Positions 1-64,000 of a stretch of DNA of 64,000 bases are shown one piece after another. The translations under genes and the position numbers were made by a program. The notes beneath the pieces were generated by a model. The model was not told where the DNA came from. It did no database searches and saw only the letters and a list, made by a program, of their open reading frames with translations. This DNA comes from Magallana gigas (lineage: Eukaryota): NCBI RefSeq assembly GCF_963853765.1, contig NC_088860.1, positions 20,708,001-20,772,000 of the forward strand, written 5' to 3'. The first letter of the stretch is position 1. Each line of letters opens with the position of its first letter.

Positions 1-21200: not shown

Positions 21201-23090
21201 TATGTGATCAAATACAATAAGGTATAACACAATACATTGTCATATCATACGTTACAATATCATATCTCATTATTGTTTATTATGGTATTTTATTGTATTA
21301 TATGATATATATTATATATATGACATGATGCAATATTTAATTTTATATCATTGAATTGATAAACATATGAACATATGATTATCATAAAAAAAATTATCAG
21401 ATGATATACAATATTTTGTCAAAACAGAATCCATGAATAACCAAGATCATAAAGTATGATTTTCATATAAAATGATAAAGGTGGTCTTATGAAGGTGATG
21501 TCTCATAAGGGTGATGCTCCGTCTCGGTGAGCTTAGTAATCTATGATTACCTATGTTTTTTCTTAAAGGAAGCTGCGCATTGACTGACATTGACAAGGAC
21601 GTGAGTAACGCTGAGTGGTGGAGCAATGATACACACCTAGTATACACCTGTCATGCGGGGTACTCCGTGCAAGGCGGGAACTTATTGCGCAACTGTACAC
21701 CAAACGGAGAGTGGAGCGGCCAACCGCCAAGCTGTACAGGTAGTTTTAACACCCCTGCGAATGTTATTGTCATTTAAATTTTAGACCACGTGGTTTTATT
21801 TGACCCTTTCAGTTTCGCAGTAAAAATCGTGCCTCGTGTTTATAGTCTATTTTAGAGAATCTAGGTACTTGTATTCGAATGTAAATTCTAGAGGTTTATT
21901 GATTTTAGACCTTATTTTTATTAATTGGTGGATAAAATGTGTTCTAGAAATAAATGTGACAATACAAGAAATAGTATTTTTTCTGCTGTTGCGACAATTA
22001 TCATGCGTAGTAGAGATCCTCCCTAAGAATTAATTTTCGATCCGCTCCTGACCTAGTAATAACATCAATAATGAAACAGACTGTACTATTTTATGCAGAA
22101 TGTTCATTGAAAATGGCACGATACACTAAGTTTTTATCCAAAACATTCACCCATTATTTTTTTTAAAAACATGGTATTTCACACAACAAGCATCAAACAT
22201 GGCTATGATTTTATTAAGCAACCCAATGTTTATATTATCAACCACTCTACACGTGGTTGTACACGAACGATAACTCTGTTCTGAATATCATCGTTTAATT
22301 AAAAAACTGCTAGATAGTGAAATAAGACATACATCTTAAAATATGTTGATGTTTTAACATAAATCAAAGTAGAATATGATATGAAAATCAACCAGTACTT
22401 ACGTATTTTGAGAATATTATCCGAACATTTATACTCCCGCTCGAAATTTCACAGGAACTGGACAAATCTCGGTGAAGTCTCGCGAACTTTCATTCGAGCA
22501 CCTTTGGATTTATTACATACTTAGCAACGATAAAGAAAACATTCCGAACACATTCGCAGGGGTGTTTAAGTCATCAATTTAAAATAGCCTGAAGATTTTT
22601 CAATACCAATGAGTTGTATGGGTTTTTTCATATCATATGAAAAATATGGATATACGAGTATATTGGACCTTATTGAATATGGTTTAAATAGTTAAATAGT
22701 ATTTCAGTATATTCAGAGTGATAAAAAAAATTGCCATCGTTATCAAAATATCGTGTAAAGTACTTTTTTTTCCCTGAAAATAAAATATTGTGTATTCATG
22801 TAGAGATCACGTGTCAATGTCTTTGCGACATACCGTCGGTCGATCCGTCCACACTGAATGGTTCAGCGGCCCTAATCCAGAAGATTGAGGAGATTAAGTC
22901 CACGCTGACTGTGGATCGCCGGACCACCTCCAAGTTCAACCGGAGCAGGGAGAGCGCCCCGGACCCACGCCTGTCCGCCCGGGGGATCGGGTTTGGGGTG
23001 GGGGTCACTATTTTGACCATTATTGTCTGTTTGATTTGCATACCAGATATTCCAAAGTTAGTTCAGGATATCAGGTTTGGGTGTTCATGA
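14185..23090 (+). CDS. Type-I membrane multi-lectin-like protein: signal peptide, fucolectin/galactose-binding-like, EGF-like, SUEL-like, Sushi/CCP, CxCxC stalk, TM (~455 aa)
   Basis: Exons 14185-14245 (MDTRGRVTLVFLCSFGIGAF; in-frame upstream ATG at 14176), 15391-15573, 16326-16562 (ELSGFSLFLG...PSGYSPHAKVDICNLEVLG), 16954-17067 (CRQGFYGRGCSYRCPSVCEDMCNPDNGKC), 17789-18103 (CPNPG...CPGSEVALKLHYRC), 21569-21739 (YTCHAGYSVQGGNLLRNCTPNGEWSGQPPSC), 22804-23090 (CQCLC...SAPDPRLSARGIG + TM). All introns are phase 1 and GT-AG; total 1368 nt, open to TGA. Confidence 0.85.
14417..14937. mobile_element. Kolobok-like non-autonomous element, diverged copy
   Basis: Shares internal blocks with 4187-4644 (TTAAAAGTCAAG, GAGCTTTGTTTACAAAACAAAGAATT, TGTAWCTTGCTTATAACT) and ends AAGTCCCTTTAA. 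Lies in intron 1 of gene 2. Confidence 0.7.
15656..15740. repeat. (GA)n microsatellite
   Basis: Perfect AG dinucleotide run of ~85 bp. Confidence 0.95.
17282..17735. mobile_element. ~450-bp MITE, copy 1 (copy 2 at 30529-31011)
   Basis: TATACTCTGTCCCGAGTT at the left and AACTCGGGACAGACTTTA at the right (imperfect TIR). Interior closely matches 30529-31011, e.g. CTCAAACTACGTTCATCCACTAATAT. Confidence 0.8.
18172..18258. repeat. (GA)n microsatellite
   Basis: AG dinucleotide run; source of the spurious (SL)n ORF 18080-18271. Confidence 0.95.
19020..20340 (+). repeat. Satellite-like tandem array, ~177-bp unit, ~7 copies
   Basis: GGA(G/A)GAGGTTAAGGTTTT recurs at 19164, 19341, 19518, 19695 and 19869 (spacings 177, 177, 177, 174), with more degenerate copies near 20050 and 20222. 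Confidence 0.9.
20420..21420. repeat. ~1-kb degenerate AT-rich pentamer array (ATATT/ATGAT/ATTGT)
   Basis: Continuous low-complexity tract built of motifs such as TATGA, TATTG and TACAA. Confidence 0.85.
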
Positions 23091-23156
23091 TGCACTAGTA
23101 AAGTTGAATTAGCAAGAGATGAACTTCTTGAACGAAAAGTCATCATCCATGCATTA

Positions 23157-23158
<2 letters not shown>

Positions 23159-23239
<81 letters not shown>
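23159..23239. repeat. (TA)n microsatellite
   Basis: Perfect AT run of ~80 bp in the 3' region of gene 2. Confidence 0.95.
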
Positions 23240-23243
<4 letters not shown>

Positions 23244-24036
23244 AGAAGGATCAGTATTGTTGAATAATTATTGTTTGAGATGTATGGTTTTTTTGTTGAC
23301 TCGTACATATGTATTTTTATTTAAACAAAACCATCGTGTATTTCAGGTATTTTTAATAACAAAAAAATCATTATTAGATTATTCAAAATGTCAGCGAACT
23401 TGATGATAAATTCTTATTGAAGTAATAGAGACCACCGTTTTGAACAATACAATCAATATTTGCGTAGCCTAATTGCTTTTGCCTTCAAATTAATAAAGAC
23501 TGCATGATTGCAAACAAAAACACCCCTCTAAACCCCCCCCCCCAAAAAAAAAAAAAAAACCCATCCCCCCCAAAAAAAAACGTGGCCAAGTTGACTGTAT
23601 TAAAAAGTTTAGAAAATACGGTATAATAACTTAGTATAAAATTGAATAGAAATATTCAGTGCTCATTGATTTTAAGTATTGTCCCGATCATCTTTTATTC
23701 ATATTGCATGTACATGTAGTTATTACTAACATTAGGGAATATTATGATTACATTTGATTGACGCTCATATCAATAACATTGGTCAATCAGACATTATAAA
23801 ACAAAGATTATTTCAAATTACATATTCGATGTACATAAAATTATAACATTTTGTAATAAAATGAATCATAGAAAACACAGAAATCGTAACTTTGATGTCT
23901 CTGCACCTATACTGAATACCCACAGTCGAGTTTACAAGTATCAAGTAAAATCATTTTAAAATTTACAATAAGATTTATAAAACGTATTTACATGTTATGT
24001 TGATTGTATATGTACAGAAATGAAATTTTTCTTCTA

Positions 24037-26625
24037 TCATAATTGTGTGTCATTATCATTATATGGATTTTCCACGTTATTGTTTTTGCTCTCGTTGAGT
24101 AAAATATCTTCGTTTGAGTTAAAAGCACACTTTATGTCCTCCAAATTGCTCGTTCCAGTGTTCTGCTTGCTCTGCTCAGAACTATCACGCGTCAAACGAT
24201 GTCCGCATCGATCACAGAATGTATTTCCCGCCACATAGGTCGAATTATTGCAGTCACTCTCGTGTTCCTTTATATAATTATGTTTTTGTCTTTTCTTTTT
24301 CTTTCTCCTTGCGAAGTGTTGGCAATGTAGATGGAGCGTCCCTATGTCCAATAAGACAACCCCTCCGACCATTGACACGATTATCACAACAGCTACGACG
24401 CCGACGCTCGTGGCCGAGGGACGCGTGTCGATGACGCTTTGTTTTGACGCAAGGCGTTTCTTTTCGCGGATCTTTGTTCCCAATTCCACCAGTTCTCGCT
24501 GAATGACTTCGAACGTTGTTTCAGTGGTTGTTTGCGATTGTGTACTAGGGTCTGTTAGTTCTTCTAAGACGCATCCAAGGAATAAAAAATAAACATATCA
24601 TTTAATTTGTACCCCAATGGCTGTTTATTTACCTGCATGTTTAATAATTGAGATTACTATGAAATACATAATTTGGTGCCTGTCATTTATCAAATTCTCA
24701 ATATTAACCTTTATATACACCTTTAATTTTTTGCTGACAAATCAATTGATTAATGGGACATTAAATAAATTTTAACTTTTTCACTTGTAATTTCAGGAAA
24801 TTAGAATACGCGTACAATCATATCATACCTGTTGTCACTATTGTTGTTGGTAGTGCTTTCGTTGTTGTTGACAGAAGGAAGTCATCAATACCTTTCAAAA
24901 TTTGCAAAATATAACATGAACTAAACTGATAATTTATTTGATAAAACATTAAACTCAAAAAAATTATGAAATGTGTTTTCACAGTATTTACCAAAATAGC
25001 ATTTTCTGTGATAATAATCCCAGCCTCTTACGTCTTGTAGAAAATATTGACTTTCCGTCCACCTATTGACGTCACTGATTTGACAAACCTGATTTTCTGC
25101 ATTATATTCAAATGAGCGACACGTGACTTGAGTTGACGAATTGCAAACGTGGTAACATTCTGAAAGGGTGGTGTTAGCCAAAACGAGTTTGTTATGAGAT
25201 ACAATCACCGATGCAACTTCCTTCTGGTATCTGCAAATATCTGGGAGTGAAAAGAGAATGGTGTTATAAAAAAGGACCTAAAAGATACCTATTTTGATTA
25301 GAATCACAAAAAACTTGTATAACGTCATTGGAATTTACCTTCTCTAAACTGACAGATAAAAGGCTTAGCTTCGTAGCAGAATCCTTCATACCACCAGTAG
25401 GGAGATTTCAAAGCTACCGACGCACATTTATGTGATGTGTCATATTCTTTTGGTTCATATTTCCAATGGCTTACATTGGGTTGATCTCCATTTATCCAAC
25501 TCCAATCCTTATTCTCTTCCCGCGAAAGTCCAATCCACAAAGTCTCTAAACTATAGATATCCATTCATTTGCTTTACTACATCATGAAAAGATTTCAAAT
25601 TCGATTGTAAAAATATGAAATACATGTACATGTATGTACATTATACATGTATATTCATTTGGCTTGATGAGCAACATACTTGTCGGATGACGTAAGGTTT
25701 GCCTCTGGAATAATGGATTTGTCGTTCAAAACAATCAGACTTCCTCCTTTTGATTGACAAAACTCTTTGGCTCTTGGCCATGACAATAGATTGTCGTACT
25801 TCAAGATTCTCAGTGGTTGTGGTGCCTCTGACTTTACTGGATCAAATAAATCGACATACTTGTTATGCTTTGAAATTTGAGAACATGAAAGATCATTAAT
25901 ATTTGATTGATTGACAATATCAGGAACAAGTCTCTACTTTCGGACTTTCTTAGAAGTACCTTTGCTTTTTGTGGTATTGGTTTCAATAGAAACAGGTGAC
26001 GTCATTGATGACGTAATAGGTCGGGAAGGTGTAGTCGTTGTGTACTCTTGCTGAAGCAAAGCTGAAATTAAAATAGTTTTTTTTGCAGATATATAGAATA
26101 TCATAAACATTTATTTTACACAAAAATAATATAAATACCTGAAATACCTTAAATATCATTATTGGATTTCCTTTTGGAATATTATATATATTATTATAGT
26201 ATTTGTAAACCATGACAATAGTATGGTAGTGCTATATACGTTTCGTTCAAATAGAAAGATGTTATATTAACAACTGGGTTATTTAAACGTTCAGAGAGAA
26301 AAATATAGTATTTGTGGTAACAGACAGACCCTATTATAATCCTGCATACATGTAATTACATGAGATCAAGTCTTACCAGTAACGCAGGATTTATGGTAGT
26401 AATCCCAACTTGGGACGTTGAAGGCGAACTGGTTAGTTTCCCGCCACCTGTTGGTGTCTGACAGCTGACAGTACTGACTGCCAGGGTTATACTCGAAGCT
26501 ACGACACGTGATCTCGGTGACAGTCTCGCACAGGTCGTGACAGCGTTGCCACATGATCGCGGTTATCGTGAGAACGTCGTTACTTTGGATCATGTTTTGT
26601 TCGTATATCCTATACCGACACTGTC
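24037..26625 (-). CDS. PAN/apple, C-type lectin, PAN/apple, stalk, TM and cytoplasmic-tail membrane protein (5'-partial)
   Basis: Minus-strand exons 26625-26377 (PAN: CHDLCETVTEITCRSFEYNPGSQYCQLS...WDYYH), 25836-25680 and 25550-25339 (CTL: LSWPRAKEFCQSKGGSL...WIGLS...WSWING...CA...WYEGFCYEAKPFICQ), 25240-24992 (PAN), 24563-24037 (SVIDTRPSATSVG + TM + RRKKKKR + tail). Phases 1/1/2/1/1 are consistent. The signal-peptide exon is not firmly located. Confidence 0.85.
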
Positions 26626-27103
26626 CTGCAAATAAGAAGATTATTTTAGAAGAAACGAAATAAGAAGAATAACATTGTAATTTTCATCATTAGAACGAAG
26701 TTACGTATGCAGAAGCAAGTATTAAAATAAATCTATTATTTAATGAGCATTCATTTATTACTGCGCATGCTTTACACTTACATCTGGTCGTGATGTTTTA
26801 ATAAATTATTCCCTATACATTTTCGTTTGATGACGGATGCCAAAGGAAGAAACGATAATCAACTGAGGAATGAATGTTTCACTTAAGGCTTATAATAACA
26901 AGAGTATGACCACCGTGTTATGATGAGCTGAGCATTCTCCATTTTACCCAATTATCATAAGTTAATATCATTCAACAAAGGTCGGAAAAGCAATTTTATG
27001 ACTGCCACTCACGATTTATTTCTAAGCCGTCTTTGTGATATATTTTTAATGTCACTTGATTCACTAATGTGACATATTTTCTATCTTTGGTTGTCATTTT
27101 TCG

Positions 27104-27284
27104 CTGTATACAGTGAAGTATCCGCGCCTGTTTTATTTTCACCCCTTTCGCCCTTGTTACCAGCGTGCGATTTAAGACTGGTCGAATCCCAATGCCTAAA
27201 ATGATCTCTCTTTAAACACAACTGTGTCTGGGCGAATTCAAGACGGGGCAAATTACTCGGGGCAAACATAAGTCTGTATACTAT
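27104..27284. mobile_element. MITE of the CTGTATAC-terminus family (copies at 41734-41944 and 55003-55213)
   Basis: Shared internal blocks TTTAAGACTGG.CGAAT, TTTAAACACAACTGTG.CTGGGCGAA and AAGACGGGGC.AAA; ends in TCTGTATAC. Confidence 0.7.
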
Positions 27285-27735
27285 ATTATATCGTTACGGT
27301 ATCGCGTCTAAAGCAATAAGATTCTTTTATTAACTTTCGTCATATATGGATGTCCTATAATAGTAGTAGATTTCCTCTGTATTGGAGATTACAGGTTTGG
27401 TTCTTCTTTCAATTAGTTTAAATGGATATACATCCTATCATATTAGATAGAAGAATAAAATCAAAGTACTGAAGTACTGACGGGAGTTGATTTTATCGAT
27501 TATCATTTATTTTAAAATCAATTTATCTTGCATGGCAATTAGTTTCTAGTTTTTATTTGAATTACGCACTTTTCTATAATATGAATCTTTATACTTTTCC
27601 GACGAGAATATCGAGAAACCCCATATGAATCATGTTGTGCAATATTTAAAGATAGATTTCAACTACTAATATGTATTAGTTATCGAAACAATTCTTAAAA
27701 TTGTATGTATCCAAGCACTGTTGATATCGAACTCC

Positions 27736-27850
27736 AGTCTCGTTTAACTAGACGCTCGGCTGTCTCCGTTAATATCCGACAAGCAATAGAGCCCCCTCTC
27801 TGCTTGTCGCAGATTTACGGAGACAGCCGAGAGTCTGATTGAACGAGACT
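27736..27850. repeat. Fold-back element with ~50-bp imperfect inverted arms
   Basis: AGTCTCGTTTAACTAGACGCTCGGCTGTCTCCGTTAATATCCGACAAGCA pairs with TGCTTGTCGCAGATTTACGGAGACAGCCGAGAGTCTGATTGAACGAGACT around a ~15-nt loop. Confidence 0.8.
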
Positions 27851-28149
27851 ATAACTCTGGCGTATGAATACATGAGACTACAGAAATATCTAAACTGTTC
27901 GTATAAAATTTTACTATTTTTAAAGTGTTTATAGATAAGTTTCCTTGAAAAACAATGCTTCAGCATACATTACATCGAATTTTTTTCTATTATTTTCAAG
28001 AACTTAGTCTTGTCAGCGGTGATGATTTGTGCTTAGGTCCAAACACTATTTCACTTTCGGTTTGCCAGAGTAACTGCATAGGAGAGTTGATTAAAATCAA
28101 CTTCCAATCAAAGTACTGAAAGTACTGATAGGCGGAAGCATGATTGCAA

Positions 28150-31100
28150 GTTGTCAATGTCAGAGTGTTATTATAACTATTTTCTTTTTAAGAATTAGTT
28201 TGATATATATATAACATAAAACACTATACTAATATGTCAATTAAGGTATATACATGTAGTAAATGTGGAAATACTCTGTTGATCATGCCTTAAATAAAGA
28301 AATAATGAAAAGAGCAATTTAAACATCAAAACATTTTTTTTGTGAAGTACATTCGTATAACAGTTGATACTTATATGCAAGCTGAAATTACAGGAAAACA
28401 TTTTCATTTATTATGCCGATTTATTAAAAATGTTCATTTTGACATCAAAATGATGAAAGAATATTATAGTATTAGAATTTAGTAAACTTTTTATTCTTTA
28501 CATTAATGTTTCACAAAAATGCAGAAGTTACATTTATACATCACTTGATTACAATATTTTACAGAATCAAGTAGTATGTGTGTCACTTTGCTTACCTGAG
28601 AAGCAATAGCCATTGAGAAATCAGCTTCATAGAATAATACACAAAATATATGGACAATGTGTTGTAAAAAAGGTATTCAATAAAGAGATTTTGATGTTTT
28701 CTTAATAGATTCTCAAGTTTAACAGTAACAGGATGATTTCAAAGTCATTTTATGTGTGGAGAATTGAAGACCTCTAATTGATCCTCAGATTGCAGTTCAT
28801 ATATTTTGTTGACAAATGTTTAAAACTTAGAAAGAATGTATTTACTTACTGTACTGTATACCAAACATATTTTACAAAGATCAAACATATATGCAAATGT
28901 TGAGAATTACAATACAATGTAAAAGCCCAGTAATTTATGGATAACTATATATTGATAGTCAATAATGTACAAATTATGTGTCCTTTACAATTGCTCCATG
29001 TTGTACTGTCAAATCACAGGTGTCTAGTATTGAAGACATTTGAACTTTTAACATTTAAGTTTTTATTTTAATACTAATGGAATCTTCAAGAGAACTTCCA
29101 CCATTACAGAACATAGACTTTCAAAGAATCCCTTTATAGCTGCATGCCGTAATGGTGTTTTTGGAAAGCTTGTAATCCTGGAGTGTGCCATTTGTGGTAA
29201 CAACAATTTCAATTCACTAGTGTTGTCTTGCATCCATTATACCAATGACAACTGTCTTTTTCAGCAGGATATTCTAAAATGTGTTGATGAAAAATGAATA
29301 ATGGATATGTTATCAAACAATATTTCATTACAATATACTTGACCTCCAATATAGAAAACATGGATTTTAAAAAAAATTAATCTATAAAATATTTTGAATT
29401 TAAATTATTTATTTTCATAAGTATACATGTATTATGCAAATAAAGGATGAAATATATAAGAAGATCACACGATATGAATTATCAATAATTGTAAGGTTAT
29501 TTTGGTATATAACATACAAGTAATGGAAAATATAGTGAATGAACTGTAAATGAAAGTTTAATTTTTTTCTCCAAAATTCTTCAGTTTTTAAATGCATTTA
29601 GTACAAGAATATTTACTATATTATTAGAGATATGACAACAAGATATCTGTGAGTCAATGCTCACTAGTGATACCCCTGCTCTGATGTGTATACAAAAAAG
29701 CATAGTTAACATTACATGTAATTGGAAGTTGACATCAAATATTTTGAAAAATCAATCATATCGAATGGCATGCCTTAACAAAGAGTGAGTTTAAATTTCA
29801 AGCATCTGCGATTGTTGCTGAGATAATGTTGACAAAATTTGTGTTATAGACAAACAGACACACAAGGGTAAAACAATATACCCCCTCTCCTTCCGAGCAT
29901 GGGCATAATTAGTTCATACTAATTTAAAAAAAAATGTATTTACTAACCTTGAAAATGGCGTTAAGGCCATTAAGATGAGGATTCTAGCATATTTCAGATG
30001 CCCTGCTTCCATTTAGAAGTTGCAAATGTACAATGTTTGTCCCTTTTTAAAAGTGCTGAACTGGGAAGCCAACACCACATTTTTATAGCATCCGTCTTTT
30101 TCTTTGTTTTGCTTGAATTTAGCTGTGCACCCAAATTTAGCAACTCTCCCCTTCACCAGAGATGAAGAATGATGTTGGGATATCATTGTCTCCTCTTGTC
30201 AGTTAATGTTAATCAGTTTCTTGACATTCATCTGAAAGAACATATACATACTAAGTATGAAACAAATAGATATATGTAAGGTTATTATCTATAATCATTG
30301 TCAGGTATATAATTGAGTCTTTTTGGAATTGCAATTAATCATGAACATGGTAGATCAAAGATATACTGGTATATAGTCCAAGTTCTCATGAATTGAAAAT
30401 TTAAACTATCATATAAATAATGATGTAGAGAAATTTCCATCGGAAATTTTAGTCACTTTCATTATAGAGTAATGATAACGTAATTCTGAGATACAAGTAA
30501 ATACAATAGGTAAAAGGATAAATCATATTATACTCTGTCCCGAGTTTTTGCTTCCACCACTTTTTGCTTGATATTTCAATAATAGTAAATACCTTTGTGC
30601 TCAAACTACGTTCATCCACTAATATAAAAAATGTCCAGATTATCTGTTTTGAAACGCCCCCCTCTACCGTCTCAGGTTTCAATACACATCCCGAAATTGA
30701 AAGTCTACGGAGATTTTGCATTGCAACAGTCATTAATAAGCCCGGATGATAACGTTAAAAAATTGCGCGATGTATTCCGAGTGTATTCCGAATAGAGAGA
30801 AGATGTAAATATTCCCCATTATAAATCTCTGTGAGGAATCTGTTTTCGTTTTCCTGTGAATTTTTCTGAGTGGAAAGAGATAATTGTTCAATGAAGATAT
30901 CTTGGATATATTCCCTTTTAACGATTTCAACTGTATTTCTTTCACAGGTATGTGTAATTTTATTAAAAATCATCAAAAAGCGATGGAAGCAATAACTTGT
31001 GACAGACTATAATTTTTTTTAAATGTTCAATTAAATATAGAAGTCTCTTTGCAATAGCCTATCTGGAATATTTATTATACCAACCAATGAATTGTATCTT

Positions 31101-31810
31101 GTATAATACTTAAAAGCTATATTTGAGATATTTTTAGAGAAAATTAATTTGCAATATTCATGAGTCATTTTTAAACCAAGCTGATTATTGTAATTTTTTG
31201 TGAGCAAAATGAATGAACCCTATATCATACAGTGCAGTTCGTTACATATTATAAAATCACCATATGAACATATAGATCTGCATAGATGTCACAAAATATT
31301 AAAGGTTTAAAAAAGGAAATGTTATCTTCTTTTATATGCGATTCCATTGTGCTAAACTTTAATCTTTAAAGATATCCTGTAGGCCTCGCTTTGTACAGTA
31401 TTCATAACAAAAGACCGACATTTTAGAATAATCGATGAATGCCTAACACAAACAATATAAATTCTTTCATAAAATTTATGTACTTATCTGAGATTTCTGA
31501 TTCTAACCCCCGCTTGTATATTAATTGTGACATGTCTCCTCCGCACGTCACAATATACAAGCGGGGATTAGAGTCATAGGAATTTCGGATTAAGAATGTA
31601 CCAGCTCCTCGATCAAGATAATTGTAACATGAAAATCTAAAATGATGAGGCAAACGTTTATACAATGAGAAATAACAGATTAATAACCTAACTTACCTTA
31701 CGTATGTCGAAGATGGACAGTCACCAGTTTTTCTCAACGTGGATTTGTTGACAAAAATTTTACACTGCATAACGTTATGCAGTATTGTCTGAGATTACTA
31801 CGCGAAACGT
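28150..31810 (-). ncRNA. Candidate spliced long non-coding (or micropeptide) transcript
   Basis: Minus-strand splice sites: donor AAG|GTAAGT at 31698; exon 30231-29948 bounded by TTCTTTCAG| and AAG|GTTAGT; acceptor ATTTTAG| at 29273; AATAAA near 29062-29067. All three frames of the 284-nt exon contain stops (longest ORF ~57 aa). The block is CpG-depleted like a transcribed gene body. Outer limits are approximate. Confidence 0.4.
30529..31011. mobile_element. ~480-bp MITE, copy 2 (copy 1 at 17282-17735)
   Basis: TATACTCTGTCCCGAGTT ... AACTTGTGACAGACTATA; interior collinear with 17282-17735. Confidence 0.8.
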
Positions 31811-34800
31811 TGGTATGTTTACAAATAATTTATAGGCATTGTATCATTAATATTCTAATAATCTTTTTTAAATAGATTTAAACACACCCTTGTTTATTTA
31901 AAGATTTAAAGCATTTATTACCCGTTTCCCTATGTTCCTTCTGTACTCATAAACACGCATTAATTTTTCAAATTGAACTATTTTTTCCCTCGGAATTTCA
32001 TCTACAGGCATCAGACTCCGTGCTTATCCTTTGTTTATGTCGCATACCATCGCAAGAGTTATCGTTCGTTCCTGTACTATCAAAAACATAAATCTACCAC
32101 TTGCTATCTTTGCTATAGGCATTTTCAATGGATAATTAAAAACGATGAAGTAAAAATTTACAGACAAGCTACAGTTCTATTATCAAAAACGATGTTTAAA
32201 CGGGGGTCGAACAGTGTGTGGGGGGGGGGGGTTGTGTTGTAGAGTTGTGTGCCCTTAGTTTATATAACATCCGATAGTTTACCATGAAAAAGGGCAGGAA
32301 TTTGACCTATGACGTAGAAGGTCATGAAAGCAATTGCAATAGGCGCTTCCGCCTAAAAAGGAATGGAACACTTTTCACAGATAGTCATTTTAGCCATGAA
32401 GCAGCATTTGAGGGGCAATTTCTGACGTGTATTTTTTTTTACCTTTTGATTAACGTCTTTTCGAGATCGAGGTCGATCGTACCATACACAATAAGACCAA
32501 TCAAATTCTGCCAGGGGATCATGATAAGATCAATTAAAGACTGTCAAAAGATTCCCTTGCGTCAGTGATATATGGACCAGTGTGACGTAATACGATGTTT
32601 ATGATGCTTTACCAATTGTCAAATTCTGACAGAAGTTAATCAGATACAGCCATGATTAAAAGGTGTGCTGAAAGATAGACATCATTAACCGTGTTTATAA
32701 AGTTTCAAAAGAAGAAGAGTCCCTTTGACATAGGTGACATAGAAATCAATTAACGTATAACCAAGGTGCACTGATAATATGAAATATCAGTAAAAATATC
32801 TTTGATAGACCTGTTATTAAGGGCAAGCGTTCAATTTTTAACTCTTTGAACTATTTTGGATGAACTGTTATCACTGTGTCTAGATTTAGATTTTTTTTTG
32901 CTTGGAATCAAGTGTTAAACATTCAGTATCAAACAACTGTCTCATCACTGTTCTCGGGTACCACTTGTCTTTACTTTCTACAAACTTGTCATAATAATGT
33001 TACGATTTACTTTTAGACTACCTCAAAACCACTGTTCTTTTACATATGTTATTGTAACCAAATACCACAAAATGTTGGTTATTTTATTATTGTCAATATC
33101 ACCTTTTTGTGTTTCCACTTCAATCTTATTAAAAGATGTTCAACAGGAACTTGTCAAACTTGTTGATATGAAGATTAGTACGATGAAAGCAAAGACAGGC
33201 AATAAAGAACCAACTATAGATGAAAGCATATGCTAGACTTCCATGGACAGCCATAATCGCCTCCCATTAAAGCGGCGACGTTTGAAAATAATAGATTGGA
33301 AGACATGAAAATTAATATTAGTTTTTTTTAGTGTTTTTTTCCACCGTATTTACTGGGGTTTATTTCCATGAAATCTTAACCACACTAAAAATAATATTAC
33401 GCATCGAATAAATTAAAATATAGTCTATTAATTGTTTGCCTAAACAGAAAGGGTTGAAAAATTAGAGCCACGGCGGAGTTATTTATCAGGCACGTAGCAT
33501 CATTTTTCAAAGTAAAGGGGCCTGAAAAATTGGTGCATAAGTGAAGGGGTCAACCCCACCCCCACCTACTCCTCAATTGCTTCGTTGCTCTTAGTCGACA
33601 AAGTTGAACTATATATTAAAAATGATTACCTTTCTGATACTGACACATAAAAGGTAGCGCTTGTTGGCATGGAAACAAAGACATCGTTCTATTGGAATTG
33701 AGAGTTATGGTACTACAGTAATTCCAAGGTTGACCATTCGGATTTGTATCTTTTATGTTATTCCAGACCGTGATATTTCTGCAATTAAGAAAAATATGAT
33801 AAACTTTTTTTCATGTATTGGTTAGTTGATTCTTTTTTTAATTAAAAAAAAAATGGGCAAAATTTGTATTTGAAAAATAAAACACCAAATAATATCCTTA
33901 ATACAAAGTCAGTAAGTAAAGTAACTTAATCTAGTTGCGAAACTTTTCTTCGACAAATTGATATACATATGTATATTTTTTTTTAATGCGGAAAGACCCT
34001 TCTATAGCTGTTAAACAGCGTCTCATAAATGTTATGCACTGCTATTATATAATCAAACAGGGTCAATAAACGAACGCAGCAAAGATATGAATAACAGGAA
34101 ACGTTATAAAAAGGGTTCTTTATAAATCCGATACTTTAAATGAAAGAAAATGTTCCAAAAAGTGTATTATTGTATTCAAAAAGTCCTAAACGTTCACCTT
34201 GGGGAACAATTTGGAAAATCTTGGATTAACAAAAGTGCAAACATCTCAGAGTTTTGCTGCGAGCACTGGAATTACATAATACTTAGAAATGCGCAACATG
34301 AGTAATAAACTCATGGCTTTGTGTGTTTTTGTGTATTAACCAAAGTAAACGACTTCGTTTGTTTTAATAACAGTCCCAGATAATAGTCCCATTATAAACA
34401 ATGTTCAAATCAAAGCAAGGTTTTGCAGTCCGTAAACTTGCGTTTGCGTTTTTTTTTCTTTAAAAATTCAAACCAGAAATCATTCGCAGGAAAACGATTT
34501 ACAGAGTAAACAAAATGTTGTATAAAAAGTTCTGTAAATGCTCACTTTAATTCAATTCACCATAAGATTACTTTCTAAATATTCTTTATCCTCGGATTAT
34601 GCGAACTACATTTGCAAGTTTGCAAGTAAAATTTTGAGAAAGACTGGATAGAAGTATTCCAACCTATTTCGATTTCAAGATCTTTATGATTCCATATTTC
34701 ATTAATAAGAAAGTTCTTTCCAAAATTTTGCATTTGCTGCAAGACACTACATTAAACAAAGGACGATCAATACCAATTATTGTAAATACAGCGGGTTTGG

Positions 34801-35322
34801 TTCATAACAAAATGGATGCCCTCACTTTATCGCCGGAAGTTCTTCCAAAATGTCCATAACAGTCGATACATCCGGAAACCGGGCCAGCATTCCATCTGTC
34901 TGTGCGCATGTCTGACTTGCATCATTCCAGTTTCGTCTTTCGCTGTAGTACACATAGGTCAAGGGAGTGAATTCCGTTTGACATGTAACTGAACACAAAA
35001 CCGTATTTTATTATCGTATATCGTTTTCTCCGGCTAAATGTACCCGAATTTAATTTCATTGTAGTAACAGGTTAAAGAATATAAATTGATATAATGAGTA
35101 TCGTATGCAGTTAAAAAATGAATCCAAGTGGAATTTTGTATTACGCTTTGCACTGCATTGATATTATCATCAATAAACTTCAAGTGCATTTCTGCCTTGA
35201 ATAGGTATCATGGTTGAATATTATAGTTTGAATAATAACTATTTTTTTTAACTATTGAATGTTGCTTTATCTGCTAATTTTTTACTTGATAACAGTAACT
35301 TTTCATACTGAAACATACTCAC

Positions 35323-35367
35323 TCAAAACAAGGGCAGAGGACAAACAAGTCAACAGCAGCATCATTT
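35323..35367 (-). other. Orphan 45-nt exon candidate encoding a signal-peptide-like sequence
   Basis: TCTTTTATCGTAG|AA ATG ATG CTG CTG TTG ACT TGT TTG TCC TCT GCC CTT GTT TTG A|GTGAGT gives MMLLLTCLSSALVL ending in phase 1. Confidence 0.35.
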
Positions 35368-38300
35368 CTACGATAAAAGAATATTTAGGTTATCATCCAA
35401 ATGTTATATTATTTTGATACAATGCTAGTAGTATCTTCAGGCAGTATAAAAACAGTTTTTAGACTCCAGCTGTTACATAGCTATGCTTGAACATATTTTA
35501 TTAGTTTATTTGTGTGAGCTGTGCAGAGTCCGTTGTCAGTAAATATACATGTACTAGCAGATCAATTTTGGGTATAAAGATGAAAATAATGAGATAGATT
35601 TTGCAAGTGATGCCCTGATTCTCAAAAGCCATCATATAATTGATAGCACTGGAGGAGTAATTTTGAAGTTTTAGTTTCTATTCAGTTGTTTTATCCTTAG
35701 TTTTTTTTTATCGTATATTCATCAACACATTATTTATTTATCTTTCAGATTTATTCATTTATTTATTAGCTACTATTTCTATTTTATTTATTCACTAACT
35801 GTATTTCTAAATTACATTTCTCCTTACCAAATGCATGTACATATGTATCTGCTGATATTTTCCCTGTCCTCAAATCTACTAACATGTCAGAAGGTTATTT
35901 ACATTGAATAGCCAAAAGTTGTTTCCAATTTTTACACTATTATCCAGAAAAACAAATGTTTCCTTTGTAACTGATCTTTTGTTATCCTATTATCACCCCC
36001 CCCCCCTCCAACGCTTTCCCCCTTTTCAGGGCTTTTCAGTCGCTTAAATTCAACATAGTTTGTACCAGATCCGTATATTATATGTTTAATTAGTTCTGTG
36101 GCCTTATTTTTGAAGTGAATGGTAAATTTGTTCATTTTAAAATGTATCGATTTATTTGGATTATTTGATAGTTTTAGGTCACAACATTTACAGTCCAATT
36201 ATTTTGCTTGGTTAAGCAATTACATTTCACCGTCAAAACAGCAGGTGAAAAACGGACCAATTCGACGGAATCCAAAAATATATCAACGATTATTGTAAAT
36301 GAAACGATAAACTACTGGTTTGCACTGTACATGCAGTGTCACAGATGTATGTTTTCAGATTTGTCTCCAATTCAAGTTCTAATTTAAAATGTTTTAGTGA
36401 TTTTGGCAATACGTGTATAATTTAATTTTAATTACATGTACCTGCACAATATACATGTACCGTCAACTTTTGTTTTGTTTTGTTTCTTTGATTTGCACCT
36501 GTAGCATCGTGATGCTGTCATCCATTGTTAAATTGTCTTAGAGACTGAAAGTCAAGTGGGAAGTGTCAAAATTTTTTTGTGAAGCAAATCTAATTGTTTA
36601 GACGTAAGTGTATTCTAATAACAATTCACGAAGTTGGAAGCATATTCTGTGATTCGCCCACAAATGACATAAAATTTAAATTTTGTACCTAAGGATAAGC
36701 AAAAAAGGAAATTGTCTTTTCAATATTCAAGATTACACGGACCCAAGGGAACCACCGACACATTTTTTTAGCATAGAGATTATTTTTTCTATAATTTGTA
36801 AAAGTGCGAGAGTGTGTAGCAAATTTTTCAAAAGGAATGTCAATTGATTTTTTGTACGTAGAAAGAAAAAATAAGAGGAAAATAGCTAGCCCTACTTTTA
36901 ATAATATATTATGGACGTCTTTTTGAATGTTAAAATTAAAAATAACAATATTAAAAGTTTATTTGTTAGGCAATAAATAGAAAAGTACTCCAGCGAAAAA
37001 AAAGTCTTAATCATAATTTAAAAATAAACACTTTTCATTTCATCTACAACGTACGTACATGAAGCGTTTTAAAGCTCAATAGTCGCTCTGCATTATTTGT
37101 TCTGGAAGTTGAACATTCGTTCCAAAATTACTTGGAAAATGTTTTTATTTTTAGATCAACCCTACAATTATCAATTTTATCCACATATCGTAAAATATCA
37201 ATAGAAATAATGATAGATAGCGCTTCTGACACAGGCTAAAAACTCTGGTTAATATGTAAATGATATCTCCCTTACTGAGTTTAATATCACTCGCAACAGG
37301 AAAGCGTTGAAGGGTTTTTCTTCACCCTCGGCCAGTTCTGTTTCCTGCAACGTAAGTAAATATGGGACTATTACATCAAACGTGTTATTAGTTAGACCAG
37401 AAATCGTATCTTTTTGTTTAATACAGAAGATACAAATATACATTTTCTTTTGTACTCAGCCTGCGGTAGACATGAATTTTTTTTAAATGACGTAAATTGC
37501 CCATACATTAATTTTAGAGCGTTGCTTGTATTGAATTTTTCAAGATGCATTTAGTACTTTAAAAATGTTTTACTGCTTCTGGCTGCTAATCGGTATTCAG
37601 CTACAGAAGTTTGCATGAAAGAACACCGTTTCTTTGAATCTGAACAGTTAGTTTCTCAGATCTGAATTTTCAAAAGTACAATCAAACATTTTTGGTGAAC
37701 AATTTGTTATAATACCAGTCAATAAACTTAGCCACGAAAAAAATACGCACTTCTCCTTTGAAATACAATCAATGCAGATCTTATTTGCTTAATCTTCAAT
37801 TTATTATATTTTGCTATGAAGGACACGGAATATAAATTTTAGACATTAATGAATGATAATATCATAATTGCTTGCAATTTATTCCTGTACGTACATATTC
37901 ATATACATCTGTATATATACAAACATTTACGAGCAATAAATACGTTTTCATATGCCACACATGCATATTCATGTGCATGGATGACATTAAATACTGTAGT
38001 TACATATATATACAATTAATGTCAATATTGTTTACAGTCGCAAATTACATTCTGTAATGATAACTTGTGGACATGATTCCAGCTCTTATACTTCCGAAGA
38101 ATTAAGTGAAAAAAAAGACCGTTATGTATTTTTATCAACATGGTGATTTTAAAGTAAAACAGTACATAAAGATCTTAAAAACTCTTTAGCTACTGTTTAC
38201 ATAACATGAAGTAATTTAACGACATTGAAATTAACCTACAAAGATTCTAACGACAAATGTACTCACCTTCTCTGACCAAGCATGCAGAAGTAAGTGAGGA

Positions 38301-39659
38301 AACCTCCACTGCTTGTTATTACCTGCCGTGTATTGATCCGCACCGGCGAGCGCAAAATCACTTCGCTCATAGTCCTATTGACAACTTAATCTTCCGCGTC
38401 CCGCCGGAATCTTTGATCTTCTGATAACTCTAGTAGGATTAATTAATCAACAGCAATTTAAAATTAATCATCTCTGAAAAGAGTTGATAAAAGATATTAA
38501 GAAGATAAATCTATTTTTATTTTTTTTGGTTCTTTATCTTGAATGTTAAGTTTTCCGTGACCGAGAGTTATACAATTTTTTGTTTGATTTAGGGTGAAAT
38601 TTCTTATGTTCAGCGTTAAAACAAATTGTGGTGTGCTGTTGCTATTGTGGTGGTAATGATAATTTTAGCATTATAAAGATTTATAACATAGTATCTGTGC
38701 AAGCTCCTCGAATTTCAATTAATAAATATTTTCAAAATCGATTAATTAATCTTCGCTAATTATATAGTTTCCTAATTACGCAGACAGGATCTATCAATTA
38801 CCATTTTCGTAATAATCATATTAGAACTGTATCTTTTCTCTACAATTTGATGTAAATAAATGGGGAAAGGGGGTAATATTAAAGTGTATGGAATTTTTTT
38901 TTTTTAAATCTGTTTCCCTTGTATTAAATTGATGTTTGTATGTAACTATGTAAGTTTTTATGGAACTATTTACATGTATTTTTATTCTTTATAATGCTGT
39001 ATTGTGTCGATATTTTCAATGAAGGTGGATTCAAATACATTTTCCTTTTTTTTTTGGACATATATACTGTATTGTGTCGATTTTTTCGTGTGAGGGTGGA
39101 TGTAACGATGTTCTTTTTATTGAGAGGGTAAGGGGGGGGGGGGGTAGGGATAACGCTCTGTTTGATCTGTTCAGAGTTTTTTTTTGGTTGGGGGAGGGGG
39201 TTGGTGTTTTATTGTCGTCGTTGTTTTGTTCTCGTCGCTGCTGCTAGTGTCAATGATATACGAGGAGAGCATTTAATTGGTGTCACTATTAAGTACATAC
39301 ATGTACATGTAAATACCTGAGTAATAGATACTTTAAAACACAGAAGAAATCTAATGTCTATTTAAATGTACTGTAAGGAATGTTTTGAGCAGTTTATGTA
39401 AAGCTTTTCATATTTACCAAATTGAGAGAAATAGAAATTAATGTCTGTGAAAAATAGGGCATAAATGATTCAAATGCCAACTAATTGCCAATTTTCCATC
39501 AGTGTGGTTGTAATCAGCATTGCCTAATGCTTCTATTTTCCCCGCATCTAAACATAGTTGATATGGTCAGAATGACAGGTATAATGAAATTTAATACTTA
39601 TAATTGATGCAGTGCATTAAAGGGTTGTTTTCGTTAATTCAGCATTACAGCGTTGCCTT

Positions 39660-39889
39660 CATTGATAAATGGACGCGTCGGGTCGCCCGGGGTCTTCAGA
39701 CATTGGTGACATAGAAAACTGTTTGGCGGTCTTTTCTGTCTGGCAAAGCAGATTCATTTTAGGTTAAATGCGTCCACGGGACAAACAGAACAAAAACATT
39801 TTCCGGACAGGTCGTATGTCGTGCCAGACCACATCTAATCGGCCCTTATTTATTTCGATCATCGTGTTTTTGCTTAAAGATAGATACGG
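39660..39889 (+). other. Candidate non-coding first exon/promoter of the SLC18 gene
   Basis: CpG-rich patch ending in the donor CGG|GTAAGT at 39890; the next clear acceptor (GATACAG| at 41470) precedes the SLC18 ATG. Start is approximate. Confidence 0.35.
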
Positions 39890-41524
39890 GTAAGTGTCGG
39901 CCAGAGAGTAATCATTATGCTGAAATATGACATATATAGGTCATTCTTTAGCAAAACAATAAATTTTAGTCCAAGTATTTATATATAAAAGTATACGTAA
40001 ACGGAGAAAAAGAGAAAACAAGAAACAAAGGTTGGAATACCTTGTTAAAAAATTTGATTAAAAAAAAACTCTCTGTCATGTTGGACAAAACACCCACCTC
40101 AGGTCAAAAACTTTATGACTTAATTATGATCTAAATGGTTAGAAGGATATGAGGGTAGATTTTTTTTATAGCTTAATTATCGTATCTAGTATATTAGTTT
40201 GATAATAGTAAAAAATGGTATAATAAGATTTTAATAGGCCTACGGTATATTTTGTTTCACCAATATCAAGTTTTTATCACTCTTTTGATATTGTGAATAC
40301 ATATGAGTAGAAAATCAAAAGCAAATCACAGAGGAAAATAAGGAGGCAGGGTGGTCAACTAATTAATCCCCAGATCCTAAATAAACATTGACACATAATA
40401 TTTTCTGTCATAAACTACCATTTAGAAAGAAAAAAAAAATCCAAATAATTTATCTTTAATATTTGATCATTTTCCTATATCTTTATACAGTGTTCTTCTT
40501 CATAAGAAGGTAAATATAGCCTAAAAATGGCCACCACTCCTTCTTAAGCTTATCGATTTCTGTGTAATTCATTACGATACTGGCCATTCTCTTTACTCTG
40601 TTTGTACAAACATATCATAGTTTGATCTTTCTTTGATTACAATTAGTATATATGTACTGTAGTATCTTTATTATCATTTGTTTGATTTCCCTTTCTATCA
40701 ATTCTATTTTCATTATTAGTAAAAATAAAAAATCATTTGATTTATGTAAATATGTTAGATTTTTGCAGTCGCTAATGTTATATTGTCATGCAAAAACATG
40801 TACTATACCGTTGATTTATTATGCTTTACGCACAAAAGCTGCATTTTCAGTGAATTTTTTACAGAGATTTTACTTGCCCATGGGTGCAAAGTGAACAATA
40901 AATCATAAAATGCACTTTTATTGACATATTCAAGAAGAAAATATCAAATTGAGTCTTCTTGTAGCTTGAATCGTCCTTTATAATGTCACTATTCTAGTTT
41001 GAAATTGAAGGAATTTGAATTTGCTTGTAACTGTTTTTTGATAGTCATTCTGTGTTGTTTAAGTAAAATAAAAATTACATACATATATTTATTTCATTGG
41101 TCAATCATCAATCCTTACCAGTGAAAAAAATGTTTTGCACGTAGACTTATAGATTGCTTTTTTTTCATTTATAAAGACAATGAACTTATAGGCCTATTTA
41201 CAGCCATTGTAAAATATAATGAAATCTTACACATGTAGAACAAAAAGGGTGTTAGAAAATTGGCATTCCAATTCCATGAGGGGAAATATATTTTTATCCT
41301 CGTTTTTCATGGTATTGCTGATTACAATTTATCCAGAGAGTCCAATTTCTTTTTTTTCACGTTATAGAATTTACCAAGTGTGAAATAAAAAGGCAATAAT
41401 GTTCAATTAATATTATCAACGGATGAGTGTTTCAGAATTAACTTTCATTATTTGTCTGTTCTCGATACAGATATTCTTCGTCCAAGTCTGATTGTTTCTC
41501 TTGTCCTCGAAAAGCTCTAACATT

Positions 41525-44500
41525 ATGGAGCGCATTTCATCTTGTCTGGAAAGCTTATTCGTCAGAAGAACTACAATTCTTTGTCTAATTTTCTACACAA
41601 ACACACTGGATAATATTTTACTTACATCAGTTGGTAAGTCAAGTGCAATACTATCTTTTTTGAACATATATAACTTACCTTATGTATTTCTTGTTGTTTT
41701 TTTTTTATTGTTTAACTGTGATGAAGTAAACTTCTGTATACAAGGTTATTTTCGCCTCGTGTTATTTTCGTCCTCCTTGATAAGCAGACGGTTTCGCCCC
41801 TTCTTGAACTCGCATAGACATAGTTGTGAGTAAAGAGAGATACGTTAAGACATTAGAATACGCCCAGTTTAAAATTCGCCCATTGACAACGAGGACGAAA
41901 GGAGCGAAAATAAAACGGGGGCAAATATTTCCTTGTATACAGTACTTCACGTCATATGTCATTTTATCATTATATTAATTTGTTAGGATTATCTATGAAT
42001 TTTAAGTCAGTTTAACATACAGTCATATGATCACAATTTTTCATTTCATAGTTCCAATCATTCCCGAGGTGTTAATGGAACTCGACAGAATTGACGACCC
42101 GGACAAAAACGGAAACGAGAGCATTAGGCCTAATTTAGCGATCACGGACAAAAATATATCAGATTCTCTCAGTTTCACCAAACAGTTGCTGCAGGAATCG
42201 TACAAAGCCCTGGACGAGAACAGTCAGGTCGGATTGCTTCTTTCCTCCAAAGCATTAGTACAAATCCTGGCAAATCCCTGTGTAGGATGTCTTTCTGAAA
42301 GGTATCGCTGTAGGAAAGGTGATTGTATAATGATATATTGTGTTAAACTTGACGTCTTAGTTTACAGTTGCCATAAGGAGCAATGCGTAATGAATGATTA
42401 ACAGGTAAAAACGAAGTTAACCCTTGTCACAAATTATATAGCAAAATTAATAGATATGATAAAATTACAAAAACATTACGTTTATGTTGTCTTGCATGTA
42501 TCTTTTAACGTGTATTGAATTGATATGATATTATAATATATTTACAGCTTTTTATGTATGCTTACAATGCATTAACATAACACTCGTTTCGTATTTATAG
42601 ATTCATCAACGCATTGCAATTATATTTTAAGAACACCTTATATTTATGAACTTGGCTCCCTAGTACCGTTTGATAAAGTATATGACGTGTATTCCGGTTT
42701 AAAGGTGAATGATATTTTTTTATATTTAAAAAGGTCTGTTTTTGTTATCTAGATATGGATACCATATTTTGCTTACTGTGGGAACAGTCTTACTCCTGAT
42801 ATCTTCTCTCGGTGAGTCTACTTACTTATCAACCATGTTTAACAGCTATTTAATATCAAATGAACTTAAAATTTAAAGCAAACGAACGAAAGCTTCAACA
42901 TAGAATTTCGAAAGACTTTTAATGATATAACAGTTTTGCCTCTTGCTATTACTAGTCTACGCATGCGCAGGAAGCTTTGTGTCTTTCCTGGCAGGACGAT
43001 TGGTTCACGGTATCGCGTCAGCCTTTACCTCTATAGCTGCTTTGAGTATCCTGGCTGAACTCTACTCGAGTGACCTTGAAAGGAGCAAGGTTATGGGTGT
43101 GGCAATGGGAGGGGTTGCATTTGGAGTTGTAGGTAAACTGTTCATTAATATATTCCGAAAACATGAATTATCATGCTAGGCATGCACAACTCGACATTTC
43201 ATTAAAAATCATCGACAATCAAAATTGCGTTACAACATTCTGTGCACATTGTGTATTCCAAGAATAAATGGCTTATCTGTTGAATTCTAGTATGTAGAAC
43301 AAAATTTCTCTTTATATTTGATTTAAGCATCTGACGTTGTTTTATTTTGTAGTTGGCTACCCTTTTGGGGGATTTTTGTACGACTACTGTGGCCAATCGT
43401 CTCCTTTCCTCATTTTGTCCCTTTTCGTCATTATTGACATCGGTATGGATTTGTTCTTCATATGAAATTGGAAACTAGTTCAAAGTATTCAATGGATTGC
43501 CTCTTTTCAATGCTTTACCTGTATAACGTCTCTTAAAATAGTTTTTCAGGGTTGCATTATCTGCAGATCACGTGCGATAACGGTAAGCAGTCGTCTGCTG
43601 TAATATAAAATCATTTTTAAAAATCACTTGTCATTTTACAGAGATAACGTAATATCAAAATATTCTAAAAAAAAATTTCGCACCCTAGATTCCTGGCAAA
43701 TACTTGCAATCTTCCATCTTGACACTTCTGAAAGATCCCTTTATCCTGATCACGGCGGGTAGGTCAACCTCAAACCCTCCATCACGTGTAATTAGCCACC
43801 AAAGACAGCCAAGCAAAAGTTTTATATCTTGATCATGAACTACGGAACTTCCATTTCTATTAGAGTAATTGATTCGGTTCTGCGGGGTATCTGTTTTATA
43901 TTTTCATCGATATCTGAGCGATTAAACGACTTTGATGTCATTATCTTTTGAACAGGAATAATCATGTTTACAACCATGGCGATGTCGACCTTGGAGCCGA
44001 CGATACCAATCTGGATCATCGATACCATGAAAGCACCAAAATGGCAACTAGGTACCCTGAATGATCTACAAATATTATGAAATACGTGTAGCTCTAACTT
44101 TTTTGCGCCTGTTGCTATGAGATTAATTAATTAAGCTGTGTCGATCATTCTGAATGAATGTGTAATTGACACCCTGAAAGTTTACTTGGAGCAGTTACTA
44201 TTTTGCAAAAAAGCGCACAAGTTTGTTAGAGGGATATGACCAAAAAAGCATATTTTCTTCAGTTTGTCAAACATAATGAGAACAACGAATTGCACGACAA
44301 CTAATATTGACCGAATGTTAGAAATATCAACTAAGATACAAGTACCTACTGTCCGAATTAATAGCAGGACTAAAAGCAAACTTGGACATGGAAAGAGAAA
44401 TTCACAATGTAATGATAATTGTCAAAGAACGTATCGAAAATCAATAAGACATACAATTTCTCATTATGTGAAAATGCAGTAAAATTTGTTTGATTGTTTC

Positions 44501-47500
44501 GCTTTGTCAACCCTCAGCGATAAATCCTAAATTACGTCTATCCAACAAGACATGGTCCGTAAATAAACACATTTGACATTTATTATGAGTATGTTTTATA
44601 TATTTAACGATAATTTTTTTTTCACATTTGTTTGAGTTTAGATATACATTAATTTATAAATAGACATGGATCATAATTCATATCTTTACACATTTATGCA
44701 TTTTATATAAACAACGTAATTATATTAAGATGAGCTAACTTACTTAGAATATAACCTATTTCTTCAATGGCTGATCCAAACTTCTACACTAATAATTTTT
44801 TGTTTTTTTTATTTCTGTGTTTTAACTTTAGTTTGTTTCTGAAAGCTGTACAAGCCGATATAATTAAATTCTTTTATATCGTATAAAGAATGTTGCCAAC
44901 GTCATAGTAAGACTAACGTCAAAAACGTATCAATACGCCTGACGTTACGTTTGAATTTTGTACAATATTACGTCATTTTAAAGGTGAAATGACCGTTTTT
45001 ATCTACAATGAAGTGTAAAAAAAATTAAATTATAAGCAATGAATTCAATATTTATTAGTTTTATACGATATAAAATGGTTTGAAATAGTTTACGCTTTTT
45101 TATAAACCGCTTCGCGGTTTATAAAGCGTAAACTACCCCAAACCATTTTTAAATTATATCGTATAAAACAAATAAATATTGAATTCATTCTTTAAATAAA
45201 AGGCATAACTGTGAACATAAAAGATTTAAACGGTTAAGAACACTACTTATTGATATATTTAACGTCTGCTGATGGTATGACAAAAGTTGCATACATGTAA
45301 TATGTTCTAAAAATGGTTCTCCTTTTACTTTCGTTTACAGGTTTAGTGTTCCTGCCAGACAGCATTGGTTACTTCATAGGAACCAATTTCTTCGGAGCGG
45401 TGGCCAAACAAATAGGAAGGTGATTCAGAATTAGAATTGAGCAACTGAAATACTATCTAATGTCAAAATTAAAATCAAGGGAACGTTATAATTATGAATG
45501 TATACAATCATCCTGAATATATATTAGAAGAAATTAATAAGGTGACGATTGTTAACTATCATATTCAAACACAATAAGTACACTTTACATGCATCTCCCT
45601 AGAGAAAAATTCACTTGTTTTATGTTAAATTACTGTATTGATTTCATTCCACATAATATACATTTGTAAACTCACCAAACTCTTACTTGTAGGTAGATAC
45701 GTGTACTATAGAAAGGCACAACCACTCAGCACATTTAGATACTCGTAAAGAAGCTTTAAATTACCATTGAAATATTTCATGTCATTTCAGAAAATGTTAT
45801 TTTTACACTCAGATTGGGTATTTAAATTATAAGTTTTAACTGTTAGTCCTCGGTATTCTATTATTCCAGATGGATATGCTCTTTATCCTGTATGCTGCTA
45901 CTGGGATTTTGTCTGATTTGTGTAAGTTAACCTTTTATGAAGAAAAGTACAAGGGTTTTTAAGTGTAGTATATACAAAATATACATATCGGCTTCCGTTA
46001 CTTACGGGTATCCGTTAATAGAAGTCCCACCAGTTTAATTAATATCAAAGTGTTTCATGAATCTACATTTTACATTGTACATTACATTGTTATGTAATAT
46101 TCAGTATTATATGTGTAACTCCTACAGTGATATCTTAATCAATACTCAATCTAAGAATGCATATTTTCTAAATCATATCAAACAGAAAACCGATTAGTTT
46201 GTGTTTTTCTTAATTCAGATACCATTTTCAACATCAGTGACCCAGCTAATGCTTCCACACTTTGGAATNNNNNNNNNNNNNNNNNNNNNNNNNNNNNNNN
46301 NNNNNNNNNNNNNNNNNNNNNNNNNNNNNNNNNNNNNNNNNNNNNNNNNNNNNNNNNNNNNNNNNNNNNNNNNNNNNNNNNNNNNNNNNNNNNNNNNTTC
46401 TCAATCCCTCCATATTAGGGTAATAAAACCACAATCCAACGAATAACATTTTTAAAGTATGACCTTTTTGATTTCTCCTTTAATTTGTGAGGATTACAAT
46501 TTCAATGGAAAATTTAATACAGCATAAATACACTGTGATAGAATTTTGCAATGAAGTACAAATGTAGGATTTGTGATGTATTGAGAAATTGTTTTCATCG
46601 TGGCGTTATATTGAATTTCCACTAAATCCAGTTTTAATGGCTATGACTTGTAGAATTGAAACTGCGGTAATGCATTCAACTTCCATACTTTCCATCAATT
46701 TCAGGTATAGTAGATGCGGCTTTGATGCCTCTGCTAGCTTTATTGGTGGATACACGGCAAATGGCTTCCTATGGAACAGTCTACGCTGTCGCTCAGTTGT
46801 CGGTCTGCCTTGCATATGGATTAGGTTGCCCTTTTTTCCAGAAAAGTTCATTTTTTACTCCTCTTCATAGTTGCTTGACGTTTTAAAATATTCCTTTCAA
46901 TTATAAGATTATCGCATGTACTGTTATTTTTTTTGAATGTCAGGCGCCTATAACTATCTCAAAATTATCATGAATTACAGTAACTGTTTAAACTGTGCAA
47001 AAAATTGGTTTTGATTTCCTCCCTTTTTGTTATTAAAGGGCCGCTCCTTGGTGGACAAGTCGTAAAAAGGTTTGGATTTCCAAGGTGATTATATATATAT
47101 ATACATGCTAAACTTTTCAGTTTTACAATATCACATCAATTCTATGGTGTTAGGATCCCGATGATATACATGTATATATAAGAGAAGGTAGCATATCTTT
47201 CGAAACTACAGTTTCAGTACTTTATAAAATAAAAGTGTAGTCATGTTAGTGTTAGTAATTTCATACAATACATGTATGCATTTGATATTTAAATTTATTT
47301 ATTTTTTCACCAACCCTTTCTTCAACAGTTCTTTATTGCACTTCGTAAACCTCTGCACCTAAATATCTATAGATGTTAGAATCGATTTTAAATTTTGTTT
47401 TCAGCCTAATGTGGTCACTTGGTGGACTATTAATTCTAACAAGTCCGTGTGCCATTGTTCTACGCTCTGTCAAAACCAAAGAGGAATGTATGGTAAGCAT

Positions 47501-48421
47501 AATGAACAAGGATGTCAAGGGTTGTCCAAAATTCAGATACTTTTCACCATTTATGACATTTAAAATGACTACATGTAATAGTTATATATATAAAAGTATT
47601 TCAAAACGGTTCTGTAATCAAGTGTTAGACATCGGTTGTTTTCAAGACCGTTGCGTCCAAGAAGCCTAGCTTTGTTAAACGAAACGCTTGTTTGGCCGAT
47701 AAATTGATTTAAAGTTGGAAGCATGCCTTGAAAGACATCTTACGTCGTTTGTTAATTTTTAAGCGGAAATAAGCATGTTGAAATTACAATCAGACAAAGG
47801 AGGAAAATATCGCCAAGTAATTAAAATACTACATTTAGTGCGCAGTGGTAGCTGCGTTAACTATCTTGAATATTAATCTTGGCACTTTAAATTGAGACTT
47901 TGATTTTTCTACAAAAGCTTCAAGGCTAGAGTATCGTTCAAGATCGTCATAACTAGGTAGGGTACTTATGGCCGCTCCGATTTTGATCATAAACGATGTC
48001 GTGCGTTGTTCCACGAAAGAAAAAATCTGCAAAAATATGATACGCGGATCTAAGGGGATGAATCGTTTAAATTTCACATGATTTTTTTAAAAATCATACC
48101 AAAAATAGGTTTCAGACTCCCTCCACCCGGCAAACAAAATTATACTTTGAAATCCCCCACGGAAAAAAAAATCTGGATCCGCACTTGAATTTATAACGTC
48201 AAATAGTTTGAATGTTACATGCAAGAAATTAAAATCAGTAAAATAATATTTAAAAAAAATTTTAATTGTACCCCAATTTTTTTTGGTGAATAATGGATAA
48301 AAATAGGATATTCATGAATTATTTGTATCTGCTTTAACAGTCATTGATACTGGATTCAGAGGACGAGGCGCTGGTAAAGGAAGACACACCACAATACAAC
48401 AGGCTCTATACGGACGACTAA
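41525..48421 (+). CDS. SLC18A: SLC18 vesicular amine transporter family member (VMAT-like, portabella-type substitution)
   Basis: Exons 41525-41633, 42052-42301, 42753-42811, 42956-43132, 43353-43442, 43542-43582, 43689-43758, 43956-44051, 45341-45419, 45870-45921, 46219-(gap), 46705-46824, 47039-47084, 47405-47492, 48341-48421. Motifs: LDNILLTSVVPIIP, ENSQVGLLLSSKALVQILANP, GRLVHGIASAF, ERSKVMGVAMGG, VGYPFGGFLYD, LLKDPFILITAG, LEPTIPIWI, GIVDAALMPLLA, YGTVYAVAQ, GPLLGG. Phases are consistent; exon 11 runs into the N gap. Confidence 0.92.
41734..41944. mobile_element. MITE, CTGTATAC-terminus family
   Basis: CTGTATACAAGG at 41734 and CCTTGTATACAGTA ending at 41944; internal TTTTCGCC / GGCGAAAA-type inverted motifs. 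Confidence 0.8.
45038..45189. repeat. 152-bp near-perfect palindrome with a 3-nt loop, part of a larger element starting near 44864
   Basis: The left arm AATGAATTCAATATTTATT...TAGTTTACGCTTT...ATAAACCGC, loop TTC, and right arm GCGGTTTATAAAGCGTAAACTA...AATAAATATTGAATTCATT are complementary over ~70 bp. TATATCGTATAAA is repeated near 44872. Confidence 0.85.
46269..46397. other. Assembly gap (129 N)
   Basis: Run of N that removes the 3' end and donor of SLC18 exon 11. Confidence 0.99.
48041..48185. mobile_element. Short MITE with GCGGATC TIRs
   Basis: ACGCGGATCTA at ~48042 and TCTGGATCCGCAC ending near 48184; lies in the last SLC18 intron. Confidence 0.6.
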
Positions 48422-49453
48422 TGGCGGGAAATTCAAATCATTTTCCATATACTTATTCAAATTATGTAAATGATAAGCACATATGTCAAAGTCTATTTCT
48501 CAAGGCTGTATGAAATTTAAAAAAAAAAAATAAAAAGTGATTTGGTTCTTTTCAAAGATTTTCCAAAAATGTGTACTGTTTCATAAACACTTGGAAGCAT
48601 ATTTTAACTACCCTTATTAGTTTTTAAGAAAATAAAGCCATATTAATTTGATTTCTGATATTCTTTAATATTAGTTATTTTTCACTCAAATGTTTTTTTT
48701 TGTAATTTACACTTTCATGTACCTGTGGACGTATCAATTTTTTTTGTTAAATCAGAAAGGGTCTTTATTTAATTAATTATTTATTTATTTATACATCATA
48801 CTTTTGAGTGAAAATATTTATCCTACCTTAGTAGAAAGATGGCAACCAAACAATGATTCCCTTAAAAGCACACCTCCAATTTTTTTTTTTGGGGGGGGGG
48901 GGGGGGGAGGGGGTTGGGGGCACGAAGAACAGAACTTTGTGTATGCTTACCTTCACCGTTTGATCTGGTAATCAATTATGGTCATTCAATCAGTGCATAG
49001 AACTCTTAAATATATACTTATATGTCTATCAAACTGATTACAAAATATTTGTTGTGCAAACTATGACAGACCGACTGACACTTGCAAATGTAGACAGAAT
49101 TTTAATAAAATAACAATTGCATATTTTATAATATATTACAATTAGCAACAAAACCTTTCTTTTCTTTAATATCTGAAATAACAAAATCAAAAAATAAAAT
49201 TTTTAATAACATAAAAGCAAGATACAACATTATTATAAAAAAAGAGACGCTTTCATTTAAAACAAAAATATGACGGGAGAGAAAAATTCAAAACAAAAAA
49301 TCGCAGAAAAAATCAATGTCATTATAATCTTGATTGAATGTGAAATATACATGATTTTGAAAAGTTTAAAAATAATGCCCATGGAACACATTGCTTACAG
49401 AAATAATAACAACATACTTAATTATTTATGTTCCTACCATTAACATATACGGT

Positions 49454-49681
49454 TACTGTAAACCAACTTTTATTCGCGCGTGCGAGAGATTTTCGCGAAG
49501 TTCGCGAGAGCTTCATTGTCGCGAATATTTCTCCCCAATGACTAATATTCGCAATACAGTTGTAATAAAAAAAAATAAGTGTGGATAATACTTTGTCGCA
49601 AAAATAAGTTACGCCACGAACCAGTTTAATTTAGGTGTAGCGCGAAATAAAGTCATCGCGAATAATAGTTGGTTTACAGTA
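49454..49681. mobile_element. MITE (228 bp) with TA-flanked TIRs
   Basis: TACTGTAAACCAACT at 49454 and AGTTGGTTTACAGTA ending at 49681; interior rich in TCGCGA/CGCG. Confidence 0.85.
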
Positions 49682-50779
49682 CATTAAAATAGCAAAATCC
49701 ATATCAATTTCACAAGTTCTTTTTCTGGTCACCTTTTGAGTTGAATATATTGTATTGCCAATGGCCATTAAAACTTTTTACATCTTTGAAATCACTCGTT
49801 TTGCTCTATATTTTAATTTCCTATTCTTCACATCAGGAGATTTACTCTTACCTTGAAATTGAAATCAACGATGTAAAAATGAATATTATAGTACATATAC
49901 ATCCAAATTGATTCGATGGTGGGACACACACAGACACACATAAAACGAACAAAATTATTCAAAGAGAAATCTACGCGTTGCATAATGAAGAAATATATAC
50001 ATACAATTTTACGTCCTAGACAATCAGTTCGATGCAAGTGAAGCAAATAAATAAGGCACATTTGTGACTAATGGATGGCAGTGACAAAAATATTAAAGAT
50101 TTAATATCTGACAATGTGTGCAACAAACCAGACTTATATATATTTAGGAATGTATGTTTTTAAAAATGTCCATGCTCTGAAATATATAATTATTAACTTG
50201 AAACATATTATACTGTGATTTTAAACATATCCTGAAATGTAATATATTGTTATTTTAAAAATGTTTCATTATATTATTATTTTTCATATTTGAATTCATG
50301 TCCTGAAAAAGTTTGTTGAAAAAAAAAAGATGTCTTCAGAATCCTGCGTCTTTAAGATTGTGTTCACGGATTGTGTTGGAAGATTTTTTTTTAAAAAATT
50401 ACTGGTACTCATGTTTTGCTGAGCTCGTATTCTAAAAGTGTTATCGTGTAAATAAACAGTTTTTAATCAATTCATTTTTTAAAAATACTGATCACTAGCA
50501 CTGAAATAGATTTGCACAATTTTAAACATTTATATATTTAAAAAAGTAGTTTAATTTTAAAAAGTAATATTATATTATTGATATATGTGAAAAGCACACT
50601 GTCGGACAGATATCACTAAATTTCGATATCGACCTTCACAGGCGTTTTCTCTGAAACAGTTTTTCGTAGAATATGACAAACAAGCATGCTCATTGGCCCA
50701 AAACAAATCGTATCCTGTACCCAGAATTCCATGCTTTAATTTTAACATTTTCAAGCAACGTAATTTCCGGAAAAGGTCC

Positions 50780-53700
50780 CTAATACCCAGTGTTCCCTAC
50801 TCCTGCCACCAAGCTCTTCCGGCGTGACCACTGACCCGATAAACTTCGGCTCCTCTTCTTTTGTTTGGGGTCAGGCATGAAGGGGACATATTTCCATCCA
50901 TGCCACTGTTTGATTTTGTTTGGCAGAGGTATTTCATATATCTCTTTTCCTTCTTCGTAATTCTGCGCCATTGTTTTGCTCGCTTCCTCTTCGTCGTTAG
51001 ATTGCCAGGCAGCGATACCTCTCTCCTCCAAAGTACCTGTCAAAAATAGGACTTTTTAGATGCTGAATTCATTATTGAACCTCATATCTCGGAATTTCTC
51101 AGTCAATATAACTCTTCAGGTCGTGCGTGTATTAAAAAAATAGTTATTGTGATTTTAAATAAAAACATTCTCAAGATTTATCAAAGAAGAAATGAATCAC
51201 ATATAAATCAGTATTATACTTATACCACCCCATCTACCTTTATTCTGTTATATTAATTTGGAATACATATATTTACCTGGGACTGTGTTGTCAAGGAGAC
51301 ACGATAAAACGCCACACACAAAATTTGGATTTCCGAGAAGACCCTTCAGACTAAAGTTCAAGTCCGCGTAACCTTGAAAGATTAAATAGATTTTTACAGT
51401 CACATAAAAAAGACCGTGAAGGATCAGTTTGGTGTAATTATATAGATTACTCGAACAGCTTAGATTTTGACCCGATGACCGAATGACCAACGACCAAAAA
51501 AAAGACAGACCTACGTCGTAAACTACTCCAAGTCCATGGTCTTGATAAAATGGCTTTATATTTGACAGATCACAGACTTGTTCAAAAATTTATACATTGT
51601 AGATATGCCGTTTTAATAGATAGGCTGTGACACTCTTAAAGTTAAAAACAAATCTCAAGTTATATTCTGTCAAATATCACACTAGTGTTATGAGTAGAGG
51701 GCAAATTTGAACCATACCTGTATCAATGTCACTGCCAAACTTCTTGATATATTCCGGAATAATGAGACCAATCATGATGGATGTCCCGATGATGGCAAGG
51801 TTCCGGGTGGAGGTCAAGGACACTGGCCTGAGATTGGAGAGCGTGACCCCTATGAACATCCCCATCATGGTGATCAGTGAACCTCCCAGGACGGGGTTGG
51901 GAATGGAGATGAAGACCGCGGAGAGTTTACCGAAGACACCGAGGACCAGGTACAATACACCGCAACCCACGAACACACTGGTACTGGCAACCTGAAGAGA
52001 TTAAGTATAGACGTAGACGTGAAAAGAGAAAAAATTAAAAGAACTGAAAAAGAAATAAATTTATTAATGTTGTTGTAATTTGACTGTGACAAGTCCTTTT
52101 TAGGAAAGCTATGATCACTGTTTTTGATTATTTTATACATTATCCGTAAAAATAAAATGGATGTTTCCAGCTTGTTATAAATCCTGATAGTGTAACGTGC
52201 ATTGTGTGTTAAGACCAAAGCCGAAAACTCTACTAAACAACTGTTCTTTTCCACTCATTAGGGTGAAGGCACTGACACACTTTAGAAAGAAAAACCTATT
52301 GCACACACTATTATCTTATCTGATTTAGTCGACTTTTCATCTTTTTTAGTTCAGGTCTGAAAACCAGGCACTTTTTTTCAACCTGGCGGGGTTTTACGGA
52401 TGATGAACAAGATTTTATGGATGTGTCGTGCGATAAATATGCCGCTAATACAAAAAAAGAGGTCCATAGGCCACATATTTCACCTGTCAGGAACAACAGT
52501 TCCTTGAAACATTCTATTTAGTAGCATAATTATGCTATTTCTATTTTAAACTTCGAGCCCCTTCTGGGGCCCCAGTATTGTTCCCTGGTTTTTGGTTGGC
52601 CATAACAATTTAGAATCTACACTATTTTAGGATGCTTGCTTAGTAATCTCACAAACTGTAGCTTTGTAGTTCTCGAAAAGAAAATTCTTTAACATTTTAA
52701 TAATATATATTTCTATGTTTAGTTTGAACTAGGGAAGTCGACGAGTACTCGAGTATTTGGCTATCGCTCGGTCACACCGATCATCGACTAAAATTTTCTT
52801 AGTCAATTACTTGTAATAAAGTGAATAGAATTCAAAAATATTAATTATTTTTCCTTAACGCGGCAATTGTTCTACGAATGTTGATAACAAGTTTTTTTCT
52901 TTTCTCGGCATGTTTGATCCATAAGGTACGCTCTTTTCCATCGATGTCCCTTTAGTATTTTAATTCGAAGCGGCTAATAATAAATCTCTTTTGATTTACT
53001 TACACCGACATGTATCATTACTTGAGAACAATTTTTGTTTCTTCTAAATCATTTTTTGGATTTAATGTTTGTATAATCAAAACTTTAAAAATATCAATAA
53101 TTATCTTAAGGCGTTTGTTTTTATAATCATTAAACTTTGATTGTTGATTAGGCAAGGACAATGACTTAGTACCGTGGAACAGGTCACATTTGATTTGCCT
53201 AATATGATACGGAGCTCAATTATATGTAAGAGTCACGAGAAAAAATGAAAAGCCAGACCATTTTCTGACGGATATTTACATACTTTCCAATTCATTTTAT
53301 CCCTAGTTTGAATCCCTCTTGGGGCCCCAAGTATAAGTCCGGTGTTCATGCCTTTATTGAATTCATTTTTTAAGGATGCTTGCATAGTAATCTCACAAAT
53401 TGAAGCATTGTAGTTCTTGAGAAGATTTTTAAAACATTTTTTTTTCTATATATGTTAAACTTTGAACCCTACCTCAGGTCCCAATTTTTCACTATATTAA
53501 CAAGCTTTTGTGTAAATATTGGCATTTCTGGTGCAGTGGTTTTTTATAAGAAAATTTTAAAACATTTTCCCTTCGTATTTCTATGTTAAACTTTGAACCC
53601 CGCCTGGGACCCCAGTTTTGGTCCAAGGGTCATGATTTTTACAATTTAGAATCTTCACTATATACATGTAACCAAAGTTTTGTGTAAATATTGGCATTTC

Positions 53701-56700
53701 TGGTGCAGTAGTTCTTGAGAAGAAGATTTTTAAAGACACGCATCCTATACTCACTGTTTCGCAATTTTATTTGACAATTTAAAATTCCTTTCCCATAAGG
53801 ATGCTTTGTACCAAGTTTGGTTAAATTTGGCCCAATGGTTTTAGAGAAGAAGTAAAAAATTGTGAAAAGTTTACAGACAGACGGACGTACAACAGATGAT
53901 CAGAAAAGGTCACTTGAACCTTCGGTTCAGGTGAGCTAAAAACTTAACATTAAGGATCAAGAAATAGACTTAAATTCTATTAATTTTAGCCTTTTATTTA
54001 AAGAGCTGTGTAACAATACCCTTAGTTGCTTCTGTTCCATGTGAAAATAAAGATAGCCTAGCCTAAATTAAAGGCTTTAGCTATCTTATTCCCTTTTCTG
54101 CCCCACTTTATTATGATCATTAAGATTTATTCCAAAGATGGGTATAATACACGTAATACAAGCTTTAGGTGATTAGTTGAGAACCATACCCTGGTCACCC
54201 CGATAGCCCCGATGTTGCCTCCATATGTCGTCGTGGCTTGGCTTGCCCCTATAGCACCTGATATTATGGTGCCTATACCTTCTACCATTATTCCTCTATT
54301 AACTGCATGCTGTGGAGGGGGAGGCACGCGGCTCATACTTGCGCATGCGTAGTAATCACCGATGGAATCCAGAATCGATAGAAACGTGGCAATTAGAAAA
54401 CCAAGAAAAACTGGTGTTGAAAAGCTTACAGCACCATGCATACCTAAAAAGTAATAAAAGTATTGCATTTCTGTACAATCGTTGCATGTCTATACAATTA
54501 TTGCAAATACCGGTAAATGTATCTCCAACATTATTCAACTACCATTTTTGGGGGGTAATATTCATCACAAAATCAAAAGGTAAAAAGGGAAAAAATACAA
54601 TAAGACCAAAAGCTATAAATATACATGAGTTCTACAGGTATGGCTGTAATATACATCCACCTGGGTAAGGAAAGATAAACCAGTCTGCCGCGTCTATTCC
54701 ACTGAGTCGAGAGTCGGACCGGGCTTTGTATCCTTTGTCTAACTTATCATCCGTAAATCCACCGGCCGCTGTTATTATCCAACTCACTATCCAGCCTACG
54801 ATCATGGATATAAGAATCTATGGATATAAGGATACATCCAGTTTTAGGATACACCACATGTAAAACTTTGAAGTATTTGTCATTTGGGAAATGAAGATAC
54901 TGTCACATATAGTGCACTAATATTATAAAGGCAAAATATTCACTCCAGCGACAGCCACATTTTATGGCATCAGGCTAGAATTTTTTTTAAATATTGAAAT
55001 GGTATTGTATATAGGGAAATATTCGCCCCGTTTTATTTTCGCCTATTTCGTCCTCGTTTTATCGGTTGAATTTAAGACTGGACGAATTCCAATATCTCAT
55101 ATTATCTTTCTTTAAACACAACTGTGGCTGGGCGAAATTAAGACGGGGCGAAACTGTTAGCAAGTGTAGAAGGGCGAAAATTACACGGGGCGAAAATAAC
55201 TCTGTATACAGTAGCTGATCTGCAATGTAATGAAAAGAAACTTACAGCAAACACCTGGTGGATAGGGTACTTGATGATTCTGCAGCCTCCTTTTGGAGAC
55301 CACACCGGAATTAGCATATTGTACTTGGCTAGGTAGAACGCCAGGATAAATCCAGTGGCACTTACGCTGAAGCAAACAACGTCAGGTATATTATCATGCA
55401 AATACTAACTCTCGTGGTTTGTTCCAAAACTCAGAAACAACGATTCCGCTTAAATTGAAATTGGCTTATAACCATATTTCGTTTTATCACATTAAGGCAA
55501 AGAAAACAGTCTAAAATGTCAGATAGTGTCAAACATGATTTGATGACAAAAAAAAAGCAAAATAAAAAAAAATGTTTGCCGCTATGTCCGATTTCTAACA
55601 TACACGATCAAGATAAAGAAAATGCATATGTATATCTGATTCAATTTTCCTTCATTTAAGAAATTTAAAACTTTCGCTCTTTGTAATAACCTTAATACCT
55701 ACAGAAAGGTGATCCCCCAATTGGGTACACAGAAATCCAATATAGGGTCCACCACGTATATCCCGAGCAGGAGAATGGTCGGCACTATTGTGACGGGGCC
55801 AATGAAGCGCAGCAGAAACCCTATCAGTCCCGTGCCCCCGATCAGGGCGTGGATGACCCCCACTAAGATCAAACAACCCTGCAACTGGACAACACAACAA
55901 CATAGCTCTAACACTAGAACCATTTTAACAAGAGCTTGGACTTTGGGTAGTTGAGTCAAACGGCAATGTGACGTAGACCTGTCTATTTCATTGTAGGCCA
56001 CTTAGCCATGGCTCTTTGAAATCAACAGGGTTTGCCTGGCTTTTGATGACTACGCAATCGGTGTATATTTCGCTTTCATTTTAACTTGTTTTGAAGCAAG
56101 AATTGAATCGTTACATCCTACTGAAAGTCCAAGTACTTGTTAAAATGGATCTATAATTTACCAATGATAATGGAACATAATCCGTCAGCAATTTATCATT
56201 TTTTTATGTTTGATAATTTAAATTATTTTTAATTATCTGTATATTGATTTGGTCAAAATTAGACGTAAAGTGAATAAATTTCTTAATATGTTTTATATGT
56301 TTGTAGGTTTCGATGGATTGCGGTTTATACGAAATTTTCATGCAGAACTATTTCTTTAATTATATTATTAGACAAAAAAACCCTTTAATTGGTTAAACTG
56401 ATTGGTATCACAATTACAGGTCAAGAAAATGCAATGTACTTACTTCCTGCATATTATTCAAAATGAGGTTTCGCATTTCTAATTCCTCATTAAAGCTTGT
56501 CAAAACTGATGCATTTGTAGAATTTACCGCTGGAAAAAAAATTGTGTGAAGCATTTATTAATAATGAAACTAATATTCATTTGGATAAATCTTATATGAA
56601 AACTTTATTTTCGATAGCTATTTTTTTTTCAGTGTAAGAAAATATTATTATGTATAATGGTGTATGAGCCTTAAGCGTATACTATAACATACGTTCTTCA

Positions 56701-59700
56701 AATAACTTGCGTTCAGTAAGGTTAAGAGAAAAGTGTTTGAATTGTTTATATATTAATAACTATAATTGTACTCCTGCATAATAATCAATGATCAGAGAAA
56801 CACGGAAAAAATGAAAATTAATAAATTTCATTCATAATCATGTACATGTACTTAATAAAACACCCACACATCATTCGTTATCATATACTTAAAAAACCCC
56901 ACTCATTTCCACTGAAATGAATTATAATCATTTCAAGTAATCGTACACAAATTAAATAATCATTAATTAAGTTTAACTCAGTCAAATTCAACGAAGCTGT
57001 AATTTTTGTGACATTTTTCAAATTCAGTAGCTATGTGTATAGTATTACGTACTTTCGTCTTTGGTCCGAGTATTGAAACGTTTACCTTCACCGATTTTAT
57101 AGACCACCGTACCATGCGTAAGTGACTTAGCATTTATAATTACCTGTACATGTACAGTGTATAATTACCTGTGTCCTGTAACGAAGGTCGGATTTTGCAT
57201 TTATTGGGGTCGACCTCCAGTAGTGTTAGTAACGGGATGATGTATCCACCGTATGCTCCTTGGAAAAGAGGTAACCTGATAAAATATACAAATCAAGAAT
57301 GTGTCATTATCTTTTTTTTTCGCGAGGTGCACAGGGGGAAGGAATGGGTGAGTTGGTGGTCATATTTGTTGGGGGAAATAATGGTGGTTTGGGGCCTTTA
57401 TCAAGCATTTCTTTCGGGGGGGGGGGGGGGTATATTCTGTCTATATATAGGGAAGGATGAGTGTGTCGGGGACATATTTGTTGCGGTAAGAATGTTCCGG
57501 TTGGAGTTAATAAGTGCTGAATATATAAATATTATATGACGCGATTTTTGACATAAAATATTATAAGTAAGAACGCGTAGGCTTCACTAACAACTTTAAA
57601 ATTGCATCCCTTGTCTGTGGGTTGGAGGGCATCAATAGGTTTTTAAGTGTTGAATAGATATTGGACGCGATTATTGAAATAGATACCCTTGCCTGTGAGT
57701 TAAAGTGCATTAGTAGATCCATTTTGGGAGGCTGCTTAATTGTCTTGATAAAATAGGACACCCTGTTGGATCATTCTACAGATGGTCTATATACAAAACC
57801 GGGTAAATGAATCTTAAAAGGGTCCCAATGGAAAGGGGATGGGGGTTTAAATGGAGTTGATATAAAGGAGACATACCGTAACGTTGTTGGGAGCAATCAC
57901 GACCACAGCGAGGAAAGCGTACTTACCTGACGCCAACGACGTTCATAAGAATTGTACAGATTCCGTTGGAGAAGAGGGCGGAGCTAAGCATGTAGGCCAC
58001 GAATTCTTCATCCTCCCCAGCACAGATCACCTTGGAGGCTATCAGAGTAATGGCTAGAGTACCCGAAATGGACATCAGCATTTGCTGTAAATTGAACAAA
58101 TACGACAATAAAATATGTATAATGTGTGTCTTTGAAATCTGCTTTATAATCGATAGCACAAATCTTCACAAATCTATCCTATCCAGTACCAGGGGCGAGG
58201 GGATATCAATAGATCGTCCACCGGCCAAAGCTCCACTCAGTAAACCTTTCTTTTATACTTTATAAGACGAGACAGATTATGGTACATGTACCAATAAAAA
58301 AAACTCCGAAAAAAGCGTTATCGGACATGGCTGAGGATCCCAGCACGTTAAAAACCAGTTTGGCATTTTTTACGCCCGATACTCACTTGAAAAAAATGTT
58401 TTTCCTATACATTGACACATTGTATGCAAATGCAAGCAAACTTAATAGTCTTAAGGAAATGTAAAATCATTGCAGTTCAAGGACAGTAAAATTATTTCAT
58501 GACGTTTAAAATGACAAATCCCCAAAAAATAATACAATGTTTTTTATGCAAGTTACATGTATTTTAGGGGCATGGTCACGATTCTGTTAAAATTCTATTT
58601 TTATTATTTGCAGTGCTTTAGAAATGTATTCTTATGATCAAATAAAATTTGAGAGTCAGTCAAAGAGTTATAAGCAAGATGCAGGGCTCACAATTCTTTG
58701 CCATGTAAACAAGGCTTGTGCCCTATTATTGTTTACATAGGTTTAATATACCAGTAAAAAAAAAATTTTCAAGCTGACTTGTCTTTGTATTCATTTTAAG
58801 CATAGATGTACAGTTTCTTACATTAAACATATTTATTTTAGGTCTAAAACTGAAATTTTTATTTCGACATTCAAAATGTAAACAAAAGCTATGTTTACAA
58901 AGCAAAGAATTGTAAGCTCTGTAACTCGCTTATAACACAACGATTGACACTCAGATTTTGATTACCTATTAAATATGCCTTTCTAAAGCATCGTAAACAT
59001 TAAAATTGGAAAAAAAAAAGTTGACCAAAATCGTGATCTAAAACATTGTAAGGGACCAATTTTTAAACTAATCTCGAATATTTCAGGTGTTTATAAACTG
59101 CCGTGCATCAATTTTGGTTGTTCTTTTTTTTTTTACTTTTTAGCAATAACACATAATTAATGCAAATCACCCAAGCAGAAAATGCATTTAGGTACGAAAA
59201 AATCTAAGAAAAAACTAACTTGGTTTATGAAGTCGTAAACAAAAACATTTGCTGCCTTTTCCAATCAAGGATGTCCAATTAAGGCATTTCATTTTTTAAA
59301 TTTTTATAGCTTCTTGGAAAAGTGACTGCGTGCATTGAGAGACATCAAATGTATTTATTCAAATAAAATATATAACTTAGGTTATTTTGGTATTGCGATT
59401 CCTTGAAATCTATCACTTTTCTTGTTCATTTTGAACACGTTTTATGAAAAGCATAAATTGTAAATATTGTCAATCTTTTATTTCTATAGATACCTTTCTC
59501 CGCATCACTTGAGGAATCAAAAGATGTTTTATTGTCGAGAACTCTCTACCTGTATCGCATTTGCTAAGAGGTCGGTCAAAAAGTGAATACAAAATTGGCT
59601 CTGGGTTTTCGATGATGACGATATGATGTTCCCGTTCGTATTAAAGATGCTGTATAATTAGAGCCCTTTGGTATTAAAACAAAAAATATCGCGTCAAGCG

Positions 59701-62446
59701 TTATATACGTAAAAACTTTATTAACATTAATTATTTTTCTTATTTAAAGGTAGCATGGACTAGCTTGTAACTGTTGTTCTAAATAATTTATTTAAACCAT
59801 GCAGCTAGGTTTTTTTCCTTCTATTCCATGTCATGATTATTAATTTGTTCTGACCTGTTGTAATAAATTGATCCAGTTTTTTTTTAAGAACAACGATGGG
59901 CCGGTCGCAGCATTTACGTATTAATCATCAATTCTCTGTAAAAAGCACAATTTCATATATGTGTCATGTCATTCAAGGTCAGAGATTTTTAACATTAATA
60001 TATTAAAGTGAAATGAAGTGCATGGCGGCGATCTTAGTTGTTTGCTAAGGTTATGAGATGTCATAGAAAGTTTTTTTAACAGCGGTTTTCGATTGAATAT
60101 AGCATTCGTTTTTCAAGATATGGAATAAATTATGTGTGTAAACATTTGTTGGTAAAAATCAATGCATAAAAATATTACCATGGCGACCGCTAAATATTTA
60201 ATAAAAGTTTAAATTGAAATATCTTGGTTCCAGGTGGATATTTTATGTCATTGTTGATAGCGTTTAATGATGTTTGATATTCTGTAAGTTGAGATATTAT
60301 TACGCAACATGAAAATGCTATTGAGCACTTCCAAAAAAATACGTGTCCAAAACAAACCAAATCAGAATTTAAATCCTTAATTCAAAACTCAACAGCAACG
60401 GCCAAATTTTTGTTATAATTAGAAATCAGTTTTTGAATAATATTGCATAAATTTAGGTTACATGCTTGCTCCCTCTAACAAATATTTTGAAAATAAAATG
60501 TTACATAACTAAGTTAGATTCTTGTAAAAGTCCTCTCAGAGGACTGTAAAAAAAAACGAGAGTGTCATTGCATTTACAAAATGATAAATTAAATCTGAAA
60601 TAGCTCAAAATTCTACGAGTGTTCTTTGATCGTCCTGAATGAATTTTTTGTCATATTTACTATATTAGCCACACTTAGGTATCATGGTAACGGATCAACA
60701 AAGAAACAATTCAAGAGTGCATTACTTTCTTTATTTATCAAGGTGCATTGTGCAATGAAATGTACAGATAGTTTATACCGAAGACTATAGCTACATGTAC
60801 ATATATATGCTTAGCCAGCGAAGAGTTGTACAGTATTTACCGAGAATTGATGCTAAATATTATAAATTGTATCTGAATTTGATATGCTTAAAACCTATAG
60901 TTATCGCAGTTTTGTACAGTATGTATATCTGGTATATTTTAAGTCTTCTAGCACTTATCATCATTTGGCTACTGCCCAAAACAACACTTGATATTCTTGA
61001 TGGATTGCAAGAATGTCTCATACATGTGTATTTTTTTTTAATTGTTAACATTTACAGTTGTAAAAATCATTTAAAGGCTACAAATGTCATGTCGTTTAGC
61101 CTCATTTTTTTCAAGTCAAGGGTTTCTGATCCGCTCCGCTCTACAAACCCTTGACCGAAAAGACAATACATATATGCGATTTAACGAATACGCCATCTAT
61201 TGAGTGTACTCATTTTGGAACTTTTGTGACCTCTTGTTCTGACCAATCAGCGAATGCATTATAAACAGAAACAATATAGCAACATGGCTGCTCCCATGAC
61301 AAAATCGTATTTGTAGAGAAGATCGACTCACCCGGACTAAAAACCGATAGCAGTAAGTCAAATACTTACTAGTCCGTCTCAAAATTATTTGACAACAGTT
61401 CAACATTAATCAATACACAATAAATTATTAACATCATTATTGAAACAACGTTTCTTATTGGATCATGCAAACTTGTATGAGACCAACCAGCGGGCGAGGT
61501 TCCTTACCCAGTCAAACTCTGCTTATTAGGTCAAGGGTTTATGTTAGAGCGGAGCGGATCAGAAACCTTTGACTTGGGAAGATGATTTAGCCTGTGTTAG
61601 CTACAATGTCATGGTCGTAACAAAAAATGCGTCAGCACGCGGAAATCTGACATGGCAATTTAATGTCATTTTTTGTACATGTACATCATCGTTAAAAATT
61701 AGATTTTACGAAATGAAATTGGAATGAGCCTAGTATCTGTGGCTTGTCTGTGTAGTTTAAAATTTAAAATTCGTGGAATCTACCGAGTTGGCTCCATCTA
61801 AACCCGGTATGTACAGTACATTTCTGTCGAGACGAACGAGTCAGTTTGAAACCGTTTAGAGAATTTAGAATATTCACGAAGCAAAACGTTCATCCAAGTA
61901 ATTAAAACGTTGTCTATAAAAAAAATTTAGAATTTAAGACTGGTTAAAAAAATATGCCACGATCAGCAATTAAGAGCACTTTAAGATTTGTGTTTACTAT
62001 TTGATCATCATAGCATCGTCAAAATCAATTTGAACTGCAATCGTTTACGTTTACCGTGTAAAGTGCCGAGGAACAATTCATCCAATTCCACGAATAATAG
62101 GTGTTTAGTTTGTCGTTTAGATGGAGTGTGATAGATTGTCGTAAAATTAATACATTCAGTCCTCATAAACATACATGTACATGTATATCCCTTCACCTTT
62201 TTAGATTTTTTTTTAACGAAGAACATTTTTGGCAAGATTTATAACTACATTGCCTTAAGTTTGTTAAATGTGAAATTGTCATACCTGAAGCGAAAAGAAC
62301 AGAAGTAGATGAAATGGTGGAGTTTCGCTTGTTTTATAGAGCAGACGATCGGGGTTGTCTTCCGATATATCCAAGGTGACGTCATTTCCAGTACCGCCAT
62401 TTTCTGCTTCTTCCTTGTAGGACACCTTGCGTTCTCTGTGATTGTT
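50780..62446 (-). CDS. SLC23A: SLC23 / nucleobase-ascorbate transporter (NAT/NCS2) family member, start codon unresolved
   Basis: Minus-strand exons 62446-62285 (RLLYKTSETPPFHLLLFFSLQ), 58084-57927, 57275-57169 (RLPLFQG), 56529-56444, 55884-55703 (LQGCLIL...RFIGPVTIVPTI), 55366-55246, 54817-54661 (WFIFPYPG), 54443-54190 (SIGDYYAC...AVNRGIMVEG...TTYGGNIGAIGVTR), 51991-51718 (GKLSAVFISIPNPVLGG...RNLAIIG), 51372-51277 (LDNTVPG), 51036-50780 (GTLEERGI). Phases are consistent. Candidate short ATG exons at 63615-63581 and 63945-63935 are both phase 2 and would need the alternative acceptor 11 nt inside the first listed exon. Confidence 0.92.
52452..53942 (-). mobile_element. Helentron/HINE-type non-autonomous element with degenerate satellite-like units
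   Basis: On the minus strand it begins TTTAGCTCACCTGAACCGAAGGTTCAAGTGACC followed by GTCC/GTCT microsatellite units. It ends CAGGTGAAATATGTGGCCTATGGACCTCTTTTT (subterminal IR plus palindrome). The interior has about 4-5 degenerate ~130-170-bp units (CTATGTTAAACTTTGAACCC...GGGGCCCCAG...ACAATTTAGAATCT), resembling the oyster Cg170-type satellite. Confidence 0.85.
52730..53305. mobile_element. hAT-like non-autonomous insertion nested in the Helentron
   Basis: TAGGGA...TCCCTA termini with an 8-bp flanking duplication, GTTTGAAC (52722-52729) and GTTTGAAT (53306-53313), splitting one satellite unit. Confidence 0.65.
55003..55213. mobile_element. MITE, CTGTATAC-terminus family
   Basis: TATTGTATATAGGGAAATATTCGCCCCG ... 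CGGGGCGAAAATAACTCTGTATACAGTA; shares its interior with 27104-27284. Confidence 0.8.
58566..59038. mobile_element. Kolobok-like non-autonomous element, diverged copy
   Basis: AGGGGCATGGTCACGATT at the left and TTGACCAAAATCGTGA at the right. Internal blocks (GTCAAAGAGTTATAAGCAAGAT, TGTTTACAAAGCAAAGAATT, TGTAACTCGCTTATAAC) match 4187-4644. Confidence 0.65.
61097..61585. mobile_element. ~490-bp element with ~55-bp TIRs
   Basis: CAAGTCAAGGGTTTCTGATCCGCTCCGCTCTA...AAACCCTTGACC (~61112-61155) is inverted at ~61528-61576. Confidence 0.75.
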
Positions 62447-62524
62447 CTGAAGAGAGTCATAAAATCAATAATTATTTATCTTGAAATAAAACTATTTTTT
62501 ACGTTTTTACATTGTGTTGATACA

Positions 62525-62552
62525 CAGTGACGTCGGAAGCAAATTGAAATGT

Positions 62553-62583
<31 letters not shown>

Positions 62584-62709
62584 GGCTAGACTTTTCAGAA
62601 GCCTTCACAAGCAAAAACAAAAGGGGGTATGGTCATGGTTATATCTAACTTTGTCCCCCAAAAAGTGGGTAAGCCCCTTCCCCTTTTTCCCCACGTTCCG
62701 ACGCCTTTG
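62525..62709. mobile_element. MITE with GTCGGAA TIRs and G-run interior
   Basis: CAGTGACGTCGGAA at 62525 and TTCCGACGCC near 62696-62705; (TG)n plus poly-G inside. Confidence 0.55.
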
Positions 62710-64000
62710 ACGTATGGCGTTTTTTAAAACCTATTTTGACTCGTATTTTATAGTATCGTATACAGTCATGTGTTTTATACACAAATCATTACCACCGCCA
62801 ATCAGTTAATGGCTGACCTTCACTCAATCACTCATCTGTCATCTTAACAAGACAGGTTATAGTCGAATAAAGCAGTTAGCCTTGGACAAAAACATAGAAC
62901 AAATCCTCATTTTCCCATACATATGTGTACATCCATATGCATTCCACTTACAACATTCCGCGTCAACCATGAAATTGGCAGAATTCACTGGACGTGTCAA
63001 ACGTGGACCAGGCACAATGGGAGAAATCGTGAAGGAATGGGTATCATAATAAATGGAGGTATTATTATATGATCATGTTTCAGCAGAAAGGTAAAAGTCA
63101 TTAACGACAAAATAGACCTAATTTTCACAGGGGGGGGGGGGGGATCCCTATTTATTTATAATACTACTTGGGAGACATTCTCGATGTACATAATATTGGG
63201 CTAGGTATCATAATACAATGCATAGAAGCGCGACAAAAATTATCAAGATGCATCAAAACTGCCAACAATAAAATCAAAATGAAAACTGTTCATTCATTTT
63301 TCTACAAATTCGATTAAAGAACCATTTTAATTCTTTTACATAACTGCACACTTGGACGTGTCAATTTTATTCATTTTTCTTCATCAAGATCGGGTGTCTA
63401 TGTGCATTTCATTAATATAATAACAACAACAACAACAATCTGCAGCCTGTATTGTAATTGCGCGTTAATGTTCCTTTGCTTTTAAGCTGTCTGTTTGTAG
63501 CTTCTTTTAAAAAACATGTTATTTTCAGAATATTTAAAAAATATTTCCGCTCAACTGCGTACATGGCTGCAGAATCTTACCGCAAAACTTTTGATTTACA
63601 AGATTTTATCACCATATTTTTATTGAAAACAAACTTTTTTGCTTGAAATGCACTGATTTCATATGCAATCATTTACATTCAAATCTTGATATGGGATAGG
63701 ATGCAAAAATCACTTCATGACGTATCCTAGTCGGAAACTAGTACATGTTCGAGGGTGCGGATATTTTTGAGACATTTACTCTTACTCCCTTGGGAAAAAA
63801 GATAAATCAATGAAATTTCACCAGAAAGTAAACAAGGATATCTTTTGTTAACGTAAAATTTTTTAAGTTAATGACATCCTGGTAAGCTAACAAACTTGCC
63901 TACATCTAATGACCCAGAGCAACCACAAACTCACAGCAACGTCATTTTAACGTTAGTCCATGGTCCTATGTTAATTATAAACACCTTACAAACGAACATA

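Follow-up and report, generated by a model that had tools for sequence, protein, structure and literature searches.

We place a probability of roughly 0.55 on the reading that the last exons of two tail-to-tail genes of Magallana gigas are diverged copies of an old molluscan C-terminal cassette, which anchors type-I membrane proteins and does more than anchor them, also promoting their lateral association. Both genes, called here gene 2 and gene 3, lie in the window, a stretch of 64,000 nucleotides (GCF_963853765.1, NC_088860.1, 20,708,001-20,772,000, forward strand) to whose positions all coordinates below refer. Both terminal exons carry the motif S-x-x-D-x-R-x-S-A-x-x-[IV]-G, a transmembrane helix and a closing Asp. 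The relevant features are as follows.

21569..21739, + strand: penultimate exon of gene 2, Sushi, 171 nt (Pfam; 5' edge inferred from the start of the X1 contig piece)
22804..23090, + strand: last exon of gene 2, with the full cassette, a 13-aa tail and the stop codon at 23088-23090 (translation, RNA contig)
22812..22826, + strand: CxCxC cluster of gene 2, exon C3, C5 and C7 (column conservation)
22851..22907, + strand: amphipathic ectodomain helix of gene 2, residues 16-34, core L23, I27, I30, L34 (AlphaFold2, conservation)
22941..22991, + strand: basic patch and juxtamembrane motif of gene 2, R46-G62, including D53, R55, S57, A58 and G62 (conservation)
22974..23048, + strand: transmembrane helix S57-P80 and closing invariant D81 of gene 2 (AlphaFold2, spacing)
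24037..24563, - strand: last exon of gene 3, with a divergent cassette, a 102-aa tail and the stop codon at 24039-24037 (translation, RNA contig)
24040..24345, - strand: cytoplasmic tail of gene 3, with a polybasic stretch, CDRC and tyrosines (translation)
24346..24438, - strand: conserved core of gene 3, S43-D73, S-V-I-D-T-R-P-S-A-T-S-V-G, helix and D (hhalign)
24829..24891, - strand: Thr-rich stalk mini-exon of gene 3, 63 nt, symmetric 1-1 (joints in X13, X21 and X22; splice dinucleotides checked)
24992..25240, - strand: PAN-domain exon of gene 3, 249 nt, symmetric 1-1 (Pfam PAN_1, E 1.1e-8; joints)

The initial annotation had placed both last exons at these positions with entry in phase 1, and the translations and spliced RNA contigs bear this out. 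For gene 2, the acceptor AG lies at 22802-22803 and the exon starts at 22804; the joint 21739|22804, found in a spliced contig of RNA-type run X1, gives entry to the terminal exon in phase 1. For gene 3, the acceptor AG is read from 24565-24564 and the exon runs from 24563 to 24037 on the - strand. Spliced contigs from RNA-type runs X13 and X1 carry the joints 24829|24563, 24992|24891 and 25339|25240, the first of which (run X13) shows phase 1 entry to the terminal exon of this gene as well.

Direct BLASTP of the gene 2 exon against the gene 3 exon gave no alignment at E<=100; it is through a large family that profile comparison shows them to be homologous. Gene 3 matched an independent profile, for which gene 2 alone was used to collect 47 paralogues and from which both window exons were excluded, at 43.1 bits (E 1.5e-15); 2000 shuffles, each confined within the stalk, helix or tail block, gave at most 19.4 bits. 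The gene 2 exon scores 95 bits against the family profile, and among 1543 reading frames of the window only these two exons match. A comparison by hhalign of the gene 3 subfamily profile with the gene 2 family profile was likewise significant (98.6% probability, E 5.5e-16) over 41 columns, which cover the juxtamembrane motif, the helix and the closing Asp, the significant likeness being limited to these. The modules of the two genes are 22-25% identical and belong to different subfamilies, and 38 of 62 fetched reading frames were matched by both window exons. The proposal of one conserved stalk-transmembrane module in both exons holds up, with a narrower extent: the DxRxSA motif, the transmembrane helix and the Asp stand, whereas the stalk helix of gene 3 falls outside the profile-profile alignment and the 'DPST' common to both exons sits in a non-conserved stretch of the family alignment.

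The oyster genome contains at least 150 strong copies of the module on all ten chromosomes (238 first-look candidates; 150 scored, all at E<=2.3e-14), mostly in same-strand tandem arrays. In a library of 1.84 billion protein representatives, 2814 clusters carry the module at E<=1e-3 and 1877 at E<=1e-10, and it stands at or near the C-terminus in most of the matches listed. The source names span several bivalve orders (oysters, scallops, mussels, an ark clam and Mactra) and include one chiton, Liolophura; every named organism is a mollusc, in line with the initial annotation, which placed the motif in uncharacterised mollusc proteins, and all ESM Atlas clusters of known phylum are Mollusca. 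The module matched no characterised domain in Pfam-A or among PDB chains. The two window exons have no match near the gathering score in Pfam-A, where DUF5665 (16 bits, cutoff 27) and EphA2_TM (13.6 bits, cutoff 28.9) came closest, and in 71 long members Pfam matched only known head-type or unrelated families, none of them the family of the module. A profile search of PDB chains gave no match among solved structures; the best, at E 0.012, was the loop-3/helix-6 junction of serotonin receptor 1D, which has the opposite topology and was treated as chance. Neither the source annotations of the matches nor the literature searched offered a name for or description of the cassette.

The heads above the cassette are mostly unrelated to each other and largely of glycan-binding or adhesion type, comprising in the 71 long matches Lectin_C (14), F5_F8_type_C (8), Sushi (8), IgGFc_binding (7), Ephrin_rec_like (6), FAMeT (3) and WSC (3), with Ig and PAN among the further heads. 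Among protein pairs whose modules are less than 50% identical, related heads were found in only 39 of 1486. In the window, the PAN-CTL-PAN ectodomain assigned to gene 3 was recovered with Pfam; for gene 2, described as fucolectin/EGF/SUEL/Sushi, the searches recovered only Sushi domains, at E 1e-6 and 0.017, together with a galactose-binding-like signal that is weak (E 0.042). Of 60 long gene models, only 16 show a signal peptide, so it is chiefly the kind of head and the sequons that point to a type-I topology.

The suggestion that the module sits under shuffled glycan-binding heads also agrees with the exon phases. Patthy's exon-shuffling rule describes phase 1-1 mobile modules in animal extracellular proteins; here, both terminal exons have phase-1 acceptors at RNA joints, and the upstream Sushi (171 nt, with a putative 5' edge), PAN (249 nt) and stalk (63 nt) exons are symmetric 1-1. 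Among paralogues, 12 of 14 acceptors were in phase 1, a count that is heuristic only. The cassette would usually occupy a last exon entered in phase 1, and probably spread by tandem duplication together with exon shuffling beneath varied, mostly glycan-binding or adhesion-type heads. It resembles Patthy's modules in phase and in the number of its heads, but differs in being 3'-terminal with a membrane anchor and in owing much of its spread to tandem duplication of whole genes.

In its full form, the cassette has, in order, CxCxC, a sequon for N-glycosylation, a short amphipathic helix, a basic patch R-K-K, the motif [SC]-A-x-D-x-R-P-S-A-x-x-[IV]-G, a helix that is uncharged and fixed in length, an invariant Asp with [LI]-P after it, and a juxtamembrane helix that is short and basic. 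Gene 3 retains the universal core, which extends from the D-x-R motif as far as the closing Asp. Among 129 aligned sequences, about 30-35% identical, R55, G62 and D81 are invariant and C3, C5, L34, R46 (94%), D53 (98%) and S57 (91%) are at least 90% conserved. Cys occupies the exon C3, C5 and C7 columns in 94%, 95% and 88% of the sequences; CxCxC is present in 93 of the 129 and CxC in a further 26, 41-52 residues before D53, and CxCxC is absent from the cassette of gene 3 and its subfamily. The distance from G62 to D81 is 18 or 19, with no charge between them in 128 of 128 sequences, and direct reading of gene 3 gives 18. Conservation along the helix peaks at a period of about 95-100 degrees per residue (permutation p=0.004), which defines one conserved face.

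AlphaFold2 models the gene 2 cassette (mean pLDDT 77) with an ectodomain helix (16-19 and 21-34), then a short helix, a membrane helix at 56-78 that starts from P56/S57 (pLDDT 86-95), a kink at D81-I-P and then a juxtamembrane helix. A homodimer prediction, in which the alignment was not used, scored 0.02, which speaks neither for nor against association. On the conserved face, position 58 is A in 69% and S in 26% of the sequences, placing small residues four apart with G62 (100%). Glycophorin A packs its helices through a small-x3-small motif, and the cassette is similar in keeping [AS]58-x3-G62 (about 95% and 100%) with conservation on one helix face. Unlike glycophorin A, it keeps a single such pair, at the outer helix end; in most copies the second glycine follows G62 at a distance of three residues instead of four and so does not form another.

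In the oligomerisation domains of matrilin, COMP and thrombospondin, a Cys pair directly precedes a coiled coil. The Cys cluster of the cassette likewise stands directly N-terminal to the ectodomain helix, between a flexible stalk and a 4-3-4 amphipathic helix about 10-15 residues on, and by this analogy would plausibly form interchain disulfides and confer multivalency. The differences are that there is no sequence similarity, that a membrane helix follows rather than a free C-terminus, that the gene 3 subfamily has no such cysteines, and that the 4-3-4 core consists only of L23, I27, I30 and L34, about two heptads rather than several. The ectodomain helix is too short for a stand-alone coiled coil.

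From these patterns, we infer that the cassette determines the membrane register of the helix and would use the face bearing [AS]58-x3-G62 for lateral association, either with another copy of itself or with some shared partner. Disulfide links from the Cys cluster could be added to this in the main subfamily; since the gene 3 subfamily is without CxCxC, such linking cannot be the universal function. Clustering of this kind would give avidity to low-affinity lectin heads. The cytoplasmic tails of the family have a median length of 22 aa and a net charge of +2.3, some exceeding 100 aa; an ITAM-like pattern occurs in 1 of 153 tails, and a Pfam search of the tails found no signalling domains. With tails this short and without a recognised domain, any signal would need a partner. 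A stronger version, which we consider doubtful, makes the cassette a universal plug, with R55, G62, D81 and the helix face docking some 150-240 heads per oyster genome on one common membrane partner, which could be a processing enzyme of its own or a signalling adaptor of the kind that DAP12 and FcR-gamma provide for lectin receptors of vertebrates. If true, the plug would be what organises a repertoire of surface recognition across the molluscs, a repertoire which may take in the snail transmembrane gene clusters controlling schistosome resistance.

An unlikely alternative to lateral association is that the cassette is merely the inherited anchor of one huge gene family, conserved by the constraints of insertion and trafficking. 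The tandem arrangement of most copies fits this idea, as does the finding that modules at least 50% identical are mostly under related heads (53 of 68 protein pairs), so that much of the spread is plain gene duplication. Against it, three invariant residues and six kept in at least 90% of sequences at such low overall identity, across bivalves and with a chiton member, together with the fixed spacing and single conserved helix face, are patterns that ordinary single-pass anchors do not keep.

The strong conservation might just as well reflect a protease or the trafficking machinery. A processing cassette, in which R46-K-K...D-x-R-P-S-A and the Gly-rich outer helix end form a site for a sheddase or intramembrane protease that releases soluble lectins, is in our view distinctly improbable. 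Conservation is high in the basic patch and in the small residues beside the membrane, the glycines G62 and G66 could make the helix unstable at its top, and short tails without domains would suit proteins active as ectodomains. However, the motif fits none of the protease consensus sites compared: furin requires Arg at P1 and P4, rhomboid requires hydrophobic P4 and P2', and site-1 protease requires a hydrophobic P2, a residue found at the would-be position in only about 18% of copies. Shedding would also leave the invariant D81 on the cytoplasmic side and the fixed helix length unexplained.

The initial annotation further proposed that the two genes form a functional short-tail/long-tail pair, in which gene 2 would dock through the module onto a signalling gene 3. 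Its description of the tails is accurate, with 13 aa past the closing Asp in gene 2 and about 102 aa in gene 3, including RRKKKKRQK, CDRC and tyrosines, and the distance between the two stop codons, on opposite strands, is 946 bp. The only link between the genes beyond this is that contigs of each, spliced or exonic, turn up at low level in two shared bulk samples (X1 and X13); polyA RNA read depth is nil at gene 2 and 1-2 reads at gene 3. The pairing idea finds no support in the family as a whole, where the at least 150 copies are mostly tandem and the two modules fall in separate subfamilies. Among the copies listed, only one other opposite-strand pair is this close, back to back on chromosome 4, and a family of more than 150 copies should by chance alone yield about one such neighbouring pair in a genome. 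The gene 3 tail is unique, with no second copy or paralogue found in the genome, and in Pfam nothing below E 4.5 and no recognised signalling domain. We regard a dedicated pair as very unlikely. A GPI-type signal, with attachment at S50/A51 or S57/A58 and removal of the hydrophobic stretch, is scarcely credible: many tails are short and small residues (S/C50, A/V51, S57, A/S58) lie 8-12 residues or directly before the 20-residue hydrophobic stretch, but this stretch is followed by the invariant Asp and then by a conserved helix and a basic tail (over 100 aa in some members, gene 3 included), and the S50+2 position is variable (P, K, D, S) and not small.

Returning to the anchor cassette with lateral association, its overall architecture and likely role as a surface glycan or ligand receptor with a glycosylated stalk recall vertebrate type-I lectin receptors built of lectin, Sushi/EGF, mucin stalk, helix and short tail, such as thrombomodulin and CD93. 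No homology of the anchor region was detected in the Pfam-A and PDB searches, and in contrast to these proteins the mollusc cassette is common to unrelated head families. The Biomphalaria loci PTC1/GRC, PTC2 and LG5R are clusters of single-pass TM1 genes with small cytosolic parts at schistosome-resistance loci (PMC7494358, PMC13712769). LG5R proteins have a signal peptide, a Tie2-ligand-binding-type Cys-rich signature, sometimes a galactose-binding/fucolectin-like signature and one membrane helix, and homology of the PTC2 genes outside gastropods was reported absent (PMC7494358, PMC13712769). Unlike the oyster cassette, no common juxtamembrane motif is described in the Biomphalaria TM1 papers (PMC7494358, PMC13712769). 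The layout of LG5R is much like that of gene 2, a likeness drawn from published description.

One anchor cassette common to thousands of mollusc protein clusters provides an annotation handle and a new domain family. To our knowledge, molluscs have no adaptive immunity. They possess very large, poorly understood families of lectin-like surface receptors, and how these signal or cluster is largely obscure because most have tiny cytoplasmic tails. The cassette offers a route to a common partner or protease, and makes receptor clustering addressable by a few point mutants. If it also occurs in the snail resistance-locus genes, it would bear on the vector biology of schistosomiasis.

The resemblance between the terminal exons of gene 2 and gene 3, the two convergent lectin-receptor genes, is real through the family to which both belong, though not as a bare pair. 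These exons, and the upstream exons that are symmetric in phase, are as follows.

22804 to stop codon 23088-23090, + strand: gene 2 terminal exon, preceded by AG at 22802-22803, first full codon at 22806
Upstream of the gene 2 terminal exon, + strand: gene 2 Sushi exon, 171 nt, symmetric 1-1, its 5' edge inferred from the start of a contig piece
24563 to stop codon 24039-24037, - strand: gene 3 terminal exon, preceded by AG read from 24565-24564
Upstream of the gene 3 terminal exon, - strand: gene 3 Thr-rich stalk exon, 63 nt, symmetric 1-1
Upstream of the gene 3 terminal exon, - strand: gene 3 PAN-domain exon, 249 nt, symmetric 1-1

Spliced joints at 21739|22804 for gene 2 (contig, RNA-type run X1) and at 24829|24563, 24992|24891 and 25339|25240 for gene 3 (contigs from X1 and from X13, a declared RNA library) confirm that both terminal exons are entered in phase 1, as the initial annotation had proposed. 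The gene 2 exon translates as ITCQCLCD...LIQKIEEIKSTLTV...FNRSRESAPDPRLSARGIG, followed by a hydrophobic stretch, D81 (gene 2 numbering) and IPKLVQDIRFGCS. The gene 3 exon reads ...FEVIQRELVELGTKIREKKRLASKQSVIDTRPSATSVG, followed by a hydrophobic stretch, an Asp and a tail of ~102 aa with the predicted polybasic stretch (RRKKKKRQK), CxxC (CDRC) and several tyrosines. Pfam likewise recovered the expected PAN, C-type lectin and PAN domains in the gene 3 ectodomain. For gene 2, Sushi was found twice (E 1e-6 and 0.017) with a weak galactose-binding-like signal (E 0.042), and the N-terminal exons gave only weak galactose-binding-like signals against Pfam and the PDB; the EGF and SUEL domains formerly assigned to gene 2 were not confirmed by these searches.

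Several other features of the window were observed. Very high RNA read depth at 21400-21558 and 21750-22565, at 95-99% identity and with numerous loose ends at constant positions, suggests a high-copy repeat or a transposon in the last intron of gene 2 rather than gene 2 expression. Introns of gene 2 also hold long GA-rich microsatellites (15600-15804 and 18041-18321, + strand) with open frames reading (RE)n or (ER)n. The interval between the two stop codons contains a (TA)n microsatellite and a poly-C/poly-A tract (23158-23240 and 23523-23581), at which reads are cut. Upstream of gene 2, a series of exon-like frames with ABC-transporter signatures (1253-9653, + strand) probably marks a transporter gene of the ABCC/MRP type. 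Two frames upstream of gene 3, at 33619-33810 and 34825-35007 (- strand), resemble C-type lectin domain halves ('WNDASQTCAQ...', '...CQQALPFMCQ') and may belong to another lectin gene or be further 5' exons of gene 3.

Compared directly by BLASTP, the two terminal exons gave no alignment at E<=100, a null that alone would refute the resemblance but was reversed by the family profile. An independent profile was built from 47 paralogues that a search with gene 2 alone had recovered, both window exons being excluded, and was rebuilt on the core since Ser/Thr-rich stalk sequence polluted the initial local version. The gene 3 exon scored 43.1 bits against this profile (E 1.5e-15), compared with a maximum of 19.4 bits among 2000 shuffles in which stalk, helix and tail blocks were kept separate, and the gene 2 and gene 3 exons were the sole scorers among 1543 window reading frames. 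Both exons, used as queries, matched 38 of the 62 fetched genome reading frames. Profile-profile comparison by hhalign, using gene 3 plus four paralogues found by gene 3 only against the gene 2 family profile, was significant (98.6% probability, E 5.5e-16). The 41 aligned columns run from the juxtamembrane motif through the helix to the closing Asp, indicating that the motif described by the initial annotation is the true shared core. The significant similarity is confined to this core: the gene 3 stalk helix was absent from the profile-profile alignment, and the 'DPST' common to both exons falls where the family alignment is not conserved. The gene 3 exon also carries no CxCxC.

In the oyster's own genome (564 Mb; window at C8:20708001-20772000), six-frame searches gave at least 150 matches for the gene 2 exon and 61 for the gene 3 exon. 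The family profile gave 238 first-look candidates, of which 150 were scored, all at E<=2.3e-14; the gene 3 copy was too divergent to rank among these. Copies of this anchor cassette were found on all ten chromosomes, and among those listed same-strand tandem arrays predominate and most have open frames. Among 1.84 billion representative proteins, 2814 clusters matched at E<=1e-3 and 1877 at E<=1e-10, with the match at or near the C-terminus in the majority of 150 listed hits, under names such as 'uncharacterized', 'mucin-22-like' and 'serine-rich adhesin-like'. Organisms named among the hits were Saccostrea, Magallana, Argopecten, Ylistrum, Mactra, Tegillarca, Mytilus and the chiton Liolophura, and ESM Atlas clusters of known phylum were Mollusca throughout. 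AlphaFold DB cluster hits aligned C-terminally at 26-43% identity and include what we take, from their accession prefixes, to be Octopus and Pomacea entries, so that the range is probably the whole of Mollusca; no non-mollusc member was seen among hits with a named organism or known phylum. A word-index homologue search of poor recall recovered 6 proteins when queried by region and 10 when given the alignment, the named ones from oyster. Six database gene models (P0001, P0002, P0003, P0008, P0017 and P0133) carry two cassettes each and probably arose when gene prediction fused tandem neighbours, since every cassette ends in a membrane helix.

The modular arrangement proposed initially, a conserved exon under shuffled heads, is supported by the outer domains that the cassette bears. 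Pfam heads in 71 long hits were Lectin_C (14), F5_F8_type_C (8), Sushi (8), IgGFc_binding (7), Ephrin_rec_like (6), FAMeT (3), WSC (3), Ig and PAN, and the names of AlphaFold DB entries extend the list to TNFR-Cys, Apple and alpha-2-macroglobulin-like types. Many of the heads lack any known domain or consist of Ser/Thr-rich stalk. Heads were related in 53/68 protein pairs with modules >=50% identical, against 39/1486 pairs below 50%, which indicates recent spread by gene duplication and older spread by head exchange.

Column frequencies from 129 aligned sequences define the cassette. CxCxC is present in 93/129 (C3 94%, C5 95%, C7 88%) and an N-x-[TS] sequon in 104/129, followed by a helix with the consensus E-E-L23-x-x-K-I27-E-E-I30-K-K-E-L34-T-V36, then K38, [LT]41, S42 and R46 (94%) followed by two lysines. 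Next come [SC]50, [AV]51, D53 (98%), R55 (100%), P56, S57 (91%), [AS]58, [IV]61, G62 (100%) and G66 (89%), and then I77, V78 and D81 (100%), after which stand [LIF], P, L85 and a basic segment. The reading of D81-x3-L-[LIV] as an acidic dileucine motif was set aside, as it lies directly against the membrane and the position following L85 varies. The AlphaFold2 model obtained with this alignment (mean pLDDT 77) places an ecto helix at 16-34, a short helix at 42-48, a membrane helix at 56-78 starting from P56/S57 (pLDDT 86-95), a break at D81-I-P and a juxtamembrane helix at 81-91. The model suggests that D-x-R-P-S-A caps the membrane helix where it meets the outer interface and that D81-[LI]-P stops it at the inner one. 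A homodimer prediction of the gene 2 module, run without use of the alignment, scored 0.02, a value that counts neither for nor against dimerisation. The G62-D81 spacing is constant at 18 or 19 residues, uncharged in 128/128 sequences, and helix conservation peaks at ~95-100 degrees per residue (permutation p=0.004), indicating that one helix face is kept. What the analysis shows is a homologous anchor, carried on an exon, that keeps invariant residues at either membrane interface, a helix of fixed length and one conserved helix face. That it is a passive anchor conserved by descent is an unlikely reading of these features. A shedding or processing site is slightly less likely still; the column frequencies do not match the consensus sites of furin, site-1 protease or rhomboid.

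The initial annotation also proposed that gene 2 and gene 3 form a dedicated short-tail/long-tail pair, which is improbable. Both genes appear in bulk samples X1 and X13. Raw polyA reads were absent from the gene 2 terminal exon and only 1-2 deep on that of gene 3, too shallow to inform on co-expression. The modules of the two genes are only 22-25% identical, and by our estimate >150 copies in 564 Mb should yield about one neighbour pair per genome by chance. The only other opposite-strand pair as close among the listed copies, on chromosome 4, is back to back rather than tail to tail. Its exons (C4:7225211-7225492, - strand, and C4:7227933-7228214, + strand) lie 2.5 kb apart, pointing apart, and each would fall within the other gene's expected body; they may represent an inverted duplication or nested genes. 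The long gene 3 tail had no paralogue in a whole-genome search. Tails after D81 are basic and of low complexity (median 22 aa, interquartile range 16-29), and a GPI-type signal is very improbable.

The cassette defines a genuine and very large domain family, spread across molluscs, with no name or description found in Pfam, PDB or the literature searched. Pfam had no family for the module in either window exon or in family members, the PDB profile search gave chance-level matches only, and literature searches covering the motif, membrane-bound lectins of oysters and the transmembrane gene clusters of snails yielded no account of it; in none of these sources is the module a characterised domain. 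Positions 43-82 of the family profile A3 ('RKK-SA-D-RPSA--IG' plus helix) weakly resemble the loop-3/helix-6 junction of aminergic receptors (5-HT1D 'RKRISAARERKATKILG', E 0.012), which was treated as chance because the topology is opposite. The nearest functional analogues are matrilin/COMP-type Cys-stapled coiled-coil oligomerisation domains, small-x3-small helix-packing motifs and phase-1 mobile modules. Among biological parallels, the nearest, likened by description only, are the single-pass transmembrane gene clusters of Biomphalaria schistosome-resistance loci, whose LG5R members combine galactose-binding or fucolectin-like and Cys-rich signatures with a single membrane helix and small cytosolic portions (PMC13712769, PMC7494358).

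The cassette occurs under diverse glycan-binding heads and signalling tails are not evident: an ITAM-like pattern was found in 1/153 tails, and no kinase, TIR or death domain was detected by Pfam among the 71 long hits. We infer, with a probability of roughly 0.55, a mechanism in which the cassette would fix the register of the membrane helix and mediate lateral association, either with itself or with a common partner. Association is made less certain by the ecto helix, of only about two heptads, and by the gene 3 subfamily, which lacks the CxCxC cysteines. The main subfamily has three cysteines, placed after the mucin-like stalk and before the helix, that would be hard to pair within a chain; they could link chains through a hinge-like ladder of disulfides, with all three satisfied only when the number of chains is even. 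The resulting clustering of receptors would provide avidity for their low-affinity lectin heads.

What the first reader, a model, noticed from the sequence alone, without database searches (positions are those of the whole stretch)
41525..48421. Portabella-type orphan vesicular transporter in a mollusc: TM11 Asp replaced by Gln
VMATs and VAChT conserve Asp in TM1, TM10 and TM11. This protein keeps TM1 (LDN, GAT 41609-41611), the TM2 Lys (SSKAL), the LEP Glu and TM10 (IVDAA, GAT 46713-46715). It reads VYAVAQLSVC (CAG 46794-46796) where VMAT2 has VYAIADVAFC, and TM4 RxxQG is RLVHG (CAC 43006-43008). As I recall, the same TM11 Asp>Gln defines Drosophila portabella, an SLC18 member of unknown substrate proposed to mark an unidentified neurotransmitter system. 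A bivalve member would extend that system to Lophotrochozoa. The tail has trafficking-type motifs (EDEALV, YNRL, acidic end).
Basis: partly seen in the sequence, partly recalled or inferred. Interest (0 to 1): 0.7.

Follow-up and report, generated by a model that had tools for sequence, protein, structure and literature searches.

The report
Oyster orthologue of orphan transporter portabella
[quoted passage not shown] It belongs to the same old protostome lineage as the fly orphan transporter portabella, whose cargo is unknown, and genome databases label it wrongly as a monoamine transporter.

Summary
A 15-exon gene on the + strand (41525-48421) encodes an SLC18A-type transporter of about 473 aa.

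- **Assembly gap:** it covers the end of exon 11 and the start of intron 11. It hides about 14 coding bases, and the reading frames on both sides are compatible. I did not fill it.
- **Transcription:** RNA contigs confirm 9 of the 10 splice junctions laid.
- **Paralogues:** the same genome has a canonical VMAT and an intronless VAChT, both with Asp in TM11. This gene is therefore a third paralogue.
- **Phylogeny:** in a maximum-likelihood tree all Gln-bearing proteins lie on one side of a 100/99 split from VMAT plus VAChT. They include fly proteins that NCBI names portabella. An AU test rejects grouping the mollusc clade with VMAT (p 0.0011).
- **Shared signature:** lophotrochozoan and arthropod members share about ten further substitutions and a C-terminal YxxΦ-acidic motif. 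Several of the substitutions fall at VMAT2 gate and polar-network positions. The TM4 His is variable and does not define the clade.

I read the gene as the oyster portabella orthologue. Its substrate, cell type and vesicular location are untested. It is a new member of a known kind, of moderate interest.

The parts
41525..41633 (+). Exon 1 with the start codon ATG 41525; TM1 including Asp (GAT 41609-41611, VMAT2 D33 equivalent)
   Evidence: RNA contig junction 41633|42052. An upstream in-frame ATG at 41423 is closed by TGA.
42052..42301 (+). Exon 2: lumenal loop 1 with two N-x-S/T sequons, and TM2 with Lys (42249-42251, K138 equivalent)
   Evidence: Junctions on both sides are seen in RNA contigs.
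42753..42811 (+). Exon 3
   Evidence: GT-AG. Junctions 42301|42753 and 42811|42956 are seen in RNA contigs.
42956..43132 (+). Exon 4: TM4-TM5; Arg 42997-42999 (R189 equivalent), His CAC 43006-43008 (Q192 equivalent)
   Evidence: Junction 43132|43353.
43353..43442 (+). Exon 5: TM5-TM6, including Tyr in VGYPF (P236 equivalent, a clade signature)
   Evidence: Junction 43442|43542.
43542..43582 (+). Exon 6 (41 nt), in the reading supported by RNA
   Evidence: RNA contig joints 43442|43542 and 43582|43689. NCBI oyster models use the same reading. My alternative 43550-43599 also keeps the frame but has no RNA support.
43689..43758 (+). Exon 7: the LLKDPFILITAG stretch at the start of TM7
43956..44051 (+). 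Exon 8: TM7 with Glu (43994-43996, E312 equivalent) and the conserved Trp
   Evidence: Junction 43758|43956. The junction to exon 9 was not seen in the contigs laid.
45341..45419 (+). Exon 9: TM8 with the clade signature LPDSIG (A337D, S340G)
   Evidence: Junction 45419|45870.
45870..45921 (+). Exon 10
   Evidence: Junctions 45419|45870 and 45921|46219
46219..46268 (+). Exon 11, the readable part: TM9-TM10 start with His in LPHFG (N388 equivalent). It continues into the gap in phase 2.
46269..46397 (.). Assembly gap (N run). It hides the last ~14 coding bases of exon 11 and the 5' part of intron 11.
   Evidence: Phase arithmetic and ortholog spacing. Not filled.
46705..46824 (+). Exon 12: TM10 Asp (GAT 46713-46715, D399 equivalent) and TM11 Gln (CAG 46794-46796, D426 equivalent), with Val at the F429 position
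47039..47084 (+). Exon 13
   Evidence: GT-AG, in frame, collinear with the oyster orthologues. Not checked with RNA.
47405..47492 (+). Exon 14: TM12
   Evidence: Not checked with RNA.
48341..48421 (+). Exon 15: cytoplasmic tail with ExxxLV (EDEALV), YNRL (48395-48406), the acidic end and stop TAA 48419-48421
   Evidence: A C-terminal Yxx[LF]-acidic motif is conserved in 31/39 clade members against 2/30 VMAT/VAChT.

Best explanation
The locus is the oyster orthologue of portabella (prt). Portabella represents a third lineage of SLC18A vesicular amine transporters, distinct from VMAT and VAChT and conserved across protostomes.

Shown here: it is an intact, spliced, transcribed 15-exon gene. It keeps the SLC18A core residues: TM1 Asp-Asn, TM2 Lys, TM4 Arg, TM7 Glu and TM10 Asp. 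It carries the clade-wide signature: TM11 Asp to Gln, plus changes at VMAT2 positions 135, 236, 305, 337, 340, 388, 400 and 429. It ends in a conserved tyrosine-based, acidic sorting-type motif.

Inferred: it works as a proton-driven antiporter that loads a small, probably cationic, solute into acidic secretory or synaptic vesicles. The substrate amine would be handled by the retained TM10 Asp and TM7 Glu. One of the candidate proton or hinge sites of VMAT2 (D426) is permanently neutral, and both hydrophobic gates are remodelled (F135L, F429V). The cargo, and possibly the proton stoichiometry, therefore differ from VMAT and VAChT. The cargo is unknown.
For: - **Gene model and transcription:**
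- **PDB similarity:** the near-identical C. gigas protein (99.1%) matches VMAT2 at E 3e-106 and VAChT at 6e-64.
- **Separate paralogues:** the same genome holds a canonical VMAT and an intronless VAChT, both with the TM11 Asp.
- **Identity of the arthropod clade:** it contains proteins NCBI names portabella.
- **Tree:** in the careful ML tree of 69 proteins the split between VMAT plus VAChT and all Gln-type proteins has support 100/99. The mollusc clade has 100/97 and the arthropod clade 100/99.
- **AU test:** it rejects a lophotrochozoan Gln-type plus VMAT clade (dlnL 41, p 0.0011).
- **Rooted tree:** with distant oyster MFS outgroups the Gln-type is one clade (SH-aLRT 99), sister to VMAT.
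- **Shared substitutions:** Q426 in 22/22 and 16/16 rows, Y236 and H388 in all rows. L135, T305, D337, G340, A400 and V429 are each the majority residue in both groups and rare or absent in VMAT and VAChT. Insects: 118-119 of 119 at the five signature positions tallied.
- **C-terminal motif:** 31/39 clade members against 2/30 VMAT/VAChT.
- **Roles of these positions in VMAT2:**
  - D426 is a candidate protonation or hinge site, and D426N abolishes monoamine uptake (PMC11695631, PMC12721464).
  - F135 is a lumenal gate residue and F429 an inner gate residue; D33, K138, Q192 and D426 form one polar network (PMC10959523).
  - N305 hydrogen-bonds the substrate amine (PMC12721464).
Against: - **Missing functional data:** I could obtain no expression site, subcellular location or transport data. 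Vesicular function is extrapolated from family membership and, from my memory, from the Drosophila work; the original portabella paper (PMC3201771) is not held and could not be read.
- **Unsafe root:** the root of the SLC18A tree is not securely fixed. The only outgroups I could get are very distant and join the long VAChT branch, and the tool warns of long-branch attraction. The shared residues could therefore be ancestral states rather than derived ones.
- **Low RNA coverage:** RNA contigs have depth 2-6, and the junctions of exons 8|9 and 11-15 were not checked.
- **Hidden codons:** about six codons lie in the assembly gap.
Confidence: 0.8

Rival explanations
1. It is a divergent, lineage-specific VMAT duplicate, as the database name 'synaptic vesicular amine transporter' says, and it still loads classical monoamines.
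For: The highest PDB similarity is to VMAT2/VMAT1 (E 3e-106). In the outgroup-rooted tree the clade is sister to VMAT. The residues that bind the substrate amine in VMAT2 (D399, E312, N34, Y341, Y433) are retained.
Against: The clade is not mollusc-specific. It spans Lophotrochozoa and Ecdysozoa and lies outside the VMAT clade, which has its own mollusc, annelid, nemertean and insect members. The AU test rejects grouping it with VMAT (p 0.0011). The genome has a separate canonical VMAT. In VMAT2, neutralising D426 abolishes dopamine and serotonin uptake (PMC12721464).
Confidence: 0.1
2. It belongs to the portabella clade but is not a synaptic-vesicle transmitter loader. It would be an endolysosomal or plasma-membrane exporter of a metabolite or xenobiotic, like the fungal SLC18 relatives or bacterial DHA1 pumps.
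For: Tyrosine-based motifs with acidic clusters also direct proteins to endosomes and lysosomes (general knowledge). Fungal SLC18 relatives are vacuolar exporters (bioRxiv 10.64898/2026.10.09.757917). The RNA that holds the transcript comes from bulk or metatranscriptomic libraries of unknown tissue.
Against: Conservation of the full SLC18A proton/amine core and of the lumenal glycosylated loop fits the vesicular transporters. From memory, and not checked here, Drosophila portabella was reported on synaptic-vesicle-like organelles of Kenyon cells.
Confidence: 0.1
3. The TM11 Gln, or the gene itself, is an artefact: an assembly error, a private allele, or a decaying pseudogene broken at the gap.
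For: An N gap interrupts exon 11. Old gene models of this locus are badly mis-spliced: UniRef K1QYP2 (P0001) skips exons and reads exon 12 out of frame.
Against: The Gln is conserved in all orthologues from independent assemblies. All readable splice sites are GT-AG and the frame is open throughout. Spliced RNA contigs occur in several runs. The protein is 70-76% identical to those of other oyster genera.
Confidence: 0.02

Closest known systems
Drosophila portabella (prt, CG10251) and its insect orthologues
   Same: Same side of the 100/99 split. TM11 Gln, Tyr at the 236 position, His at 388, Asp/Gly at 337/340 and Val at 429. Retained TM1 and TM10 Asp, TM2 Lys, TM4 Arg and TM7 Glu. C-terminal Yxx[LF] followed by acidic residues.
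   Different: About 40% identity or less. Fly proteins are longer (about 560-700 aa against about 473). The oyster has His at the TM4 Q192 position where most insects keep Gln. No functional or expression data exist for the oyster gene.
VMAT1/VMAT2 (SLC18A1/A2)
   Same: 12-TM MFS fold by sequence and the best PDB match (E 3e-106). Shared D33, N34, K138, Q142, N146, R189, E312, W318, F334, Y341, D399, Y422 and Y433.
   Different: D426Q, F135L, F429V, N305T, N388H, S400A, P236Y, A337D and S340G. It sits outside the VMAT clade. The oyster has its own canonical VMAT on the same chromosome, about 6.5 Mb away.
VAChT (SLC18A3)
   Same: SLC18A core residues. The TM10-TM11 exon aligns at E 3e-7.
   Different: VAChT has the TM11 Asp and its own signature residues: Y37, D200, C232, W334, P340 and Y429. 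The oyster VAChT is a separate intronless gene on another chromosome.
SLC18B1 (vesicular polyamine transporter)
   Same: Same superfamily and a proton antiporter of secretory vesicles. Weak PDB match (E 4e-8).
   Different: SLC18B1 lacks the equivalents of D33, D399 and D426 altogether and is 16-19% identical to SLC18A proteins (PMC12049414). The oyster protein keeps D33 and D399 and is clearly of the SLC18A type.

Membership tests
SLC18A-type vesicular amine transporters (VMAT, VAChT and portabella together) | MFS/DHA1 12-TM transporter with strong full-length similarity to VMAT and VAChT | tested here: met
   Single exons hit VMAT and VAChT in PDB. The 99.1%-identical C. gigas protein hits VMAT2 at 3e-106 and VAChT at 6e-64. 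Pfam MFS_1 is precomputed for the orthologues.
SLC18A-type vesicular amine transporters (VMAT, VAChT and portabella together) | Membrane-embedded charged core: TM1 Asp, TM2 Lys, TM4 Arg, TM7 Glu, TM10 Asp | tested here: met
   All are present at the aligned positions.
SLC18A-type vesicular amine transporters (VMAT, VAChT and portabella together) | Large lumenal loop between TM1 and TM2 with N-glycosylation sequons | tested here: met
   A loop of about 50 residues with NES and NIS sequons.
VMAT (SLC18A1/2 orthogroup) | TM11 Asp (VMAT2 D426), required for monoamine uptake | tested here: not met
   Gln, CAG 46794-46796. D426N is inactive in VMAT2 (PMC12721464).
VMAT (SLC18A1/2 orthogroup) | Placement inside the bilaterian VMAT clade | tested here: not met
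   It lies outside the clade. AU rejects lophotrochozoan Gln-type plus VMAT (p 0.0011).
VAChT (SLC18A3 orthogroup) | Placement inside the VAChT clade and the TM11 Asp | tested here: not met
   The VAChT clade (100/100) excludes it. The genome's own VAChT is elsewhere.
portabella (prt) clade | Groups with proteins named portabella, apart from VMAT and VAChT | tested here: met
   The split has support 100/99 in the unrooted careful tree, with names.
portabella (prt) clade | Monophyly of lophotrochozoan plus ecdysozoan members on a rooted tree | tested here: inconclusive
   The group is monophyletic (SH-aLRT 99) with distant oyster MFS outgroups, but the root falls on the long VAChT branch and the tool flags long-branch attraction. 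No close outgroup was obtainable.
portabella (prt) clade | Signature residues: TM11 Gln with Y236, H388, D337, G340 and V429 (VMAT2 numbering) | tested here: met
   The oyster protein has all of them. Insects have 118-119 of 119 at the five tallied positions.
portabella (prt) clade | C-terminal Yxx[LF] followed by acidic residues | tested here: met
   YNRLYTDD in the window. Present in 31/39 clade members against 2/30 VMAT/VAChT.
portabella (prt) clade | Neuronal, vesicle-associated protein with a cargo that is not a classical transmitter | not testable with these tools
   The only evidence is spliced RNA contigs from libraries of unknown tissue.

The most novel reading that the evidence does not exclude
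Portabella-type transporters are a third SLC18A lineage that was already present in the protostome ancestor. None was seen among the deuterostome or rhabditid-nematode hits. The lineage is defined by a permanently neutral TM11 site and remodelled gates. In molluscs, as proposed for flies, it would load a still unidentified transmitter, perhaps with a proton stoichiometry different from the 2 H+ per amine of VMAT and VAChT. Oysters, snails and annelids would then have an unmapped transmitter system that is currently hidden under the label 'VMAT-like'.
Probability: 0.3. Interest if true: 0.8.

Novelty: new member of a known kind. Interest (0 to 1): 0.45.

Why it matters
**Annotation.** This gene and its orthologues in molluscs, annelids, nemerteans and crustaceans are named 'synaptic vesicular amine transporter(-like)'. 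They could be taken for VMAT in studies of monoaminergic systems. A recent bivalve study used insect portabella only as an outgroup and reports a single VMAT per protostome (bioRxiv 10.64898/2026.08.17.745212).

**Evolution.** The orphan portabella lineage is pan-protostome, not an insect peculiarity.

**Mechanism.** The clade is a natural experiment. One of the disputed proton or hinge sites of VMAT2 (D426) is neutralised, and both gates are altered, under long purifying selection. This gives concrete residue swaps to test proton coupling and substrate choice. It also offers non-insect systems in which to look for the cargo.

Tried and rejected
1. **Exon 6.** I first chose 43550-43599 because its translation resembles heterodont bivalve orthologues and keeps the frame. 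RNA contigs and the NCBI oyster models instead support 43542-43582, so I dropped my reading. It differs only in about 17 loop residues, and the tree used the final one.
2. **Spliced protein as a query.** It has no single reference, so I did not paste it into any search. I searched with single exons and then with full-length database relatives.
3. **The original portabella paper** (PMC3201771, doi 10.1016/j.neuron.2011.08.032) is not held. Statements about fly portabella biology rest on memory and on citing papers.
4. **Outgroup.** No SLC18B1 sequence was obtainable as an id. Intronless oyster MFS genes found with TIGR00880 are very distant. I used three of them only as a rough root.
5. **SLC18B1 as a guide to polarity.** Rejected, because it lacks D33, D399 and D426 (PMC12049414).
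6. **Rfam and tandem-repeat scans** of the region found nothing.
7. **An accidental display.** The alignment printed the C. gigas database protein across the stretch that the gap hides. I did not use those letters to fill the gap and do not reproduce them.
8. **TM4 His as a family marker.** Rejected.
9. **Structure prediction.** Not run. It would return an MFS fold without coordinates I could measure.
Full report
**What is there.** Reading 41300-48700 and chaining exons by frame and GT-AG sites gives a 15-exon gene on the + strand. It runs from ATG 41525 to TAA 48419-48421 and encodes about 473 residues. An in-frame ATG at 41423 is closed by a TGA, so the 35-residue N-terminal extension in the NCBI C. 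gigas model cannot be made from this allele.

- TM1 Asp, GAT 41609-41611
- TM4 His, CAC 43006-43008
- TM10 Asp, GAT 46713-46715
- TM11 Gln, CAG 46794-46796

HMMER against PDB sequences aligns exon 12 with the TM10-TM11 segment of human VMAT2 and VAChT. The Gln falls on their TM11 Asp. Exon 4 aligns with TM4-TM5 of VMAT1/2.

**The gap.** The N run 46269-46397 lies at the 3' end of exon 11. Exon 11 enters it in codon phase 2. Exon 12 begins at 46705 behind an AG and needs one base from the previous exon. Oyster orthologues have six residues between the motifs that flank the gap (alignment with those columns masked). That corresponds to 14 hidden coding bases and satisfies the frame. Exon order and orientation are collinear with the orthologues. 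An alignment printed showed the database protein across that stretch; I made no use of it.

**Transcription.** I laid contigs on 41500-46268 from four runs: two recorded as RNA-seq (X4, X5) and two only guessed to be RNA (X1, X3). They show these joints: 41633|42052, 42301|42753, 42811|42956, 43132|43353, 43442|43542, 43582|43689, 43758|43956, 45419|45870 and 45921|46219. All but one are supported by X4 or X5; 42301|42753 has a clean GT..AG joint only in X1. This fixes exon 6 as 43542-43582, which is the reading in the NCBI oyster models, and not my first choice. Depth is low (2-6).

**Paralogues in the same genome.** Searching the assembly (564 Mb, window on contig 8) with exons 4 and 12 finds three loci:
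- this gene;
- an intronless 549-aa ORF on contig 7 that is a typical VAChT with the TM11 Asp;
- a multi-exon gene about 6.5 Mb away on contig 8, with VMAT-type TM10-TM11 and other VMAT motifs, including the TM11 Asp.

The window's gene is therefore a third SLC18A member, not the animal's VMAT.

**Relatives.** An exhaustive search with exon 4 and word-index searches with full-length relatives supplied the comparison set.
- The final model is 99.1% identical (463/467) to an NCBI C. gigas protein named 'synaptic vesicular amine transporter', so the window is Magallana/Crassostrea gigas or a very close relative.
- It is 70-76% identical to the C. virginica, Saccostrea and Ostrea proteins, as computed on the first exon 6 reading.
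- An old C. gigas model (UniRef K1QYP2) of the same locus is badly mis-spliced.
- Gln at the TM11 position occurs in proteins of many bivalves, gastropods, a chiton, Capitella, Lineus, crustaceans, insects and a basal nematode (Romanomermis). The Octopus and Gordionus (nematomorph) proteins were added afterwards and fall in the same clade.
- The dipteran members include proteins that NCBI names 'putative mushroom body vesicular transporter portabella', along with their Drosophila orthologues. This identifies the arthropod group as the portabella family.

**Phylogeny.** A careful IQ-TREE analysis (LG+C20+F+G4 PMSF, 69 proteins, 499 columns) separates VMAT plus VAChT from all Gln-type proteins. 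Support is 100% ultrafast bootstrap and 99% SH-aLRT.

| Group | Support |
|---|---|
| Mollusc clade | 100/97 |
| Arthropod portabella clade | 100/99 |
| Ecdysozoan group | 85/94 |
| Capitella plus Lineus | 97/86 |

The branches joining these groups are very short. The canonical VMAT clade has its own mollusc, annelid, nemertean, insect and vertebrate members. An AU test rejects the best tree in which the lophotrochozoan Gln-type proteins are held together with VMAT (lnL lower by 41, p 0.0011).

I could not obtain a close outgroup. With three distant intronless oyster MFS genes, the Gln-type proteins form one clade (SH-aLRT 99) sister to VMAT. The root falls on the long VAChT branch, and the tool flags long-branch attraction, so the root is not settled.

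Parsimony also favours one orthogroup. A single clade needs one loss, in deuterostomes. A grade of two old paralogues would need four reciprocal losses. No deuterostome Gln-type protein appeared among the hits listed.

**Shared characters.** Besides Gln at 426, lophotrochozoan and ecdysozoan members share residues that differ from both VMAT and VAChT (VMAT2 numbering). These are L135, Y236, T305, M308, D337, G340, H388, A400 and V429. Among 119 insect family members, Q426, V429 and D337 are each found in 118, and Y236 and H388 in all 119.

It is not a family marker.

A C-terminal Yxx[LF] followed by acidic residues lies within the last 16 residues of 31 of 39 clade members, against 2 of 30 VMAT/VAChT proteins. 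It appears as YNRLYTDD in the oyster, YGRL..EDD in gastropods and YKQLYNS.D in flies. The ExxxLV motif is limited to some oysters.

**Mechanistic reading.** In VMAT2, D33, N34, K138, Q142, R189, Q192 and D426 belong to one polar network. F135 is part of the lumenal gate and F429 of the inner gate (PMC10959523). D426 is a candidate protonation site and hinge (PMC11695631). D426N abolishes dopamine and serotonin uptake and reserpine binding, and N305 hydrogen-bonds the substrate amine (PMC12721464).

The oyster protein keeps D33, N34, K138, Q142, N146, R189, E312, W318, F334, Y341, D399, Y422 and Y433. It changes D426, Q192, F135, F429, N305, N388 and S400. The machinery for binding an amine and for at least part of proton coupling is thus intact. 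One acidic site is permanently neutral, and the gates and pocket lining are different. These differences have been held for the whole history of protostomes.

I infer a proton-driven vesicular antiporter for a small, probably cationic, solute other than the classical monoamines or ACh, possibly with altered proton stoichiometry. Family membership and the residue pattern are shown. Direction of transport, organelle, cell type and cargo are inferred.

**Prior knowledge and novelty.** In the held literature, portabella is discussed only for insects. One 2026 bivalve preprint used fly and bee portabella as an outgroup for VMAT and reports one VMAT per protostome. Broad SLC18 phylogenies do not name the lineage. 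The original 2011 paper could not be read, so I cannot exclude that non-insect orthologues were mentioned there. Orthology databases would very likely group these genes.

I therefore rate it a new member of a known kind. The added value is the corrected annotation, the pan-protostome distribution and the defined residue signature.

**Surroundings.** The gene is not nested in a ChAT locus. Upstream ORFs look ABCC-like (5385-5789, 9093-9656, + strand). An exon at 54127-54468 (- strand) looks SLC23/NAT-like. No Rfam family or tandem repeat was found.

Noticed in passing
window 41734-41948 and 44866-45201 (introns 1 and 8): RNA-run contigs pile up here at depth 200-570, with many loose ends leading into unrelated sequence, while the exons have depth 2-6. 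These are copies of dispersed repeats or transposable elements. The second region contains an inverted repeat around 45080-45150.
   Followed up: no
window 43597->43684: One contig of run X1 (library type only guessed) skips 86 bases with CT..AC ends, the signature of a GT..AG intron on the opposite strand. It does not match either reading of exon 6. Possible causes are an antisense transcript, a deletion allele or an artefact.
   Followed up: no
window 43550-43599: An alternative exon 6 reading (other acceptor and a GTAATA donor) also keeps the frame. Its translation resembles the TM6-TM7 loop of heterodont bivalve orthologues more than the RNA-supported reading does. It may be a coincidence or a trace of an older or alternative splice form.
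   Followed up: partly
window 41423-41491: An in-frame upstream ATG is closed by TGA in this allele. The NCBI C. gigas model (P0094) starts there and adds 35 residues. Saccostrea starts at the position of ATG 41525, so the extension looks like an annotation artefact or an allele difference.
   Followed up: partly
databases: UniRef K1QYP2 (P0001), XP_019921809.1 (P0125): Older C. gigas models of this locus are mis-spliced. P0001 skips exons 5-7, 10-11 and 13 and reads exon 12 out of frame, so the Gln is lost from view. P0125 includes intron pieces.
   Followed up: yes
G000 contig 6, about 47.64-47.77 Mb (L008, L014 and neighbours): A tandem cluster of at least five intronless MFS genes of about 370-390 aa matches the DHA1-type model TIGR00880 weakly. 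Their family identity was not determined.
   Followed up: no
window 5385-5789, 9093-9656 (+) and 54127-54468 (-): Neighbouring ORFs look like the end of an ABCC-type ABC transporter gene and an exon of an SLC23/NAT-type nucleobase-ascorbate transporter. The latter fits the scan's note of tandem NAT transporters just beyond the window.
   Followed up: no
P0029 (Owenia fusiformis, partial): This annelid relative has Glu rather than Gln at the TM11 position, together with the TM4 His. It sits on a long branch and the model is partial, so I left it out of the careful tree.
   Followed up: no
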